From: Escherichia phage dhaeg | Sequence record: MN850609.1 | Direction: 5' to 3' (one strand) | DNA: 64,000 nucleotides | Part shown: positions 1 through 64,000 of the stretch, piece by piece | How positions within the stretch are numbered: position 1 is the stretch's first letter | Layout of the letters: each line of letters opens with the position of its first letter | Program-made: the position numbers and the translations under genes | Notes under the pieces: generated by a model | What the model was told of the DNA's origin: nothing | The model's input: the letters and a program-made list of their open reading frames with translations, nothing else | The model's database searches: none

Positions 1-43
1 TCATAATCGCTGGATGGTGGTTCGATTCCACCCAGGGCCACCA
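1..43 (+). tRNA. 3' portion of a tRNA (anticodon loop reads U-CAU-AA; Ile2/Met-like), truncated by window edge
   Basis: T-arm GGTGGTTCGATTCCACC, acceptor 3' strand + CCA at 41-43; anticodon CAT at 3-5. Confidence 0.5.
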
Positions 44-47
44 ATTT

Positions 48-122
48 GGATGTGTAGCTCAGTGGTAGAGCAGTTGACTGTTAATCAATTGGTCCATGGT
101 TCGAATCCATGCATGTCCGCCA
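48..122 (+). tRNA. tRNA-Asn (anticodon GTT)
   Basis: Cloverleaf by hand: acceptor GGATGTG/CATGTCC, D-arm GCTC..GAGC, anticodon stem GTTGA/TCAAT loop CTGTTAA, T-loop TTCGAAT, CCA end. Confidence 0.65.
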
Positions 123-126
123 AATA

Positions 127-202
127 CGAGGCATAGCTCAGAAGGAAGAGCAAGGACCTTCTAAGTCCTGGGTCGTAGGTTCGATCCCTACTGTCTCGAC
201 CA
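127..202 (+). tRNA. tRNA-Arg (anticodon TCT)
   Basis: Cloverleaf: acceptor CGAGGCA/TGTCTCG, anticodon stem AGGAC/GTCCT loop CTTCTAA, T-arm GTAGG-TTCGATC-CCTAC, CCA; T4 encodes tRNA-Arg(UCU). Confidence 0.8.
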
Positions 203-371
203 AACAAGAAACCGGGTCGCTACCGGTAAGTCGTCGGACTGAAGTTCCCTGAATAAGACCCGACTTTAAGGCGTACATGAGTTCCTCTTAAAGTCCCTTA
301 TCTCACAGCTGAAACGGCGCACCGAACACTTGCCTAGCAGGTGGAACCCCGACAAGGTTACCCTAGGTTAA
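203..371 (+). ncRNA. Candidate small stable RNA co-transcribed downstream of the tRNAs
   Basis: No ORF, GC-richer than surroundings, lies between tRNA-Arg and an intrinsic terminator; T4 encodes stable RNAs of unknown function next to its tRNA cluster. Confidence 0.3.
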
Positions 372-400
372 AGGCCCTTCCGAAAGGTTGGGCCTTTTTT
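372..400 (+). terminator. Rho-independent terminator
   Basis: AGGCCC...GGGCCT hairpin followed by TTTTTT. Confidence 0.65.
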
Positions 401-401
401 G

Positions 402-409
402 TATAAATA
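402..409 (+). promoter_or_regulatory. T4-type late promoter box TATAAATA
   Basis: Exact TATAAATA about 29 nt upstream of the Ip-like gene start. Confidence 0.5.
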
Positions 410-437
410 GATAAGTTAATTAACACAGGAAACAATA

Positions 438-1061
438 ATGAAAACTTACAATGAATTTTTGAACGAAAGCGTTCTGACTGAAGCCAGCGTGCGCATGACT
501 AAAGATATGTGGCAAGCTGCTTATGATAAAATTTCCGGGACTAAAACCACTACCGAGTTCTTTAAAAACGTTTATGATATGTATGGTTTTGATACTAGTA
601 ACCAGAAAGAATATTACAAAGCTTCCAAAGCTTTTAAAGATATCGTAGCCGGTGGCGCTACTAAACCTGCTAAACCAGCTAAAGCTCCTGTTGCTAAACC
701 TGCAGCCCCAACCAAAGTTGCACCACCTAAACCTGCGGCAGCACCTAAAGCAGAGCCTGTAAAAGAAGCTCCTAAACCTAAAATCAAGTTCGACACCAGC
801 ACTATTGTTAAAAAATATAACCAACTGGCTTCTTTGGTTTCTGAAATAGAATCCGAAACTAAACACCTTGTTCGTGAATTCAATGTTCTTCGTAACGGTC
901 AACACATTAACAACCTGGACACACCAGACCTTTATCGTCTCTATCTGACGGTTGAAGGCCTTAAGTACACCCAGCCTATGCGCGAAGAAATTGACAACAA
1001 ACTTCGTCAAGCACGCCGACTGGCCGGTGACGCAGCTCAGTTCGAAAAGACTCGTAAATAA
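438..1061 (+). CDS. Internal head protein (IpIII-like) with capsid-targeting N-terminus and Lys/Ala/Pro-rich basic region
   Basis: N-term MKTYNEFLNE resembles T4 internal-protein CTS (MKTYQEF..E cleavage context); KPAKPAKAPVAKP repeats; late promoter upstream; SD AGGAAAC. Confidence 0.55.
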   Translation: MKTYNEFLNESVLTEASVRMTKDMWQAAYDKISGTKTTTEFFKNVYDMYGFDTSNQKEYYKASKAFKDIVAGGATKPAKPAKAPVAKPAAPTKVAPPKPAAAPKAEPVKEAPKPKIKFDTSTIVKKYNQLASLVSEIESETKHLVREFNVLRNGQHINNLDTPDLYRLYLTVEGLKYTQPMREEIDNKLRQARRLAGDAAQFEKTRK

Positions 1062-1063
1062 TG

Positions 1064-1086
1064 AAAGGAGACTTCGGTCTCCTTTT
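1064..1086 (+). terminator. Rho-independent terminator (UUCG tetraloop)
   Basis: GGAGAC-TTCG-GTCTCC followed by TTTT. Confidence 0.6.
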
Positions 1087-1120
1087 AGGGGGTTTAAACT
1101 AAAAATAATTTCACAAAGTT

Positions 1121-1164
1121 GTTTACACCTCCTTTAAACGTGATACTATAGACCTATCAAAACA
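1121..1164 (+). promoter_or_regulatory. Early promoter cassette (PeSL-like): -35 GTTTAC, N17, extended -10 TGaTACTAT, conserved AGACCTATCAA box
   Basis: GTTTAC 1121-1126, TACTAT 1144-1149; element repeated about 20 times in window. Confidence 0.6.
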
Positions 1165-1184
1165 ACAGAGTGAAGGAGAGTAAA

Positions 1185-1448
1185 ATGGATAATTATGGTG
1201 AATTGTTTAATTTCTTTATGAAATGCGTTCCTGAAGAATTTGGTGCTACTGTTAACGATATTAAGGTTATAGGTGATGACCATCCCATATTTGAAACCTA
1301 CGCAGTAATGGGTAATGACGATGGACAGTGGTATACCGTAAAGGTTGTGGTTAATATGTTTGCTGCCGAAGGGTACGTCAAATTGTCTACCAAAGTTTAT
1401 CACGATAACGATTTTGATGCGGAAGATTATTTCAATAATATGAAATAA
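1185..1448 (+). CDS. Hypothetical small protein
   Basis: ATG with SD GAAGGAGAG; track ORF 1170 starts at GTG inside the SD. Confidence 0.6.
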   Translation: MDNYGELFNFFMKCVPEEFGATVNDIKVIGDDHPIFETYAVMGNDDGQWYTVKVVVNMFAAEGYVKLSTKVYHDNDFDAEDYFNNMK

Positions 1449-1505
1449 TTGTTTACACGGGCTCATGATTGAGATATTATGAGCCCGTAATTTGAGGAGA
1501 GCATA

Positions 1506-1904
1506 ATGAATATCGAAGATAAAGAAATGCAAGAGTTGTATAATTCATTAACGCCTGAACAACAAAAAGCTGCCAAAGAATTAGAGAAAGCTCTTACTTT
1601 CAGCTTGGCAAAAACTGATTGGGCCGCCATGTATGAAGAAAAAAGGAGATCGGAAATTGAAGCTGTCGAGAGAAATGAATGGATTGTAGAAACCAAGATT
1701 TCTGATGGTGGTTGCTCTGTTGAGGTGTCAGCTGTGGTTAAAGGTACTCATGGTGAAAAATCACTAGGTTGGCATAATGAGGCAAACAAATATATTGTTC
1801 TCTCAACGTCAAAAACTTATGGTCAAAGGGTTCCTGTATCCAAAGCTATTATTAAGCAAGCTCAATGGGAAGCCAATGAAATTTGCCTAGCAAAAATGAA
1901 ATAA
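1506..1904 (+). CDS. Hypothetical protein
   Basis: ORF with SD GAGGAGAGCATAATG. Confidence 0.65.
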
Positions 1905-1906
1905 AA

Positions 1907-1937
1907 TGTTTACAACCCTCAGAGGACAGGGTATAAT
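1907..1937 (+). promoter_or_regulatory. Early promoter (GTTTAC -35, TATAAT -10 embedded in inverted repeat GAGGACA/TGTCCTC)
   Basis: GTTTAC 1907-1912, TATAAT 1932-1937 flanked by a 7-bp inverted repeat. Confidence 0.5.
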
Positions 1938-1980
1938 GTCCTCATGGATTACAAAATATCAACCGACTGAAGGAAATACT

Positions 1981-2574
1981 ATGAACACTTTAAAGAAAAT
2001 CGTTGAATTCATCCGTTCTAAACTGGGTACCGCAATGACTCAGAACCTGTCAATCGAAGACCAGTATACTAAAGCTGCTTCTACCCTGATTGATAAAATT
2101 ACTGAACTCCAGACTGCTCATGTTAAGTCTGTGAATGAAGAAAAACGTATTCGCGAGTTAGCGAATGAAAAAGACCAACTCGCCGCTTCAAAAGAGCGTG
2201 AAATTCGTAAACTGATTAAAGAAGGCGCCGATGTCCAGGTGCATGCTAAACTTGGCCTCCTTTATCGTCGTACAGCTAATCAACTTCGTAAGAAAGCAGA
2301 CGATTATATCGAAATGCGTAATGAAATTAAACTGAAGGTCAAGGAACTTGATGACTCTCGTCAAGAACTGGCTGTTAAGCTCGAGTACATCCGTGAAACT
2401 CGTAATATGGCTGCCCTTGGTATTGCTACTGCCGATGATGTGGTTGAAATCGCTGCACTGACTAAGATTGATATTGAAGATACCCTGCTGCGTGTAGAAA
2501 CGTTTAAAGGCCCACAAGTTGGAATGGATACGACTTCAGCCGATATCGAAGACTACATTAATTCACTTAAGTAA
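1981..2574 (+). CDS. Hypothetical coiled-coil protein
   Basis: ATG 1981 preceded by SD GAAGGAAAT; track start 1906 lies inside the promoter; heptad-rich, charged sequence. Confidence 0.6.
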
Positions 2575-2581
2575 TATTACC

Positions 2582-2604
2582 GGGAGACTTCGGTCTCCCT
2601 ATTT
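2582..2604 (+). terminator. Hairpin terminator (weak T-tract)
   Basis: GGGAGAC-TTCG-GTCTCCC then TATTT. Confidence 0.45.
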
Positions 2605-2622
2605 GGAGGAGAGGAGAATATT

Positions 2623-3177
2623 ATGAGTTTATATGATAACCTTATATCAAATATTGATTGGTTTAAAAATAGTGGTCTTTCCCATGAAACCAATTCAGTT
2701 CTTTATAGAATTCGCCAAGACCTAGGCTATTCAAACGATTTCTTAAGCAGAACATCTAGCCGTGGCGATACTACCAAATTACCTTTTATTTTTGCTTTAG
2801 CTGAAGACCTTTCTTTTGAAGATGCTTTGGAAATTATTGACGTAAATCTGGCTATTCAACGAGTGGAATTCGCTGGACTACGTTATTCAGTATATTCTTT
2901 AAATGAGAGCAATGATTGCGTGCTTCTTAATATGGCAGACGATGATTACCATTTAGTATGCTATGTGGCTTTAGAAAATGGTGATGTATTTGGAATGGTC
3001 GACCGCCGCCCAACTTATACTGATATTAAAAATTATGATAAAGATGAGCTTCTTGATTTGGCGGCTGAGTACACATTAGAGAGTCGTAAACGGAAACGTA
3101 AGCTTAATCGTTTTATTGCTGAATGTCGTGAATATGCTAAAGGGGTTCAAAATGCGAACGTTATATCTGCCAAGTAA
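2623..3177 (+). CDS. Hypothetical protein
   Basis: SD GGAGGAGAGGAGAATATTATG. Confidence 0.65.
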   Translation: MSLYDNLISNIDWFKNSGLSHETNSVLYRIRQDLGYSNDFLSRTSSRGDTTKLPFIFALAEDLSFEDALEIIDVNLAIQRVEFAGLRYSVYSLNESNDCVLLNMADDDYHLVCYVALENGDVFGMVDRRPTYTDIKNYDKDELLDLAAEYTLESRKRKRKLNRFIAECREYAKGVQNANVISAK

Positions 3178-3511
3178 ACCAGAAAAATTTGTATACGCAG
3201 ACAAGATTGATAAAGACCTTATGCCTCCATTTGGGGCTCTGTCCATGTGCATCGTTGGAATTATAATGATGGTTGTTTGTGGAGATATGAATATCATCAG
3301 TGTTGGAGTCGCCTGGACGCTAGTAATTACAGCTCCTTTTATTACAGTCCTGTGTATGGTATTGATAAATGTGTGGCATCAAAATCATATGAATAAAGGA
3401 TATCGTGGGCGAGTTAAAGAGTGGGAACAAAAATGTGTTTCCCTACAAGAAGAGCACAAAATTAAATGTGCCGAAGAATTTATTAAGGAGGTTCGTAATG
3501 GAACGGCCTAA
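3152..3511 (+). CDS. Hypothetical membrane protein
   Basis: ATG 3152 after SD AGGGG; two long hydrophobic segments. Confidence 0.5.
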   Translation: MRTLYLPSKPEKFVYADKIDKDLMPPFGALSMCIVGIIMMVVCGDMNIISVGVAWTLVITAPFITVLCMVLINVWHQNHMNKGYRGRVKEWEQKCVSLQEEHKIKCAEEFIKEVRNGTA

Positions 3512-3851
3512 TCTTGCATCACATGTTTATCAATTGGCTGAATATGATATTGGTGCCAATTTATTATTAGGGATTGCCACCGGTATGCTTGGCGGCTTGG
3601 TTGGTCTGGTAATGACCACGGTTATGGCTGCAATCGAGGGAGTCATGCCCATTGAGATGGGTTTCTATATGATAATCGCTCCGGCTGTCGTGGCTTATTT
3701 TATCCCTCTAGTGTATGATATTTGCCATACAAATGCTTTGAATGCTCCCATCCGTAAGAGATATGCTTTAGAGATGGCTAATTATAATGAGTATGTAAAA
3801 CAAACCAAACGTAATGACCTTGAAACCTTTATTAAGGAATGTAAATCATGA
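3498..3851 (+). CDS. Hypothetical membrane protein
   Basis: ATG 3498 after SD AAGGAGG; hydrophobic segments LLLGIATGMLGGLVGLVMTTV and YMIIAPAVVAYFIPLV. Confidence 0.55.
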   Translation: MERPNLASHVYQLAEYDIGANLLLGIATGMLGGLVGLVMTTVMAAIEGVMPIEMGFYMIIAPAVVAYFIPLVYDICHTNALNAPIRKRYALEMANYNEYVKQTKRNDLETFIKECKS

Positions 3852-4138
3852 ATAAAATTGAAATTGAAATCCCTGAATACAACGACGAGAAATCTGCAGA
3901 AAAAGCTATCTATGCTCTTCTGAATAAAGTAGATATCATCGAATCCAAATGTGAAGCTATTGCCGATAAGTACGGTATTCAATTCGGAACAGGTGATTAT
4001 GGCTCAGGACGTACATACTATCCGGTCGGTTATGAATGCTCCCAGTGGTTTAAAGATGAAATTGAAAACAATGGCGGTGAAGTTGAAAATGGCGTCGTTA
4101 CAGTTGGTGCCTGGGTCTCCTCTTCGGCAATGTGCTAA
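3848..4138 (+). CDS. Small protein, member 1 of tandem family with C-terminal W-x-SSS-x-x-C tail
   Basis: ends ...GAWVSSSAMC; SD+ATG; shares ADKY...GDY motif with member 2. Confidence 0.65.
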   Translation: MNKIEIEIPEYNDEKSAEKAIYALLNKVDIIESKCEAIADKYGIQFGTGDYGSGRTYYPVGYECSQWFKDEIENNGGEVENGVVTVGAWVSSSAMC

Positions 4139-4147
4139 GGAAAAGCT

Positions 4148-4429
4148 ATGATGAATGATAATCATAACCATCCAGAGCTTCTGGCCGCAGTAAAAGAAAT
4201 TCATGAAGCTATTCGTCGTGCCGAGGAAATTGCAGATAAATATGAGACTCATTTTAATATATACCCTGCTCGCGGTATGGGCGGTGACTATTATTCTCCT
4301 GGCGCCTTGAAAGCTGACCTTGCCCATTGGGAAGAAGATGGTCATCCTGAATGGGCTATTGTTAATACTCATGACTATACAACTGACCTCGCAACTGGCG
4401 GTTGGGTGTCCTCTTCTTCTGAATGTTAA
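4148..4429 (+). CDS. Small protein, member 2 of W-x-SSS-x-x-C family
   Basis: ends ...GGWVSSSSEC; SD TAAGGAAAAGCTATG. Confidence 0.65.
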   Translation: MMNDNHNHPELLAAVKEIHEAIRRAEEIADKYETHFNIYPARGMGGDYYSPGALKADLAHWEEDGHPEWAIVNTHDYTTDLATGGWVSSSSEC

Positions 4430-4438
4430 GGAAATATT

Positions 4439-4636
4439 ATGTCTCGTGAATTAGATTGTGCAATCCGAACTGCCGCGGCGGCAATTGAAAACGTTATTCA
4501 AATTTGTAAAGAAGAACGCGAAGAAGCTGATATCTATATTGATGGTGCTCGTGACTTAGAACGACATATAACGCTTTATAACGGTTGTATTACTATTAGT
4601 GGTACCTCTTGGGTGTCCTCTTCTTACGAATGCTAA
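4439..4636 (+). CDS. Small protein, member 3 of W-x-SSS-x-x-C family
   Basis: ends ...TSWVSSSYEC; SD TAAGGAAATATTATG. Confidence 0.65.
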   Translation: MSRELDCAIRTAAAAIENVIQICKEEREEADIYIDGARDLERHITLYNGCITISGTSWVSSSYEC

Positions 4637-4645
4637 GGTAATAAA

Positions 4646-4858
4646 ATGACTATTGATGAAATTGAAAAACAAATCCGTGAATTAGTACGTAAAGGCCAGT
4701 CCGTGGCTGATGAAACAGGTGAAGAATTTTATGTTTCTGGACGCGGTCAATACATTTCTCCAAAGAATCCAGAATATGATGATTACGAATGGGTCCGTGA
4801 TGACTACGGTATCCCAGAAGGTGAAGGTTTCTGGTTTAGCTCCTCTATGTCTTGCTAA
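4646..4858 (+). CDS. Small protein, member 4 of W-x-SSS-x-x-C family
   Basis: ends ...GFWFSSSMSC; SD TAAGGTAATAAAATG. Confidence 0.65.
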   Translation: MTIDEIEKQIRELVRKGQSVADETGEEFYVSGRGQYISPKNPEYDDYEWVRDDYGIPEGEGFWFSSSMSC

Positions 4859-4868
4859 GGAATAAAAA

Positions 4869-5093
4869 ATGTCTAATATTAATGAATTGGAAAAAGCAGC
4901 TCTTGAACTGGCTGCGCTGTATAAGAAAGTAAAAGATATGGCTTCTGCCCAGGATTTTGGTGTTGAGCTAGATGATTACGACGGTGAAGTTCGTCTTGAA
5001 GATTGGCTGAATAGCTCTTGTTATGGTGAAGAAGCTGGTCGTACCTTCGTTGCTCGCTCCGATGGTAAAATCTGGTACCCGAGCTCATGCTAA
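4869..5093 (+). CDS. Small protein, member 5 (diverged) of W-x-SSS-x-x-C family
   Basis: ends ...KIWYPSSC; SD TAAGGAATAAAAAATG. Confidence 0.6.
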   Translation: MSNINELEKAALELAALYKKVKDMASAQDFGVELDDYDGEVRLEDWLNSSCYGEEAGRTFVARSDGKIWYPSSC

Positions 5094-5314
5094 AATTAAA
5101 GAAAAGATACATTCGTAAAATAAATGGTCTTCGCGATTATGCCAAAGGTTGGCCGTTAAGTATTATTATGGCTGATAGACACCCACGTTATAATACCGAG
5201 TTGACCTATTATAAAAAGTATGATTCATATTGTCGGTCTAAAGCCGGTCGTTTAGATGGTTCTTATGAAGAATACTTTGGTAAAAAACCTACTCGTATTT
5301 CGTTAGGAAAATAA
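5087..5314 (+). CDS. Hypothetical basic protein (uncertain)
   Basis: ORF only; no clear SD. Confidence 0.3.
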   Translation: MLKLKKRYIRKINGLRDYAKGWPLSIIMADRHPRYNTELTYYKKYDSYCRSKAGRLDGSYEEYFGKKPTRISLGK

Positions 5315-5344
5315 TTTAGCCACACGGATGTGGTAGGAGGACTT

Positions 5345-5674
5345 ATGCACAAAGATTCAGTATTCAAATATCTTTTGAAAACAGATAAAGAATTCTATAT
5401 GAATGGGCAAGCTTTCTTGTTCGTCCGTGGTAAACGTGAGATGTTTTATAAATGCGACCTCTCAATGCACCATCATATGTATCATACCCACGGCGAGCCT
5501 ATACTAGGGTTCTCTGGTGACGAGACTAGACACATAGCTATGTACTATGACCATTTTAAGCTCAATGATTGTGGTGACAACGCTTTGGTCTGGAACCCAT
5601 CTTGGAGACGTTGGGATACAGTAGACAGCGATAAATTATTTTTAGAATATTGCAGAAGTGATGTACAACTCTAA
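5345..5674 (+). CDS. Hypothetical protein (His-rich segment)
   Basis: ATG 5345 after SD GGAGGA. Confidence 0.55.
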   Translation: MHKDSVFKYLLKTDKEFYMNGQAFLFVRGKREMFYKCDLSMHHHMYHTHGEPILGFSGDETRHIAMYYDHFKLNDCGDNALVWNPSWRRWDTVDSDKLFLEYCRSDVQL

Positions 5675-5718
5675 AAACTTGTGTTACTATTACCTTACAC
5701 AAACATGAGGGGAACATT

Positions 5719-5958
5719 ATGTGGTATTATTCTCCACTGTCTGATAAGTCTGATGAGCCGGTACGCATTAGTCGTGCCAAGTTTAAAAAGATTTATGGCT
5801 TTGCCTATAAGAAGTCTGATTACGGTGTTCGTTTTGAAGATGCCCACTGTATCAACGACCCTTATGCAGAAGAAATCTCTAATGAGATAATTCCTATCAT
5901 TAAGAATAATTCTGATGATATGTGGGAATTGCATAACGATTACGTTGCTGAAATTTAA
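5719..5958 (+). CDS. Hypothetical small protein
   Basis: SD GAGGGGAACATTATG. Confidence 0.6.
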   Translation: MWYYSPLSDKSDEPVRISRAKFKKIYGFAYKKSDYGVRFEDAHCINDPYAEEISNEIIPIIKNNSDDMWELHNDYVAEI

Positions 5959-5979
5959 GTTTACTCTGAGGAAAATATT

Positions 5980-6147
5980 ATGTATAATGTTCTTATTGTT
6001 TTTGTTACTCACCCACAAGGTGGCGTAAGGCAGAATACTTCCCAAGTGGTCCAATTTTCTTCACTAGAGGCTGCTAATCTAGCCGCAACGCGTATTGAAG
6101 CAAAAAAATCTGAACTGGGTAAATATGAAGTAACTCGTCTTTATTAA
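5980..6147 (+). CDS. Hypothetical small protein (55 aa), below ORF-track cutoff
   Basis: SD GAGGAAAATATTATG identical to neighbouring genes; fills gap before 6161. Confidence 0.45.
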   Translation: MYNVLIVFVTHPQGGVRQNTSQVVQFSSLEAANLAATRIEAKKSELGKYEVTRLY

Positions 6148-6160
6148 TGAGGAAAATATT

Positions 6161-7120
6161 ATGATGCTAGTTATTGGTTCTCGTGCACTGCACCACGCTG
6201 GTCTGATTGAAAGTAAGTATATCGAAAATTCTGATTGGGATTTTATTGCCGACCAGGGGTCATGGAATAATTTTAAAGCACAGATGTTTGGCGCCCATGT
6301 ACACGTAGACAACCCTGACGTCCAGGCTTTTAAATGCATGCACAACGGTAAAGAAACCTATTTTGAAGCTTATATCGTCCGCGCCTTGACTAACGTACGT
6401 GAAATTACCGGCGAACTCCAAGATGAGGATTTCACCTCAAGCTACCGCCTTCTGAATTATGCTAAAACACATATTAAGAAAGATCGGATGACGGGTTTCT
6501 ATTGGGCCACGCCTGATATCTGTCTGGCCATCAAAATGAGCCATCGTTATTTGAAGAACAACCCTTTCTTTTTGAAGACGATGTCCCACATCAAATACCT
6601 TCGTAATAAAGGTGTAACCTTGAATGAAGAGCTCCAAGAAATCATGCTGCAACGTCAGAAAGAAACGTTGAGCTATTCTCATCCTAAATTAGATGTAAAC
6701 AAATCATCGTTCTTTAATGATACCATCTATACATTAGACCACGACTCTATTCATGAAGCTGTGGCATTAGCCGGACGCCCAGCGTATACCTTTTATATGA
6801 AAGATGGTTCTGAAGTCATGACCTCTCGTGAGAAGTTTGAAGCTTTGCCTGAAGCTATTAAACTGGCAGGGGTTTATGAAGAAGCATGTGTACTTGCTCT
6901 AGAGCGTTCGCAGGTTCCTAATGACTTTAATATCCCAGCAGCCACAAGTTTCTATATGGCTCTTGAGAAAGTGTGCACCTCAATCACTTCAGGTTGGTTC
7001 CGTGAGTATGCCTGGGAAAACTACCAAGCTGTAGTGAATATGTATAGGACCCTAGGTGAAAGTGACTACATCAACCGGTTTAAGCGTAATCAACATTTAA
7101 TTCGTCCTTTCGAAAAATAA
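6161..7120 (+). CDS. Hypothetical protein (319 aa), accessory region
   Basis: Long ORF, SD GAGGAAAATATTATG; no motif confidently recognised. Confidence 0.7.
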   Translation: MMLVIGSRALHHAGLIESKYIENSDWDFIADQGSWNNFKAQMFGAHVHVDNPDVQAFKCMHNGKETYFEAYIVRALTNVREITGELQDEDFTSSYRLLNYAKTHIKKDRMTGFYWATPDICLAIKMSHRYLKNNPFFLKTMSHIKYLRNKGVTLNEELQEIMLQRQKETLSYSHPKLDVNKSSFFNDTIYTLDHDSIHEAVALAGRPAYTFYMKDGSEVMTSREKFEALPEAIKLAGVYEEACVLALERSQVPNDFNIPAATSFYMALEKVCTSITSGWFREYAWENYQAVVNMYRTLGESDYINRFKRNQHLIRPFEK

Positions 7121-7133
7121 TTGCATAAAACAG

Positions 7134-7172
7134 TGTACAAGGTCTATAGGTGTGATACTATAGACCTATCAA
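7134..7172 (+). promoter_or_regulatory. Early promoter cassette (variant -35 GTGTAC; TGaTACTATAGACCTATCAA)
   Basis: TACTAT 7156-7161, conserved box follows. Confidence 0.5.
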
Positions 7173-7198
7173 AACAACAGAGTGAAATGGAGAATAAA

Positions 7199-7411
7199 AT
7201 GAAACTTTCTAACCAAGCAATCAACATGTTAAACGAAGTTCGTGCAGCTGGTGCTAAATGTCTGATGGTTAACACTCGTGACGGTGACCTTCGTCAAGCA
7301 TTTGGTGAATTGAAATCTGCTGACCTGGTTAAATGTTCGGTTGGTATCGGTAATGCACTTCGTGTATCCTTATCCCCTAAAGGTAAAATGTACTTTTTCA
7401 ACAAAAAGTAA
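7199..7411 (+). CDS. Hypothetical small protein
   Basis: ATG 7199 after SD GGAGAA; track start overlaps promoter. Confidence 0.6.
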   Translation: MKLSNQAINMLNEVRAAGAKCLMVNTRDGDLRQAFGELKSADLVKCSVGIGNALRVSLSPKGKMYFFNKK

Positions 7412-7450
7412 TATACATTCTCGTAAGATATGTTATTATAGACCTATCAA
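7411..7450 (+). promoter_or_regulatory. Degenerate early promoter cassette (TGTTATTATAGACCTATCAA)
   Basis: -10 TATTAT 7434-7439 plus conserved AGACCTATCAA box. Confidence 0.4.
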
Positions 7451-7476
7451 AACAAATGAGTGAATTGGAGAATAAA

Positions 7477-7707
7477 ATGAAAGCCATCATGAGTGTTTTA
7501 GCCCTGAGCTTGGTTGCTTTAGCTGCAGTTCCTTTTATTGTTGATGTTGGAGACGAAACACAAGTTGAATCCTCAATCGTTGTCAGTAAAGATGGTACAT
7601 CGGTTAAGATCGGTAATAATCTCCATATGAATCCTAATGGTACTTTAGGTGTTCAGCTCGGTAACACATGTGTAAGCACAACTGGTAAAGTTAATACTTG
7701 CTTCTGA
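7477..7707 (+). CDS. Small secreted protein (signal peptide)
   Basis: ATG 7477 after SD GGAGAA; N-term MKAIMSVLALSLVALAAVP. Confidence 0.6.
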   Translation: MKAIMSVLALSLVALAAVPFIVDVGDETQVESSIVVSKDGTSVKIGNNLHMNPNGTLGVQLGNTCVSTTGKVNTCF

Positions 7708-7717
7708 GGAAAATATT

Positions 7718-8404
7718 ATGAACAGCCCAAAAACTTTTAATTCTCAAGCTCGTGCAGTAGGCGGTTTCGCTGGTAAAATTTCTAACGATAAAATCAAAAA
7801 CGAAACTATGTTCTTCAACAGCTCATTGGCTTTCGCTTTTGATAATGGTGGCCCTATTACTCGTAGCTTTATAATGAGTCTGCCGGATGATTGGAACACC
7901 GACCAGGTTGTATTTGATTCTCGGGTTCATATGCTGATGCCTGGTTGGTATCCTGCTATCCCAGGTTATCACCATGATGATGTACCACGCCCGGATATTC
8001 CGGTTGGTCAACACTTTATTACTGCAGGGCAACCTGATTATGATAACCCTCGATACCATTCTGAACATATTCTTGGTCTTGTTAACGCTGATGTGTGTCC
8101 TACTTATTTTGCAACCGGAACTGCACAATTTAGCCAGATTCCTGATGGCGAACTTATCTATCGCCAGTGGCATAAAGAAGTTCTGGAAAAAATTGAGTCT
8201 AATGAATTAACCAAGTGGGATGCTCCTGACCGTACATTGCTCCAGTTTGATTGGCAGACATGGCATACAGGTTCCCGTGCAGTAAGTAACGGATGGCGCT
8301 GGTTTGGTCGTGTGTCTCGTAATACCGACCGTGTTAAAAAGATTACAAATGAAATCCGCGTTAATGCTCAAGTATATCTGGAATTCCCTATGGAGGGCTG
8401 GTAA
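7718..8404 (+). CDS. Hypothetical protein (228 aa)
   Basis: SD GAGGAAAATATTATG. Confidence 0.7.
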   Translation: MNSPKTFNSQARAVGGFAGKISNDKIKNETMFFNSSLAFAFDNGGPITRSFIMSLPDDWNTDQVVFDSRVHMLMPGWYPAIPGYHHDDVPRPDIPVGQHFITAGQPDYDNPRYHSEHILGLVNADVCPTYFATGTAQFSQIPDGELIYRQWHKEVLEKIESNELTKWDAPDRTLLQFDWQTWHTGSRAVSNGWRWFGRVSRNTDRVKKITNEIRVNAQVYLEFPMEGW

Positions 8405-8991
8405 TGGCCCTTTATGAACCTGGTTGCATGGGTGTTGATGTAAACTTCATCCGTCGGTCTGAAAATGCCGGAATCATTATCCCAAATGGTGAGAATATGA
8501 TTATTAAAAAGTCCTGGCGAAATATTGATGATGCTGATGAAGGAATTTCAGCCAGTACAGTAGATTGGTCAGGATGTACTGCTGAAATGAAACAACTTTT
8601 AATTGAGGAATATAAAATGGGCTATATCGTAAATGGTTGGCAACCGGAACCCCATAAAGAACAGACGCCAGACCCATTGATTTGTTATAGCAAAAAATAC
8701 GGCTTCCGTACATGGAGTGATGAATACGACAAATTGGTGAGTTCTAGGTTCTATGTTTGGATGGGGATATTATTTTTCCCACTCCTAGGGTTTTTCCTGA
8801 CAACGGATAATGACCTGCCTATTACGCTATTTGCTTCAGCGATGTCTGCGGCTATCTTAGGACTTATCGCATCATTTTTATGGACTGCAGTTATTGAAGT
8901 ACCTTTTCGTATTTCTAAAGTTAAAAAGGTATATGACGATATCACTAAGAAAAATACATTAAACTCTTTTATTGAGGAATGCCGTAAATGA
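8404..8991 (+). CDS. Hypothetical protein with C-terminal transmembrane segments
   Basis: Start overlaps previous stop (TAATG); hydrophobic C-terminal half. Confidence 0.7.
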   Translation: MALYEPGCMGVDVNFIRRSENAGIIIPNGENMIIKKSWRNIDDADEGISASTVDWSGCTAEMKQLLIEEYKMGYIVNGWQPEPHKEQTPDPLICYSKKYGFRTWSDEYDKLVSSRFYVWMGILFFPLLGFFLTTDNDLPITLFASAMSAAILGLIASFLWTAVIEVPFRISKVKKVYDDITKKNTLNSFIEECRK

Positions 8992-9224
8992 GTATTGCGA
9001 TTTATATTAAATCTGAGTCATGCGATTCTTATCTGTATTCCTATGACACTGGAACATCAGAAGAGAAAATCAAAGAAGATTTAGAAAGCGACTTGGATAT
9101 GTTCCGACCTATTTCTGATTATATGGTCCAAATATCTGATAGTGAAAGTCCGTCATTAGAAAATAGACTTGAAATTTTAATGAGCGACATTTTTAACCAA
9201 TCATGGAAACGAGACGATGAGTAA
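8988..9224 (+). CDS. Small acidic protein
   Basis: ATGA overlap start; Asp/Glu/Ser-rich. Confidence 0.6.
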   Translation: MSIAIYIKSESCDSYLYSYDTGTSEEKIKEDLESDLDMFRPISDYMVQISDSESPSLENRLEILMSDIFNQSWKRDDE

Positions 9225-9666
9225 AAAAGTTAAAGAACTATCCGCCGGTATTTTGTTTATGACCGCCGATAAAGAATTGGTTATGGGTCGTGTAACAGGT
9301 TCTCGTAATCCAGAGAATATGCGTCATAAATGGGACATCCCTAAAGGTCATGTCGAACCGGGTGAAGAGCCTATTCAAGCAGCAATGCGTGAAACTGAAG
9401 AAGAGATTGGATTCACTGCATACGATCCTGCGTTCCTGAAAGACCTAGGTGAGTTCAAATATTCTAGCAATAAGAATCTACACCTGTTCTTATATACTGT
9501 GCCTGTCGAACACGAGCAGTTCAAGAATTGCAAATGTACAGCTTACCACACGTTCCCTGATGGTCGTACGATTCCTGAATTTGATGCCTTCGCCTTGATT
9601 AAACGCCCGCAATGGGAATACGTCATGGGCCCGTCGATGTTTAAGGTTTTAGATTCGCTCTTTTGA
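9217..9666 (+). CDS. nudE: Nudix hydrolase
   Basis: Nudix box GHVEPGEEPIQAAMRETEEEIGF; immediately upstream of e as in T4 (e.1/nudE). Confidence 0.8.
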   Translation: MSKKVKELSAGILFMTADKELVMGRVTGSRNPENMRHKWDIPKGHVEPGEEPIQAAMRETEEEIGFTAYDPAFLKDLGEFKYSSNKNLHLFLYTVPVEHEQFKNCKCTAYHTFPDGRTIPEFDAFALIKRPQWEYVMGPSMFKVLDSLF

Positions 9667-9674
9667 TATAAATA
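9667..9674 (+). promoter_or_regulatory. T4-type late promoter TATAAATA for lysozyme gene, inside SD-sequestering hairpin region
   Basis: Exact TATAAATA; followed by inverted repeat CCTCC-TATAATCA-GGAGG that contains the SD of e. Confidence 0.55.
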
Positions 9675-9696
9675 CCTCCTATAATCAGGAGGTATT

Positions 9697-10185
9697 ATGG
9701 ATATTTTTGATATGTTACGTCAAGACGAAGGTCTTGATTTAAATCTTTATAAAGACACCGAAGGTTATTGGACTATTGGTATAGGCCAATTGATTACTAA
9801 GAACCCATCTAAAGATGTTGCTCGCGCTGAACTTGATAAGCTTATGGGTCGAGTTTGTAATGGTCGTATTACTATGGCTGAAGCCGAACAACTCTTTAAT
9901 CGTTCAGTAGAAAATGCCCGTAGAGCTATAACGCGCAATCCTAAATTGAAACCGGTTTATGATGTGCTAGACGAAGTTCGTCGTTGCGCATTGATTAATA
10001 TGGTCTTCCAAATGGGTGAAGCTGGTGTAGCGGGATTTACCAACTCTCTGCGTATGCTCCAACAAAAACGTTGGGATGACGCCGCAGTTAACCTGGCGCA
10101 GTCTCGTTGGTACAAGCAAACCCCTAATCGTGCCAAGCGTGTTATCGCCACCTTTAAAACAGGTACTTGGGCCGCTTATAGATAA
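9697..10185 (+). CDS. e: Endolysin, T4 lysozyme (GH24)
   Basis: Near-colinear with T4 lysozyme ([13 protein letters not shown]...[13 protein letters not shown]...; catalytic E11/D20/T26 context conserved). Confidence 0.95.
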
Positions 10186-10190
10186 AAGCA

Positions 10191-10231
10191 GTTTACATCT
10201 CCGGTAGGCATGATACTATAGACCTATCAAC
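10191..10231 (+). promoter_or_regulatory. Early promoter cassette (GTTTAC-N17-TGaTACTATAGACCTATCAAC) with stem-loop arms ATCTCCGGTAG / CTACAGGAGAT
   Basis: GTTTAC 10191-10196, TACTAT 10214-10219; downstream arm includes SD of denV. Confidence 0.6.
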
Positions 10232-10245
10232 TACAGGAGATTAAA

Positions 10246-10662
10246 ATGACTCGTATCAACCTTACCTTAGTATCTGAATTGGCTGACCAACACTTAATGG
10301 CTGAATATCGTGAATTGCCACGTGTTTTCGGTGCAGTTCGAAAGCATGTTGCTAACGGTAAACGTGTTCGTGATTTTAAAATCAGCCCTACTTTTATCCT
10401 TGGTACAGGCCATGTCACATTCTTTTATGATAAGCTTGAATTTTTACGTAAGCGTCAAATCGAGCTTATAGCCGAATGTTTAAAACGTGGCTTTAATATC
10501 AAGGATACTACGGTCCAGGACATTAGTGATATTCCTCAGGAATTCCGTGGTGATTATGTTCTTCACGAAGCTTCTATCGCTATTTCACAAGCCCGTTTGG
10601 ATGAAAAAATTGCACAACGTCCTACCTGGTACAAACATTATGGTAAGGCGATTTATGCATAA
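10246..10662 (+). CDS. denV: Endonuclease V, pyrimidine-dimer DNA glycosylase
   Basis: Near-identical over full length to T4 endo V as I recall it ([35 protein letters not shown]...). Confidence 0.95.
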
Positions 10663-10800
10663 GGGAGCAACCTGGACCTCACAATTCTGTGAGGGACTCC
10701 CGCCAACCTGTAATAAGGTCGAGCCCAAGTGCGGTAATGGGTAAATGCAGAAAGGGACGAATTAATGTGCCAAGGAACGGCCCACAACTAAGAGACAACT

Positions 10801-11328
10801 ATGAAATTTTTAACCCCCATTTATCTAACCTTAATGCACGCCTTCGCTGAACGCGCCATTGAACGTTTAGACTCAGACCAATATACCTGGTATGAACCTA
10901 CTTCAAGAATGCAAGAGTTTGGTACTCTTCGACTTGACGGTGGGCGTCAAACAGGTAAAACAAGTGCCATTGCCCAGTTCGCAGCTGATTGGGTTTCCAA
11001 GGGTAATGATGTGATTGTTATGTCAAGTTCTTCGCACCGGTCACGCGAAATTTGTAATGTAATAAAAAGGGTTTCTAAGGCCCAACCACACCTTCAAGTA
11101 GAAGGTCCTGGGTTTGTTGTATATGATACCGTACGTTCATTTTTAGACGAAGATAACTTCCATAAGTATCGTGGTCTATCAGTTACTCGATTATTGATTA
11201 TTATCGAAGAGCCAATGCGCCTTCCAGCGATGGATAAGTTCTATGAAGCTTACCAGGTAATGATGAATAAATTTATGTGCCAGGGTTCTAAACCTCTGCC
11301 GCTGTTCTTTGTGATAGGAATGCAATGA
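10801..11328 (+). CDS. Hypothetical protein with Walker A-like motif
   Basis: GGRQTGKTS P-loop-like motif; ORF. Confidence 0.55.
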   Translation: MKFLTPIYLTLMHAFAERAIERLDSDQYTWYEPTSRMQEFGTLRLDGGRQTGKTSAIAQFAADWVSKGNDVIVMSSSSHRSREICNVIKRVSKAQPHLQVEGPGFVVYDTVRSFLDEDNFHKYRGLSVTRLLIIIEEPMRLPAMDKFYEAYQVMMNKFMCQGSKPLPLFFVIGMQ

Positions 11329-11621
11329 TGACTGATGAAGAGCTTTTTGAGTTCTGTTATTTCTCACGTAAGGTTCGAAGAGAGGACCTTACTACAAATT
11401 TCGAATATGCTTATTTCTATCCATTAGAATATGTATTCATGTCAGGGCCCTTTAAGGGCTCTCGTTTTAGATGTCATGCCCCAAGCATCCGATTAATGAA
11501 ACAGGTTCCTTACTTCACTCTCGAGTTCATCTCTGGGCCGTGTAAGGGTATTATTACTCGCAGTCTCTTGACGTATGACCAAGAGATTCATATGATTTCT
11601 GACTGGAAAAAATATGTCTAA
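11325..11621 (+). CDS. Hypothetical protein
   Basis: ATGATG overlap with upstream stop. Confidence 0.55.
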   Translation: MMTDEELFEFCYFSRKVRREDLTTNFEYAYFYPLEYVFMSGPFKGSRFRCHAPSIRLMKQVPYFTLEFISGPCKGIITRSLLTYDQEIHMISDWKKYV

Positions 11622-11832
11622 ATTGACAATTGAAGGCTCTGATGAAGCTCTGAAGAGATTTGTTGAATGGTTTAATGGGCCGGGTGAACAAGACTTTCTG
11701 GAAGTCTGGGACGGCGGCCAATGGAATGGTAAAGAAATTGTTTACCCAACTACTTATATCTCCGTGCAAGGTTGGACTGAAGGCCTTCGTTTGGTGGAAT
11801 ATGATATCGCAACTGGCGAGGAAGTGAAATGA
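11614..11832 (+). CDS. Hypothetical small protein
   Basis: ORF, overlapping start. Confidence 0.55.
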   Translation: MSKLTIEGSDEALKRFVEWFNGPGEQDFLEVWDGGQWNGKEIVYPTTYISVQGWTEGLRLVEYDIATGEEVK

Positions 11833-12107
11833 TTGAAGACATCAAAGGTTACAAGCCACATACCGACGATAAAATAGGTAAAGTGAATGCCATTAAAGAT
11901 GCTGAAGTTCGATTGGGCTTAATCTTTAAAGCATTAGAAGAAGAATATGTTGAAGCCTTTACATGCTCCGGTGTTGATAAAATGAGTGATGAAGAATTCG
12001 ACCTTACTCATGAACGCCTCGCCCAGATTCGTACGGCAATCGAACGCTTGAAAGAAGCATCCATGTGGGCCTGTCGTTCCGTTTTCCAACCGGAAGAGAA
12101 ATACTAA
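11829..12107 (+). CDS. Hypothetical small protein
   Basis: SD GAGGAAGTGAAATG. Confidence 0.55.
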   Translation: MIEDIKGYKPHTDDKIGKVNAIKDAEVRLGLIFKALEEEYVEAFTCSGVDKMSDEEFDLTHERLAQIRTAIERLKEASMWACRSVFQPEEKY

Positions 12108-12316
12108 TGAAAATCGAAAGTTTGCAAGAATTCCAACGTATCATCAGTGAAGCCTGTACTGGCTACCACAAATACTTGCTTGACGACCAAATGGCTTGTA
12201 TTGAAGAAGGTGAATTGCAGTACGCAGCCCAGCGCCTTGAACAGGTGAAAGAGTTTTATCCGGTGCTGGTAGAAATTTGTTCTGCTGTCGGAAAACTTAC
12301 CCCATTCCAAGAATAA
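12107..12316 (+). CDS. Hypothetical small protein
   Basis: TAATGA overlap start; SD GGAAGAGAAA. Confidence 0.5.
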   Translation: MKIESLQEFQRIISEACTGYHKYLLDDQMACIEEGELQYAAQRLEQVKEFYPVLVEICSAVGKLTPFQE

Positions 12317-12320
12317 AGCA

Positions 12321-12361
12321 GTTTACATCTCCTGTAGACGTGGTACTATAGACCTATCAAC
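12321..12361 (+). promoter_or_regulatory. Early promoter cassette with stem-loop (ATCTCCTGTAG / CTACAGGAGAT perfect 11-bp arms)
   Basis: GTTTAC 12321-12326, TACTAT 12344-12349, conserved AGACCTATCAAC. Confidence 0.6.
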
Positions 12362-12377
12362 TACAGGAGATTACAAA

Positions 12378-12836
12378 ATGTCAGAAATTAATTCAGAAGT
12401 ATTCATCCGCCGCAACAAATTACGTCGTCAGTTCGAAACCGAATTTCGTGAACTTAACGCGTCCATCAAAAAAGCCGCCATTAAGAGCGGTGTCCCAGCT
12501 TTCTTTATTAAGTACTCTAATCACTTGTTGGACCGTGCTATCCAACGTGAAATTGACGAAAAATATGTTTTCTCTTTGTTCAAGAAGCTCCATAATCATG
12601 TTAAAGAAATCCATGAATTTTTAATCCAGGAGCCTCTTCCTGACATAGAATCTGAAATTGTCCCAGGTAAAGTGTATCGTCCACTGCGTCTCGAGATTAC
12701 CGATAAAACCTTATGGTTGGGTATGACCGTAGATCGTAAACATCCTGATAAAGGATATTCATTAAAATGTCGTATGGCATTTGTTAATTCTAAACGTTTA
12801 GAAGGTAAAACCAGCACGAAAGTAATCTATCTTTAA
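12378..12836 (+). CDS. Hypothetical protein (152 aa)
   Basis: SD CTACAGGAGATTACAAAATG. Confidence 0.65.
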   Translation: MSEINSEVFIRRNKLRRQFETEFRELNASIKKAAIKSGVPAFFIKYSNHLLDRAIQREIDEKYVFSLFKKLHNHVKEIHEFLIQEPLPDIESEIVPGKVYRPLRLEITDKTLWLGMTVDRKHPDKGYSLKCRMAFVNSKRLEGKTSTKVIYL

Positions 12837-12848
12837 TAATGAGGTCTC

Positions 12849-13388
12849 ATGAAAAAAGTATTAGCCACTTTACTATTGACAGTTAGTATGTCTGCCTATA
12901 GCGTAGAGCCTACTTTCAGTAATGAACAACTCGATAATTTACATTATGCGTATGCTTTCGGTGAACAATACCAAAAGTCGGGAAAGTTCAAAGAAAACCC
13001 TAATCAAAAAGGATTAGGATATATAATGGCCGGATTATTATGGCAGGAATCATCTGCTGGAATTAATCAAGGTTTAAATAAAGATAAGCACCATGCTTAT
13101 GGCATGTTCCAAAATTACTTGCCTACGTTAAGAAGTCGTGTTCAACAGGTAGGTTGGAAGATGTCAGACAAAGAAATAATTCGCATGGTCCAAAAACGAC
13201 AGAACAGTGCCTCTTGGGCCTACATTGAGCTGTCTTATTGGATTGATGTTCACAAAGGTGACCTGAGAAAAGCGATTGCTTCTTATAATGCGGGCTGGAA
13301 TGTCAAAGCAGGCAGTAAATATGCTTCCGAAGTTCTAGAAAAGGCCAATTACCTAAAATCTAAAAAGATGTTTGAGGCGGTATATTAA
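12849..13388 (+). CDS. Secreted lytic transglycosylase (SLT-domain)-like protein
   Basis: Signal peptide MKKVLATLLLTVSMSAYS; motif WQESS...GMFQ resembles SLT catalytic E-S...G(L/M)(M/F)Q. Confidence 0.5.
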   Translation: MKKVLATLLLTVSMSAYSVEPTFSNEQLDNLHYAYAFGEQYQKSGKFKENPNQKGLGYIMAGLLWQESSAGINQGLNKDKHHAYGMFQNYLPTLRSRVQQVGWKMSDKEIIRMVQKRQNSASWAYIELSYWIDVHKGDLRKAIASYNAGWNVKAGSKYASEVLEKANYLKSKKMFEAVY

Positions 13389-13745
13389 ATGATTAAACAG
13401 ATGACTATAGCGCTTATGTTGATTGCTCCGGGAGTATTAGCATCACAGGTTGATGATACAAATAATTCAATTGTCGAGTATGCCACCCGTACAGCAAAAG
13501 ATTATTGTCATCCGAGTAATACTGAATGTGTTATTGAATTCAGTTCAAAAATAACAGCTGCTTTTAAAGATGGACAGAACGACGTCGAGCATCGCCGAAT
13601 GAAAGAGAAAACTCTTTCTAAAAGATACGAGCAACGTCTAAACGTTACTGAATGTGTTCCGTCTGATAAAAAGTACAAAGAAATGTGCGCGTCTATGGTA
13701 GACAGACTCGTTGACTCTTACAACCGAGGGCTAAACTCTAAATGA
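13389..13745 (+). CDS. Secreted Cys-containing hypothetical protein
   Basis: Signal peptide MIKQMTIALMLIAPGVLAS. Confidence 0.6.
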   Translation: MIKQMTIALMLIAPGVLASQVDDTNNSIVEYATRTAKDYCHPSNTECVIEFSSKITAAFKDGQNDVEHRRMKEKTLSKRYEQRLNVTECVPSDKKYKEMCASMVDRLVDSYNRGLNSK

Positions 13746-14221
13746 TTATTGATTATATTAAGGGCGATATCGTCGCCCTGTTTCTTCAAGGTAATATTAT
13801 TGCACACGGGTGCAACTGTTTTCATACTATGGGTTCAGGTGTGGCTGGTCAATTAGCAAAGGCCTATCCTAAAATATTAGAAATTGATAAGACCACTACT
13901 GAATATGGTTCTCGTGATAAATTGGGTGATATGTCTATTGTTTTTAAACATAAGCCTAATGGATTTGCAATGTGCTATAATTTATACACCCAATACGAAC
14001 CAGGCCCTAATCTTGATTACGGTGCTTTAGTAAACTGTATGATAGAATTAAATCTACAAGCAAATGACCTTTTGTTTAAACCAAGAATTTATATTCCTCG
14101 CATTGGTTGTGGTATTGCTGGTGGTGATTGGGACAAGGTTTCTAAATTAATCGACATGTTTACTCCTGATATTGATTTAATAGTGGTGGATTATGAAAGC
14201 ACATTACCCACATCCGTTTGA
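13742..14221 (+). CDS. Macro-domain protein (ADP-ribose binding/hydrolase-like)
   Basis: GDIV...IIAHGCNCFHTMGSGVAGQL and IGCGIAGGDWDKV resemble macro-domain motifs (NAAN...GGGVAGAI ; IGxGxxGG). Confidence 0.6.
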   Translation: MIIDYIKGDIVALFLQGNIIAHGCNCFHTMGSGVAGQLAKAYPKILEIDKTTTEYGSRDKLGDMSIVFKHKPNGFAMCYNLYTQYEPGPNLDYGALVNCMIELNLQANDLLFKPRIYIPRIGCGIAGGDWDKVSKLIDMFTPDIDLIVVDYESTLPTSV

Positions 14222-14405
14222 CCCTAAAAATAAAGCTGAAATTATTCGGCGCTGGACTGAAACTCGAGTAACCAAATGCCCTATAAAAAGTCAGCATAAC
14301 ACCGATAAATGGTATATTGGTGAATATGTTGAATATACTTTTATAGATAAAAATAAACGTAAACAGCATGTAGAAGAATATTGCTTAAAGGTACAATGGT
14401 TATGA
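14193..14405 (+). CDS. Hypothetical small protein
   Basis: ORF overlapping previous gene end by 29 nt. Confidence 0.4.
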   Translation: MKAHYPHPFDPKNKAEIIRRWTETRVTKCPIKSQHNTDKWYIGEYVEYTFIDKNKRKQHVEEYCLKVQWL

Positions 14406-14608
14406 GCCAAGCCCGAATTCTTAAAACAGCCAAATGTGAAAAATGCGAATGGCCGGTAATCGCAGCTTTATGCAACGATGAAATGAATTGCGAATATGAT
14501 TACTGGTGGTACTGTTCTAATAAAGGATGTTCTAATCATAAAGGTGAAGGTTTTCATTCTGGTTATTGCGAACATCCTAAATTTGTGCGATATGGTGAAC
14601 CTAAATGA
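14396..14608 (+). CDS. Small Cys-rich (zinc-binding?) protein
   Basis: CEKCEW...C...C...C pattern; track start 14381 is TTG, ATG at 14396. Confidence 0.5.
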   Translation: MVMSQARILKTAKCEKCEWPVIAALCNDEMNCEYDYWWYCSNKGCSNHKGEGFHSGYCEHPKFVRYGEPK

Positions 14609-14790
14609 GTTTGAGTAAAGAACAGAAAGACAAATTGTTTGAGCTTATCCATGAGCTTTTGGATGAACATGCCGAAGCAAACGCTTTTTACGATGAATAT
14701 GGCCCGATAGATGCCGACCATCAGGAAGAATTTGCTAATCGATTTGATGAGAAAGAAAACGAATTAATTGCTTATGTGAATAGTCTTTAA
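14605..14790 (+). CDS. Small acidic protein
   Basis: ATGA overlap start; Asp/Glu-rich. Confidence 0.5.
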   Translation: MSLSKEQKDKLFELIHELLDEHAEANAFYDEYGPIDADHQEEFANRFDEKENELIAYVNSL

Positions 14791-14799
14791 GAAGGTAAT

Positions 14800-15372
14800 A
14801 TGGCTCAACTTTATTTTCACTATGCGGCAATGAACTCAGGTAAGACAGCTTCATTGCTAACGGCGGCTCATAACTACAAAGAACGTGGTATGGGCGTGCT
14901 CCTTTTAAAGCCTGCGATAGACAATAGAGAATCAAGCCATACCATTTCGTCTCGTATAGGGATTAGTCAAGAGGCTAATGCAGTGACTCCGGATATGGAC
15001 CTATACGAGTTCTATCGTTGGGCTGAATCTCAAAAAGATATCCACTGTGTGTTTGTGGATGAAGCACAGTTCTTAGAACCTGCACAGATAAAACAACTGG
15101 CAAAGATAGTAGACAATTATAATGTTCCAGTTATGTGTTATGGACTAAGAACTGATTTTCAGGGTAAACTGTTTCCTGGTTCTGCCGAATTACTCGCTAC
15201 GGCAGATAAACTCGTTGAGTACAAAGGTGTGTGCCATTGTGGCCGTAAAGCTACTATGACTGCTAGGGTCCAAGATGGTATCGCAATTAAGGACGGAGCC
15301 CAAGTTTCTATAGGTGGCAACGATTCTTACGTGTCATTGTGCAGGAAGCACTGGATAGAAATAACGAGTTGA
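14800..15372 (+). CDS. tk: Thymidine kinase
   Basis: MAQLYFHYAAMNSGKTASLL P-loop, C-terminal zinc ribbon CHCG...C; matches T4 Tk. Confidence 0.9.
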   Translation: MAQLYFHYAAMNSGKTASLLTAAHNYKERGMGVLLLKPAIDNRESSHTISSRIGISQEANAVTPDMDLYEFYRWAESQKDIHCVFVDEAQFLEPAQIKQLAKIVDNYNVPVMCYGLRTDFQGKLFPGSAELLATADKLVEYKGVCHCGRKATMTARVQDGIAIKDGAQVSIGGNDSYVSLCRKHWIEITS

Positions 15373-15379
15373 GGGTACT

Positions 15380-15658
15380 ATGGACCTAAATTCAAAGATT
15401 TTAATTCTAGCGTTCGCTGTGGCCATCTCTTATATTGTTCTTTCGCCCATCATGGATGATGTGGCTTACAAAAGAGAGATAGAAGTTGTAGCAGCGACGT
15501 ATAATGCTAATAATAAAGAATGTCCTAATAAAAATGGAATGGATTTAATTAAAGCGCATTATATGCTTTCCATTACCTCGCCTATACAGAGGAATTGGGT
15601 TGAATATAATTTTAACGACGTGTTCTATTCTTATTGTCGTAAGCTTAAAAAGCTATAA
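15380..15658 (+). CDS. Hypothetical membrane protein
   Basis: N-terminal TM helix; SD GAGGGTACTATG. Confidence 0.55.
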   Translation: MDLNSKILILAFAVAISYIVLSPIMDDVAYKREIEVVAATYNANNKECPNKNGMDLIKAHYMLSITSPIQRNWVEYNFNDVFYSYCRKLKKL

Positions 15659-15661
15659 ATA
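15654..15661 (+). promoter_or_regulatory. Possible late promoter TATAAATA
   Basis: Exact octamer about 90 nt upstream of 15752. Confidence 0.3.
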
Positions 15662-15751
15662 GTAATACTAACCGTAGAGCTTTAGCTTTTGGTAATCGCT
15701 ATCGGTTAAGGCCGAAAGGCAAATTCGTATAAAATAACAAAGGACTTTTGT

Positions 15752-16045
15752 ATGGGTATTTTCCGTACAGTGGCTTGTATCCTTATGATTGGATGTTTAA
15801 GCCCGACATCTTCACTAGCAAACAAATCCGACCCTAAATTGATGGATGCCTTTGCTAGTAGTGCGATGCCAGTTTATGCGCAAATGAGTAAACCTAGTGT
15901 AAAGGCTTCCGAAGACTACTGGGCTTATGTAACTGCTTCTTGGAAAATTTCAAATTGCAATACAATAGAGTCTTGCTCGATTGAAGGTCGGGCTATCGGA
16001 GAACGATACGCTAAACTAATGAAGGTAGATGATGAAATTCAATGA
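15752..16045 (+). CDS. Putative lipoprotein/secreted protein
   Basis: Signal peptide with Cys (LMIGC). Confidence 0.6.
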   Translation: MGIFRTVACILMIGCLSPTSSLANKSDPKLMDAFASSAMPVYAQMSKPSVKASEDYWAYVTASWKISNCNTIESCSIEGRAIGERYAKLMKVDDEIQ

Positions 16046-16415
16046 TTTCGTACTTAGTCGAGGGACTGAAGTAGATTCTTATATTGGCTGGCTGTTGGTT
16101 TCTTTAGCCTATTTTAAGTCAGCCCATTTGGAAACCAAAAGCTATGCAAGACACAAAGCATATGACTTCTATTATACAGAAGTTCAAGGACCACTAGACC
16201 AGTTCAGTGAACAGTATTTAGGATTTAGTGGCAAAGAATATAAAGCATCACTACCGTCTGCTTCAGAACTGCCTAAAGACCCCATAGATTTTCTTGATGA
16301 ACTTATTAAAGCGTCTGATAAAATCTACAAAAATCTTCCTAAGGCCATCCAATCGACTTTGGACGACATCACTGGTGTCTTTTACCAGACTAAGTATTTG
16401 TTAACGTTAGAATAA
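16029..16415 (+). CDS. Hypothetical protein
   Basis: ORF, SD GAAGG. Confidence 0.6.
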   Translation: MMKFNDFVLSRGTEVDSYIGWLLVSLAYFKSAHLETKSYARHKAYDFYYTEVQGPLDQFSEQYLGFSGKEYKASLPSASELPKDPIDFLDELIKASDKIYKNLPKAIQSTLDDITGVFYQTKYLLTLE

Positions 16416-16420
16416 TCAAA

Positions 16421-16446
16421 GGTCTCACTTCGGTGGGACCTTTTTT
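16421..16446 (+). terminator. Rho-independent terminator
   Basis: GGTCTCAC-TTCG-GTGGGACC followed by TTTTTT. Confidence 0.6.
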
Positions 16447-16455
16447 CGTTTTAGT

Positions 16456-16496
16456 GTTTACATCCTCTAGGAACGTGATACTATAGACCTATCAAC
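16456..16496 (+). promoter_or_regulatory. Early promoter cassette (GTTTAC-N17-TGaTACTATAGACCTATCAAC)
   Basis: GTTTAC 16456-16461, TACTAT 16479-16484. Confidence 0.6.
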
Positions 16497-16512
16497 TAAT
16501 GAGGAGAATAAA

Positions 16513-16743
16513 ATGAAAACCATCACCAACCTGAAAGTTATCGATATCGCTAAAGCTTCTAAAGCACTTAAAGTTAAAGCTGAAGATTTTGAAAACGCTA
16601 CCTTTGCTATTATCGAACAAAACGGTAAAGTAACTGGTTTAGAAGTTTATGAAGCTACTAAGTTCCAATCACAGCCTAAAATGGTTATTGGTACTAAATC
16701 TGTAGCTATCGAAAAAGCTTTGGCATTATTCGAAAAAATTTAA
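16513..16743 (+). CDS. Hypothetical small protein
   Basis: SD CTAATGAGGAGAATAAAATG. Confidence 0.6.
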   Translation: MKTITNLKVIDIAKASKALKVKAEDFENATFAIIEQNGKVTGLEVYEATKFQSQPKMVIGTKSVAIEKALALFEKI

Positions 16744-16756
16744 TGAGGAAAATATT

Positions 16757-16939
16757 ATGTTAACTACCGAACAGATTGAGAAAATTATCAAACTCGCCCA
16801 GCACATTGAAAACGCATCCAATGACCTGGCTGTTGAATATTGTGAAGGTTATTCGTATTCCGGAATAGAGCAGTGTAAACGAGATTTGGCTAACTCTAAA
16901 GCAGCCTTGGTTGAGTATCTTAATGGGTTGAAAGCATAG
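16757..16939 (+). CDS. Hypothetical small protein
   Basis: SD TGAGGAAAATATTATG. Confidence 0.5.
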   Translation: MLTTEQIEKIIKLAQHIENASNDLAVEYCEGYSYSGIEQCKRDLANSKAALVEYLNGLKA

Positions 16940-17196
16940 TGGCCGTTGGATTTGCTAAGGACGGGGCCGAACAGCTCGAAATGGAAGCGGTCGTACAGGC
17001 CGCTATAGTACACGCCCGTAAGCAAGTAGCAGTTGAACGTGAATCGGCTAAATATTGTTTTGATTGTGATGAAGAGATTCCTGAAGCACGACGTCAAGCT
17101 ATTAAGGGTGTGATATACTGTGTAGGTTGTCAGTCAATGCATGATGAAATTTTTAAACGTGAGCCACGTAACTGTTGGCATAGGAGCATGAGATGA
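16939..17196 (+). CDS. DksA/TraR-type C4 zinc-finger protein
   Basis: CFDCDEEIPEARRQAIKGVIYCVGCQ motif; GTG start overlapping upstream stop. Confidence 0.5.
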   Translation: MAVGFAKDGAEQLEMEAVVQAAIVHARKQVAVERESAKYCFDCDEEIPEARRQAIKGVIYCVGCQSMHDEIFKREPRNCWHRSMR

Positions 17197-17287
17197 TTTA
17201 CTATCTTGAACCTTGGGCTTGGCTTACAATGCTTATTGGTCCAGTTTTAATAGGTTTATTCTTTTCACGGTTAGCGAGGAAACTGTA

Positions 17288-17497
17288 ATGTTATACGACC
17301 CGAGTGGTAATTCTGAAGATGGTGTTATTGTTTTGAAACCTGAAACATTAGCAGGTTCAGGTGATGATATGACTGTTGAAGTGGTAGAGTGGAATCTTAT
17401 TAAAGGCGGAATTGTCCTGGAACAAGATGACGAGGTCATTTATCTGGATGCAAGCCAAGTCGAAGAGCTTTATAGTATTTTAAAACATAACCGGTGA
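17288..17497 (+). CDS. Hypothetical small acidic protein
   Basis: ATG 17288 after SD GCGAGGAAA. Confidence 0.5.
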   Translation: MLYDPSGNSEDGVIVLKPETLAGSGDDMTVEVVEWNLIKGGIVLEQDDEVIYLDASQVEELYSILKHNR

Positions 17498-17500
17498 TTT

Positions 17501-17683
17501 ATGAAAACCAAAGAAAAGCACTTAAAGCTTGAAGAGCTTATCGAGGCCTATGCTGGTACAGTTGCCAGATTCGAAACAGCATTTTGTCACCATTACTCGG
17601 TTGATGATTGTACTAGGCTTTCTAAAGAAGAAGATAAAGCCCTTAAAGAATTGCTAAATTTTATTAAACAAAATGTGAAATGA
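17501..17683 (+). CDS. Hypothetical small protein
   Basis: ORF. Confidence 0.5.
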   Translation: MKTKEKHLKLEELIEAYAGTVARFETAFCHHYSVDDCTRLSKEEDKALKELLNFIKQNVK

Positions 17684-17693
17684 GGAACGGAAA

Positions 17694-18254
17694 ATGATTA
17701 TTGAAACATCTGGGCTGTTTGGTGACCTGACTGCTGAAGTAGTTGATAATGCAATTGTGCTTTCACAAGAAGACGATAAAATCGTACTGACTATCCAAGA
17801 TATCAAGCCGCTTTATGATTTAAAGGTTTTGGACAAACACGAATATCTTAATGGCAGATTTAGAGGTGTATTTGATATTAATGATGGTTTATGGGCCCAG
17901 ATTTATAACCATGACAAAGGGTTTAATTTGGAAACAGACGGAGAATGTCTGAGCATTAGCGATTCTAGTAATTTCTTTAAATGTATTTTTAAACTGTTCC
18001 AGGAAGAATGCAAGCCGGAAGTTGAATGGAAAGTCCCTGGTCAAGATGCCGTAATTCGTTCTAGTGAAACATTTGAAGGTGATGAAGAAGAAATGGATTA
18101 TGATACCGAACTAACCGTGTATCAACACCAGGGCCGTGATTTGCTATCCTTGGTCCAAAGACACGACGGTGAAAATGAAGTTGTATTTACGAAGGACGAG
18201 CTAAAAGTTTTAGTATCTTATCTGAACTCTGTTATCCCAACTATGAACTCTTAA
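17694..18254 (+). CDS. Acidic hypothetical protein (186 aa)
   Basis: SD TGAGGAACGGAAAATG; strongly acidic composition. Confidence 0.65.
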   Translation: MIIETSGLFGDLTAEVVDNAIVLSQEDDKIVLTIQDIKPLYDLKVLDKHEYLNGRFRGVFDINDGLWAQIYNHDKGFNLETDGECLSISDSSNFFKCIFKLFQEECKPEVEWKVPGQDAVIRSSETFEGDEEEMDYDTELTVYQHQGRDLLSLVQRHDGENEVVFTKDELKVLVSYLNSVIPTMNS

Positions 18255-18263
18255 GGAAATATT

Positions 18264-18716
18264 ATGATTATCAATGAAAACTCTTGGCATGTTAAATTAC
18301 ATGACCGCTTTTATGCCAGTTATTCGCGTCCGCGATCATTATGCGCATACTTCTGGAAAATGGTTTGGGTGTGCTTTATGTGTTCTGTGCTTGCAGGTAG
18401 TACTATTTTCGGCTTAACTGTTGCAGGTGCCGGTATATTGGAGCAGTTCTTTGTATTGAGTACTCCTGTTGGTTTAAGTTTAGGTTTTATTTTAGGACTG
18501 ATTATAATAGCCCTTATTCTAGCGGTAGCTTTTGGTTTGGTGTATGGTCTAATGAATTTATGGGCCCGGTACGATTTACGTAAAGAAGAAAAAGAATGGG
18601 AACGCATTAAAGCTAAACGTGAAGGAAAGGAAATTAAAGAAAATGTTTTCATTCAATATATTAAAGCTCGTAAATCTAAGATGTGTCCGGTAATCCATTT
18701 TGAGGCTAAGAAATGA
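18264..18716 (+). CDS. Membrane protein (two TM segments)
   Basis: SD TAAGGAAATATTATG; hydrophobic core, Lys/Glu-rich tail. Confidence 0.6.
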   Translation: MIINENSWHVKLHDRFYASYSRPRSLCAYFWKMVWVCFMCSVLAGSTIFGLTVAGAGILEQFFVLSTPVGLSLGFILGLIIIALILAVAFGLVYGLMNLWARYDLRKEEKEWERIKAKREGKEIKENVFIQYIKARKSKMCPVIHFEAKK

Positions 18717-19723
18717 GAACAGTTATGAAAGGCTACTTCGGTAGCCACCTTTATGGAACAAGTACTCCGGAATCTGATGTCGATTTTAAAGAAATCTTTG
18801 TTCCACATCCGCGTGATATTCTGTTAGGTACGGCAATGAACCATACCAACCTGAACACGAATAACACTGCTTCCAAAAACACTAAAGATGATGTTGACCA
18901 TGAGCTTTACAGTCTGAAATATTTCTTTAAACTAGCTGCTGAAGGCGAAACCGTTGCTCTGGATATGCTCCACACTCCGCCTGAAATGGTGGTTAAATCT
19001 GATTTACCTGATGTATGGAAATTTATCCAAGATAACCGTTCGCGTTTCTATACAACCAACATGAAAGCCTATTTAGGGTACGTCCGTAAGCAAGCTTCTA
19101 AATATGGTGTTAAGGGTTCTCGACTGGCTGCTTTACGTGGTGTACTGGCAATTGTTAACCAGATTCCTGAACAGTGGGTTGATTATCAAGAAGATGGTTC
19201 TACTAAGCAACGACGTACTAAGGTAGAAGATATTAAGCACCGGCTCCCTGAAAATGAGTTCTGTGAATGGGTATTTCATAACCACGAGAAAACAGGTCCT
19301 CAAACGTTCTATACCGTCCTCGGTCGTAAATACCAAACTACTTTGTCATTAATCGAGCTCAAGCAATCTCTGAATAAACTTGATGCCGAATATGGTGAAC
19401 GTGCTCGTAAGGCCGAAGCCAATGAAGGTATTGACTGGAAAGCTCTGAGCCACGCTTATCGTGCTGGATATCAGTTGAAGGAAATCTATCAAACAGGCGA
19501 TTTGGTTTATCCACTTAAAAATGCTTCTATTATTAAAGCAATAAAAGCAGGTGATATGCCTTTTAAAGTGGTCCAAGGGCTGCTAGAAAACATTGTTGAT
19601 GAAGTTGAAGTCCTGGCTGTACAAGCTCATAAGAACGGTATACCTGAGAAGGTGGACATGAAGTTCTGGGACAAGTTCGTCGAAGAGGTGTATCTTGACA
19701 ACCACAACTCTTATTACCGCTAA
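18713..19723 (+). CDS. Pol-beta-superfamily nucleotidyltransferase-like protein
   Basis: GS-x10-D-x-D signature (YFGSHLYGTSTPESDVDFKEIF). Confidence 0.65.
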   Translation: MRTVMKGYFGSHLYGTSTPESDVDFKEIFVPHPRDILLGTAMNHTNLNTNNTASKNTKDDVDHELYSLKYFFKLAAEGETVALDMLHTPPEMVVKSDLPDVWKFIQDNRSRFYTTNMKAYLGYVRKQASKYGVKGSRLAALRGVLAIVNQIPEQWVDYQEDGSTKQRRTKVEDIKHRLPENEFCEWVFHNHEKTGPQTFYTVLGRKYQTTLSLIELKQSLNKLDAEYGERARKAEANEGIDWKALSHAYRAGYQLKEIYQTGDLVYPLKNASIIKAIKAGDMPFKVVQGLLENIVDEVEVLAVQAHKNGIPEKVDMKFWDKFVEEVYLDNHNSYYR

Positions 19724-19919
19724 AGAAGAAATCAAGGTTTTCCTGTCATATGGAAGACCTCATAAAACCTGTCGTTGGTATCTTGAAGTAGTTTGTAGAG
19801 AAACCGGTAGACGAATCAATTTCAAGTACGTATGCAAGCCTACGTCTAAGCAGATAAGACGGTGTATTAACTGGGCTATCAATAATATCCGCTTCCATAA
19901 TTATTGGAGCGCAATTTAG
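19695..19919 (+). CDS. Possible small basic Cys-containing protein with TTG start
   Basis: Open frame without ATG; TTG preceded by GAAGAGG SD; uncertain. Confidence 0.3.
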   Translation: MTTTTLITAKEEIKVFLSYGRPHKTCRWYLEVVCRETGRRINFKYVCKPTSKQIRRCINWAINNIRFHNYWSAI

Positions 19920-19940
19920 GAACCTTCGGGTTCCTTTTTT
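19919..19940 (+). terminator. Rho-independent terminator
   Basis: GGAACC-TTCG-GGTTCC followed by TTTTTTT. Confidence 0.65.
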
Positions 19941-19960
19941 TGGGTTCAGCACAAAAAAGT

Positions 19961-20001
19961 GTTTACAACCTAGTAGAGCATGTTATTATGGACCTATCAA
20001 A
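19961..20001 (+). promoter_or_regulatory. Early promoter cassette (GTTTAC-N17-TGTTATTATGGACCTATCAA)
   Basis: GTTTAC 19961-19966, -10 TATTAT 19984-19989. Confidence 0.55.
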
Positions 20002-20026
20002 TCTACTGAGTGAAACGGAGAATATA

Positions 20027-21007
20027 ATGTTAACTATCAAAATCAACAAAGGTATCTATCGAGGTAATGAAATCTCTGGTACGTTCATGAGTTCAGGTAA
20101 AACCTGGTTCCCTAATAAAATTCATGAATCCGAAGCTCACCTCGGTGACGGCAAGGTATTTGTACAGATTGATGGTGTTGAACGTGGTGTGTGGGTGTTC
20201 AAATGTGACATCGAAATGGAAGGTGCTGAAGCTCCTGCAATGGTCACCGAATCCGCTGAAGAAATGAAACACCGCATCAACAAACGTTTTAAAGTAATGA
20301 ACATGATGACTAACGGAATCATCGATGGTAAAATTCGTTCCCTTATCATCTCTGGTGCCGCAGGTATTGGTAAAACATACTCTTTGGATAAAGCATTACA
20401 AAATGCCCATGAAAATGAAACTATCGAATATAAATCAATCAACGGAAAGATTAGTGGAATCGGTCTTTACGAGCAGCTTTGGAATAACCGCGGCCCTAAT
20501 AGTGTTCTTCTTATTGATGATGTTGATGTATTCTCTGACATGGATATCCTGAACCTTCTGAAAGCCGCATTGGATACTGGTGAAAAACGTAAGGTGTGTT
20601 GGAGCACTTCAAGTTCTTACCTCGACGATAAAAATATCGATAAAGAATTCGAATACGAAGGCACCATCGTGTTCATCACCAACGTTGATATTGACCGTGA
20701 ATTAGAGCGTGGAACTAAACTTGCTCCACACCTCCAGGCTTTAGTATCTCGTTCCGTTTATCTCGACTTGGGTGTTCACTCAAACGAAGAGATTATGGTT
20801 CGGGTTGAAGACGTTATCCTGTCCACTGATATGATGCAAAACCGAGGTCTGACCGATGCCGAGACTTATCAAGCTTTAGCATGGATGAAGGCTAATGTAT
20901 CTCGTCTTCGTAACGTATCATTACGTACAGCTCTTTATCTGGCGGACTTCATTGCCACCGATAAAAATGACTGGAGCGAAATCGCTGAAGTTACACTTCT
21001 GAAATAA
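20027..21007 (+). CDS. AAA+/P-loop ATPase-like protein
   Basis: Walker A GAAGIGKT, Walker B LLIDDVD; ATG 20027 after SD ACGGAGAA (track start lies in terminator/promoter). Confidence 0.65.
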   Translation: MLTIKINKGIYRGNEISGTFMSSGKTWFPNKIHESEAHLGDGKVFVQIDGVERGVWVFKCDIEMEGAEAPAMVTESAEEMKHRINKRFKVMNMMTNGIIDGKIRSLIISGAAGIGKTYSLDKALQNAHENETIEYKSINGKISGIGLYEQLWNNRGPNSVLLIDDVDVFSDMDILNLLKAALDTGEKRKVCWSTSSSYLDDKNIDKEFEYEGTIVFITNVDIDRELERGTKLAPHLQALVSRSVYLDLGVHSNEEIMVRVEDVILSTDMMQNRGLTDAETYQALAWMKANVSRLRNVSLRTALYLADFIATDKNDWSEIAEVTLLK

Positions 21008-21017
21008 AGGTGAAATT

Positions 21018-21359
21018 ATGTTCGAACAATTTAGTTATGACCTTATAAAAACAGAGTTGAAATACTCTAATGCCATGAAACAGTCTATTGAAGACTATGA
21101 TAATGAATTTAAACACCAATTCGCCGAGAAGGTTTACAAAACCGATTGTGAAGAAGGAGACTACAAGAGACTGGCCTTGGCCGCGAAGACCCAAGCCTTA
21201 ATAAATCTAGACCGTAAGCAGGTTAAGTTGGCAGGCGACTTCAGAGATGAACTCTGCGCCATCAGGAACGAATACCTTATTCGTATTAAACACCAACGGA
21301 AAGAGAACACCCAATCCGCATGGTTTAGTGGGCAAGCCGGTGAAAAAAGTTTTTATTAG
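21018..21359 (+). CDS. Hypothetical protein
   Basis: SD AAGGTGAAATTATG. Confidence 0.6.
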   Translation: MFEQFSYDLIKTELKYSNAMKQSIEDYDNEFKHQFAEKVYKTDCEEGDYKRLALAAKTQALINLDRKQVKLAGDFRDELCAIRNEYLIRIKHQRKENTQSAWFSGQAGEKSFY

Positions 21360-21361
21360 TT

Positions 21362-21402
21362 GTTTACATCTCCAGTAGAAATGATACTATAGACCTATCA
21401 AC
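21362..21402 (+). promoter_or_regulatory. Early promoter cassette with stem-loop (CTCCAGTAG / CTAATGGAG)
   Basis: GTTTAC 21362-21367, TACTAT 21385-21390. Confidence 0.6.
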
Positions 21403-21416
21403 TAATGGAGGTTATC

Positions 21417-21941
21417 ATGAACGCTAAAGATATTTTTTCACTGATTAATTTTAACAATGGTAATTTCAAATCTGAAAAACAAAGCAAGTTCTTTAACGAC
21501 GTTGCTTGTGGTAATGAGATTACCGTATCTGGAGGAGAGATTTACAAAAGCCGTTGGAACTGGATTGTTATCATCGATTCAGTTGGTATTGTAGAGCTCT
21601 ATAAAAACACTAACAAAAAACGTACTCTTCACTGGAGTCGTGAAACCAATCAAGCTTATCAAGCCGAGCGTAATAAACGTTTAATGCCTACTGAATCTGA
21701 CCTGGCAAACGTTAAATCAGATATCGCTTATTTTGATAACTTGATTGCCGAACAACAAGCGGTTATTGATAAGTTTGACGAAATCAAAGCTTGTAAAGAG
21801 ATTCCTGAATTTATGCGGGAATCAGTAAACGAACAGTATGCCCTCACTTCAGGTCGTATCGAGCAGTACAAATCACAACGAGCTGAACGCCAAGCTCTGC
21901 TTCAGAAATTTGAAGAGCGTTTAAAGACGGTTCTCGCATAA
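21417..21941 (+). CDS. Hypothetical protein
   Basis: ATG 21417 after SD GGAGG. Confidence 0.6.
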   Translation: MNAKDIFSLINFNNGNFKSEKQSKFFNDVACGNEITVSGGEIYKSRWNWIVIIDSVGIVELYKNTNKKRTLHWSRETNQAYQAERNKRLMPTESDLANVKSDIAYFDNLIAEQQAVIDKFDEIKACKEIPEFMRESVNEQYALTSGRIEQYKSQRAERQALLQKFEERLKTVLA

Positions 21942-22004
21942 ACGCTTTATACCAAGGATGGTATAATGGTTCTAGGTTCTTAATTACTTACTGAGGAAAT
22001 TATT

Positions 22005-22850
22005 ATGTCACAAGCAATTAATCAAATTCGTTCTGAAGTTAAAAAAGTTGTTAAATTTGGTCGTATTCCTAGTTCTAAAGAAGTGGTTGAAAAGGTCCTA
22101 TATATGATGTGGGACAAGTTCAATGTTTGTACTGTTAAAGATGACTTTATTAAAATCTTTGACAAGACTAAAGGTTCGTTTACGTTAGAAGACCGGGTCA
22201 TGAAAACTCTTCGTAAAACAGGTATGTTGTCTCGTGCTAATGCCAAAATTATTCTTAAAAATTATAACAAAGGCTACGACCTTTATGGTCGTTTAATCCC
22301 GGCGATGTCATTTGGTGAAGTTGTTCAAGACCTTCATGCCAACCAACGACGTTTACTGGCTCTTGGCGCTCGACTTGCAAAAGGTCTTGATAAACAAATG
22401 ACATTTAAGACTAACGGTTCAGGTGATTGGATTATCTTTAATATTGTTAACCACCCTGGAAATGAAAATGAGTATACCATTTCGACTTTTAGTGGTTGTC
22501 AATACGACAACTGGAAGTTCCATCTGCGCTTGGCCCTGTCTGAATTAGAACAACACGGTGTTCTTAGTTTTGGTGATGCTGAAACTGGAGTAGGTCAGCG
22601 TATTAAACTTTATAAAATTAAAGACCTGGCTGAAGAGCATTCAGAACAAGCTCCTAAAATGGAACCTGTACCAGTGCGCAGCAATGAGAAACATCAGGCC
22701 CAGATTGAGTATTTTAGCAATTTGCTTACTTGCTTGAATGTTACAATCCAACAACAAGATGATGAGATTTTCCGACTCTCTGGTCTTAATGCCAAAGCTA
22801 AGGCTGAACGCCAGAAATATATCGATATCCTAAATCTTCTTAAGGATTAA
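22005..22850 (+). CDS. Hypothetical protein (281 aa)
   Basis: SD CTGAGGAAATTATTATG. Confidence 0.7.
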   Translation: MSQAINQIRSEVKKVVKFGRIPSSKEVVEKVLYMMWDKFNVCTVKDDFIKIFDKTKGSFTLEDRVMKTLRKTGMLSRANAKIILKNYNKGYDLYGRLIPAMSFGEVVQDLHANQRRLLALGARLAKGLDKQMTFKTNGSGDWIIFNIVNHPGNENEYTISTFSGCQYDNWKFHLRLALSELEQHGVLSFGDAETGVGQRIKLYKIKDLAEEHSEQAPKMEPVPVRSNEKHQAQIEYFSNLLTCLNVTIQQQDDEIFRLSGLNAKAKAERQKYIDILNLLKD

Positions 22851-22852
22851 TT

Positions 22853-22933
22853 ATGGAATGGCTCGCTGTTCTTGGTTATGTAATCGTAGCCACGGGTGTT
22901 CTGTGGCTAATTTTCTCAAACATTATAGGTTAA
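22853..22933 (+). CDS. Possible 26-aa hydrophobic peptide
   Basis: SD AAGGA 7 nt upstream; MEWLAVLGYVIVATGVLWLIFSNIIG. Confidence 0.35.
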   Translation: MEWLAVLGYVIVATGVLWLIFSNIIG

Positions 22934-22934
22934 T

Positions 22935-23150
22935 ATGGAAATCTTAGGTTTTATTCTCCTTTACTTTGTGCTAGGATTTATGACGACCTTTATCATTCAT
23001 AAATCAGGTGATTGGAATCCGATCGAAATTGAATCAAGCTATGATGCAGTATTCATTACACTAGTATGGCCCCTACTTTGGGTTGTTTTGGTCATTATGA
23101 TGGTGTTTTGGCCTATCGCTAAATTCTATGAAAAATTATTTGGACTTTAA
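22935..23150 (+). CDS. Small membrane protein
   Basis: Two hydrophobic helices. Confidence 0.5.
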   Translation: MEILGFILLYFVLGFMTTFIIHKSGDWNPIEIESSYDAVFITLVWPLLWVVLVIMMVFWPIAKFYEKLFGL

Positions 23151-23151
23151 T

Positions 23152-24021
23152 ATGAACATTAAAACACGTAAAGAATACTCTATATACGACCATGACACAA
23201 CTCGTCGTATCGCTATTGACAGGTTAGCCGACTTTGGTCATATTTGTAATGGTAATTATACTTATGGCGTAGGTCGTAAAGGAACTTATATTTCTTCTTT
23301 GAACGATTATTGCCGTCGCCCAGCCCACCTGTTTGGTGCAACATTACGAGCTAATATCAAAGACCTCTTGGCTACTGCAGGACGTATTTCTACGGTTCCT
23401 GTTAATATCAAGAATATTAATTTTACGGCCCGTAACCTAGTCATTAATATTCTGTCTGACGGTATTCAAGTTCGTTTTCGCCCCACCTCAAAAGGTAATA
23501 AGGCCCTTCGTGAAGCATTCGAAACCTTATTCAGAGAAGCAATGACTCGTATTAAGGCCGTAGAATCATATAAAGTTACAACCGATGAATATGCTGATTG
23601 TTCCGGGCAAGCCGATGCAGTGTATATCAGAGTTAAACTAACTAGCGAATATCTTTTATCTTATGCCCCTTATCAACCCCAACAAAAGGACCCACAAATG
23701 GAACGTCGTATCTCTGCAGTATCATGTGACAGCGTAGGCCAGTATGCAGCCTATGACAAATTCAAAACCACCGCTGTGCCTAGTCCATTCAATTCCGAAC
23801 CGTATCATTGGAAAATTAAACCTGATAATTCTTTGGTTGTTACTAACCCTACGATGAAACCTATTGAGACCTATTATGCAGATAGCATTCAGGAATCAAT
23901 CCATCGTTTAAATGGTCAGATTGAAGATGAGAAAAAGAGCATTCAAGACGTTCTTAATCGCATCAAGAATATGGAAAACCAGCGTGACAAGCTTCGCGCG
24001 GCACTATTAGCTCTAAAATAA
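23152..24021 (+). CDS. Hypothetical protein
   Basis: ATG right after upstream stop (TAATATG); alternative start 23128. Confidence 0.6.
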   Translation: MNIKTRKEYSIYDHDTTRRIAIDRLADFGHICNGNYTYGVGRKGTYISSLNDYCRRPAHLFGATLRANIKDLLATAGRISTVPVNIKNINFTARNLVINILSDGIQVRFRPTSKGNKALREAFETLFREAMTRIKAVESYKVTTDEYADCSGQADAVYIRVKLTSEYLLSYAPYQPQQKDPQMERRISAVSCDSVGQYAAYDKFKTTAVPSPFNSEPYHWKIKPDNSLVVTNPTMKPIETYYADSIQESIHRLNGQIEDEKKSIQDVLNRIKNMENQRDKLRAALLALK

Positions 24022-24022
24022 T

Positions 24023-24052
24023 GTTTACATCCAAGGACGGATGGAGTATAAT
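24023..24052 (+). promoter_or_regulatory. Early promoter (GTTTAC -35, GAGTATAAT -10 within AAGGA/TCCTT inverted repeat)
   Basis: GTTTAC 24023-24028, TATAAT 24047-24052. Confidence 0.45.
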
Positions 24053-24080
24053 CCTTTTATCAACTACTGAGGAGAATATC

Positions 24081-25091
24081 ATGACCCGTACTGAATACAT
24101 CAATGCCTTTACTACGTATATCACTGACAATACCCCTCCATTAACCCCATATGAGGTGATAGTTTCCAATATCAATAAATGGGTAGACCAAATTGATGAA
24201 GATTTGTCGCTGTATTTTAAATCTGAAATAGAAAAGATTGCAGGGCGTTTGTTTATCCCTGATATCATAGATACATTTAAAGGTTCTCGACTTCTTTCGC
24301 GGCTGGTTAATAAGGATATCCTTTCAGAGTTTGGCAAAGAGAAACACCCAGGTTCCAGCCACGTTGTTAGCTACCAATGGTTTGGTGATGTTTTAAAAAG
24401 CTATATCAAAATGAAAGGTATGGATCCTAGTGGTCTATTTCCACAGCGTTGGACTAGTGAATTTAAGGCTAACTCTGCATTAATTCTCAAAGCGGCCTCT
24501 AAAACCATAGTTTCTGGTGATTCCCGTACTATTCACCCTATGGCTAATTGCATGATTAAAACAAATAGTTATAAAGGAAAAGCAATTATTTCTGTTATTT
24601 GGTCACCTAATAGGAAACCTAAAGATGACGCGGAAGTTGTAAAGTATCAAGATATTGCTTACGACACCTTGAATATTATCGAACAAGCCTTAGCTTTTAT
24701 GGATACAGTAGAGAAATATGAGACTCAAGAAGTAAAACATTTCTATGGCTGGAAAGGATACGAGGTCTTAGTAAAAGTTCGCGAAATCAAATGCCATGTT
24801 CCAAAAACTGACGCTGAAATTTACCAAGAAAAATGTGAGGAAATTGTGAACACTGATAAAGAGCCTGCTACATTAGAAGACTTGATTAACGACTTGAATA
24901 GCCCTATCATGGCTCCTACACCAATTACTAAATCCAAGTTACCGGAAATCGTTGCCTTAGAAAAAGCGTATAAAGATGCCCTTGCTATTAACAAAAAACT
25001 GACTGGCCAATATACCGCTGCCAAGAAACTTTGGGAAGAGTCTACCAATCGTTTAGACCGTCTTGAACAAGCTCTGGAGCTGTTGAAATGA
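24081..25091 (+). CDS. Hypothetical protein (336 aa)
   Basis: ATG 24081 after SD GAGGAGAATATC. Confidence 0.65.
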   Translation: MTRTEYINAFTTYITDNTPPLTPYEVIVSNINKWVDQIDEDLSLYFKSEIEKIAGRLFIPDIIDTFKGSRLLSRLVNKDILSEFGKEKHPGSSHVVSYQWFGDVLKSYIKMKGMDPSGLFPQRWTSEFKANSALILKAASKTIVSGDSRTIHPMANCMIKTNSYKGKAIISVIWSPNRKPKDDAEVVKYQDIAYDTLNIIEQALAFMDTVEKYETQEVKHFYGWKGYEVLVKVREIKCHVPKTDAEIYQEKCEEIVNTDKEPATLEDLINDLNSPIMAPTPITKSKLPEIVALEKAYKDALAINKKLTGQYTAAKKLWEESTNRLDRLEQALELLK

Positions 25092-25309
25092 AATATCAAT
25101 TAGCCGATGATATCGACCAAACTATTCCTGATTGGAATCAAATTATTAAAATTGTCGAACGTCGTGAAAAAGCTTCTAAGAACGTTCCTAACTGTCCTGA
25201 GTGCGGAACTGAACAAGTCCAGTTGACTCAATGGCGTCATAATCCGCTTCAGTATAAATGCCGTCATTGTAAACACCGATTTGAGCGAGATGAAAATGGC
25301 AAAGCGTAA
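25088..25309 (+). CDS. Small zinc-ribbon protein
   Basis: CPECG...CRHC motifs. Confidence 0.55.
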
Positions 25310-25532
25310 AGAATATGTAGAGGCCGCTGATAAGGCGGTCCGTGAACTTACTTTGGCTTATTATAAAGAGCACGGTAAATTTCCGGACAGTTATTCAGTA
25401 TTGAAATCTGCTTTAACTCGTTCGTATAATAATATACTATCTGATGTATATGATTTAAAATACGAACACCTCGAAAAATACGGAACAGAACTTGACCGTT
25501 CTGAAGCATTCAAACAAGTATTAGGAATTTAA
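25281..25532 (+). CDS. Hypothetical small protein (start uncertain, 25281/25296)
   Basis: ORF. Confidence 0.5.
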
Positions 25533-25533
25533 A

Positions 25534-25797
25534 ATGTTTAAAGTTTATGGTTACGATTCAAATATTCACCGTTGTGTTTTCTGTGATAATGCCAAACGTC
25601 TACTTGATGTTAAGAAACAACCTTACGAATTCATTAACGTGATGCCGGAAAAAGGTGTATTTGATGATAAGAAGATTGCTGAACTCTTGGCTGCTCTTGG
25701 TCGTGAATCTCAAGTAGGTTTGACCATGCCTCAGGTATTTGCTCCTGACGGAACTTCTATTGGTGGCTTTGACCAACTGCGAGCATATTTCAAATGA
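25534..25797 (+). CDS. nrdC: Thioredoxin/glutaredoxin (RNR reductant)
   Basis: CVFC redox motif in MFKVYGYDSNIHRCVFCDNAKRLL; 87 aa, matches T4 NrdC. Confidence 0.85.
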   Translation: MFKVYGYDSNIHRCVFCDNAKRLLDVKKQPYEFINVMPEKGVFDDKKIAELLAALGRESQVGLTMPQVFAPDGTSIGGFDQLRAYFK

Positions 25798-25961
25798 TTG
25801 AATTATTGTTGGGTATTTTGTATCTTATCATCGGTATTGGTTATGCTAAGACCCTAGCTAAATTAGATGATTTCGGTGCAGGTGACTTTTGTTGGTGGCT
25901 GACGTCTATGATTTGTTGGCCTTTATTTCTGGTTGGTGCTTCATTCTGGAACTTTAAATGA
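25794..25961 (+). CDS. Possible small membrane protein (55 aa)
   Basis: ATGA overlap with nrdC stop; hydrophobic. Confidence 0.4.
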   Translation: MIELLLGILYLIIGIGYAKTLAKLDDFGAGDFCWWLTSMICWPLFLVGASFWNFK

Positions 25962-26266
25962 TTGGATTAAATGAACAGACCATTTTTCTAGGTGATGGTA
26001 CTGAAGACGACCTAGAATATAAACTATACGAATATATGGTTTGGTTGGCTAAAGCAGAAGGTATTGATTTTGTTGTGGCTAACCCGTATGGCGAGAATAC
26101 TGTTGTAATCGGTGGCACTGCTTATGAAGTCCAATGGCAATACGTTGGGCTAGAATCTGAAGAATTTGAAGAAGATGAGCATGGTGATTGGCATCCGGTT
26201 GGCCCTTGGTATTGGGAAAACGGCGAGCCTGATTTTGAAGTAAGTAGTTGGTGGTGTGACCGTTAA
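25958..26266 (+). CDS. Acidic Trp-rich hypothetical protein
   Basis: ORF, ATGA overlap start. Confidence 0.55.
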   Translation: MIGLNEQTIFLGDGTEDDLEYKLYEYMVWLAKAEGIDFVVANPYGENTVVIGGTAYEVQWQYVGLESEEFEEDEHGDWHPVGPWYWENGEPDFEVSSWWCDR

Positions 26267-26382
26267 GCCATGGTATGTCGCTCGGTGGGAAACTACCGAG
26301 CCAGAGGAACCGGTTTACAACGATTCCGAAATAGAGTATAATGAACCTTCAAACAATGATTTAATCGATATGGAGTTTGGAT

Positions 26383-26556
26383 ATGAGTACCAAAATTGAA
26401 GTTGGCCGTCACAAAGGCCGTCTGATTGAGCATTCGCTTTACGAGTTGTCGGATTCGGGTTCTTTACCTGACCTAGAATCCGATTTGATTAAAGCTGCTG
26501 CTGACTATATCCATTGGCTTGAAGCTCAACTTCGCTTTGCTGATAAGGCGTTCTGA
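26383..26556 (+). CDS. Possible small protein (57 aa)
   Basis: SD GGAGTTTGG before ATG. Confidence 0.4.
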   Translation: MSTKIEVGRHKGRLIEHSLYELSDSGSLPDLESDLIKAAADYIHWLEAQLRFADKAF

Positions 26557-26632
26557 TGAAAACTTCTACTGTAATCTTGTGCTTATGGGGAATTTTTAAT
26601 TTGGGTATGCTTGTTTACTTGGTGGGTCAATT

Positions 26633-26809
26633 ATGAAAACTAAATTAGTCTATACTGAAAAGTTAAATGGTGACAAGGTCTGGAAACTTCTTATCAAAGG
26701 AAGTCCTACCGACCAGTTTATGGCCACCTGTATAGGGTTGTATACCCGTCCTACCAAAAAGATGATTCGTCAATTTAAACGGTTGCATCGCTCATTTTAT
26801 AATGTTTAA
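26633..26809 (+). CDS. Possible small basic protein (58 aa)
   Basis: ORF below track cutoff. Confidence 0.4.
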   Translation: MKTKLVYTEKLNGDKVWKLLIKGSPTDQFMATCIGLYTRPTKKMIRQFKRLHRSFYNV

Positions 26810-26815
26810 TAAATA
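26808..26815 (+). promoter_or_regulatory. Late-promoter-like box AATAAATA upstream of gene 49, followed by CCCTTA...TAAGGG hairpin
   Basis: 7/8 match to TATAAATA; inverted repeat around SD. Confidence 0.35.
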
Positions 26816-26844
26816 CCCTTATCTAATAATGGTAAGGGTTTATT

Positions 26845-27318
26845 ATGTTGCTGACTGGCAAATTATACAAAGAAGAAAAACAAAATCTTTATGATGCACA
26901 ACATGGTAAGTGTTTGATTTGTAAACGTGAATTAAACCCTGATGTTCAAAGTAACCACCTTGACCACGACCATGAATTGAATGGGCCAAAAGCCGGTAAG
27001 GTTCGTGGTTTACTATGTAATCTGTGCAATGCTGCAGAAGGACAAATGAAGCATAAGTTCAACCGTTCTGGTTTGAAAGGTCAAAACGTTGACTACCTCG
27101 AATGGTTAGAGAATTTGCTGGTCTATCTGAAAGCTGATTATACCGAAAATAATATCCATCCTAATTTCGTTCCTGATAAAACCAAAGAGTTCAGTAGATT
27201 AGGTAAGGAAGAAATGATTGCTGAAATGCTTTCACATGGAATGACTTATAATGAATCTGACACAAAGAAACAAATGGTCGATTCATTTAAAAAACAACTG
27301 AGGAAATCGCTTAAATGA
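26845..27318 (+). CDS. 49: Endonuclease VII (Holliday junction resolvase)
   Basis: Near-colinear with T4 gp49 (MLLTGKLYKEEKQ..., Zn-binding CLICKR...C..C, HDHELNGPKAGKVRGLLCNLCN). Confidence 0.9.
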   Translation: MLLTGKLYKEEKQNLYDAQHGKCLICKRELNPDVQSNHLDHDHELNGPKAGKVRGLLCNLCNAAEGQMKHKFNRSGLKGQNVDYLEWLENLLVYLKADYTENNIHPNFVPDKTKEFSRLGKEEMIAEMLSHGMTYNESDTKKQMVDSFKKQLRKSLK

Positions 27319-27439
27319 TTAATTTTTATGGCTACACATTCTATGCTTTAGCCGAATCAGTGAATGATGCTGTACGTCTTATGGGTGTTGAGTATCCTGC
27401 TCAATGGTTATTTGTTGTAACTAACATGTGGGTTCTTTA

Positions 27440-27655
27440 ATGAATAAATTTCGTAATGCAGTTTCTGATATCTTGGCCAATATTACATTTGTCTTGTTTA
27501 TTGTGTGCCTTTTAATCCTAGTCATCCCATTTGGATTGCTGTTCGTTATTATTGGTGCGCTGAGTACTGAAAAGGGTCTCGAAGAGTCTGAGTTCGAAAA
27601 ACGAATCCAGTCTGTCCATAGTGTTATTTCTAAAATGATGAAGGTGAAAGAATGA
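27440..27655 (+). CDS. Small membrane protein
   Basis: Hydrophobic helix ANITFVLFIVCLLILVIPFGLLFVIIGAL. Confidence 0.5.
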   Translation: MNKFRNAVSDILANITFVLFIVCLLILVIPFGLLFVIIGALSTEKGLEESEFEKRIQSVHSVISKMMKVKE

Positions 27656-27948
27656 AACGTTTTGAAGAATATGTAGCTACTGATTGGGGTGCCTGGGACA
27701 AGTTCGGTCAAGAATGGTATTTCCATGATTGCGACCTTAACCCGGAATTCTTTAAAGATAAGGAAGATGACCTCAAGGACATCTATGCTCTATCAGAGAT
27801 TCACGGTATTAAACCTACTGTCTACTTCTCTTTTGATGATATGGGATTCCTTATCCAGATTTACGTCCCGTATGGAACTAATGAAGACGAAGTTATCAAA
27901 ACTTGGGACTACCAAGGAGTTATTTCCTGTGGACCAAAAGTTAACTAA
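27652..27948 (+). CDS. Hypothetical acidic protein
   Basis: ATGA overlap start. Confidence 0.55.
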   Translation: MKRFEEYVATDWGAWDKFGQEWYFHDCDLNPEFFKDKEDDLKDIYALSEIHGIKPTVYFSFDDMGFLIQIYVPYGTNEDEVIKTWDYQGVISCGPKVN

Positions 27949-28246
27949 AATTGAGATTTACGGTATCCCTGAGACAGTCATGCGCTGTCCAGGGTGCATT
28001 GCAGTTCTATCGCTCCTAAATTCCCTTTCTATCCCACATACTTTCTATCCTGTGATTAACCAGACGCCGTCAGGCGCAGTATATGACAAGCCTCTTATAG
28101 TATCATTGGCCAAACGCGCCGGCTTCAAGAGCTTAGCTATACGCTATCCTGTCATCTTTGTTGATAATAAGAAAATAGAAAATATTCCTGCTTTTAAAGC
28201 ACTTTTGATTGAACTTGGTTATGACCGAGATTTAATTGAAGATTAG
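27929..28246 (+). CDS. Glutaredoxin/NrdH-like redoxin (GTG start)
   Basis: KIEIYGIP..CPGC..YPVIFVDNKKIENIPAF resembles Grx fold; GTG 27929 after SD AAGGAG; no ATG in frame. Confidence 0.45.
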   Translation: MDQKLTKIEIYGIPETVMRCPGCIAVLSLLNSLSIPHTFYPVINQTPSGAVYDKPLIVSLAKRAGFKSLAIRYPVIFVDNKKIENIPAFKALLIELGYDRDLIED

Positions 28247-28288
28247 TGTTTACTTCCTCTCCTCACGTGTTATAGTCTATCCTATCAA
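28247..28288 (+). promoter_or_regulatory. Early promoter cassette with stem-loop (CTCCTCACGTG / CACATGAGGAG)
   Basis: GTTTAC 28247-28252, -10 TATAGT 28271-28276. Confidence 0.55.
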
Positions 28289-28305
28289 CACATGAGGAGA
28301 ACATT

Positions 28306-28482
28306 ATGACTATCCAAGATAAAGAAATTAAAGTCCACCAGTATTATTCAATCAACGGCAAAGCTGTTCTAGTAACTGAAATATCTAGCCTGGACGTGTG
28401 GTATACCATAATTGACCTTAATATTAAAATGATTTGTGACCGTGGTGTATTTTGTTCGATAGCTAAGGAAATTAAATTATGA
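28306..28482 (+). CDS. Possible small protein (58 aa)
   Basis: SD GAGGAGAACATTATG. Confidence 0.45.
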   Translation: MTIQDKEIKVHQYYSINGKAVLVTEISSLDVWYTIIDLNIKMICDRGVFCSIAKEIKL

Positions 28483-28733
28483 GCCTGAAATTACATTCAA
28501 TGAAAAATGTCATCACCCTTAATCTGGATGATGAGCGCCTAATTTTTCTCACCGTCACTGATAAGAATATTGAAATTGCAAATGGTCCTAAGACTTATTG
28601 CTGCCCAGTGAAGAATTGGAAGCATGTAACCTTTTTGACCCTGGCCGACCGTCTGAAAGACCTTAAGTTGGATTTGGATATCAAAGATATCCAGTACATT
28701 AAAAATCTTATTGGATACAAACTGTTGAGGTAA
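28479..28733 (+). CDS. Hypothetical small protein
   Basis: ATGA overlap start. Confidence 0.55.
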   Translation: MSLKLHSMKNVITLNLDDERLIFLTVTDKNIEIANGPKTYCCPVKNWKHVTFLTLADRLKDLKLDLDIKDIQYIKNLIGYKLLR

Positions 28734-28735
28734 CT

Positions 28736-29029
28736 ATGGGTAAAACTATCCGTCGTAAAGAATTGCCTGTAAAAGATTTTTATTATTCCGGACGCCGTAA
28801 AGCACCATACGGCGTAAGTCAGGAAAGAGTTGAAGAAAATATCTTCCGTTCTGACAAGTGGAAACGTATGCGTGGCGTTGATTCTGAAGTTAAGAATGAA
28901 ATGAACCGCCAACTTCGTAAAGAAGTAAGAAAACTGAAAAAAGATGTTTACAGCGACGATGAACCTGATTACAATACTTCTCATCGAGTTGCAAAACGTA
29001 AATCAAACGAATGCTATCGTTACAGCTGA
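28736..29029 (+). CDS. Basic hypothetical protein
   Basis: SD TGAGGTAACTATG. Confidence 0.6.
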   Translation: MGKTIRRKELPVKDFYYSGRRKAPYGVSQERVEENIFRSDKWKRMRGVDSEVKNEMNRQLRKEVRKLKKDVYSDDEPDYNTSHRVAKRKSNECYRYS

Positions 29030-29036
29030 GGAAAAT

Positions 29037-29168
29037 ATGAATATCAAACGTATGCTTTTTAAACAAGGATTATACACTTTAAATGTTGCTCCAAAAGGCG
29101 ATACGACTAAGTGGTCAGTAAATGACTGGATTGAATTTATTGATGAAAACGGTAACTGGAAAATTTAA
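29037..29168 (+). CDS. Possible small protein (43 aa)
   Basis: SD GAGGAAAATATG. Confidence 0.35.
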   Translation: MNIKRMLFKQGLYTLNVAPKGDTTKWSVNDWIEFIDENGNWKI

Positions 29169-29369
29169 ATGAATCCTGAATCTAAATTATCACAACGAAT
29201 TGCTGAAGCCCGTCGTCAGTTCTTTGAAAATATGATAGCCCAAGGTATTGATGACGAAGTTTTTCTAAACTGGTTTTGGAATAACAAATATTCAAAATGC
29301 TCAGGAGCAATATTGATATCAGCCGCGATGATGTATGAAGGCTGGAAAGGCGCCAAAGCACAAAAATAG
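29169..29369 (+). CDS. Hypothetical small protein
   Basis: ORF. Confidence 0.5.
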   Translation: MNPESKLSQRIAEARRQFFENMIAQGIDDEVFLNWFWNNKYSKCSGAILISAAMMYEGWKGAKAQK

Positions 29370-29398
29370 TTTACAAACTCTTGGGACCAGAGTATAAT
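29369..29398 (+). promoter_or_regulatory. Early promoter (GTTTAC -35, TATAAT -10 inside GGGACCA/TGGTCCC inverted repeat)
   Basis: GTTTAC 29369-29374, TATAAT 29393-29398. Confidence 0.5.
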
Positions 29399-29437
29399 GG
29401 TCCCACGGATTATAAATTTTAAACTGAGGAAATTATT

Positions 29438-29767
29438 ATGTCACAAGCTATTAAAAACGTACTGAACTCTTTCGCTTTCGATAAAGTTAACGAACTGATG
29501 AAAACCGGCTTTGTAACTCCTCAGGTTCTTGACCAATGGGTTGCTGAACTGTTACCAATCATGCACTCTAAAGACCAAAAAATTGGTAAGAACGGTATTC
29601 GTGAAATCCTGGTTCAATATATTCTCGACGAGTTTGATGTGGCCGCCTTTGGTGTCGAATCTAAAGCTTGGCAGCCGGGTGAAATCACAGACAAAACCAT
29701 CCGTCGTATGAAGAATCAACGTAAGAAAAAATTCGTTGACCTGAAAATTGTTAAGGCTGCTAAATGA
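29438..29767 (+). CDS. Hypothetical protein
   Basis: SD CTGAGGAAATTATTATG. Confidence 0.6.
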   Translation: MSQAIKNVLNSFAFDKVNELMKTGFVTPQVLDQWVAELLPIMHSKDQKIGKNGIREILVQYILDEFDVAAFGVESKAWQPGEITDKTIRRMKNQRKKKFVDLKIVKAAK

Positions 29768-30012
29768 GTAATTTGCCTGAAGATGTATCGGTTATAATAG
29801 TCCTTAAAGCTTTAGCCGGTTTCCAACGTACCCCTATGATGAATAATAGCGAAACTATTATAAAAGCGGCTAATATGTTAAGTGGAAGTCATCGCGATTT
29901 CAGGATATTTCCTATAAGCTCTAAGACCACTTATATGAAAATGCCCGATCCTAAAATAGCTTGGGACGAAGGCATGACATTAAATGAATTTGAGGATTAT
30001 TTAAATGATTAA
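29764..30012 (+). CDS. Hypothetical small protein
   Basis: ATGA overlap start. Confidence 0.5.
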   Translation: MSNLPEDVSVIIVLKALAGFQRTPMMNNSETIIKAANMLSGSHRDFRIFPISSKTTYMKMPDPKIAWDEGMTLNEFEDYLND

Positions 30013-30271
30013 AATAAAACTCTCTAATTACGATAAAAACTTGGAAATGATTGCTATGAAAGAAGAACTCCTGAATGATGTCCGCTTTACTGGTTATGCA
30101 GTTCAATTTAATAGTGATGGGGTTCTCCAGATTGAGGGTGACCACTTTATTATTGAATATGAATTTAAACAGTACTGGCTATACGCTAAAGATGAGGTCG
30201 GCGGTATTGATTACGTTGATGAGTTTGATAATCTTGATGATGCACTAGAAGGAGCCCGATTCCTACAATGA
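30005..30271 (+). CDS. Hypothetical small protein
   Basis: ORF. Confidence 0.55.
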   Translation: MIKIKLSNYDKNLEMIAMKEELLNDVRFTGYAVQFNSDGVLQIEGDHFIIEYEFKQYWLYAKDEVGGIDYVDEFDNLDDALEGARFLQ

Positions 30272-30531
30272 CGCCTGTATCCATAACATTAGCTTATGAA
30301 GGCTTAGGATTTTTCTTAATAGATAACTATATGAATGTTGAGTTTATTTGCGGAGAGACTTCTGAAGTGTGGAAGTCTCATATTTCCAAATACAACCAAT
30401 CCGAATATTTAGTCCTTTACCAACAATTCTGCCTTTATATTCAAAGCCAAGGATTTGAAGGAGCCCCTTCCTTCGAAGAGTTCAAAAAAATTCTTGAAAC
30501 AGTATTTCAGGCTTATTGCTTACTCCGTTGA
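30268..30531 (+). CDS. Hypothetical small protein
   Basis: ORF. Confidence 0.55.
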   Translation: MTPVSITLAYEGLGFFLIDNYMNVEFICGETSEVWKSHISKYNQSEYLVLYQQFCLYIQSQGFEGAPSFEEFKKILETVFQAYCLLR

Positions 30532-30558
30532 TGCTTTAAACGGGTCTTCAAATACTAT
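30532..30558 (+). promoter_or_regulatory. Candidate MotA-dependent middle promoter (TGCTTTA box + TACTAT -10) upstream of gene 55
   Basis: TGCTTTA 30532-30538, 14-nt gap, TACTAT 30553-30558. Confidence 0.3.
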
Positions 30559-30597
30559 GATATAATAGACCTATGATTTGAGTTATCTGAGGTAACA

Positions 30598-31155
30598 ATG
30601 ACCGAAATTAAACTGACTAAAAATAACTATGTAAATAATAAGGAGCTTCTGAAAGCCATTACCCAGTGGAAAACAGAGCTCCGAGAAAATACCGATCCTA
30701 ATAAAATAGTTCGTCAGAACGATGTTATCGGCTTGGCTATTATGCTCATTGCTGAAGGCCTTTCTAAGCGTTTCAACTTCTCCGGGTATACCCAATCTTG
30801 GAAGCAAGAAATGATTGCTGATGGAATCGAAGCTTCTATTAAAGGCCTTCACAACTTCGACGAAACAAAATACGACAACCCACATGCATATATCACTATG
30901 GCTTGTTTTAATGCCTTTGTTCAGCGTATCAAGAAAGAACGTAAAGAAATGGCAAAGAAATACAGCTACTTCGTCCATAACGTTTATGACGCTAATGACG
31001 ACGACATGGTAGGTATCGCAGATGAAACTTTTATCCAGGATATTTACGACAAAATGACTCAGTATGAAACCTCTTTAGTTAAAGCGCCAGGGTCTGATAA
31101 GAGCGCCGAATCTAAAGTTGGTGAGCTGGATTTTTTATATGGAACTCAAGATTAA
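30598..31155 (+). CDS. 55: Late-transcription sigma factor gp55
   Basis: 185 aa, colinear with T4 gp55 as recalled; position upstream of 47/46. Confidence 0.8.
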
Positions 31156-31366
31156 CCTGGTAGGCCTTTTAGAAGAAGTAGATGGAGAGTATTCGGCAAT
31201 TCCTTATGTTCTTAAAATGTATCTTAAGGATATTGCCAAGCTTCCTATTGTAATAGACCCAAAACACCCTGATTCGGTAGAAATTAAAGCTGAAAAAGGA
31301 ACATTAACTTATAACTATCACGTTACCGACGAAGATTTTTATATAAAACTGAATTACAAGGATTAA
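31139..31366 (+). CDS. Hypothetical small protein
   Basis: ATG overlapping end of 55. Confidence 0.5.
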
Positions 31367-31367
31367 T

Positions 31368-31679
31368 ATGCAAAGCACCGACATTTCTCAATTGACCGAA
31401 GAGCAAATTGAAGAAGCCCAGAAGCGTTTAGAAGAGAATAATGCTAAAGAAGCCGCTTCTCAAGCTGCCAAAATTCTTAAAAAGAATGCCCGTGAAATTA
31501 AGCGTCTTAATACACATGCTCAGGGCGCTGTTCTCGAAAACAATTTCGAAGCTTACAAATATGCTATAATTAAATTACGTGGTATTTACCGTCAACCAAC
31601 TACTGACGAAATCGTTAGAGTTATGTGGGAAACTACGCGTAAACAGATTTGGGAAATTATCAATGGCGCTAGTAAATAA
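31368..31679 (+). CDS. Hypothetical coiled-coil small protein
   Basis: ORF. Confidence 0.6.
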   Translation: MQSTDISQLTEEQIEEAQKRLEENNAKEAASQAAKILKKNAREIKRLNTHAQGAVLENNFEAYKYAIIKLRGIYRQPTTDEIVRVMWETTRKQIWEIINGASK

Positions 31680-31866
31680 ACCCTTTAAACGGCTTCTTAT
31701 TGGAGCCGCCTTCAGACTTCGCTCATACGGTAATATTTGTATTAAGCAGACTGAAACCGAATATAAAATGGTTGGGCAATATTCCGATGAAATTTTTCGG
31801 ATTGAGCCTGTAGCCAAGGTTTGGGTGGATTCTCATCAACTTAAGAAATGGTGGAAACGATGGTAG
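31663..31866 (+). CDS. Possible small basic protein
   Basis: ATG 31663; overlaps previous gene by 17 nt. Confidence 0.4.
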   Translation: MALVNKPFKRLLIGAAFRLRSYGNICIKQTETEYKMVGQYSDEIFRIEPVAKVWVDSHQLKKWWKRW

Positions 31867-31956
31867 GATTTTATGAAAGCGGATGTAACGAAGACGAACA
31901 TCCGGATTTTTAAGCTTATGAATGACGAATACGAAAAAGTTTAAGAGGTCGTATGA

Positions 31957-32130
31957 ATGACGAATTCGATGGATTTTGATAAGATTAAATCTGACAAAAA
32001 TGAGATGATACTTAAATTTGAAGCTGCTCGTATTAAAGCGGAAAATGAAGGTACTATTACTTATAAGAAAATCAAGTTCAGGTCTTCTCATGAACCTCTG
32101 TATGGCGTATTAATTGGTAAAGGAGCTTAG
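31957..32130 (+). CDS. Possible small protein (57 aa)
   Basis: SD AAGAGG 8 nt upstream. Confidence 0.4.
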   Translation: MTNSMDFDKIKSDKNEMILKFEAARIKAENEGTITYKKIKFRSSHEPLYGVLIGKGA

Positions 32131-32142
32131 GCTCCTTTTTTG
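32122..32142 (+). terminator. Rho-independent terminator
   Basis: GGAGC-TTAG-GCTCC followed by TTTTTT. Confidence 0.55.
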
Positions 32143-32187
32143 CTTTCTGAATGGATGATAAAATAGATTTAATTAAGCGAGGATATT

Positions 32188-33210
32188 ATGAAAATATTAA
32201 ACACAGGTGACTGGCACCTTGGAGTTAAGAACGACGACCCTTGGGTCCAAAACATTCAATTGACCGGCATTAAAGATGCTATCAATTATTCTAAAGCAAA
32301 TGGTATTACTGTATGGATTCAATACGGTGATATTTTTGATGTCCGTAAAGCCATTACTCATAAGTGTATGGAATTTGCTAGACATATTTCAGATTTGCTT
32401 AAAGAAAACGGCATTACCATGTATACCGTTGTTGGTAACCATGATGCCCACTACAAAAATACCTTGACTCCTAATGCTGCTTCTGAAGTTCTCGGTAAAT
32501 ATGACCATATCAAGGTTATTGAAAAACCTACTACGGTTAACTTTGATGGCACCGAAATTGATTTGATTCCATGGATGTGTGAAGAAAACACGACTGATAT
32601 CATGGACCATATCAAAAATACCACAGCAGATTTCTGTGTTGGTCATTGGGAATTAAATGGTTTCTATTTCTATAAAGGAATGAAATCCCATGGTTTAGAA
32701 CCTGATTTCCTTAAAAAGTATAAGCAAGTTTGGTCTGGTCACTTCCACACTATTTCTGATGCAGCAAATGTTAAGTACATTGGTACTCCATGGACCCTGA
32801 CTGCAGGTGATGAGAACGACCCTCGTGGTTTCTGGATTTTCGATACCGAAACCCATAAAATGGATTTCATCATTAATGAAACCTGTTGGCATCGTAAGAT
32901 TCATTATCCTAATGCGACTATCGATTACAAAGATTTTACCAACATAGCAGTTCGTGTTATAGTCGATAAAATTGATGATGGCCTTACTAAGTTCGAATCA
33001 GAGCTTGAAAAGGTTGTTCACTCTTTACGTATTGTGTCTAAGGTAGATAATAGTGTTGATATCGATGATTCTGAAGAGGAAGATGAAGTTAAATCTCTCT
33101 TGGATATGATGTATGATTATATCGACGCCCTTCCTGATGGCCACACTGAAGCCGATGTTAAAGCCCTTAAGACTATGGCTGCACAACTTTATAATGAGGT
33201 TACACGATGA
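32188..33210 (+). CDS. 47: Recombination nuclease subunit gp47 (Mre11-like)
   Basis: Phosphoesterase motifs (GDWHLG, GNHD, GHWE...); 340 aa; adjacent to gp46. Confidence 0.9.
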   Translation: MKILNTGDWHLGVKNDDPWVQNIQLTGIKDAINYSKANGITVWIQYGDIFDVRKAITHKCMEFARHISDLLKENGITMYTVVGNHDAHYKNTLTPNAASEVLGKYDHIKVIEKPTTVNFDGTEIDLIPWMCEENTTDIMDHIKNTTADFCVGHWELNGFYFYKGMKSHGLEPDFLKKYKQVWSGHFHTISDAANVKYIGTPWTLTAGDENDPRGFWIFDTETHKMDFIINETCWHRKIHYPNATIDYKDFTNIAVRVIVDKIDDGLTKFESELEKVVHSLRIVSKVDNSVDIDDSEEEDEVKSLLDMMYDYIDALPDGHTEADVKALKTMAAQLYNEVTR

Positions 33211-33470
33211 CTTTAGATGAATTCAAAAAATCGGGACTTGAACTGGAACACGACTGTATAGTTATTGATGATGATGGTCAACCTAGTACAATTAAGTTCT
33301 GGTTTGAAGCCGTGAGCACTCGTGATACCGGCGAGCTTATTAAAGTTTATGTTGCTACCGATTGGGCTGTAGAATTTAGTTTTAATGTAATGGAAGATGA
33401 TACTCCAGAGGCATTAATTCATATGGCTGAATCATGCATCAAGGATGCTTATAACGATGAAGACTTTTAA
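33207..33470 (+). CDS. Hypothetical small acidic protein
   Basis: ORF between 47 and 46. Confidence 0.55.
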   Translation: MTLDEFKKSGLELEHDCIVIDDDGQPSTIKFWFEAVSTRDTGELIKVYVATDWAVEFSFNVMEDDTPEALIHMAESCIKDAYNDEDF

Positions 33471-35139
33471 GTTAAAGAAAGTAACGTATAAAAATATTAT
33501 GTCGGTAGGGCAGCAGCCTATTACAATCCAACTTGACAAGGTCCAAAAGACCTTAGTCACTGGTAAAAATGGTGCAGGGAAATCAACATTCCTTGAAGCT
33601 GTAACATTTGCTCTGTTCGGTAAGCCTTTTCGCGATGTTAAGAAAGGGCAGTTGATTAACTCAAGTAACAAGAAAGACCTTTTGGTCGAACTGTGGATGG
33701 AATATGATGGCAAAGAATACTATATCAAACGCGGGCAAAAACCCAACGTTTTTGAAATCTCTTGTGACGGTGAACGTCTTGATGAATCTGCCAGCAGTAA
33801 AGACTTCCAAGCGGAATTTGAACAGCTTATCGGAATGTCCTACGCAAGCTTTAAACAAATTGTCGTACTCGGCACAGCTGGATATACCCCTTTTATGGGC
33901 CTATCCACTCCTGCAAGAAGAAAACTCGTCGAAGACCTCTTAGAGGTTTCTGTATTAGCGGATATGGATAAGTTGAACAAATCTTTGATTCGTGAGACTA
34001 ATAGCCAAATCCAAGTAATAGACGTTAAGCAAGATTCTATTACCCAACAAATTAAAATTTATAACGACAACGAAGAACGTCAACGTAAATTATCCGGCGA
34101 GAACGCTGCCCGTCTACAATTAATGTATGATGAGCTCGTTAAAGAAGCCAGGACTGCGAAGGCGAGCATAGAATCCCTGACTGATGAATTACTCAATGTT
34201 ATCGTAGATGATGACCCTAGCAACTCCATGAGTGACCTGAGTAATAAAGGATTTGCAATCAAAAATGATATGGCAACCTTTACAAAGGTAATTAAGTTAT
34301 ACGAAACCGGTGGCCATTGTCCTACGTGTATGCAAGGGTTAGAAGAGCATGGTAATATCCTTACTAAAATTAAGGATAAAAACTTTGAGCTTCAAAAATC
34401 TTTGGATAAGATTAATGAGCAATACCAAGAACTCAAGCTCATTAAAGACCAAGTAACCGAACAACGCAATAAAGCTTTGGCTATTAAATCTCAGATAGCT
34501 ACTCATAAGCAGCAAGCCATTACTGCTGTAGAGAAAGCTAAAAAGGTTAAGGTATTAATTGACCAGGCAGCAGCTGAGTTCGTAAGTAATGCCGAAGAGA
34601 TTGCTGCGCTTCAAGCAGAGCTTGATAAAATCGTCTCTACCAAATCGTCCTTGGTAATGGAAAAATATCATCGTGGAATTCTGACAGAAATGTTGAAGGA
34701 TACTGGTATTAAAGGTTCCATTATTAAGAAATACATTCCTATCTTTAATAAGCAGATTAATTCTTATTTGAAGATTATGGAAGCGGACTACGTCTTTACC
34801 CTAGACGAAGAATTCAATGAGACGATTAAATCACGTGGACGTGAAGACTTTAGTTATGCTTCATTTTCACAGGGTGAGAAAGCACGTATTGATATCGCAC
34901 TACTTTTTACATGGCGTGATATTGCTTCTAGGGTATCAGGTGTTAATATATCCACACTGATTCTTGATGAGGTATTTGACAGTGCAACTGACGCTGAAGG
35001 CGTTAAGAGCATTGCAACCATCTTGAATAGCCTTGAGGATACGAACGTGTTCATTATCTCTCACCGAGACCATGACCCACAAGCTTATGGCCAACATCTT
35101 CAAATGAAGAAAGTTGGACGATTCACGGTGATGGAATGA
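33457..35139 (+). CDS. 46: Recombination ATPase gp46 (Rad50/SbcC-like)
   Basis: Walker A GKNGAGKST, coiled coil, CPTC zinc hook, signature/D-loop LILDEVFD; colinear with T4 gp46. Confidence 0.9.
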   Translation: MKTFKLKKVTYKNIMSVGQQPITIQLDKVQKTLVTGKNGAGKSTFLEAVTFALFGKPFRDVKKGQLINSSNKKDLLVELWMEYDGKEYYIKRGQKPNVFEISCDGERLDESASSKDFQAEFEQLIGMSYASFKQIVVLGTAGYTPFMGLSTPARRKLVEDLLEVSVLADMDKLNKSLIRETNSQIQVIDVKQDSITQQIKIYNDNEERQRKLSGENAARLQLMYDELVKEARTAKASIESLTDELLNVIVDDDPSNSMSDLSNKGFAIKNDMATFTKVIKLYETGGHCPTCMQGLEEHGNILTKIKDKNFELQKSLDKINEQYQELKLIKDQVTEQRNKALAIKSQIATHKQQAITAVEKAKKVKVLIDQAAAEFVSNAEEIAALQAELDKIVSTKSSLVMEKYHRGILTEMLKDTGIKGSIIKKYIPIFNKQINSYLKIMEADYVFTLDEEFNETIKSRGREDFSYASFSQGEKARIDIALLFTWRDIASRVSGVNISTLILDEVFDSATDAEGVKSIATILNSLEDTNVFIISHRDHDPQAYGQHLQMKKVGRFTVME

Positions 35140-35327
35140 GTGATTTTATAACAGGCCAGCATTTGTTGGCCGTTCCAGAAATAAAGAGATACGTTTTAGT
35201 TAACAACTTCTCTGGAGATGAACATCTTGTTACTGAAGAATATCTCCAAAATGCTTTTAAGTCAGAATATGATAAAATCATGTCAAATAGAAATCCAGCA
35301 TGGTTTGTCTACGAGTACTTTGATTAA
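35136..35327 (+). CDS. Hypothetical small protein
   Basis: ATGA overlap start. Confidence 0.5.
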   Translation: MSDFITGQHLLAVPEIKRYVLVNNFSGDEHLVTEEYLQNAFKSEYDKIMSNRNPAWFVYEYFD

Positions 35328-35383
35328 ATTGCTTTAAAATATTGATTTATAATACATTTACCAACCAAATGAGAGAAAATATT

Positions 35384-35803
35384 ATGTTTGCTACTTCTAA
35401 TGGCGTTACCGTTAAAGATATCCAAGTTAAAACCATCCGTACTGATTCCAACCCACATAATCAGAACCGTATTCGTAAATCATGGGTACTGAATATTGAT
35501 ACCAACTCTGCACGTCGATTGCAGTCTCTTCCACAAGAAACTAAGTTCATGCTCTACGGTATTATTGATAACGACGTATCTGATAAGTGGGTAGAAATCA
35601 TGCGTCGCCATTATAATGATTCACTGGCTGCAGGTGCTAAACTTGTTATCGACCGCGACGGTTCTGAACGTTTAGAAGATGATTATTGCGTCGACCCTGA
35701 TGAGCAGTTGCTTGAAGCCGGTGCTATTGTTGCTTCCCAGATTCCAGAGTATATTGAATCTCTGCCTGAATCCATTCGTAAACAAATGATCGTAATTGCT
35801 TAA
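35384..35803 (+). CDS. Hypothetical protein at the T4 rpbA position
   Basis: Position between 46 and 45; no motif recognised; ATG after SD GAGAGAAAATATTATG. Confidence 0.5.
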   Translation: MFATSNGVTVKDIQVKTIRTDSNPHNQNRIRKSWVLNIDTNSARRLQSLPQETKFMLYGIIDNDVSDKWVEIMRRHYNDSLAAGAKLVIDRDGSERLEDDYCVDPDEQLLEAGAIVASQIPEYIESLPESIRKQMIVIA

Positions 35804-35828
35804 TAATTTGACTTGATAAGGAAACATT

Positions 35829-36527
35829 ATGAAATTCTCTAAAGAAACCCTGAATATTCTTAAAAACTTCTCCGGTATTAACCCAGGCATTATGCTTAAA
35901 CCAGGTAACACCATTCTGACCCGATCTGTTACCGGTGCAAGTTATGGTGAAGCTACTGTAAGTGATACATTCGATATCGAAGCAGCCATCTATGATTTGA
36001 ACGGCTTCTTAAGTATTCTGTCTTTGGTATCGGAAAGTGCTGAAGTTTCAGTAAGTGAAGACCAAACCACATTAATTATTAAAGACCAACGTTCAACAAT
36101 TAAGTGGCCTATTGCTGACCCAAGCACAATCGCATTCCCAAGTAAAGCTATCCCGTTCCCTGTGGCTGAAGTTATTTTCGATTTGAAAGCCGAAGATTAT
36201 CAACAGTTGATGCGTGTGTCCTCTGGTCTGAGTATTGATACATTTGCAATCACTGTAGACGATGGTAAAATTGTTATCAACGGTTATAAACAAGTCGACG
36301 ATAAAGAATTAACTCGTCCATTGTATTCTCTGGTCGTGGCTGACCATGATGGTCCTGACTTTAAGTTCATCATTAACAAAACCAATATGAAAATGATGCC
36401 AGCCGATTATCATGTATTGCTATGGGCGCGCGGTGAAGGTCAGGATGCTCGATTTGCAGCTAAGTTTGAAGGTACACAAGCTTCTTATGTATTAGCTATG
36501 GAAGCAGGCTCAAGCCACTCGTTCTAA
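35829..36527 (+). CDS. 45: Sliding clamp gp45
   Basis: Colinear with T4 gp45 as recalled (MKFSKETLNILKNFSGINPGIMLK...). Confidence 0.9.
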   Translation: MKFSKETLNILKNFSGINPGIMLKPGNTILTRSVTGASYGEATVSDTFDIEAAIYDLNGFLSILSLVSESAEVSVSEDQTTLIIKDQRSTIKWPIADPSTIAFPSKAIPFPVAEVIFDLKAEDYQQLMRVSSGLSIDTFAITVDDGKIVINGYKQVDDKELTRPLYSLVVADHDGPDFKFIINKTNMKMMPADYHVLLWARGEGQDARFAAKFEGTQASYVLAMEAGSSHSF

Positions 36528-36588
36528 AGCATAGGGAGGAATTTCCTCCCTTGGAGTATAATGTAAAAACAAACCTGAGGAAATTAAT

Positions 36589-37548
36589 ATGCTTACAGTA
36601 AATAATAATGAATTCATGTTCGAACAGAAATATCGTCCAGGTACTTTATCTGAATGTATTCTGCCTGCTCATGATAAAGAAACTCTCCAAGCCATTGTTA
36701 ATAAGGGCCTAATCCCTAACATTATCCTAGTCTCTGCTTCACCAGGCACAGGTAAAACTACCGTGGCTAAAGCATTGTGTGCTGATACAAATTCAGACAT
36801 GTTGTTTGTTAACGGTTCCGACTGTCGTATTGATTTCGTTCGTAACGAACTTACTCGTTTTGCATCTTCTAAATCTATCGAAGGTAAACGTAAGGTAATT
36901 GTTATTGACGAATTCGACCGTGCTGGTGTAGCTGAAGCTCAACGCCACCTTCGTTCATTCTTAGAGGCCTATTCCTCAAACTGTTCTGTAATTATTACAG
37001 CAAACAATATTGATGGTATCATCGGTCCACTTCAATCTCGTTGTCGCGTAATTAAATTTGGTGAAGCCACTCCAGCTGACCAAACAGCCATGATGAAAGA
37101 AATGATTCATCGTGCTGTAGCAATTTGTAAAAACGAAAATATCGAAGTCGAAGACCTTAAAGTTATTGCTGCTTTAGTTAAACAAAACTTCCCTGACTTC
37201 CGTAAAACAGTTAACCAACTAGACCGTTATTCCTCAAGTGGTAAAATCGATGCAGGCATTTTGAGTATTGTAATGAATACCAATTCGCCTATTGATGAAG
37301 TAGTGGCTGCACTGAAAGATAAAAACTTTAAAGAACTCCGTGCATTAGCTCCTCGTCATGTCAATGATTACGCCAACTTTATTATGGCACTGGCTAACGA
37401 ACTCTATGGTAAATTGCCTGGACCGAGCATTGTTAGAATGTATGAAATCGTCGGTGAAAATAACCAATACCATGGTATTGCTGCTAACCCAGAAATTCAC
37501 CTGACTTATCTTTTTATCCAACTTGCTCTGGAGCTCCAATGGCTATAA
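36589..37548 (+). CDS. 44: Clamp loader large subunit gp44 (AAA+)
   Basis: Walker A SPGTGKTT, DEFD, SRC motif; colinear with T4 gp44. Confidence 0.9.
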   Translation: MLTVNNNEFMFEQKYRPGTLSECILPAHDKETLQAIVNKGLIPNIILVSASPGTGKTTVAKALCADTNSDMLFVNGSDCRIDFVRNELTRFASSKSIEGKRKVIVIDEFDRAGVAEAQRHLRSFLEAYSSNCSVIITANNIDGIIGPLQSRCRVIKFGEATPADQTAMMKEMIHRAVAICKNENIEVEDLKVIAALVKQNFPDFRKTVNQLDRYSSSGKIDAGILSIVMNTNSPIDEVVAALKDKNFKELRALAPRHVNDYANFIMALANELYGKLPGPSIVRMYEIVGENNQYHGIAANPEIHLTYLFIQLALELQWL

Positions 37549-38111
37549 GTCTTTTTGATGATGACGTTGAACTGAATGAACATGAAGTTGCTTGGAAACA
37601 ACGTAACGACGCTGCTATTCAAGCCTTAGCCGATTCATTTAAAGAAAAGGCTGAAAACGAATTGTTTGCCATTATGAACGATATCACATACGGTAAAAAA
37701 CAACGTAACTTAGCTCAATCAGAAAACTATAATCAATTTTGGCTAGATAATAGTTTGAGCCAACACGTAGATTGCATTATGCAAGCCGCGATGGTTAACT
37801 GTCTTAAACTTGACGACCAAAGCCACTTCAACTATCTTTTACATGCTGTTCCTAAGGGTAAGAGATTTGGTAAATGGGCTAAGGCCCATGATGATGAAGT
37901 TAGTGTAGTTTTTATTACTCGTTTATTAATGAAATACCATTCAATTAATAATGATGACGCTTATCGTTATCTCGAGACTTATAAAATTAAAGGCCATCTT
38001 CCGGCGATGCTTAAGAAGATGAAAGGGTTGGTTACGGACGAGTTCCTGAAATCCGTAACTAAAAATGTGAAAGAACAAAAAGACTTGAAAAAGAAAGCAT
38101 TGGAATGGTAA
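37539..38111 (+). CDS. 62: Clamp loader small subunit gp62
   Basis: Position after 44 with overlapping start; about 190 aa. Confidence 0.75.
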   Translation: MAISLFDDDVELNEHEVAWKQRNDAAIQALADSFKEKAENELFAIMNDITYGKKQRNLAQSENYNQFWLDNSLSQHVDCIMQAAMVNCLKLDDQSHFNYLLHAVPKGKRFGKWAKAHDDEVSVVFITRLLMKYHSINNDDAYRYLETYKIKGHLPAMLKKMKGLVTDEFLKSVTKNVKEQKDLKKKALEW

Positions 38112-38117
38112 ATTAAA

Positions 38118-38480
38118 ATGATTGAAATTACTCTGAAGCAACCTGAAGACTTCCTAAAAGTGAAAGAGACCCTGACTCGTATGGGTATCGCTAATAATAA
38201 AGAAAAGAAACTATATCAATCCTGCCACATTTTGCAAAAGCAAGGACGGTATTATATTGTCCACTTTAAAGAGATGTTGCGTATGGACGGTCGCCAGGTA
38301 GATATCGATGGTGAAGACTACCAACGCCGCGATTCTATCGCCCAGCTTCTTAAGGATTGGGGACTTATTGATATTGTAGACGATTCTGAATTGTTCGAAA
38401 TTACTAATAATTTCCGTGTCATTTCCTTTAAACAGAAAAATGACTGGGAACTATTGTCTAAGTATACCATTGGTAATTAA
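38118..38480 (+). CDS. regA: Translational repressor RegA
   Basis: Near-colinear with T4 RegA as recalled (MIEITLKQPEDFLKVKETLTRMGIANNKEK...). Confidence 0.85.
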   Translation: MIEITLKQPEDFLKVKETLTRMGIANNKEKKLYQSCHILQKQGRYYIVHFKEMLRMDGRQVDIDGEDYQRRDSIAQLLKDWGLIDIVDDSELFEITNNFRVISFKQKNDWELLSKYTIGN

Positions 38481-38481
38481 T

Positions 38482-38697
38482 ATGATTCTTGAAATTGAAA
38501 TGTGTGAACGTCTTAAAGAGGTGTACGGGCTTTCACCAACTCAAACTGTTTTTGACCTTTCCGAAGAGCTCCAAATAGAATTTCAAAAGGACCTCCATAA
38601 GTTACTACATCCAGGTCAGCAAGTCTTCCAGGCTATGATTAGAACTAAAGGCGAAGATGGCAATCCGACTATTAAACGTTTGACAATAGAAATTTAA
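38482..38697 (+). CDS. Hypothetical small protein
   Basis: TAATATG junction with regA. Confidence 0.5.
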   Translation: MILEIEMCERLKEVYGLSPTQTVFDLSEELQIEFQKDLHKLLHPGQQVFQAMIRTKGEDGNPTIKRLTIEI

Positions 38698-38700
38698 GCA

Positions 38701-38722
38701 AAGGGACTTCGGTCCCTTTTTT
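38701..38722 (+). terminator. Rho-independent terminator / structured element upstream of gene 43
   Basis: GGGAC-TTCG-GTCCC followed by TTTTTT. Confidence 0.55.
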
Positions 38723-38780
38723 GGAGTATAATGATTCATCAACAAACAAAAGACAATCACTCGTCTATAAAGGAAATGAA

Positions 38781-41492
38781 ATGCAAGAATTCTATTTGAC
38801 AGTCGAACAAATCGGTGATAATATTCTCGAACGTTACATCGATAAAAATGGTAACGAACGTAGTCGTGAAGTTCCTTACAAGCCTACAATGTTTATGCAT
38901 GCTAACCCAGAGCAAGCCGTAAAATATATTGACATCTACGGTAAGGGCTGTGTTAAGAAAGAATTCGATTCAATGCGCGATGCTTCTCAGTGGATGAAGC
39001 GCATGGACGATATGGGTCTCGAAGCCCTTGGTATGGATGACTATAAATTAGCCTATTTGTCTGATACCTATCGTAAAGAAATCAAGTATGATTCTTCTAA
39101 GATTCGTATTGCTAACTTCGACATCGAGGTAACATCTCCTGATGGATTCCCTGAACCTGCCCAGGCTAAACATCCTATCGATGCCATTACTCACTACGAC
39201 TCGATTGATGATAAATTCTATGTATTCGACCTTTTAGTTTCACCTTATGGTACGGTCGAAGAGTGGTCGATTAAAATCGCTGAGAAACTCCAAGACGAAG
39301 GTGGTGACGAAGTTCCACAGGAAATCATTGACAAAATCGTTTATCTTCCGTTTAATTCTGAAGAAGAAATGATGCTTGAGTATCTTAATTTCTGGCAACA
39401 AAAAACTCCTGTGATTTTGACTGGATGGAACGTTGAATCATTTGACGTGCCATACGTTTATAACCGTCTGAAAAATCTGTTTGGTGAGAACACTGCTAAG
39501 CGATTAAGCCCGCATCGTAAGACTCGTGTTAAAGTTATCGAGAACATGTACGGCGCTCGCGAAATTATTACACTGTTCGGTATCTCTGTTCTGGATTATA
39601 TCGACCTTTATAAAAAATTCAGCTTTACTAACCAGCCTTCTTATTCTCTGGATTACGTTTCTGAATATGAATTGAAAGTAGGTAAGTTGAAATATGATGG
39701 TCCTATCTCCAAGTTACGTGAGACGAACCACCAACGATATATTTCCTATAACATTATCGACGTATATCGTGTTGTGCAGATTGATATGAAACGCCAGTTC
39801 ATTCTTCTTAGTCTGGACATGGGTTACTATGCCAAGATGCAGATTCAGTCGGTGTTCAGTCCAATTAAGACTTGGGACGCTATTATCTTTAATAGCCTTA
39901 AAGAACAGGGTAAAGTTATTCCTCAGGCCAAATCGCATGCGGTTCAACCTTATCCAGGCGCTTTCGTTAAGGAACCTATTCCTAACGCGTACAAATATGT
40001 AATGAGTTTCGACCTTACATCTCTGTACCCGAGTATCATTCGACAAGTGAATATAAGCCCAGAGACCATCGCAGGGACATTCGCAAACGCGCCGATACAT
40101 GAATATATTGCCGGAACTGCTCCGCGTCCTAGCGACACCTACAGTTGCTCTCCTAACGGCATGATGTACTATAAAGACCGTGATGGTGTGATTCCTACAG
40201 AAATCACGAAGGTGTTCTTACAACGTAAAGAACATAAAGGTTATATGCTTGCAGCTCAACGTAATGGTGAGTTAATTAAAGAAGCATTAGAAAATCCTAA
40301 TCTGTCTGTTGATAGTCCATTGGATGTTGATTATCGTTTCGACTTCTCTGACGAAGTCAAAGCCCAGATTAAAAAATTGTCAGCCTCTTCTTTAAAAGAA
40401 ATGTTGTTCAAAGCCGAACGTACTGAAGTCGCAGGTATGACTGCTCAGATTAACCGTAAATTGCTTATCAACTCCCTTTATGGTGCACTTGGTAACGTAT
40501 GGTTCCGTTACTATGACCTCAGGAACGCAACTGCAATAACATTGTTTGGTCAAATGGCCCTCCAATGGATTGAACGTAAGGTTAACGAATATCTGAATGG
40601 TGTGTGCAAGACTGAAAACCAGAAGTTCGTGCTCTATGGTGATACCGACTCCATTTATGTTAAGGCCGATGCAATCATCAATAAAGTAGGCGAAGACAAA
40701 TTCCGTGATACCAACCACTGGGTCGACTTCTTAGATAAATTTGCACGTGAACGTATGGAACCAGCTATTGATGCAGGCTTCCGTGAGATGTGTGAATACA
40801 TGAACAATAAACAGCACTTGATGTTCATGGACCGAGAAGCTATCGCTGGTCCTCCACTTGGTTCTAAAGGTCTTGGTGGATTCTGGACAGGCAAGAAACG
40901 TTATGCACTGAACGTTTGGGACATGGAAGGTACTCGCTATGCCGAACCACACTTGAAAATCATGGGTCTCGAAACCCAGAAATCAAGTACACCTAAAGCG
41001 GTTCAGAAAGCTCTGAAAGAATGTATCCGACGTATGCTTCAAGAAGGCGAGGCCTCTTTGCAAGAATATTTCAAACAGTTTAATAAGGAATTTAACGAAC
41101 TAGACTATGTAAGCATTGCTGCAGTATCCAGTGCTAACAACATCGAGAAATATAATGAAGGCGGTTTCCCTGGTTCTAAATGTCCGTACCACATCAAAGG
41201 TTGCTTAGCTTACATGCGTGCTTCTGCCGGTGATTTGACTATGCCTCGTATCGTTGATGGTGAAAAGGTATATGTACTGCCACTTAAAGAAGGCAACCCG
41301 TTCGGTGAAGCTTGTATGGCATGGCCGTCAGGTATTGAACTTCCGATTCAGATTCGTGACCAAGTCCTCCGTTGGATGGACTACAATGTACTGTTCCAAA
41401 AGACCTTTATCAAACCTCTGACCGGTTTTACTGAGTCTGCTAAAATCGACTACGAGAAAAAAGCAACATTATTTGACATGTTTGACTTTTAA
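38781..41492 (+). CDS. 43: DNA polymerase gp43 (family B, 3'-5' exonuclease + polymerase)
   Basis: Colinear with T4 gp43 from MQEFY...; Exo motifs (FDIE, YNIIDV), pol motifs (DLTSLYPSI, YGDTDS); SD AAAGGAAATG. Confidence 0.95.
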   Translation: MQEFYLTVEQIGDNILERYIDKNGNERSREVPYKPTMFMHANPEQAVKYIDIYGKGCVKKEFDSMRDASQWMKRMDDMGLEALGMDDYKLAYLSDTYRKEIKYDSSKIRIANFDIEVTSPDGFPEPAQAKHPIDAITHYDSIDDKFYVFDLLVSPYGTVEEWSIKIAEKLQDEGGDEVPQEIIDKIVYLPFNSEEEMMLEYLNFWQQKTPVILTGWNVESFDVPYVYNRLKNLFGENTAKRLSPHRKTRVKVIENMYGAREIITLFGISVLDYIDLYKKFSFTNQPSYSLDYVSEYELKVGKLKYDGPISKLRETNHQRYISYNIIDVYRVVQIDMKRQFILLSLDMGYYAKMQIQSVFSPIKTWDAIIFNSLKEQGKVIPQAKSHAVQPYPGAFVKEPIPNAYKYVMSFDLTSLYPSIIRQVNISPETIAGTFANAPIHEYIAGTAPRPSDTYSCSPNGMMYYKDRDGVIPTEITKVFLQRKEHKGYMLAAQRNGELIKEALENPNLSVDSPLDVDYRFDFSDEVKAQIKKLSASSLKEMLFKAERTEVAGMTAQINRKLLINSLYGALGNVWFRYYDLRNATAITLFGQMALQWIERKVNEYLNGVCKTENQKFVLYGDTDSIYVKADAIINKVGEDKFRDTNHWVDFLDKFARERMEPAIDAGFREMCEYMNNKQHLMFMDREAIAGPPLGSKGLGGFWTGKKRYALNVWDMEGTRYAEPHLKIMGLETQKSSTPKAVQKALKECIRRMLQEGEASLQEYFKQFNKEFNELDYVSIAAVSSANNIEKYNEGGFPGSKCPYHIKGCLAYMRASAGDLTMPRIVDGEKVYVLPLKEGNPFGEACMAWPSGIELPIQIRDQVLRWMDYNVLFQKTFIKPLTGFTESAKIDYEKKATLFDMFDF

Positions 41493-41494
41493 GT

Positions 41495-41536
41495 GTTTAC
41501 ATACCACATGGAACGTGGTAGTATCCTTCCTATCAA
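41495..41536 (+). promoter_or_regulatory. Early promoter cassette (GTTTAC-N18-TGgTAGTATCCTTCCTATCAAC)
   Basis: GTTTAC 41495-41500, -10 TAGTAT 41519-41524. Confidence 0.5.
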
Positions 41537-41554
41537 CTACATGAGGAAATTATA

Positions 41555-41791
41555 ATGGAAGCTTTAATCGTTAGTGCTGGTGTTTTAGGATTCGGTTCTC
41601 TGGTTATTATGTTCATTGGTTACTTTTTACCATGGATTCTGGCTCTTCTGCGAGGCACTCGTAGCAATGTCGGAATCTTCTTCCTTAATCTCCTGTTAGG
41701 ATGGACGATGATTGGTTGGGTAGTGGCTTTAATCTGGGCTATCGTCGCTGAACGTAAATCAAACGCACAAATCATTATCGTTAAACAATGA
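41555..41791 (+). CDS. imm: Superinfection immunity protein (Imm family membrane protein)
   Basis: Two TM helices; motif LPWILALLRG...NLLLGWTMIGWVVALIWA typical of Imm superinfection-immunity family; position after gene 43. Confidence 0.7.
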   Translation: MEALIVSAGVLGFGSLVIMFIGYFLPWILALLRGTRSNVGIFFLNLLLGWTMIGWVVALIWAIVAERKSNAQIIIVKQ

Positions 41792-41922
41792 AGATAATTA
41801 TTTTATTTCTTATAATGGTTGCCTTTACCATTTATTGGGCAGTGGCAATTCCTCCAATGATTCCAACATTAATCATGGGATGGATTATTCTTATAGCACA
41901 AATTAAGTATAACTGTTTTAAT
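41788..41922 (+). CDS. Possible small hydrophobic peptide (44 aa)
   Basis: ATGA overlap with imm stop. Confidence 0.3.
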
Positions 41923-41932
41923 TGAGGATATT

Positions 41933-42433
41933 ATGAAAAAGTTAATTATCGCAATGAGTATGCTCCTATCAGGTTGCGCGGTCCAATACGGCGATGCAGT
42001 TTCGGCTGATGAAGTTGGTAAAGCTCGTATTGCAGCTGAACAGAAACAATTCGACGGCGAAATGAAATTCCGTGCTGGTTCTGGACTTGTGTATACCCGA
42101 GCTAATAATCAATGTGGTAATAACTGTGCAAAATATGCTCAAAGGGAAATCGAATTCCAACGTGAACAAGAGTCTAAGCGTGAAGCGGTACTAGCCAAAC
42201 ACCAGGCAGAAATGAAGCGCCAAGATGATTTGTACAAAAAGCAGAAACTGTACGCGATGTGTGTAAACCATATCAATCTACAGATTTCCGTCCACGAGGC
42301 CCGTTATTACGAAATGCTCGAAACCGAGAGCTTCGATAAGGCGCGCGATTATAAGAAACAAATCAACAAGCTTAAGACCAAAGTGCCTGCTGCAGTAGAA
42401 CAGTGCATGGAATACGGTAAAGATAAGATTTAA
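41933..42433 (+). CDS. Lipoprotein
   Basis: Lipobox LLSGC; SD GAGGATATTATG. Confidence 0.6.
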   Translation: MKKLIIAMSMLLSGCAVQYGDAVSADEVGKARIAAEQKQFDGEMKFRAGSGLVYTRANNQCGNNCAKYAQREIEFQREQESKREAVLAKHQAEMKRQDDLYKKQKLYAMCVNHINLQISVHEARYYEMLETESFDKARDYKKQINKLKTKVPAAVEQCMEYGKDKI

Positions 42434-42493
42434 GCAATAGAAATTTATTAAAAATAGTGTATAATGTATCTACATTCACTTGAGGAACAGATA

Positions 42494-44167
42494 ATGAAAA
42501 AGGTTGTTATTTTAGGCGCAGGTCTTGGCTCACGGTTGTATCCAATTACTAACGAAATCCCGAAGGTATTGGTTAACTACAAACAACATACTGTATTAAA
42601 ACATTTGTATGATTTGTATAGTAACCAATCAGATGAAATTATTCTGGTTATCCACAGCAAATTTAACGACCTCGTTAAAGGCTATATTAAATCCATTAAC
42701 ATGATTACTGGCGATAAGCCTAAATTCACTATTCGTAACGTTGATGTTGCTAATGGTTCGGCCCATGCTATCGATTGCATTGCCGAAGATATCATTGGCC
42801 ATAATGTCTTGTTTAACTGGTGTGACATCATTCCTATCGGTCATAAAGTTGAATGGGGTAACGACTACTGTTATACCTATGGAACCGACTGTCGTTTTAC
42901 ATTCGAAGAACCATATTTACGTGAAATTGGTACTGGTGGTGGCGTAGTTGGTTTGTATCAGGTGGCTAACTGGACAGGTTTCGACCGTTCTAATTATGGT
43001 GAAGACCTTGCTGATAACCTGGATTCAATGGTCTATTTGACCGAACGTAAACTAGACTTTGTAGTTGATGTCGGTGACAAATTGAAACTGGCTAAGGCCC
43101 ATGAAGAATCTGAAATCAATCGTGAATTTAATAAATTAGAATTCACTGAGAATCTGGCCATTAAAGTACCAACTAACGAATTAGGTAAAGAAATTCAATC
43201 TAAAGAAATCAATTGGTATAATTCTATTGATTCTGAATTTGTTCCTAGTATTGTGGACTTTTCTCCAGGCGAATTCATTAAAATGGAACGTATCTTTGGT
43301 CGTACCATGGCAGATGCCTACCGCTTTATGTCCAAAGAAACTAAAGTCCTCATGGTTTATAAGGTCATTAGTGCATTACGTTCATTTGGTGGAACTATCG
43401 ATAATCCGTCCGATGAACAATGGTATTCTGATGTTAAGAAAGAAGTATTGGACAAGGTCCTTATTCGTAATGCTTCTATTGCTGGATTGATTGAAGGCTT
43501 TGCTCCACAAGGCATTACCCACGTTAACGATTTCAAAGTAGGCGACCCTGAAAAACTTCTCCGCCATGCACTAGAAATTCTGTCTGAACATAAAGAACCA
43601 TACCAACTTATTCATGGCGACCCGCACTACAGTAATATTATGCTGTCGGACGAAGGTGATATTAAAATCATCGACCCACGCGGTTATTTCGGTAATAGTT
43701 CTAAAGGCCCTGCGATTTATGATGAAGCTAAGGTGCTTTATTCTATCGATGGCTATGATAAATTTAACTCAGACCCTCTATGGGGTGGATTAACTCGTAA
43801 CGGAACTCGTGTATTCGTTGATATCGAAAAGGTTATGCCTTTAGACGATATCCCTATGTGCACATTTAAGCACAAGCTCTGGATTGCCGTTATTTGGATG
43901 GCTCTGGCAGGTTACTTTAAGAATAACCCTCTGAAAGCTCTGGGTGCTTATTATAATGGTTTGTATCAACTGAGTGTGCTGCTGAAGCGGCATCCTCGTA
44001 AGCGTAAGCTTATTACGGGTGAATTTGTCGATGAAGTTCGTGACCCTATTACGGCTCAAATTATTACTCGTTGTCCTGATAAGTGGGTTTTGCTTGACCA
44101 GGAAACTGGTGTAAAATATAAACCTACAGGTTCTACTGAACTCCACAAACAATGGAAGAAAATTTAA
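42494..44167 (+). CDS. Bifunctional sugar-1-phosphate nucleotidyltransferase / APH-fold (anomeric sugar or choline-type) kinase
   Basis: N-term MKKVVILGAGLGSRLYPITNEIPKVL (GxGxR..PxT..PK NTase signature); C-term HGDPHYSNIM ... IIDPRGYFG kinase catalytic/ Mg loops; ATG after SD GAGGAA. Confidence 0.65.
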   Translation: MKKVVILGAGLGSRLYPITNEIPKVLVNYKQHTVLKHLYDLYSNQSDEIILVIHSKFNDLVKGYIKSINMITGDKPKFTIRNVDVANGSAHAIDCIAEDIIGHNVLFNWCDIIPIGHKVEWGNDYCYTYGTDCRFTFEEPYLREIGTGGGVVGLYQVANWTGFDRSNYGEDLADNLDSMVYLTERKLDFVVDVGDKLKLAKAHEESEINREFNKLEFTENLAIKVPTNELGKEIQSKEINWYNSIDSEFVPSIVDFSPGEFIKMERIFGRTMADAYRFMSKETKVLMVYKVISALRSFGGTIDNPSDEQWYSDVKKEVLDKVLIRNASIAGLIEGFAPQGITHVNDFKVGDPEKLLRHALEILSEHKEPYQLIHGDPHYSNIMLSDEGDIKIIDPRGYFGNSSKGPAIYDEAKVLYSIDGYDKFNSDPLWGGLTRNGTRVFVDIEKVMPLDDIPMCTFKHKLWIAVIWMALAGYFKNNPLKALGAYYNGLYQLSVLLKRHPRKRKLITGEFVDEVRDPITAQIITRCPDKWVLLDQETGVKYKPTGSTELHKQWKKI

Positions 44168-44550
44168 TGTCGCATCGAGTAGAAAATAAGCCACATTTAT
44201 GTTTTGATATCGATAACACAATCACGATTTGGAACCATGACCGTGATTATGAGAACTTTAAACCGGACACCGAAATGGTGTCCATGATTAATAAGCTTTA
44301 TGATGAAGGGTACGAGATTACATTGTTCACTGCCCGTGGCATGACTTCATGTGGCCCAGGTCGAATCTTGGTTGAAGTAGTTCCTGCATTGGTTAAGAAT
44401 CTTGAAAAAATTGGATTGAAATATCACAATTTGCTTACACACAAGCCGAGTTATACTTTTATCATCGATGACCGAGCAATCCGTCCTGACCACTTTAAAG
44501 AATTGGTTCGTGAAGGAACTCTTGATAGTTATAAGGCCTATCATCCATGA
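44167..44550 (+). CDS. HAD-superfamily phosphatase-like protein
   Basis: Motif I CFDIDNTIT (DxDxT); 127 aa. Confidence 0.55.
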   Translation: MSHRVENKPHLCFDIDNTITIWNHDRDYENFKPDTEMVSMINKLYDEGYEITLFTARGMTSCGPGRILVEVVPALVKNLEKIGLKYHNLLTHKPSYTFIIDDRAIRPDHFKELVREGTLDSYKAYHP

Positions 44551-45083
44551 ATCCAAAAATCATTGTTATAGACGGCCCGGATAATTCCGGGAAGTCCACT
44601 TTAATTAAAAATCTGTTATCCAATAAGAAATACCGCCTTATTGATTTTCCTAAAAAGATTAATGGCAAGTGTATTTCATTAGGAACTGATAACGATAAGG
44701 CTTTAGTTGAAACTCTGTATAAGTTTTTAGACCCTAATTTCGTTTATATCCTTGACCGTGGTTATCCAAGTAATATTGTTTACTCAGGATTCCTTCGTGG
44801 TGAAATGGACCCTTATGTAGAACTGGAAGATTGGAAAGGGTTTAAATCTGAATTTAACGTTATCGAGGTTATTTTAACTCGCAACCCATTAGACGAAGAC
44901 TTCGAAGATGACCTTATTAAATTAACCAAAGATGAGTTCAACCTAACTATCCAGCAATACGAAACATGTTTTGAAAACGTGTTTAAAATCTTAAATCATG
45001 ACGGTCATAATAATTTGCTTAATGTTGATATGGTAGAATTAAAACGTCTGAACGAATATATTGAAAATAAGGTGAATAAATGA
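44547..45083 (+). CDS. P-loop nucleotide kinase (thymidylate/dNMP kinase-like)
   Basis: IVIDGPDNSGKSTL Walker A and LDRGYPS; 178 aa. Confidence 0.55.
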   Translation: MNPKIIVIDGPDNSGKSTLIKNLLSNKKYRLIDFPKKINGKCISLGTDNDKALVETLYKFLDPNFVYILDRGYPSNIVYSGFLRGEMDPYVELEDWKGFKSEFNVIEVILTRNPLDEDFEDDLIKLTKDEFNLTIQQYETCFENVFKILNHDGHNNLLNVDMVELKRLNEYIENKVNK

Positions 45084-45778
45084 AACACATTACCGCTGTT
45101 AGTTTTGAAAACGCATTTAAACAAATGAACGAAGAAATCCTGGAAGCTCCACAGTTTGCAGTTGATTCTCGTATCGGACGCTGTTATGAAATTGGTTCTG
45201 CTTCAGTAGAAGTACTGGATGCCAGCACCTATAAATTCACCGACCCACGTATCAATCGTATCAGTTATGAATATGCCGAATCCTTTTGGAAATTTATGAT
45301 TTCTGGTGGTACTGACGCTGCCGAAGCATTTAAGGAATACCCTAATGTTGCTAAGTTCATTGATAAGCCGAAAAGTGACGTATTGCCTGCAAACTTCAAC
45401 ACTTTCTATGGACCTCGAATTGTGGCCCAGCTCCCAGCCCTACTTAAAGAGCTTAAAGAAAAGGCTAACTCGCGAAGAGTTGTGTTCCAGATTCTCCAAG
45501 AACAAGACCAAGCCCTCCTTGATTCTGACGAATCCTTAGAATACCCGTGCACCGATTCAGTAACGTATTATATTCGTGATGGTCGTTTGTATGCACATAC
45601 CCATATGCGTTCACAAAACTGCGCTGTTGTTATGCAGCTGGATTTCTATCTGCAGGGTAAACTGATGGCATTTATTGCCGAACAGTGTGGTGTCGGTTTA
45701 GGTACGTATTCCCACACCATGGTAAGTGCACACGTGTTTGAACGTGATTTTGACTACGTCCGAGGTTTCCTGAAATGA
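45080..45778 (+). CDS. Thymidylate-synthase-family pyrimidine hydroxymethylase (diverged gp42-like)
   Basis: YPCTDSVTYYIRDGRLYAHTHMRSQN vs T4 gp42 FMCTNTVQYLIRDKKINAVVNMRSND (catalytic Cys context), position of gene 42. Confidence 0.6.
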   Translation: MKHITAVSFENAFKQMNEEILEAPQFAVDSRIGRCYEIGSASVEVLDASTYKFTDPRINRISYEYAESFWKFMISGGTDAAEAFKEYPNVAKFIDKPKSDVLPANFNTFYGPRIVAQLPALLKELKEKANSRRVVFQILQEQDQALLDSDESLEYPCTDSVTYYIRDGRLYAHTHMRSQNCAVVMQLDFYLQGKLMAFIAEQCGVGLGTYSHTMVSAHVFERDFDYVRGFLK

Positions 45779-46668
45779 GTTTGTTTATCGTTCCTATTTT
45801 CAGTATGCGTAGTTACGAAACAGGTGAATATGCCGTCCTTAAGGACGGTAATTTTCAACTCCATTTAAATCGTGCTCGTCCAGGTGATTATCTGGCTTAT
45901 CCTAGAAATTCGAGCGATATCAAAGAATGCATTGAATTATTCCCAGAACTGAATTTCGTACCACTTTGGTATAAAGAAAATGCTTATGAAACCCGTAAAC
46001 ATTTCTGGTCCGAAAATGAGTTTGTAGTCGATTCACTAATCGAATACTATGATTGCTCAGGACTGGTAACCGATATCACCGGTTATGATGGTGCTCATAC
46101 TGTACAATTCAACTTTAATATCACAATGGACCCTGAAGTTCCTCGTTATTATATCGACGAGTTCATTGATATTGATGTGGCTTCAGTTGAACGTTCACTT
46201 TATACTACAGTCCTGAATCAATGCCAGAAAGACGTCCTGGTGTCACGAGGTGCATCCTCTGATAAGATTTTTGTAGACCAAAAGGTAATTAATCCTGCAG
46301 TAATTGAGCGTTACTCTGATGGTCTAGCGCCTATTAAAATTGATGGTATTTTCCATCCATTCCGTATTTCGGATAAGTGCTATCAATTCGAAAGAGTTGT
46401 AGACCAAGCTGCCGCTGAAGGTGCTCGTCTTTATATCACCGACCCGAATGATTCATTTAAGCGTGAAGACTATCGTCCTGATGTAGAGATTGTTAAATTC
46501 AAACCGAGTAAGGTTGAATATTATCAGATTCTGAAATCAAGACCACATATCATTTATCATGAGAACCCAGGTTTAGTATTCCATCCTGGTCTGGCTGAAT
46601 TCATTTATTTCGGTGCCCATATTCATTCTGAGTACGAAATGCCACGTTATGAGGACGTAGTATGCTAG
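45775..46668 (+). CDS. Unknown 297-aa protein in the beta-gt slot; candidate DNA sugar transferase
   Basis: Position only (between hydroxymethylase and uvsX where T4 has beta-gt); no similarity to T4 beta-gt seen. Confidence 0.35.
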   Translation: MSLFIVPIFSMRSYETGEYAVLKDGNFQLHLNRARPGDYLAYPRNSSDIKECIELFPELNFVPLWYKENAYETRKHFWSENEFVVDSLIEYYDCSGLVTDITGYDGAHTVQFNFNITMDPEVPRYYIDEFIDIDVASVERSLYTTVLNQCQKDVLVSRGASSDKIFVDQKVINPAVIERYSDGLAPIKIDGIFHPFRISDKCYQFERVVDQAAAEGARLYITDPNDSFKREDYRPDVEIVKFKPSKVEYYQILKSRPHIIYHENPGLVFHPGLAEFIYFGAHIHSEYEMPRYEDVVC

Positions 46669-46793
46669 GTCCTCTATTGCTTTTTATAGGTTTGTTATTA
46701 TTCTCTTTCGGAGCCCTTCTAGTATTATGCTGGCTCGAGAAACGAGAAGTTCGGAAGATAGTCGATAAGGCTATCAACCGAGGAATTAAGTAA
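46662..46793 (+). CDS. Possible small membrane peptide (43 aa)
   Basis: ATG overlapping upstream stop; hydrophobic. Confidence 0.3.
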   Translation: MLGPLLLFIGLLLFSFGALLVLCWLEKREVRKIVDKAINRGIK

Positions 46794-46818
46794 TGCTATA
46801 GCTGTGAAGTGATATAAT
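46794..46818 (+). promoter_or_regulatory. Candidate middle promoter upstream of uvsX (TGCTA box + TGaTATAAT)
   Basis: ATGCTAT 46793-46799, TATAAT 46813-46818. Confidence 0.3.
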
Positions 46819-46871
46819 TACCCTATCTTAAAAACGTGAGAAAAATATAATGGTGCCTATGGAAAAATATA

Positions 46872-48044
46872 ATGTCCGATTTAAAATCCCGTTTGATTAA
46901 AGCTTCTACTTCTAAAATGACTGCCGATCTGACCAAATCTAAATTGTTTAATGGTCGTGACGAAGTTCCTACTCGTATTCCTATGCTTAATATTGCATTG
47001 GGTGGTGCGTTGAATGCAGGCTTACAATCAGGTTTGACAATCTTTGCTGCACCGTCTAAACACTTTAAAACGTTGTTTGGATTAACTATGGTTGCGGCAT
47101 ATATGAAGAAATATCCAGACGCAATTTGCTTGTTCTATGACTCTGAGTTCGGTGCTTCAGAATCTTATTTCCGTTCAATGGGTGTTGACCTGGAACGTGT
47201 GGTTCATACGCCAATCCAGTCAGTCGAACAACTGAAGGTTGACATGACCAACCAATTAGAAGAAATTACTCGTGGCGAAAAGGTTATTATCTTTATCGAC
47301 TCCATCGGTAATACTGCTTCTAAGAAAGAAACCGAAGATGCTTTGAACGAGAAAGTTGTAGGTGATATGACTCGTGCTAAGTCTCTGAAATCTCTGTTCC
47401 GTATCGTAACACCTTATTTGACTATCAAGGATATTCCTTGCGTAGCAATTAACCATACGGCTATGGAAATTGGTGGAATGTATCCTAAAGAGATTATGGG
47501 TGGTGGTACTGGTATTCTGTACTCTGCTTCTACCGTATTCTTTATCTCTAAACGTCAGGTTAAAGATGGTACCGAGCTCACTGGTTATGACTTCACCCTT
47601 AAGGCCGAAAAATCTCGTACTGTTAAAGAGAAATCAACGTTCCCAATTACTGTGAACTTTGAAGGTGGTATCGACCCGTTTAGTGGTCTGCTCGAAATGG
47701 CTACTGATATTGGCTTTGTCGTGAAACCTAAAGCTGGTTGGTATAATCGTGCATTCCTTGACGAAACTACAGGTGAAATGGTTCAAGAAGAAAAATCATG
47801 GCGTGCTAAAGCTACCGATTGTGTCGAGTTCTGGGGACCGCTGTTTAAACATGCCCCGTTCCGTGAAGCAATCGAGAATAAGTATAAGCTTGGTGCAATT
47901 AATTCTATTAAAGAAGTCGATGATGCCGTGAACGACCTTATTAACTCTCGTGTCTCTAAGAACGTTGCAGTTAAATTGAGTGGTGACGCTCAAAGTGCTG
48001 CTGATATCGAAAACGATTTAGAAGAGATGGATTTAGATGACTGA
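46872..48044 (+). CDS. uvsX: Recombinase UvsX (RecA-like)
   Basis: Colinear with T4 UvsX as recalled (MSDLKSRLIKASTSK...IPMLNIALGG..., Walker A GPSKHFKT). Confidence 0.9.
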   Translation: MSDLKSRLIKASTSKMTADLTKSKLFNGRDEVPTRIPMLNIALGGALNAGLQSGLTIFAAPSKHFKTLFGLTMVAAYMKKYPDAICLFYDSEFGASESYFRSMGVDLERVVHTPIQSVEQLKVDMTNQLEEITRGEKVIIFIDSIGNTASKKETEDALNEKVVGDMTRAKSLKSLFRIVTPYLTIKDIPCVAINHTAMEIGGMYPKEIMGGGTGILYSASTVFFISKRQVKDGTELTGYDFTLKAEKSRTVKEKSTFPITVNFEGGIDPFSGLLEMATDIGFVVKPKAGWYNRAFLDETTGEMVQEEKSWRAKATDCVEFWGPLFKHAPFREAIENKYKLGAINSIKEVDDAVNDLINSRVSKNVAVKLSGDAQSAADIENDLEEMDLDD

Positions 48045-48366
48045 TTTATCTGATTTAGATAATTTTGTTAAAGATACTGAAGAGGGTCCTAGTGACCCTC
48101 GTTATTATGAGAAATCGTTAGATATAATCCGTAAGTCAATGGGTTCTGTTAAGCAGGAAATTATGCTTACATTACCCGATGGCACTGCTCACATCATTTA
48201 TGTGATGAATATTGTTATTGAGAAAGATGGAAAAGTGTCGGTTGATTTCGGAACTCCTTCCGAAGACCGAAAAGAAGAGCTAGCGCTTCATGTAGAAAAA
48301 TGTGTTACAATGCAAATACAAGAAGAACTGGATAAAATTAAATCTAAGAGGTGGTGGAAGTGGTAG
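48037..48366 (+). CDS. 40: gp40-like small protein (head vertex assembly chaperone position)
   Basis: Position between uvsX and 41; 109 aa. Confidence 0.5.
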   Translation: MTDLSDLDNFVKDTEEGPSDPRYYEKSLDIIRKSMGSVKQEIMLTLPDGTAHIIYVMNIVIEKDGKVSVDFGTPSEDRKEELALHVEKCVTMQIQEELDKIKSKRWWKW

Positions 48367-49790
48367 AAACTATTTTGGCTCAACTGCTAGGCAATAGTGA
48401 TTATTTCACTAAGGTCTGGCCTTATATGAATGATTCTTATTTTGACCAGGGTCCGGCAAAGACCCTTTTCAAAGAAATAAAAAAACATGTCAATGAATAT
48501 AATGCGGTGCCTTCTAAAAATGCTTTGAGTATTGCATTAGATAACAGCACCCTTTCAGAAGTTGAACACCAAGGAGCTAAAGAGCTTTTAAATTCTCTGA
48601 ATGCAGGCCCTGAAGACCAAGAATGGTTGGTTAAAGAGACAGAGAAATATGTTCAGAAGGCAGCGATGTATAATGCCACTTCAAAAATTATTGAAATTCA
48701 AACTAATGCCGACCTTCCGGTTGAGCAACAAAATAGAAAACTCCCAGGTATTGGTGCCATTCCGGATATCATGCGCGATGCATTATCGATTTGTTTCGAT
48801 TCTGAATTAGGCCATGACTGGATGGATGACTATGAAGAACGTTTTAAAAGTTATTCTGATAAAGCCCGTAAGGTTCCATTCCGTCTTAATATTCTGAATA
48901 AGATTACCAAGGGTGGCGCTGAGTTTGGTACTGAAAACGTATTGTTGGCAGGAACAAACGTAGGTAAGTCTCTTGGACTATGTTCATTGGCTGCTGATTA
49001 CCTTCAATCCGGTTATGATGTTCTTTATATCTCCATGGAGATGGCAGAGGAAGTATGTGCTAAGCGTATCGATGCCAACCTTCTGGATGTATCACTGGAT
49101 GATATTGATGATGGTCACGTCTCATGGCCTGAATATAAAGCTAAGATGGATAAGTGGCGTTCAACTGCTACTTTAGGTCGTTTAAAGATTAAACAGTACC
49201 CTACTGGTGGTGCTAATGCCGATACATTCCGTGCATTATTAAACGAATACAAGCTCAAACAAAACTTTGTCCCACAGGTCGTTATCGTCGACTACTTGGC
49301 TATCTGTGCTTCATCTCGTACGAAAGTTTTCTCTGAAAACAGTTACGGATTGATTAAGATGGTTGCCGAAGAACTACGTGGCCTTGCAGTAGAGAAGAAA
49401 TTATTGCTGTGGACTGCAGCCCAGACTACTCGTGGTGCGAATGTTGCGGCCGAAATCGATATGGCCGATATTGCTGAATCCTTTGGTATTGCACATACGG
49501 CAGACTTCATGTTAGGTGTGGTCGAGACAGAAGAGTTTGCTCAGATGGGTATGCAGATGGTTAAGCAGCTTAAATCTCGTTATGGCGATAAGAGCTACTA
49601 CAACAAATTTAAGATTGGTGTTAAGAAAGGAAACCAGCGTTGGTATGAAGTTGAAGACGATTCTAACCCAGGTCCAGTGAACACCGTTCGTGAGGCTACA
49701 GGTGAAATGAACCGCCAAGCAGAGGTCAATCGCCAGTCGCGTGTTAATAGAAGCGATTTAGACGATTTAGCAGCATCTATCAAATTTTAA
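48360..49790 (+). CDS. 41: Replicative DNA helicase gp41 (DnaB-like)
   Basis: Colinear with T4 gp41 (VETILAQL...KVWPYM..., Walker A GTNVGKS); GTG start after SD AAGAGG. Confidence 0.9.
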   Translation: MVETILAQLLGNSDYFTKVWPYMNDSYFDQGPAKTLFKEIKKHVNEYNAVPSKNALSIALDNSTLSEVEHQGAKELLNSLNAGPEDQEWLVKETEKYVQKAAMYNATSKIIEIQTNADLPVEQQNRKLPGIGAIPDIMRDALSICFDSELGHDWMDDYEERFKSYSDKARKVPFRLNILNKITKGGAEFGTENVLLAGTNVGKSLGLCSLAADYLQSGYDVLYISMEMAEEVCAKRIDANLLDVSLDDIDDGHVSWPEYKAKMDKWRSTATLGRLKIKQYPTGGANADTFRALLNEYKLKQNFVPQVVIVDYLAICASSRTKVFSENSYGLIKMVAEELRGLAVEKKLLLWTAAQTTRGANVAAEIDMADIAESFGIAHTADFMLGVVETEEFAQMGMQMVKQLKSRYGDKSYYNKFKIGVKKGNQRWYEVEDDSNPGPVNTVREATGEMNRQAEVNRQSRVNRSDLDDLAASIKF

Positions 49791-49810
49791 GGAGCTTCGG
49801 CTCCTTTTTT
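49791..49810 (+). terminator. Rho-independent terminator
   Basis: GGAGC-TTCG-GCTCC followed by TTTTTT. Confidence 0.65.
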
Positions 49811-49819
49811 GTTTTAAGG

Positions 49820-49860
49820 GTTTACTTCTCCTGTAGGCATGATACTATAGACCTATCAAC
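49820..49860 (+). promoter_or_regulatory. Early promoter cassette (GTTTAC-N17-TGaTACTATAGACCTATCAAC)
   Basis: GTTTAC 49820-49825, TACTAT 49843-49848; arms TTCTCC / GGAGAA. Confidence 0.6.
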
Positions 49861-50190
49861 TTGGAGAACAAAATGAAAACCATCGACTGTAAAGCAGAAT
49901 ATAAAGTGTATTATCATGGAAGTTGTAGTGTTGCTAATATTGGTAATATGCTTTGTCCTCCTGAGGAAACAGGAGTTCTGTCTGAAACTGGTCGTAAGAA
50001 AAACCTAAATCGTGTGTTCTTTACTGAGGACATTGGTTTGGCTAAGATTTATGCTGGACGAGCTGCTCGTTCGGTGGGAGGAGAACCTCGTCTTTATCGT
50101 GTAATTGCTCCGGTAGATGTGGTTTGTTTAAATGATACCAAAGGCGCTACGGTTTATCACGCTGAATGGGCCTTCTGTGAGGAAATCTAA
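49861..50190 (+). CDS. Hypothetical protein
   Basis: SD TTGGAGAACAAAATG. Confidence 0.6.
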   Translation: MENKMKTIDCKAEYKVYYHGSCSVANIGNMLCPPEETGVLSETGRKKNLNRVFFTEDIGLAKIYAGRAARSVGGEPRLYRVIAPVDVVCLNDTKGATVYHAEWAFCEEI

Positions 50191-50394
50191 ATGTATAAAT
50201 TAGAGAACGTAGTGTTTATTGGTTGGTTTGAAAACGGTAATATGTTTACCAAAGAAACTGCGCTGGATGTTAGTGACCAAAAAATGATTGAATGGGTTAC
50301 AGTGCAGTATGCAGAAGTGAATAATGCACTGGTGAAAGCCTTTGTTAATGACAATAAAGTTTTTGAATATGATGCCCGCATTGAGGAAATCTAA
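50191..50394 (+). CDS. Hypothetical small protein
   Basis: SD GAGGAAATCTAAATG. Confidence 0.55.
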   Translation: MYKLENVVFIGWFENGNMFTKETALDVSDQKMIEWVTVQYAEVNNALVKAFVNDNKVFEYDARIEEI

Positions 50395-50535
50395 ATGGAA
50401 GAGGTTGAATGTGTAGTATGTGGTTGTTCGGTATGTGAAGACCAGGCGGTATTTGATGCTTGGGACAACGCAACTTGTTTAGACTGCGATAGCGAATACG
50501 AAGAAATTGCTCATAAACATGAAGACGAGGAATAA
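50395..50535 (+). CDS. Possible small Cys-rich protein (46 aa)
   Basis: Same SD GAGGAAATCTAAATG as upstream gene; CVVCGCSVC...CLDC. Confidence 0.4.
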   Translation: MEEVECVVCGCSVCEDQAVFDAWDNATCLDCDSEYEEIAHKHEDEE

Positions 50536-50775
50536 ATGAATATCGTACTAATGAAGCCAACCCCTAGCTCTTTTTGGAATAAATCTTTTGGTAAGCATAA
50601 TATGTTTATCCAACGCACCGTAAGCAGCTGGGAACTAGTTCTTTCAGTCGGTCACAACGATTATGAACAAGAATATGTAGAGTTCTTCGAATTTCCTGTG
50701 AAGCCTACTAAGCGTCAGATTCGTCAGACCAAACGTAAATTCCGTAAAATTTATTTGGAAGATTCGTTAAAATAA
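50536..50775 (+). CDS. Hypothetical small basic protein
   Basis: SD GAGGAATAAATG. Confidence 0.55.
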   Translation: MNIVLMKPTPSSFWNKSFGKHNMFIQRTVSSWELVLSVGHNDYEQEYVEFFEFPVKPTKRQIRQTKRKFRKIYLEDSLK

Positions 50776-50776
50776 A

Positions 50777-50818
50777 GTTTACATCGGTCTATGGTAGTGA
50801 TACTATAGACCTATCAAC
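50777..50818 (+). promoter_or_regulatory. Early promoter cassette (GTTTAC-N18-TGaTACTATAGACCTATCAAC)
   Basis: GTTTAC 50777-50782, TACTAT 50801-50806. Confidence 0.6.
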
Positions 50819-50834
50819 TAATGAGGAGTTAAAA

Positions 50835-51128
50835 ATGAAAAAGTTATTAATCGCAGCAATCCTTACAGTAGCATCATGTGGCACGGCTCCGGTAACTGCC
50901 GGATTGGATAAAGACCTTTGTGAATGGTCTATGACTGCAGACCAAGAGTCAGTTGAACATCAGATTTACGCTGATATCATGAACATCACTAAACGCGACC
51001 GTCCTGATATGGTTAAAGAAGTATCTGACCAATTGGCTTCTAGTGGTGTTATGCAGTATAACTATGTTCTGTACTGTGATGCTAATTTCGATAACAAAAA
51101 TATTGTTAAAGAGGTGACAGGTGAATAA
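50835..51128 (+). CDS. sp: Spackle periplasmic protein
   Basis: 97 aa, signal peptide, colinear with T4 Sp as recalled (..DKDLCEWSMTADQ..VMQYNYVLYCD..). Confidence 0.75.
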   Translation: MKKLLIAAILTVASCGTAPVTAGLDKDLCEWSMTADQESVEHQIYADIMNITKRDRPDMVKEVSDQLASSGVMQYNYVLYCDANFDNKNIVKEVTGE

Positions 51129-51561
51129 GATTAACAGAAATTTAGTTATCAAAAAGCTTCGTTGTAAAAATCCAAATGCACAAGCATACAGGATGTTTTG
51201 GAGCGACGACCACCAGTACCTAGGTTATTTTCTTGTTGATAGTGATGATAGGATTATATTTGCCCATAAACTTCTTAATAGAGAATTAAACCACTGGGAA
51301 GAACTTATTGCAGTGAAGTCTAAATTATTTTCATGTAATACAATGCACCAATTGGTTTATTTTTTCTCTGATGGTATTCCTGACAAGGTTGAGTTTGAAG
51401 GGTTTGAATTTAAAGATATCCTCCGGGACAACGAATTGAATGATGCCGTTAATATGGATATCCCTAGCAAGTATATCAAAAACAGTCTGTTGAAAATTCT
51501 GGAAGCTCCGGTTTATTCAATCGACGACCAGATTTTTAATGCCTTTATGAACCGAGGTTAA
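51121..51561 (+). CDS. Hypothetical protein (GTG start)
   Basis: GTG preceded by SD AAAGAGG; first in-frame ATG is 72 nt downstream. Confidence 0.5.
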   Translation: MNKINRNLVIKKLRCKNPNAQAYRMFWSDDHQYLGYFLVDSDDRIIFAHKLLNRELNHWEELIAVKSKLFSCNTMHQLVYFFSDGIPDKVEFEGFEFKDILRDNELNDAVNMDIPSKYIKNSLLKILEAPVYSIDDQIFNAFMNRG

Positions 51562-51562
51562 T

Positions 51563-51754
51563 ATGACTGCAATGTGTACAGGCTCTAAGATTTCTGTATT
51601 CGAACTGTTCGAAGAATATGAAATCGTATCAAAAGACCAAGAAGCTATCCATATTATTGCAGGTGATGGCTTAACTTGGATTATTCCACTTTACCACGAA
51701 GATACGTATGAAGTCACTGATGCAAATGGTGATAAAGCTATTTTCGTAATATAA
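51563..51754 (+). CDS. Hypothetical small protein
   Basis: ORF. Confidence 0.5.
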   Translation: MTAMCTGSKISVFELFEEYEIVSKDQEAIHIIAGDGLTWIIPLYHEDTYEVTDANGDKAIFVI

Positions 51755-51757
51755 ATA
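51750..51757 (+). promoter_or_regulatory. Possible late promoter TATAAATA
   Basis: Exact octamer 14 nt upstream of SD of 51771 ORF. Confidence 0.3.
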
Positions 51758-51770
51758 AGGCCAGGAGCCT

Positions 51771-51932
51771 ATGAAATCTTTTAAAGAAGTTATGAACGAA
51801 GATATGGTCGCAGGCGATGCTGATGGAAATCCATCTAATATTGCCTCCGGAACTACCTCAGGCGCAGTCGTCAACAAAGGGCCTGAACAAATCCCATCTA
51901 AAAAGCGTAAAGAAAAATCCGAAAACGAATGA
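51771..51932 (+). CDS. Possible small protein (53 aa)
   Basis: SD AGGAGCCTATG. Confidence 0.4.
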   Translation: MKSFKEVMNEDMVAGDADGNPSNIASGTTSGAVVNKGPEQIPSKKRKEKSENE

Positions 51933-51970
51933 TATAATGGCTCTATTAATTTAGAGCCCAAGGAAAAATA

Positions 51971-52999
51971 ATGTCATATGTCGATAGAGAATTTGCTGTA
52001 CGTGCCTTGAATTACCAACCTAAATTCAGACAAGTAACTGGTAGTGATTTTAAATTAAACTGTCGTTGCCGTGTATGTGGTGACTCCCAAAAAGATGAAA
52101 ACAAAGCTCGATTCTGGGCCTATCCGGCCAATGACGGCTCTGTAATGCTACACTGTTTTAACTGTGATTATTCGGCAGGAATTAAGAAGTACCTATACGA
52201 ATACGAACCTGATTTATATCGGGAATATATTCTTGAGAAACATAAAGAGCAATCGTTCGGGAGACAAGCTGCACCTAAGGTGGAGATATCTGAAAAAATT
52301 AAAGCTAAGATGCCTGTAATCGAAAAGCTTAATTTCTGTGAACGATTAGATAGAATGCCGAAGGACCATCCTATTATCAAATATGTGACGTTACGTTGCA
52401 TTCCTGAAAATAAATGGAATCGTCTATGGTTTACTAAAGAATGGCCTGCATTGGTTAACTCAGTTAATCCAGGAACCTATTCTAAAGAAATGCCTGAGCC
52501 CCGTTTGGTTATTCCTATTTTCAATAAGGATAAACAAATAGAAAGTTTCCAGGGTCGAGCCTTGCGTAAAGATGCCCCACAAAAATATATTACAATAAAA
52601 GCTCATGACCAAGCTACAAAAATATATGGAATGGATACGGTTGACGAACGTCAATTGGTATGGGTTATGGAAGGGCCTATTGATTCTTTATTTGTCCCTA
52701 ATGCCATAGCAATTACTGGTGGGTCATTAGACTTATCAGTAGTTCCATGTAAAGAAACAAGAGCGTGGGTAATGGACAATGAACCCCGTCATCCTGACAC
52801 AATTAAGCGTATGCAACGCCTAGTTGATGCTGGCGAAAGGGTTCTATTCTGGGACAAGGCTCCGTGGCCTTCTAAAGATATAAATGATATGGTTATGAAA
52901 GATAAAGCTGATATAAATGATGTATTGGCATATATGAAAGCTAATATAGCCCAAGGGTTAATGGCAAAAATGAGGCTTTCAAAATATTCTAAAATTTAG
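51971..52999 (+). CDS. 61: DNA primase gp61
   Basis: 342 aa; N-terminal zinc ribbon CRCRVCGD...C..C; TOPRIM-like region; position after 41. Confidence 0.9.
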   Translation: MSYVDREFAVRALNYQPKFRQVTGSDFKLNCRCRVCGDSQKDENKARFWAYPANDGSVMLHCFNCDYSAGIKKYLYEYEPDLYREYILEKHKEQSFGRQAAPKVEISEKIKAKMPVIEKLNFCERLDRMPKDHPIIKYVTLRCIPENKWNRLWFTKEWPALVNSVNPGTYSKEMPEPRLVIPIFNKDKQIESFQGRALRKDAPQKYITIKAHDQATKIYGMDTVDERQLVWVMEGPIDSLFVPNAIAITGGSLDLSVVPCKETRAWVMDNEPRHPDTIKRMQRLVDAGERVLFWDKAPWPSKDINDMVMKDKADINDVLAYMKANIAQGLMAKMRLSKYSKI

Positions 53000-53196
53000 A
53001 CAGGAACTCCGCTAAAGAATCCAATTATGCTTAACACGTGTTCCATTGTAACCGCTGGTAAAATTACCCCTTGGCTAGCGGCTACAGGGACTACTAGAAG
53101 ATTCCAAAGGAATACGTCTAGCGCAAGAAAACCTAACATCATTTTCTTGTCTTTCTTTTCTGCCAATTTCCAGATTTGGTAAAAAATACTGCCCAT
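52996..53196 (-). CDS. Small membrane protein encoded on the opposite strand, convergent with gene 61
   Basis: Only non-overlapping minus-strand ORF; strong SD (AGGAGG 5 nt upstream of ATG on minus strand); two hydrophobic helices. Confidence 0.5.
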   Translation of the reverse strand: MGSIFYQIWKLAEKKDKKMMLGFLALDVFLWNLLVVPVAASQGVILPAVTMEHVLSIIGFFSGVPV

Positions 53197-53287
53197 GTTA
53201 TCCTCCTGTTAAATTAATATTTATTCGCTTTAGTCTAACAGTTTATAATTATCTAACTTATTAATGAATTGAAAAAGGAAAAATATA

Positions 53288-53809
53288 ATGGCTCATTTTA
53301 ATGAATGTTCTCAACTTATTGCTGGTGCTGATAAAGCTGAAGAAGCTTATTTTAATGCTCTGATTCACGAAGATAAAGACCCTCTGCAAGTTATGCTTGA
53401 TATGCAGAAATCATTACAGGTTCGTCTGGCCACTGAAAAATCGGAATTCAACACCAATCCTGATGAACTAGCTACAGCAGGTCAAGTTGTTGATTGGCTT
53501 CGCAACCAGAAAGATTATATTGATGATGAATTCCGTGAACTGCTGACTTCTCTTGGCGGTATGAGTAATGGCGAAAAAGCTGCCTCTAGTGTGTGGAAGC
53601 CTTGGAAAGCCCAACATGCTGAATTCCGTAATCGTCGTATTGACGAGTTGTCTCCTGAAGACCAGCTCGAAATCAAATTCGAGATGATTGATATTCTGCA
53701 CTTTGTTCTTAATATGTTCCAGGGTCTTGGACTGACCGCTGAAGAAATCTTTAAACTGTATTATCTGAAAAATGCCGAGAACTTTGCTCGTCAAGACCGA
53801 GGTTATTAA
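53288..53809 (+). CDS. 56: dCTPase/dUTPase gp56 (MazG-like dNTP pyrophosphatase)
   Basis: 173 aa; similarity to T4 gp56 as recalled (MAHFNEC..., C-terminal YYLKN.ENFARQDRGY). Confidence 0.75.
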   Translation: MAHFNECSQLIAGADKAEEAYFNALIHEDKDPLQVMLDMQKSLQVRLATEKSEFNTNPDELATAGQVVDWLRNQKDYIDDEFRELLTSLGGMSNGEKAASSVWKPWKAQHAEFRNRRIDELSPEDQLEIKFEMIDILHFVLNMFQGLGLTAEEIFKLYYLKNAENFARQDRGY

Positions 53810-53938
53810 TGCCTCGTTTAAATAAACGTCAACTCAAAAAGTTGAATAAGAAAAGGGCTTCGGCCGCTATTTTATTACGTAACGAAATAACTAAAGAAAT
53901 AGACAGAGAAATCATTGAAGCTTTGGCGAATTCAAAGT

Positions 53939-53946
53939 AATAAATA
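53939..53946 (+). promoter_or_regulatory. Late-promoter-like box AATAAATA upstream of soc
   Basis: 7/8 match to TATAAATA about 30 nt upstream of soc start. Confidence 0.35.
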
Positions 53947-53977
53947 CGCCTGTAATTAAACAACAAAGGAGTTAATT

Positions 53978-54211
53978 ATGGGTGGTTTCGTTAATATAAA
54001 AACCTTTACGCATCCAGCTGGTGAAGGTAAAGAAGTTAAAGGTACTGAGGTTTCGGTTCCGTTTGAAATCTATTCTAATGAGCATCGTATCGCTAATTCT
54101 CATTATCAGACTTTCCCTTCTGCAGTTGCGGCCTACTCAACCGTAGTTACTGATGCTGCTGATTGGCGAACTAAGAACGCGGCGATGTTTACGCCAACTG
54201 ATATTGTTTAA
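53978..54211 (+). CDS. soc: Small outer capsid protein Soc
   Basis: 77 aa; GFVNIKTF...HYQTFPS..AAYSTV similar to T4 Soc. Confidence 0.75.
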   Translation: MGGFVNIKTFTHPAGEGKEVKGTEVSVPFEIYSNEHRIANSHYQTFPSAVAAYSTVVTDAADWRTKNAAMFTPTDIV

Positions 54212-54217
54212 TTATAA

Positions 54218-54239
54218 GGAACCTTCGGGTTCCTTTTTT
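54218..54239 (+). terminator. Rho-independent terminator
   Basis: GGAACC-TTCG-GGTTCC followed by TTTTTT (same hairpin as 19919). Confidence 0.65.
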
Positions 54240-54250
54240 CGTTTTTAATG

Positions 54251-54292
54251 GTTTACTTTCTTATTGGACCGAGTTAAGATAGACCTATCTTA
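54251..54292 (+). promoter_or_regulatory. Early promoter cassette, degenerate (GTTTAC ... AGATAGACCTATC)
   Basis: GTTTAC 54251-54256; conserved AGACCTATC box. Confidence 0.4.
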
Positions 54293-54306
54293 TAGAGGAG
54301 AACACT

Positions 54307-54516
54307 ATGTTAAATCGTTGGATTAAACCAAATAAAACTTTGGATGAAATTATCGCTAATCACGTATTGAAAAAGTACTTCTATACTCCTTGGTATACCG
54401 AAGTTATTGTCCATTCATTTATGATGCATGAAGACGGTTCTGTCGAATTTAATGCCGAAATCCGTCACGAGACTGATGATATTGATAAAGTTGAATTTAA
54501 ACGAGGTTTCCTATGA
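54307..54516 (+). CDS. Hypothetical small protein
   Basis: SD AGAGGAGAACACTATG. Confidence 0.55.
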   Translation: MLNRWIKPNKTLDEIIANHVLKKYFYTPWYTEVIVHSFMMHEDGSVEFNAEIRHETDDIDKVEFKRGFL

Positions 54517-54830
54517 TTCGTTGGCTTAAGAATTTTTTCAAGACCAAACCTGGTGAAGGGATGGTTCCTATCTCGGGCCCAAAGGAATACGTTTACATGG
54601 GTGATGGTATGATGGAAGAAGTTATCCGTCAGCCTGAAAAAGCAGGTAATGTTGGTGTTGGTGCGTTACCACTGAATTCTAAAAAGTTAAAAGAACACCT
54701 AGAAACTCGTCGTACAAACCATATTGATACCACTCCTATTATGGTTGCGGCTGCCGTTAGTTCTTGGACCGGCGATTCGTCTTATTCTGACTCAGGAAGC
54801 TGTGACTCTTCGTCAAGCTCGTGTGATTAA
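54513..54830 (+). CDS. Hypothetical protein with Ser/Cys-rich tail
   Basis: ORF. Confidence 0.55.
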   Translation: MIRWLKNFFKTKPGEGMVPISGPKEYVYMGDGMMEEVIRQPEKAGNVGVGALPLNSKKLKEHLETRRTNHIDTTPIMVAAAVSSWTGDSSYSDSGSCDSSSSSCD

Positions 54831-55030
54831 TGAAACCTTTATCATGGCTTAAAGATTGGCTAGACCGTCCTGGTGATTATCTTGATGACGGTTGGTTAGA
54901 CCAAGCTAACGCAGAAATGAAACATGAATCTGAGGAATGGATTCTTAAAGGTATCCGTGAAGAACGCGAAAAGAAATTAGAACGCGAGGCCCTTAGGATT
55001 ATGCGTGATATCTATGGGGATAAATCATGA
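54830..55030 (+). CDS. Hypothetical small protein
   Basis: ORF. Confidence 0.5.
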
Positions 55031-55194
55031 CTATTGAAGAAGCTGAAGCACGTACTAAAGAGGCAATGGATTTGCTTCTTAAAATTGGTAGTAAAATGAT
55101 GGAAGAAAACGAGAAATACATCCAGGAAAATAAAATTCCGGATGGCCCTTTAGTAGGTAAACTAAAAAGAGGAAAACATAATGAAAGTTTATGA
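55027..55194 (+). CDS. Possible small protein (55 aa)
   Basis: ATGA overlap start. Confidence 0.35.
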
Positions 55195-55672
55195 ACTAGA
55201 ATTCCATGTGCGTGATTCATCCGGTCAAACGCGGCCTTATGATGCCACGGCTGCCCTTATCCTTGTTGACAACGGCATGAATTCTATCACCCAATTAGAA
55301 ACACGATTAAAAGATATTAAGCTGCCAGAAAATATTCTAATGAAGGCATATCATAATAAAAATGTTGATGTTGCTGAGGGGTGTCCTTTTAGCCTGGCTG
55401 AAGCATTACATATCAAGGGTTATCGTTATCCGGCGGACCCATATGCCGAAGGAACAATGGATATTTTCTATAAAGATACTGATAGAATGTCCAACGAACG
55501 TCTTAAAGGTCGTACATATTTGATTTCCACCACCGAAGACCTTACTGAAGTCGAACGACAGATTTGGAAACACTTTGATATTGGCTTACGTTTTACTATG
55601 ACTGAAGAAGCTATTCGTGATGCTAAGTTACGAGCTCGTATGTATGGTTATGGTCCTATCGGTGGTTACTAA
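55181..55672 (+). CDS. Hypothetical protein (163 aa; at the T4 mrh position)
   Basis: SD AAGAGGAAAACATAATG; position only. Confidence 0.6.
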
Positions 55673-55860
55673 TGGACTTATTTGATATGTTCGTCATTCC
55701 GGACCCTGAGCCTGAAACAACTCAGGAGCCGCCTATTGACCTTGTCAATGAACTTGATATGATTATACAGAAGCACGGCTTTAAGTTGCCTAAAGATGCC
55801 CTGGCCGACCTAGCTTCTTACTATCAAGACCCTCCACCATGGGCACCTTGGGTAAAATAA
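55672..55860 (+). CDS. Hypothetical small acidic protein
   Basis: ORF. Confidence 0.5.
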   Translation: MDLFDMFVIPDPEPETTQEPPIDLVNELDMIIQKHGFKLPKDALADLASYYQDPPPWAPWVK

Positions 55861-56093
55861 TGAATTGGCTAACAAATATACCTACATCGGCATTAGATAT
55901 AGACCGTAAACAAGCTCGTAAGGAAATCGAGCAAAAAAATATTCAGGCAAAAGCTCCTAAGATTATGACCAAGGCGCCGGAAATAAAAAGCTCTTATCAA
56001 CCAAAAAGCTCTTATACTTCATATACCCAATCCTTAACAGGCCAAGCTGCTGACATTGCAGTGTTTGGCGTCCCACTTGGTGTGTTTAAGTAG
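55860..56093 (+). CDS. Hypothetical small protein
   Basis: TAATGA junction; alternative start 55839. Confidence 0.45.
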   Translation: MNWLTNIPTSALDIDRKQARKEIEQKNIQAKAPKIMTKAPEIKSSYQPKSSYTSYTQSLTGQAADIAVFGVPLGVFK

Positions 56094-56120
56094 TTTACAC
56101 CTCCTCCCTTCATGTTATAA
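56094..56120 (+). promoter_or_regulatory. Early promoter (GTTTAC -35, TGTTATAAT -10), followed by SD-containing hairpin ATGACCTC...GAGGTCAT
   Basis: GTTTAC 56094-56099, TATAAT 56115-56120. Confidence 0.5.
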
Positions 56121-56145
56121 TGACCTCTAAATCACTGGAGGTCAT

Positions 56146-56715
56146 ATGAACATCGAACAAAAATGTCTTTATCAAGACCGAATCAATTCTAAATTTTCAA
56201 AATCTGAACAAGCGTTGTTAGAGAAATGTCTGGATGCCAAAAAAGACCCTAACTTCCATTATGACCTAGACAAACTAGTTCGTAAGCATGTTACTTCGGT
56301 CGTTCCGGTAGAGCTTTATCGTGGGATTACTCCAAGAGAACTTGAGCAACTTGAAGTTCTTTCTGTCGGATGCCAGTGGTCTCCCGGCCGTGTTACTTCT
56401 TTTAGTACACAATACTCTCAGGCTCGTCAGTTCGCAGGGGCGTGGGAATATGGAACTAAAACCATCTTAAGTCTCAGGAATGCACCGTTCATTTTCGACT
56501 ACTACAATCATGCTATCGACCTTGTTCTTGCAGGGAATGTGGACGAACTTGAAATAGATGAAACCCGGATAGACCTCTATGATATGGTCGAAACTGAATG
56601 TGAGTTCATGGTCTCTAGTCTATCACGGTTCGAGATTGTGGAAATCGAAACTATCAAAAGAGACCCATACGAAATCGAGTACAAAATAATTCATTTAAAA
56701 ATGTTAGATTTTTAG
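56146..56715 (+). CDS. ADP-ribosyltransferase (ModA/ModB-like)
   Basis: R-S-E type motifs: LYRGI, SFSTQ, E-x-E (ECEF); paralog of next gene. Confidence 0.65.
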   Translation: MNIEQKCLYQDRINSKFSKSEQALLEKCLDAKKDPNFHYDLDKLVRKHVTSVVPVELYRGITPRELEQLEVLSVGCQWSPGRVTSFSTQYSQARQFAGAWEYGTKTILSLRNAPFIFDYYNHAIDLVLAGNVDELEIDETRIDLYDMVETECEFMVSSLSRFEIVEIETIKRDPYEIEYKIIHLKMLDF

Positions 56716-56756
56716 TTTACAGGCAAGGATGCTTGTGGTACTATCTTTCTATCAAC
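56715..56756 (+). promoter_or_regulatory. Early promoter cassette (GTTTAC-N18-TGgTACTATCTTTCTATCAAC)
   Basis: GTTTAC 56715-56720, TACTAT 56739-56744. Confidence 0.5.
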
Positions 56757-56769
56757 TGAGGAGAATAAT

Positions 56770-57384
56770 ATGTTATATCCAAATCATAAATTATCAGAGT
56801 TCTATGACAATGTTAAATGTGATGATTTCCGTGAAAACATTCAGGGTGAAATAGACGGGCAGTACTCTGATTTAGAACAGAGTGTCCTCTGGCAGTGCAT
56901 GGAAAATAAACCTGATTCTATCCAAGAAACTTTGAACAAAATCATTCGTAAGAATCTAACTTCTGTAGTGCCTGACAAACTGTACCGTGGAATTTCTAAG
57001 AAAACTTTGAAATACCTCGAATCGGTAGGATGTGTTGGTGCCACAATTGAATTTGACAGAGTAATGAGCTTCTCTAAAGATTTTAAGGTGGCCCGTAACT
57101 TTGCTTCATATAATTTTTACGGAACCAAAAATATTTTCTGTATTAATGATGCACCTTTTGCATTTGATTACCAGGAAGCAATCTTTAAAATGATTTGTGG
57201 CGCTCCTCCCGAAGAGTTCAACGGGCCATATCCAGAAATAACTCGTACTTCAAACTTGCAATTAGTAAACGATGAAGATGAGATGATGTTCCCTGCGGGA
57301 ACTACGCTACGCGTAGACTCTATTGAGAGAGTTTGTGGATGGCAAGATTATACATTATGGAATCTTTCCGTTCTTTCTTACTGA
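56770..57384 (+). CDS. ADP-ribosyltransferase (ModA/ModB-like)
   Basis: LYRGIS, MSFSKD, acidic catalytic region; paralog of previous gene. Confidence 0.65.
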   Translation: MLYPNHKLSEFYDNVKCDDFRENIQGEIDGQYSDLEQSVLWQCMENKPDSIQETLNKIIRKNLTSVVPDKLYRGISKKTLKYLESVGCVGATIEFDRVMSFSKDFKVARNFASYNFYGTKNIFCINDAPFAFDYQEAIFKMICGAPPEEFNGPYPEITRTSNLQLVNDEDEMMFPAGTTLRVDSIERVCGWQDYTLWNLSVLSY

Positions 57385-57453
57385 ACCACCCGGTTTAATT
57401 GAAAGGCAAAGTCCTTGATTCATTATACCGTCGAAAATTTAAAGCAAAAAAGT

Positions 57454-57494
57454 GTTTACTTTATTAAGCAACATGATACTATAGACCTATCAAC
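57454..57494 (+). promoter_or_regulatory. Early promoter cassette (GTTTAC-N17-TGaTACTATAGACCTATCAAC)
   Basis: GTTTAC 57454-57459, TACTAT 57477-57482. Confidence 0.6.
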
Positions 57495-57522
57495 TAATCG
57501 TCCGTAAGATGAGAAAAATATC

Positions 57523-58272
57523 ATGCCTACTATTAAAACTAACGATGAATTTGAGTTAAAGGTTTACAACCGCCGCAAACACACCAAAGCTTCTGCTTGT
57601 AAACGCGGTAAGGACTTCAATCTGTCTAGTAAGTATGTTCGTAGACTTCTCGAACAAAAAGTGTGCGCTTATTCGGGCGAGTACTTTGATGAAAATTCAG
57701 TTAATGACAAGATTTCATTTGAACGTTTTAACAACGATATCGGCTATATTGAGGGTAATGTAATCCCAGTTAAAGTTAAGTATAACAGCTTACGTGCCGA
57801 TTTGTCCCTTGATGAACTGAAACGTGCTCAGACTCGTTTAGCAGTTCGTATTTCAGGTAGTTCTAAAATGCCTAATAGTTTTAAAGTTACTCCTGATAAC
57901 TATTATAAAATCCGTAAAATCGTTAAAAATATAAAAGATACCCAAAGAGGTCTTAAAAAACGTGAAAAACGTCTTAAAGACCTTATTAAATCAGGAGCTA
58001 CTGATAAGACTCCTTCTGTTATCGCAGTTAAGGCCCGTATCCACGGTTCTAACGCTTCAATCGGTACTATGGAAAAAGGTCTTAAATCTTTAATTGGTGG
58101 GCCTGATTGGCGTGTCAAGTTTAAATTGTCTGAAGCAGAAACGCGTTACGATATGTATGATAAAATTATTCAAGGTCTGGAGCGTTTAGAACACCTTTCT
58201 TTTATTGACAAATTGAAGTTGAAAAAAGGTCTTCCATTGAATGCTTCAATTTTTTCACTGATTAGAGGTTAA
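57523..58272 (+). CDS. Hypothetical basic protein (249 aa; at the T4 srd position)
   Basis: Position upstream of dda; no motif confirmed. Confidence 0.6.
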   Translation: MPTIKTNDEFELKVYNRRKHTKASACKRGKDFNLSSKYVRRLLEQKVCAYSGEYFDENSVNDKISFERFNNDIGYIEGNVIPVKVKYNSLRADLSLDELKRAQTRLAVRISGSSKMPNSFKVTPDNYYKIRKIVKNIKDTQRGLKKREKRLKDLIKSGATDKTPSVIAVKARIHGSNASIGTMEKGLKSLIGGPDWRVKFKLSEAETRYDMYDKIIQGLERLEHLSFIDKLKLKKGLPLNASIFSLIRG

Positions 58273-58276
58273 CGTG

Positions 58277-58573
58277 ATGTACTATGCATACGTATTAGTT
58301 CACAAAGACAAAGATGGGTACGAACATCCGCTAGAATATGACGGAAAGGTGACCTTATACACCACAAAAGCGGGCGCAGAATATGAACTTGCCAACTATT
58401 CATATACTACAAACCGATATTTACGCATGGGACGTATTGAAACAGTATGCACACCTAGAAAATGGTGGTTTGATAAGTGGGAAACAAAAACTGTTTTTCC
58501 GACTGAAGAACATGCACGAGAATTGAAATTAGTTTTAGACACTTTATATGTTAAGCGAGTAAAATTGGCATGA
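58277..58573 (+). CDS. Hypothetical small protein
   Basis: ATG after SD AGAGG. Confidence 0.55.
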   Translation: MYYAYVLVHKDKDGYEHPLEYDGKVTLYTTKAGAEYELANYSYTTNRYLRMGRIETVCTPRKWWFDKWETKTVFPTEEHARELKLVLDTLYVKRVKLA

Positions 58574-59901
58574 TTACATTTGAAGACTTGAACATCGGCC
58601 AGAGGACGGCCTTTAAAGAAATCATTGAAGCTATTAAACGACGTAAGGGCGAATGGATTACATTGAATGGTCCTGCCGGTACAGGTAAAACGACCCTTAC
58701 TAAATTTATTCTTGACCACTTAGTCAAGAATGGCGAACTCGGAGTTATTTTGACCGCACCCACACACGCGGCCAAGAAGGTATTGTCGAAACTCGCAGGC
58801 CAAGAAGCATCGACAATCCACCGAATCTTAAAGATTAACCCGACTACATACGAAGACCAGGATATTTTTGAACAGCGTGAAGCTCCTGACTTGAGCAAAT
58901 GTAATGTTCTTGTGGTCGACGAAGGCTCAATGATTGACGGTAAGTTGTTTAAGATTATCGAAGCATCGGTTCCACCATGGTGCACTGTACTAGGGATTGG
59001 CGACCGAGCTCAGTTACAGCCAGTAGAACCTGGAAGTGATGGTAGTCCTCAGTTGTCTCCATTCTTTACCCACCCTAAAATTAAACAGCTACACCTTACT
59101 GAAGTAATGCGTAGTAATGCTCCTATCATTGAGGTTGCTACTGAAATCCGTAATGGTGGATGGTTCCGAGATTGTATATTCGAAGGCCATGGTGTCCATG
59201 GTTTCAAATCTCAAACAGCCTTAAAAGATTTTATGATGAATTATTTTTCCATCGTAAAAGATGCCGATGCCTTGTTTGAGAACCGGATGTTTGCTTATAC
59301 GAATAAATCGGTTGAAAAGCTGAATAGCATTATTCGTAAAAAGCTTTATGAAACCGATGCGCCTTATATCAAGGGTGAAATCCTCGTGATGCAAGAGCCT
59401 TTTATGAAGGAGCTTGAATACGACGGTAAGAAATTCTCTGAAACCATTTTTAATAACGGGCAAATGGTTCGTATTTTAGATGTGAACCATACCTCATTGT
59501 TCTTGTCTGCCAAGGATGTAGGCACTCGCCAGATGATTAATTACTGGGACCTCCAGGTTGAATCTATCGATGAAGATGACGAGTACTACGTAGAACACTT
59601 GAAAGTTATTGATGAGGCTTCAGTTGAGAAGTTCCATTATTTCTTGGCTAAGGTGGCTACTGAGTACAAGGCTATGCGTGGAACCGGTAAGAAACCTAAG
59701 TGGGCTGATTTCTGGAAAGCCAAGAGAATGTTCACTAAGGTTAGAGCTCTTCCGGTGAGCACTGTTCATAAATCACAAGGCCTTACTGTCCAAAACAGTT
59801 TCATCTATACTCCGTGCATGCACATGGCTGATGCGAATTTAGCTTCACAGCTGGCTTATGTTAGTATTACCCGTGCTCGTACTGATGCCTATTATGTTTG
59901 A
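58570..59901 (+). CDS. dda: Dda 5'-3' DNA helicase (SF1B)
   Basis: Colinear with T4 Dda as recalled; Walker A GPAGTGKTT, DE..SM, ... Confidence 0.9.
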   Translation: MITFEDLNIGQRTAFKEIIEAIKRRKGEWITLNGPAGTGKTTLTKFILDHLVKNGELGVILTAPTHAAKKVLSKLAGQEASTIHRILKINPTTYEDQDIFEQREAPDLSKCNVLVVDEGSMIDGKLFKIIEASVPPWCTVLGIGDRAQLQPVEPGSDGSPQLSPFFTHPKIKQLHLTEVMRSNAPIIEVATEIRNGGWFRDCIFEGHGVHGFKSQTALKDFMMNYFSIVKDADALFENRMFAYTNKSVEKLNSIIRKKLYETDAPYIKGEILVMQEPFMKELEYDGKKFSETIFNNGQMVRILDVNHTSLFLSAKDVGTRQMINYWDLQVESIDEDDEYYVEHLKVIDEASVEKFHYFLAKVATEYKAMRGTGKKPKWADFWKAKRMFTKVRALPVSTVHKSQGLTVQNSFIYTPCMHMADANLASQLAYVSITRARTDAYYV

Positions 59902-59908
59902 GGAAAAT

Positions 59909-60148
59909 ATGATTAAAGTAACTAAAGACCAGTTTTATAAGTTGAAATTTGAGACGGAATATATTATTAAGGTCAATCAAGACAATACCAATATCCGTGG
60001 CAAGGCTCATAAGGTCTTGCATTCACTTAAAGAGATTGAAAGTGATTTTATTGCAGTGCAAAAACTGATGGACGACAATATCTCTTCGGTTTATATTGAA
60101 GACTATACGGTCGGCCAAATCCGAGACCTTATGAGGTATGTTAAATGA
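59909..60148 (+). CDS. Hypothetical small protein
   Basis: SD TGAGGAAAATATG. Confidence 0.55.
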   Translation: MIKVTKDQFYKLKFETEYIIKVNQDNTNIRGKAHKVLHSLKEIESDFIAVQKLMDDNISSVYIEDYTVGQIRDLMRYVK

Positions 60149-60819
60149 AAGATATAATTATTGACTTCGAAACCTTTGCTACTACTCAAAATGCGGCGGT
60201 TATTGACCTCGCCGTAATTGCTTATGACCCCAATCCAGAGGTAGTAGAATCTTTTGAAGAGCTTACACAACGCGGCCTTCGTATTAAATTCGATTTGGCT
60301 TCTCAACGTGATAAACGTCTGTTCTCTAAAAGCACATTGCAGTGGTGGAAAGAACAAGGACCTGAAGCACGTAAAAACCTGGCTCCGTCTGAAATTGATG
60401 TGAGTACTTCTATCGGCCTTGGTAATTTCTTGGAATACTGCCGTAAAAACGAAGTGGACCAATGGAAATCCCAGATGTGGTGCCGTGGAATGTCCTTTGA
60501 CTTTCCGATCTTAGTGGACCTTATTCGCGATGCTTATCGTTCTGAAGGTGTTCCTGAGAACGAAATCGATACAACTAAGTTGGAACCGGTTAAATTCTGG
60601 AACCAACGTGATATCCGTACAGCTATTGAAGCGTATTCACTGACACGCGGATTGAGCATGTGCCCTCTGCCTAACGGAACCTTGAATGGCTTTGTTGCTC
60701 ACGACTCTATCCATGACTGTGCTAAGGATATCTTGATGCTGAAATATGCCCAACGATATGCTTTAAACCTGGAAGATGTTCCTGAGTATCCAGACCCATT
60801 AAGTATAAAAAATCGGTAA
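60145..60819 (+). CDS. dexA: Exonuclease A (DnaQ-like 3'-5' exonuclease)
   Basis: N-term IIIDFETFA (Exo I DxE), 224 aa; position after dda as in T4. Confidence 0.85.
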   Translation: MKDIIIDFETFATTQNAAVIDLAVIAYDPNPEVVESFEELTQRGLRIKFDLASQRDKRLFSKSTLQWWKEQGPEARKNLAPSEIDVSTSIGLGNFLEYCRKNEVDQWKSQMWCRGMSFDFPILVDLIRDAYRSEGVPENEIDTTKLEPVKFWNQRDIRTAIEAYSLTRGLSMCPLPNGTLNGFVAHDSIHDCAKDILMLKYAQRYALNLEDVPEYPDPLSIKNR

Positions 60820-60823
60820 AAGT

Positions 60824-60864
60824 GTTTACTTCTCCTCATGACATGATACTATAACCCTATCAAC
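60824..60864 (+). promoter_or_regulatory. Early promoter cassette with perfect 11-bp stem arms TTCTCCTCATG / CATGAGGAGAA flanking the -10
   Basis: GTTTAC 60824-60829, TACTAT 60847-60852. Confidence 0.6.
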
Positions 60865-60878
60865 ATGAGGAGAACAAA

Positions 60879-61382
60879 ATGAAAATTTATCGAGTCGAGT
60901 CATCGTTCAGTATCTTAGATAATAGTGATGCTATCGCAATTACTCGCCAGCAATGCCGCCAATTAACACCTTATAGAGGCTCATTTGATGAATGGAGCGA
61001 AGGCTGGTTATTGGAAGTAGGTTTTGACAGGCCTAATTTTAGACACCATCATACTAATAATAAAAGCATCCCACTACCAAGTCAAGATGAATTGTTGGTT
61101 AAAAATTCTAATGCAGTAATTAAAACCAAATTCGAACATGAAGATTATAAAGGTGTAGATAACTATATCCCTGGTTGGTTTGTTAACCTCTACCATTTTG
61201 CTTTTGCCAGCGAGTATGATATGATGCGCTGGTTCACTCGTGAAGAGCGTGCGGAATTATCTTCTAAAGGATTCTACCTTGCTGTTTACGAAATCCCTGA
61301 AGATGAGGTTGTCATTGGTGACCGCCAAGTAATGTTCCGCAAATCCCATGCTGAACTCGTAGATTTTATTGAAATGAGATAA
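60879..61382 (+). CDS. Hypothetical protein
   Basis: SD CATGAGGAGAACAAAATG. Confidence 0.6.
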   Translation: MKIYRVESSFSILDNSDAIAITRQQCRQLTPYRGSFDEWSEGWLLEVGFDRPNFRHHHTNNKSIPLPSQDELLVKNSNAVIKTKFEHEDYKGVDNYIPGWFVNLYHFAFASEYDMMRWFTREERAELSSKGFYLAVYEIPEDEVVIGDRQVMFRKSHAELVDFIEMR

Positions 61383-61384
61383 TT

Positions 61385-61936
61385 ATGAAATTTAATTATA
61401 ATCCTAAATACACACCGAACCCAGCAGCCAAATTGATTGATTTTGATGTTTTAAGCACTTATGTGGCCCCTATTGAACCATTAGAAATTAAGGAAACCAC
61501 TATGACTACTCAGACTATCGAAATCGGCAAAACCTACAAACTGGTTGAACCTGAAATTAAAACTAAGGCCTTGATTTCTGGTTATAAAACTCTGACTGAT
61601 GTTTTTGGCGAAGGCGAATTTATTGTTGAAGAATTCGCCAAAAGTGACTGGTTTACTAAATCTTACGTAATCCACGGCCGCCGGTTAGATAATAATAGAA
61701 TAGAGAAAACCCTAGTCTATGAAGCTGAATTTGGGCTTTTCCGTGAAGTCAGAGTCGAACAAGACCCTACCGACCTGTTGTGTGCTGCTGTGGCTATCCG
61801 TCGTCCTTTTGATAATCCTATCTGTGGTTGGGTAACAGACCAATGGATTGAAGATGGTGTTGAACTGCTGAACGTTGTACATGCTGGTGATTTTAGCATA
61901 GTACCTCGTAGTGCAGTGGTTAATGTATTGAATTAA
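61385..61936 (+). CDS. Hypothetical protein, paralog A (C-terminal GWVTDQWIEDGVEL domain)
   Basis: Shares C-terminal motif with 62010-62576. Confidence 0.6.
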   Translation: MKFNYNPKYTPNPAAKLIDFDVLSTYVAPIEPLEIKETTMTTQTIEIGKTYKLVEPEIKTKALISGYKTLTDVFGEGEFIVEEFAKSDWFTKSYVIHGRRLDNNRIEKTLVYEAEFGLFREVRVEQDPTDLLCAAVAIRRPFDNPICGWVTDQWIEDGVELLNVVHAGDFSIVPRSAVVNVLN

Positions 61937-61938
61937 TA

Positions 61939-61967
61939 GTTTACTTTATCGAGAGCCATGTTATAAT
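61939..61967 (+). promoter_or_regulatory. Early promoter (GTTTAC-N17-TATAAT) with -10 inside inverted repeat GAGAGCCAT/ATGGCTCTC
   Basis: GTTTAC 61939-61944, TATAAT 61962-61967. Confidence 0.5.
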
Positions 61968-62009
61968 GGCTCTCATGGATTATAAACCTTTAACCAAGAG
62001 AGAAAAATT

Positions 62010-62576
62010 ATGATTACTATTTCCGATATCGGCAGTATCGTTCGTGTATCCAAAAAGTCTCGTTCAAAAGCTGCGGGCAGTTTAGTTGAAGTTGTTAGCA
62101 TCCAACTTAAAGAAGGTGTCAGTGAAGAAAATTATGAAGTAAAAGTTCGTATCATTCCTAAAAATCGCCAGACTGAAACTCAATTCGGTTATGTGCGTGC
62201 TAAATTCTTGGAATCGACTGAATTTACCGGATACATCGCTCCTGTAGTTGAAGAAGTTGAATCCCATGATGGGTATGTATGTGAAAGCAATGATATCCGT
62301 GGCGTAGTAGCTCAAGACATTGAAACTATTGACCAATCTCATGTCGGCGTTGATTTCAAATGGAAATTAGGTCGAGGAGTGTGTTTTAATACTCCTAAAC
62401 CGTTCAAATATGTTGACGAACCTTTTGGTACTTACGAAACCAGTAGCATGTCTGGTTACATCACAGACCAGTGGGTTGAAGGTGGCGTTAAGCTCTATAA
62501 CATCGTGTTCCTTGGAACCTTTAAAGTGGTTCCTGAAAGCTTTATTGTTGAATATGCTAATATTCATCGTGCATAA
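62010..62576 (+). CDS. Hypothetical protein, paralog B (C-terminal GYITDQWVEGGVKL domain)
   Basis: SD AGAGAGAAAAATTATG; shares C-terminal motif with 61385-61936. Confidence 0.6.
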   Translation: MITISDIGSIVRVSKKSRSKAAGSLVEVVSIQLKEGVSEENYEVKVRIIPKNRQTETQFGYVRAKFLESTEFTGYIAPVVEEVESHDGYVCESNDIRGVVAQDIETIDQSHVGVDFKWKLGRGVCFNTPKPFKYVDEPFGTYETSSMSGYITDQWVEGGVKLYNIVFLGTFKVVPESFIVEYANIHRA

Positions 62577-62588
62577 AGTTTAAAAACA

Positions 62589-62630
62589 GTATACAATACG
62601 GTAGGGTAGTGATACTATTACCCTATCAAC
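62589..62630 (+). promoter_or_regulatory. Early promoter cassette variant (GTATAC ... TGaTACTATTACCCTATCAAC)
   Basis: TACTAT 62613-62618; conserved CCTATCAAC. Confidence 0.5.
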
Positions 62631-62648
62631 AAATGAGAGGAAAATAAA

Positions 62649-62867
62649 ATGGCTAAAGTTACTGTGAACTCGACTCGTGAAGAATTTGAAGATGTTCTGT
62701 TCAACCCTGATTTAATCGTGGTTCAAAAGGAACATTCTGATACGTTTTCTCATTTATCGTCGGTTTATGTATACGAAAATCAAGGTGATAAAAACCCTAT
62801 ATATGCAGTGTTCCGTGAAATCACTGCTGAAGGCACCGACTTCTGGAAGGAAACTTACAATGCTTAA
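62649..62867 (+). CDS. Hypothetical small protein
   Basis: SD GAGAGGAAAATAAAATG. Confidence 0.55.
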   Translation: MAKVTVNSTREEFEDVLFNPDLIVVQKEHSDTFSHLSSVYVYENQGDKNPIYAVFREITAEGTDFWKETYNA

Positions 62868-63297
62868 TCAAGAACTCGAATTTGAAAAAGGTAAATGGTA
62901 CTATTTTAAAGATGATGCTGCAGAAGCTGAATTCCGTAAGCTGAATTCCCATAATATTAGGACTCCTAATAATTCTTCTATAGCAGATATTATTGTCAAT
63001 TCTGAAGGTTTTTGCCCTGTTAGATTAGCGGCAGGATATGTGATGAACGTAGACTTGGCTTATGGCGATAACATTGATATGGTTTTATATCCAAGCGAGC
63101 GTAAATTCTTTACGGAAATGGTTGTAGTTGACAGTGAAGACGAATGGGCCGAAGATGGTTTCTCTGAAGACGAAGACCAGTCTGAAGATGCGGCTCCATT
63201 TGAACCGAGTGATTTCCCTTTGACTAAAATCACTATCTCTAATAATTCTGAAGCCTGGACTGTTTACCAGATGCTAAAAGCTCACTTTAAGGAATAA
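62860..63297 (+). CDS. Hypothetical acidic protein
   Basis: ATG 62860 after SD GGAAGGAAA. Confidence 0.55.
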   Translation: MLNQELEFEKGKWYYFKDDAAEAEFRKLNSHNIRTPNNSSIADIIVNSEGFCPVRLAAGYVMNVDLAYGDNIDMVLYPSERKFFTEMVVVDSEDEWAEDGFSEDEDQSEDAAPFEPSDFPLTKITISNNSEAWTVYQMLKAHFKE

Positions 63298-63298
63298 T

Positions 63299-63475
63299 AT
63301 GCCACTTTATGATTACAAATGCCAATCCGAAGACTGTGCAAAAGAATACGAAAAAATCAAGAAAATCTCTGAAAGAGATAATGATATTTGTCCTGATTGC
63401 CATAGGCTGGCTGTTCGGTTAGTCTCGGCCCCTAAACATGTTAATGGCGGTTTTTACGACCTGCTGACTAAGTGA
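63299..63475 (+). CDS. Small zinc-ribbon protein (FmdB-like CxxC...CxxC)
   Basis: YKCQSEDCAKEYE...DICPDCH; 58 aa. Confidence 0.4.
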   Translation: MPLYDYKCQSEDCAKEYEKIKKISERDNDICPDCHRLAVRLVSAPKHVNGGFYDLLTK

Positions 63476-63481
63476 GAAATT

Positions 63482-63742
63482 ATGAAATACGTTAATCGTT
63501 CTATTGCAGCTCTGGTACTAGCAGTTTCGTTGGTTGGTTGTACTGATGCCGATAATGCCGCCCGTGTATTGGATGCAAATGGCTACAAACAAATCCAAAT
63601 CACAGGATACAACCTATTTGGCTGTTCTGAAGATGATTTCCAACGTACAGGCTTTATTGCTGTAGGTCCGACAGGTAAAAGGGTTGAAGGAACAGTTTGT
63701 TCTGGGTTATTCTTTAAAAAGTCGACCATCCGATTTGATTAA
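63482..63742 (+). CDS. Small lipoprotein
   Basis: Lipobox LVGC; SD AGTGAGAAATTATG. Confidence 0.55.
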   Translation: MKYVNRSIAALVLAVSLVGCTDADNAARVLDANGYKQIQITGYNLFGCSEDDFQRTGFIAVGPTGKRVEGTVCSGLFFKKSTIRFD

Positions 63743-63760
63743 GGGCTTCGGCCCTTTTAT
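63743..63760 (+). terminator. Hairpin terminator (weak T-tract)
   Basis: GGGC-TTCG-GCCC followed by TTTTAT. Confidence 0.45.
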
Positions 63761-63808
63761 GCTTTAAGTGAAATGGGATAATATTCTCCTACTACATGAG
63801 GAAATAAC

Positions 63809-64000
63809 ATGATTAAGAATGAAATTAAAGTACTGTCCGACATTGAACATATCAAAAAACGTAGTGGGATGTATATTGGCTCTAGTGCTAATGAAGCCCA
63901 TGGTCGATTCCTGTTCGGTAATTTTACACAGGTGAACTATGTTCCAGGGCTAGTTAAATTAATTGATGAAATCATTGATAACTCTGTCGATGAAGCTATT
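63809..64000 (+). CDS. 39: DNA topoisomerase II large subunit gp39, N-terminal fragment (continues beyond window)
   Basis: MIKNEIKVLSDIEHIKKRSGMYIGSS... matches T4 gp39 N-terminus (GyrB-like ATPase). Confidence 0.85.
   Translation, partial: MIKNEIKVLSDIEHIKKRSGMYIGSSANEAHGRFLFGNFTQVNYVPGLVKLIDEIIDNSVDEAI

What the first reader, a model, noticed from the sequence alone, without database searches (positions are those of the whole stretch)
61385..62576. Two adjacent paralogs sharing a conserved C-terminal domain near gene 39
ORFs 61385-61936 and 62010-62576 share a C-terminal block (GWVTDQWIEDGVELLNVVHAGDFSIVP vs GYITDQWVEGGVKLYNIVFLGTFKVVP) with divergent N-terminal halves. They are separated by an early promoter with the -10 inside a hairpin, suggesting module duplication and diversification.
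Basis: seen in the sequence. Interest (0 to 1): 0.35.

Follow-up and report, generated by a model that had tools for sequence, protein, structure and literature searches.

The report
MotB.1 and MotB phage paralogs
The two neighbouring genes are motB.1 and motB of a T4-like coliphage; their shared C-terminal domain, and the early promoter whose -10 box sits in a hairpin between them, are both real and both already described in the literature.

Summary
The window is Escherichia phage CLB_P2 (Dhakavirus, T4-like). ORF 61385-61936 is MotB.1 and ORF 62010-62576 is MotB.

Their C-terminal similarity is significant:
- BLASTP gives 18/40 identical, E 3e-11.
- Profile-profile comparison gives 98% probability, E 3e-14, over about 50 columns.
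- No third copy exists in the window.

Patterson-West et al. 2021 (PMC7827196) already reported the shared C-terminal domain (CTD), the different N-terminal domains (NTDs), the adjacency and a duplication hypothesis. Kim et al. 2025 (PMC12152347) described the MotB.1 NTD as LSm-like. The promoter with its -10 in a hairpin loop fits the published "PeSL" cassette (PMC2839356, PMC4122927). It recurs eight times in the window and flanks motB on both sides.

What I add:
- The shared unit is a five-strand small beta-barrel, 58 aa in MotB.1 and 75 aa in MotB. It is acidic or neutral and has no shared basic residues.
- Three Klebsiella/Enterobacter T4-like phages carry one gene at this locus, with a MotB-type KOW NTD and a MotB.1-type CTD. 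This supports duplication plus an N-terminal domain swap.
- The T4 reference MotB.1 (119 aa) is a frameshift-truncated form that I found only in the reference sequence.

The parts
60879..61382 (+). motB.2 homologue (167 aa), the upstream neighbour. Its stop lies 2 nt before the motB.1 start codon.
   Evidence: Matches phrog_1106 at E 1e-50. JS98 annotates the syntenic gene as motB.2.
61385..61936 (+). motB.1 (183 aa, acidic, pI 4.9).
   Evidence: Matches phrog_2333 at E 8e-85. JS98 synteny and annotation. It is 100% identical to CLB_P2 protein P0001. The start at 61385 is supported by dN/dS 0.10 over codons 1-41 against JS98.
61433..61498 (+). Conserved but predicted-disordered motif LIDFDVLSTYVAPIEPLEIKET (aa 17-38). 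The same motif serves as an inter-domain linker in other family members.
   Evidence: pLDDT is below 50 for aa 1-41. The motif recurs in P0229, P0241, P0245, P0265, P0268 and others. Purifying selection acts on it.
61508..61759 (+). MotB.1 N-terminal beta-barrel (aa 42-125), the LSm-like/SH3-like domain type shared with GoF and Frd.2.
   Evidence: AF2 predicts strands 50-53, 78-86, 93-100, 106-112 and 119-121 plus helix 61-74, with pLDDT about 85-91. There is a weak hit to the GoF family phrog_622 at E 1.1e-4. Published assignment: PMC12152347. BLASTP against the window's GoF is not significant.
61760..61933 (+). MotB.1 C-terminal domain (aa 126-183), the shared MotB-type module. Net charge -5.
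   Evidence: hhalign. AF2 strands 135-138, 146-156, 159-166, 169-174 and 178-180. Charge. CTD alignment A6.
61939..62009 (+). PeSL-type cassette. It has an AT-rich lead, -35 (G)TTTACT at 61939-61945 and hairpin arms at 61951-61959 and 61966-61974. The -10 TATAAT at 61962-61967 lies in the loop and 3' arm. A Shine-Dalgarno sequence (SD) GAGAG follows at 61998-62002, then the motB ATG.
   Evidence: A promoter is annotated at the same place in phages DalCa and fPS-65. Definition of PeSL: PMC2839356 and PMC4122927.
62010..62576 (+). motB (188 aa).
   Evidence: Pfam PF17613 at E 5e-61 and phrog_1671 at E 5e-70. JS98 annotation.
62010..62216 (+). MotB N-terminal KOW-like barrel (aa 1-69). It is basic (+4, pI 9.7) and contains VSKKSRSKAAG.
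   Evidence: AF2. Charge. KOW assignment in PMC7827196. Invariant residues.
62217..62339 (+). Acidic, predicted-disordered linker (aa 70-110, net -9). It is absent from T4 MotB and appears homologous to the linker of the single-gene forms (SH..DGYV..).
   Evidence: pLDDT about 33. Alignments. Charge.
62340..62573 (+). MotB C-terminal domain (aa 111-188).
   Evidence: AF2 strands 123-136, 140-157, 160-167, 170-175 and 179-182. hhalign. BLASTP.
62590..62648 (+). Second PeSL-like cassette, downstream of motB and upstream of cef. It has TATACA at 62590-62595, a 17-nt spacer and TACTAT at 62613-62618 inside the loop of hairpin 62602-62625.
   Evidence: Its loop and upstream sequence resemble the elements at 7140 and 50786.
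62649..62867 (+). cef (72 aa), the downstream neighbour.
   Evidence: Pfam T4_Cef at E 8.5e-34. JS98 annotation.

Best explanation
The two ORFs are the early genes motB.1 and motB of a T4-like (Dhakavirus) coliphage. They are ancient paralogs. Each protein is a two-barrel protein: an N-terminal small beta-barrel, a flexible linker, and a shared five-stranded C-terminal barrel. That C-terminal barrel is 58 aa in MotB.1 and 75 aa in MotB, which has a longer first hairpin.

Most likely origin: an ancestral single gene (KOW barrel, DxDVxxMY linker motif, CTD), as still found in Klebsiella/Enterobacter T4-like phages, was duplicated in tandem. The upstream copy exchanged its KOW barrel for one or more LSm-like, GoF-type barrels. 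The downstream copy kept the basic KOW barrel while its CTD diverged.

Function, shown elsewhere for T4 only: MotB binds DNA tightly and non-specifically, copurifies with H-NS and StpA, changes H-NS footprints, and doubles burst size. Deleting MotB.1 has no known phenotype.

My inference (about 0.4): the basic KOW NTD supplies MotB's DNA binding. The shared CTD is acidic or neutral, and its family-wide invariant residues are F, G, D, W, E, G, L, N and V, with no K or R. It would then be a common partner-binding or oligomerisation module that couples different nucleic-acid-binding heads (DNA for MotB, possibly RNA for MotB.1) to the same target.

The spacer between the genes is a PeSL cassette, that is, a strong sigma-70 early promoter whose -10 lies in a conserved hairpin. 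The predicted start site is about 61975, so motB transcripts that begin there lack the hairpin. Read-through transcripts from motB.1 carry the hairpin at or near their 3' end, where it would attenuate or stabilise them (inferred). motB is bracketed by two such cassettes, the arrangement proposed to let T4-type phages shuffle gene modules.
For: Identity and synteny:
- The window is 100% identical to phage CLB_P2, and JS98 annotates the same genes as motB.2, motB.1, motB, cef and goF.
- Pfam and PHROG matches agree.

Paralogy:
-.
- The published statement of the same relationship is in PMC7827196.

Structure:
- AF2 models have mean pLDDT 71.7 and 75.2, and the same order of five strands in both CTDs.
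- Foldseek retrieves the same tandem SH3-like proteins for both (53BP1 tandem Tudor, Spt5 KOW6-7, tandem Agenet/SAWADEE) at E 1.5e-3 to 1e-2.
- The viral structure library returns MotB.1 and MotB relatives and a KOW-domain protein.

Origin:
- Three Klebsiella/Enterobacter T4-like phages (two classified as Kanagawavirus, one unclassified) have one gene between motB.2 or dexA and cef, with a KOW NTD, the linker motif and a MotB.1-type CTD.
- An exhaustive profile search of 1.84 billion representatives finds 36 hits. About 27 are small proteins, including such hybrids.
- MotB.1 relatives have one or two swappable N-terminal barrels.

Charges. T4 MotB biology: PMC6070864 and PMC7827196.

PeSL:
-.
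- 79 of 80 stem pairs are kept across 10 elements, with compensatory changes at 6 of 8 positions.
- There are 8 elements with the -10 in a hairpin on the + strand, against 0.46 +/- 0.73 in shuffles.
Against: - No experiment exists for this phage.
- The role I propose for the CTD rests only on charge and conservation. The 2021 paper assigns the MotB CTD to an OB fold that could itself bind DNA.
- No Foldseek match to a solved structure reaches E <= 1e-3, and TM-scores are low (0.2-0.4), so SH3-like versus OB is not settled.
- The direction of evolution rests on three sampled single-gene genomes and parsimony, not on a rooted tree.
- The hairpin has no U-tract and is not called as an intrinsic terminator.
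Confidence: 0.8

Rival explanations
1. The shared CTD is an OB-fold nucleic-acid-binding domain, as predicted by HHpred for T4 MotB. Both proteins would bind DNA or RNA through it, and the N-terminal barrels would only modulate binding.
For: PMC7827196 assigns the MotB CTD to SCOPe b.40.4.5 through eIF5A hits. OB and SH3-like barrels are both five-stranded, and my models cannot tell them apart with confidence.
Against: The CTD has net charge -5 in MotB.1 and 0 in MotB, and no basic residue is conserved across both families. Foldseek's best matches for both whole models are tandem Tudor, KOW and Agenet proteins, not OB proteins. eIF5A itself is an SH3-like/KOW domain followed by an OB domain, so the NTD may have driven the HHpred hit (my own knowledge).
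Confidence: 0.3
2. The gene pair did not arise by tandem duplication in place. Instead motB.1 was assembled by PeSL-mediated or homologous recombination that brought a CTD-encoding cassette, or a foreign N-terminal module, next to motB.
For: - motB is flanked by two PeSL-like cassettes.
- The T4 motB PeSL stem is the same as a different CLB_P2 element at 29382-29405.
- The N-terminal modules of MotB.1 are clearly shuffled.
- The CTD-coding DNA has unusually low synonymous divergence between CLB_P2 and JS98 (dS 0.05, against 0.27-0.55 upstream).
Against: No PeSL lies upstream of motB.1, which is translationally coupled to motB.2. The pair is syntenic in four genera. This rival differs from the best explanation only in how the second copy arrived.
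Confidence: 0.25
3. The hairpin is chiefly a transcription terminator or attenuator, or a 3'-end stabiliser, for the motB.1 transcript. Its overlap with the -10 box would be incidental.
For: PeSL stem-loops of RB49 reduced downstream lacZ expression about as much as a strong terminator (PMC2839356). The stem is maintained by compensatory changes.
Against: There is no U-tract after the stem, and the terminator scan does not call it. The same placement of the -10 in the loop recurs in 8 elements, far above chance, so the overlap is a designed feature. The two functions do not exclude each other.
Confidence: 0.3
4. The C-terminal similarity is chance or compositional.
For: None beyond the short length of the block (40 aa).
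Against: BLASTP gives E 3e-11. The Pfam hit is above the curated cut-off. hhalign gives E 3e-14. The reciprocal HMM hits are unique within the window.
Confidence: 0.01

Closest known systems
Bacteriophage T4 MotB and MotB.1 (Patterson-West et al. 2018 and 2021, PMC6070864 and PMC7827196; Pfam PF17613)
   Same: The genes are orthologous and in the same order (motB.2, motB.1, motB, cef, goF, 39). The architecture is the same: a KOW-like NTD in MotB, a different NTD in MotB.1 and a shared CTD. Both are early genes. The duplication hypothesis is already stated there.
   Different: - CLB_P2 MotB carries a 41-aa acidic linker absent from T4 MotB, giving pI 5.3 against 9.2.
- CLB_P2 MotB.1 is the long 183-aa form. 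It has an N-terminal linker motif and a barrel whose sequence is distant from T4's.
- The T4 reference MotB.1 is truncated inside the shared block.
LSm-like fold family GoF / MotB.1 / Frd.2 of Tevenvirinae (Kim et al. 2025, PMC12152347)
   Same: The MotB.1 NTD is a five-strand bent beta-sheet barrel. There is a weak profile link to the GoF family phrog_622.
   Different: That paper analysed the 13.8-kDa T4 protein and treated the CTDs as 'various structures'. Here the CTD is complete, and it is the conserved part of the protein (majority fraction 0.85, against 0.58 for the NTD).
PeSL (promoter-early stem-loop) cassettes of T4-type phages (Arbiol et al. 2010, PMC2839356; Comeau et al. 2014, PMC4122927)
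   Same: It has an AT-rich lead, a TTTACW-N16/17-TAYWAT promoter, a stem-loop overlapping the -10, then SD and ATG. It is intergenic in a hyperplastic early region, repeated in the genome, and flanks a small non-essential gene.
   Different: PeSLs were described in RB49/phi1, PST/T4 and nt-1/KVP40, not in Dhakavirus. In the PST figure the stems lie upstream of the promoter, whereas here, as in RB49, they overlap the -10. Terminator activity and recombination were not tested here.
Tandem Tudor / tandem KOW / tandem Agenet proteins (53BP1, Spt5 KOW6-7, SHH1 SAWADEE)
   Same: The predicted fold is two small SH3-like beta-barrels in tandem. These are the best solved-structure matches for both paralogs.
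   Different: Sequence identity is 7-17%, E-values are only 1e-3 to 1e-2 and TM-scores are 0.2-0.4. The resemblance is one of fold class only, not of homology or function.

Membership tests
MotB (Pfam PF17613 / phrog_1671), ORF 62010-62576 | Full-length match to the family profile above the curated cut-off | tested here: met
   205.6 bits against a cut-off of 25, with both halves of the profile matched. phrog_1671 matches at E 4.6e-70 over aa 5-188.
MotB (Pfam PF17613 / phrog_1671), ORF 62010-62576 | Position between motB.1 and cef in the dda-to-gene-39 early cluster | tested here: met
   The order is the same as in JS98 and T4.
MotB (Pfam PF17613 / phrog_1671), ORF 62010-62576 | N-terminal KOW-like barrel with the basic VSxxSRSKAAG loop | tested here: met
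   V13, S14, S17, S19 and G23 are invariant across 32 homologues. AF2 predicts a beta NTD. Net charge is +4.
MotB (Pfam PF17613 / phrog_1671), ORF 62010-62576 | Tight non-specific DNA binding, H-NS/StpA co-purification and toxicity in E. coli | not testable with these tools
   Shown only for T4 MotB (PMC6070864, PMC7827196). The CLB_P2 protein is acidic overall (pI 5.3), so the behaviour may differ.
MotB.1 (phrog_2333), ORF 61385-61936 | Full-length match to the family profile | tested here: met
   phrog_2333 matches at E 7.9e-85 over aa 1-183. There are 194 homologues, the best 120 of them 68-100% identical.
MotB.1 (phrog_2333), ORF 61385-61936 | MotB-type C-terminal domain with the DPTDLL...GWVTDQWIEDGVELLNVVH...VVPRS signature | tested here: met
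   Alignments A3 and A6. Pfam motB hits aa 144-178 at 33.6 bits.
MotB.1 (phrog_2333), ORF 61385-61936 | N-terminal LSm-like/SH3-like barrel related to GoF and Frd.2 | tested here: inconclusive
   AF2 predicts a barrel with one helix at high confidence. phrog_622 (the GoF family) matches at E 1.1e-4. BLASTP against the window's GoF is not significant. MAFFT aligns it with the T4-type NTD, with I45, Y51 and F79 invariant.
MotB.1 (phrog_2333), ORF 61385-61936 | Gene immediately upstream of motB | tested here: met
PeSL cassette, 61939-62009 | Sigma-70-like early promoter of the T-even type (TTTACW, N17, TAYWAT) with an AT-rich upstream region | tested here: met
   TTTACT-16-TATAAT (17 nt if read as GTTTAC), with TG before the -10. 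The upstream sequence is tattgaattaatag. 21 such promoters lie on the + strand and 1 on the - strand.
PeSL cassette, 61939-62009 | Stable stem-loop between the -35 and -10, or overlapping the -10 | tested here: met
   The stem is 9 bp and the loop contains TATA of the -10. Folding energy is -20.1 kcal/mol, z = -4.2. Compensatory changes occur across genera.
PeSL cassette, 61939-62009 | Shine-Dalgarno sequence and start codon of the downstream gene at the 3' end | tested here: met
   GAGAG at 61998-62002 and ATG at 62010.
PeSL cassette, 61939-62009 | Repeated element concentrated in hyperplastic early regions and flanking small non-essential ORFs | tested here: met
   Eight elements in the window against 0.46 expected. 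One lies on each side of motB.
PeSL cassette, 61939-62009 | Promoter and terminator/attenuator activity; recombination between copies | not testable with these tools
   The only indirect hint is that the T4 motB element has the same stem as the CLB_P2 element at 29382-29405.
OB-fold (cold-shock-like) assignment of the shared CTD | Five-strand barrel with OB topology, and structural matches to OB proteins | tested here: inconclusive
   Five strands are predicted. The best matches to solved structures are SH3-like tandem domains, none at E <= 1e-3. No PDB relative is found by sequence profile.

The most novel reading that the evidence does not exclude
The shared C-terminal barrel is not a nucleic-acid-binding domain. 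It would be a partner-binding or hetero-oligomerisation module through which MotB (DNA head) and MotB.1 (LSm-like head) act on one host target such as H-NS/StpA, or on each other. The published experiments on MotB.1 appear to have used the frameshift-truncated 119-aa reference form, which lacks about half of this module. If so, the real function of MotB.1 has never been tested.
Probability: 0.2. Interest if true: 0.45.

Novelty: already known. Interest (0 to 1): 0.15.

Why it matters
The finding itself repeats published work, so it matters little for discovery.

The side results could help people who work on T4 host takeover:
- They give exact boundaries for the shared module.
- They show that the module is acidic and lacks conserved basic residues. 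This points experiments towards the KOW head for DNA binding and towards the CTD for partner binding.
- They identify single-gene KOW-plus-CTD forms that look like the ancestral state.
- They flag that the reference T4 MotB.1, apparently the form used in the 2025 functional study (13.8 kDa), is truncated within the conserved module. All 13 other T4 records carry a 143-aa gene.

Tried and rejected
- **PDB sequence searches with both proteins.** The only hits were designed 'Pizza' beta-propellers (E 0.015-0.4, five to six stretches of 3-5 bits) and a kinase (E 0.036). I rejected these as matches to a short YVTD-like repeat motif. The same artefact explains the 567-1156-aa multi-stretch hits in the representative search.
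- **PDB search with the CTD profile.** Nothing scored below E about 1.
- **Rfam on 60800-63400.** The only hit was a sub-threshold DapZ match (23.9 bits against 56), which I rejected.
- **Terminator scan.** The hairpin is not called as a terminator because it lacks a T-run.
- **BLASTP of the MotB.1 NTD against the window's GoF.** Not significant. The link rests on a weak PHROG profile hit and on the literature.
- **MAFFT alignments of the hairpin elements.** MAFFT put the 3' arms out of register, so I counted pairs on an ungapped alignment anchored at the -10 instead of using count of structure pairs.
- **A third copy of the CTD in the window.** None found.
- **Recent duplication or gene conversion between the two copies.** Rejected: DNA identity is only 55-74%.
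- **Start of ORF1 at the internal ATG (M40, 61502), as annotated for the 141-aa forms.** Rejected as the only start, because codons 1-41 show dN/dS 0.10.
Full report
**What the region is.** The 2.6 kb around the finding is 100% identical to Escherichia phage CLB_P2 (Straboviridae, Tevenvirinae, Dhakavirus) and about 91% identical to JS98 and IME08. JS98 carries T4 nomenclature. It names the syntenic genes dda, dexA.1, dexA, motB.2, motB.1, motB, cef, a goF-like gene, 39.2, 39.1 and 39, and T4 has the same order. ORF 61385-61936 is therefore MotB.1 and ORF 62010-62576 is MotB. Gene 39 begins about 1.2 kb downstream.

Pfam and PHROGs agree. ORF2 matches Pfam motB PF17613 over its full length (E 5e-61) and phrog_1671 (E 5e-70). 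ORF1 matches phrog_2333 (E 8e-85). ORF1 also matches Pfam motB, but only through its last 35 residues (33.6 bits, above the cut-off of 25).

**Check of the observation.**
- BLASTP of the two proteins gives one ungapped segment, aa 144-183 against aa 145-184, with 18/40 identities and E 3e-11.
- I built family alignments of 32 MotB and 30 MotB.1 sequences. Profile-profile comparison of them extends the homology to MotB 120-182 and MotB.1 132-181 (50 columns, 42% identity, probability 98.2%, E 3e-14). MotB carries an extra 11-13 residues between the first two strands.
- HMMs of either CTD find only the other ORF among 1015 six-frame fragments of the 64-kb window (E 2e-12 and 2e-14; next best above 0.1). 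There are therefore exactly two copies.
- At DNA level the blocks are 74% identical over 47 nt and 55% over 120 nt. The duplication is old and the copies are not being homogenised.

**It is already published.** Patterson-West et al. [quoted passage not shown] They sort 102 phage homologues into MotB and three MotB.1-type categories. They predict a KOW NTD and an OB-fold CTD for MotB by HHpred. Kim et al. [quoted passage not shown] They also show that a T4 motB.1 deletion has wild-type burst size.

**Structure.**
- AF2 on the MotB alignment gives mean pLDDT 71.7. It predicts a beta NTD (aa 1-68), a disordered segment (aa 71-109, pLDDT about 33) and a CTD with strands 123-136, 140-157, 160-167, 170-175 and 179-182.
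- AF2 on MotB.1 gives mean pLDDT 75.2. Residues 1-41 are disordered. The NTD barrel with one helix spans aa 44-122. The CTD has strands 135-138, 146-156, 159-166, 169-174 and 178-180, in the same order as in MotB.
- Foldseek against solved structures returns the same set for both models. These are 53BP1 tandem Tudor, Spt5 KOW6-KOW7, tandem Agenet, and SAWADEE/UHRF1 tandem Tudor. E-values are 1.5e-3 to 1e-2, none reaches 1e-3, and TM-scores are low.
- I read this as two small SH3-like barrels in tandem. I regard OB versus SH3 for the CTD as unsettled.
- Against predicted viral structures the top hits are MotB.1 and MotB relatives and a "KOW domain-containing protein". No PDB relative is detectable by sequence.

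**What the shared module may do (inference).** T4 MotB is basic (pI 9.23, as the 2018 paper also says). It binds DNA non-specifically, copurifies with H-NS and StpA, and alters H-NS footprints. In CLB_P2 the charge is unevenly distributed:

| Segment | Net charge | pI |
|---|---|---|
| MotB NTD (aa 1-69) | +4 | 9.7 |
| MotB linker (aa 70-110) | -9 | 4.05 |
| MotB CTD (aa 111-188) | 0 | 6.92 |
| MotB.1 CTD (aa 126-183) | -5 | 4.19 |
| MotB.1 whole protein | -8 | 4.9 |

In the joint CTD alignment the invariant residues are F, G, D, W, E, G, L, N and V. The near-invariant residues are D, Q, G, V and P. No lysine or arginine is shared. The CTD is also the most conserved part of MotB.1 (majority fraction 0.85, against 0.58 for the NTD).

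I therefore favour, at about 0.4, a division of labour. The N-terminal heads bind nucleic acid: KOW for DNA, and the LSm-like head perhaps for RNA. The common CTD binds a shared partner or mediates oligomerisation. The published alternative, an OB-fold CTD that binds nucleic acid itself, is not excluded.

**Origin.** A profile of the CTD, searched exhaustively against 1.84 billion representative proteins, finds only 36 hits. About 27 are small proteins. The long multi-stretch hits match a short repeat motif and are spurious.

Several of the small proteins combine a MotB-type KOW NTD, a DxDVxxMY..P linker motif and a MotB.1-type CTD. In two Kanagawavirus phages (KLB31, ZX14) and one unclassified Klebsiella phage (CP-p-KP-21072), such a protein is the only gene between motB.2 or dexA and cef. 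A deletion between the two coliphage paralogs would fuse the LSm-like head to a CTD, not the KOW head to a MotB.1-type CTD. These single genes are therefore better explained as the ancestral architecture.

Their linker (SHVQA.DGYVVDTDV..MY) aligns with the acidic insert of Dhakavirus MotB (ESHDGYVCESNDIRG). That insert is thus probably ancestral and was lost in T4. MotB.1 relatives carry one or two N-terminal barrels of different subtypes and place the linker motif in different positions. This shows continuing domain shuffling at the 5' end against a nearly fixed 3' end.

**The promoter in the hairpin.**
- The spacer holds (G)TTTACT at 61939-61945 and TG-TATAAT with the -10 at 61962-61967.
- It also holds a perfect 9-bp hairpin, with arms at 61951-61959 and 61966-61974, whose loop and first 3'-arm bases contain the -10.
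- As RNA it folds at -20.1 kcal/mol, z = -4.2.
- The same architecture sits between motB.1 and motB in Dhakavirus (JS98, WG01), Tequatrovirus (T4, RB3, DalCa, e11/2) and Gaprivervirus (RZ, VR20, SP18), but with different stems. Mosigvirus has only a weaker 5-bp stem upstream of the -10.
- On an ungapped alignment of ten elements anchored at the -10, 79 of 80 stem positions form standard pairs, with compensatory changes at six of eight positions.
- Window-wide, 21 T-even-type early promoter matches lie on the + strand and one on the - strand.
- Eight hairpins of at least 7 bp enclose a -10 hexamer on the + strand, against 0.46 +/- 0.73 in 100 first-order shuffles.
- These fall into two visible subtypes. 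One has loop ..gTATAAt (1922, 29382, 61951). The other has loop ..gtgaTACTAT (7140, 50786, 62602).
- The element at 62602-62625 lies between motB and cef, so motB is bracketed by two cassettes.

All this matches the PeSL as defined by Arbiol et al. [quoted passage not shown] That paper also demonstrated promoter and terminator activity in RB49. Comeau et al. 2014 give the T4/PST consensus as TTTACW-N17-TAYWAT.

The predicted start site is about 61975, so motB mRNA made from this promoter would lack the hairpin. Only read-through RNA from upstream contains it (inference). The hairpin has no U-tract and is not called as an intrinsic terminator.

**A side result on T4.** The reference T4 motB.1 (119 aa) ends inside the shared block (...GGWVTDQWIGRWR*). 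T4 reads ATTGGAAGATGG where CLB_P2 has ATTGAAGATGG. The next frame continues EDGVELLNVVHAGEYSVVPRSAVVAILN*. The corrected 143-aa protein is identical to a protein seen on 256 contigs, whereas the 119-aa form is seen on 2.

Only AF158101.6 and NC_000866.4 match the reference 201-nt segment at 100%. Thirteen other T4 records, plus RB55 and RB59, match over 200 nt at 99.5%. T4 MT984581 annotates a 432-nt, 143-aa motB.1. The 2025 study reports the 13.8-kDa protein and does not mention a frameshift.

**Verdict.** The feature is real, correctly described and correctly interpreted, but it is textbook-level for T4 specialists: novelty "already known", interest low. The functional reading of the CTD and the ancestral-single-gene scenario are inferences that go modestly beyond the literature.

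Noticed in passing
L003 (T4 NC_000866) 2792-3151, minus strand, and the 150-nt spacer after it; not in the window: The T4 reference motB.1 (119 aa) carries one extra G that truncates it inside the shared CTD. Thirteen other T4 records, plus RB55 and RB59, lack the extra base and encode 143 aa. The 143-aa protein is on 256 contigs and the 119-aa form on 2. The 2025 functional paper reports the 13.8-kDa form.
   Followed up: yes
window 62649-62867 and 62767-63297: The CLB_P2 GenBank record (RAST annotation) has no cef gene and calls the goF-like gene from 62767, overlapping cef by 100 nt. Pfam T4_Cef (E 8.5e-34) and the JS98 annotation indicate cef at 62649-62867 and goF starting at the ATG at 62860, which gives 145 aa.
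   Followed up: partly
window + strand: 1457-1488, 1922-1943, 7140-7167, 9671-9696, 29382-29405, 50786-50811, 61951-61974, 62602-62625: Eight hairpins of at least 7 bp enclose a -10 hexamer, against 0.46 expected by chance. Most have a GT(T/G/A)TAC -35 upstream and SD plus ATG downstream. Two loop subtypes are visible. The element at 29382 has the same stem as T4's motB promoter hairpin.
   Followed up: partly
window 61433-61498 (MotB.1 aa 17-38): A conserved motif ([ILF]D[FM]D[IV]xxxY[VG]xx[IV]xP) is predicted disordered but is under purifying selection (dN/dS 0.10). It recurs at different positions in family members: before the barrel, between two barrels, or between barrel and CTD. It also forms the linker of the single-gene KOW forms. 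It looks like a short linear binding motif.
   Followed up: partly
window 62217-62339 (MotB aa 70-110): Dhakavirus MotB has a 41-aa acidic, predicted-disordered segment (net -9) that T4 MotB lacks. It makes the whole protein acidic (pI 5.3 against 9.2), which may change or auto-inhibit DNA binding.
   Followed up: partly
P0276 (43 aa, from the representative search): This protein joins the first 14 residues of MotB.2 (MKIYRVESSFSILD) to the last 27 residues of the MotB.1 CTD. It is presumably a deletion that removes most of motB.2 and motB.1, and may be comparable to the 29-aa RB69 'category 3' peptide of the 2021 paper.
   Followed up: no
P0055, P0069, P0077, P0082, P0245, P0247, P0250 (244-251 aa MotB.1 relatives): Some MotB.1 proteins carry two N-terminal barrels of different subtypes ahead of the same CTD. 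The N-terminal module is therefore duplicated and swapped independently of the CTD.
   Followed up: partly
window 61760-61933 against L001 (JS98): Synonymous divergence between CLB_P2 and JS98 is much lower in the CTD-coding part of motB.1 (dS 0.05) than in the N-terminal parts (0.27-0.55). The CTD 3' end plus the promoter cassette is also conserved at DNA level across genera. It may be a recombination anchor or carry an extra constraint.
   Followed up: no
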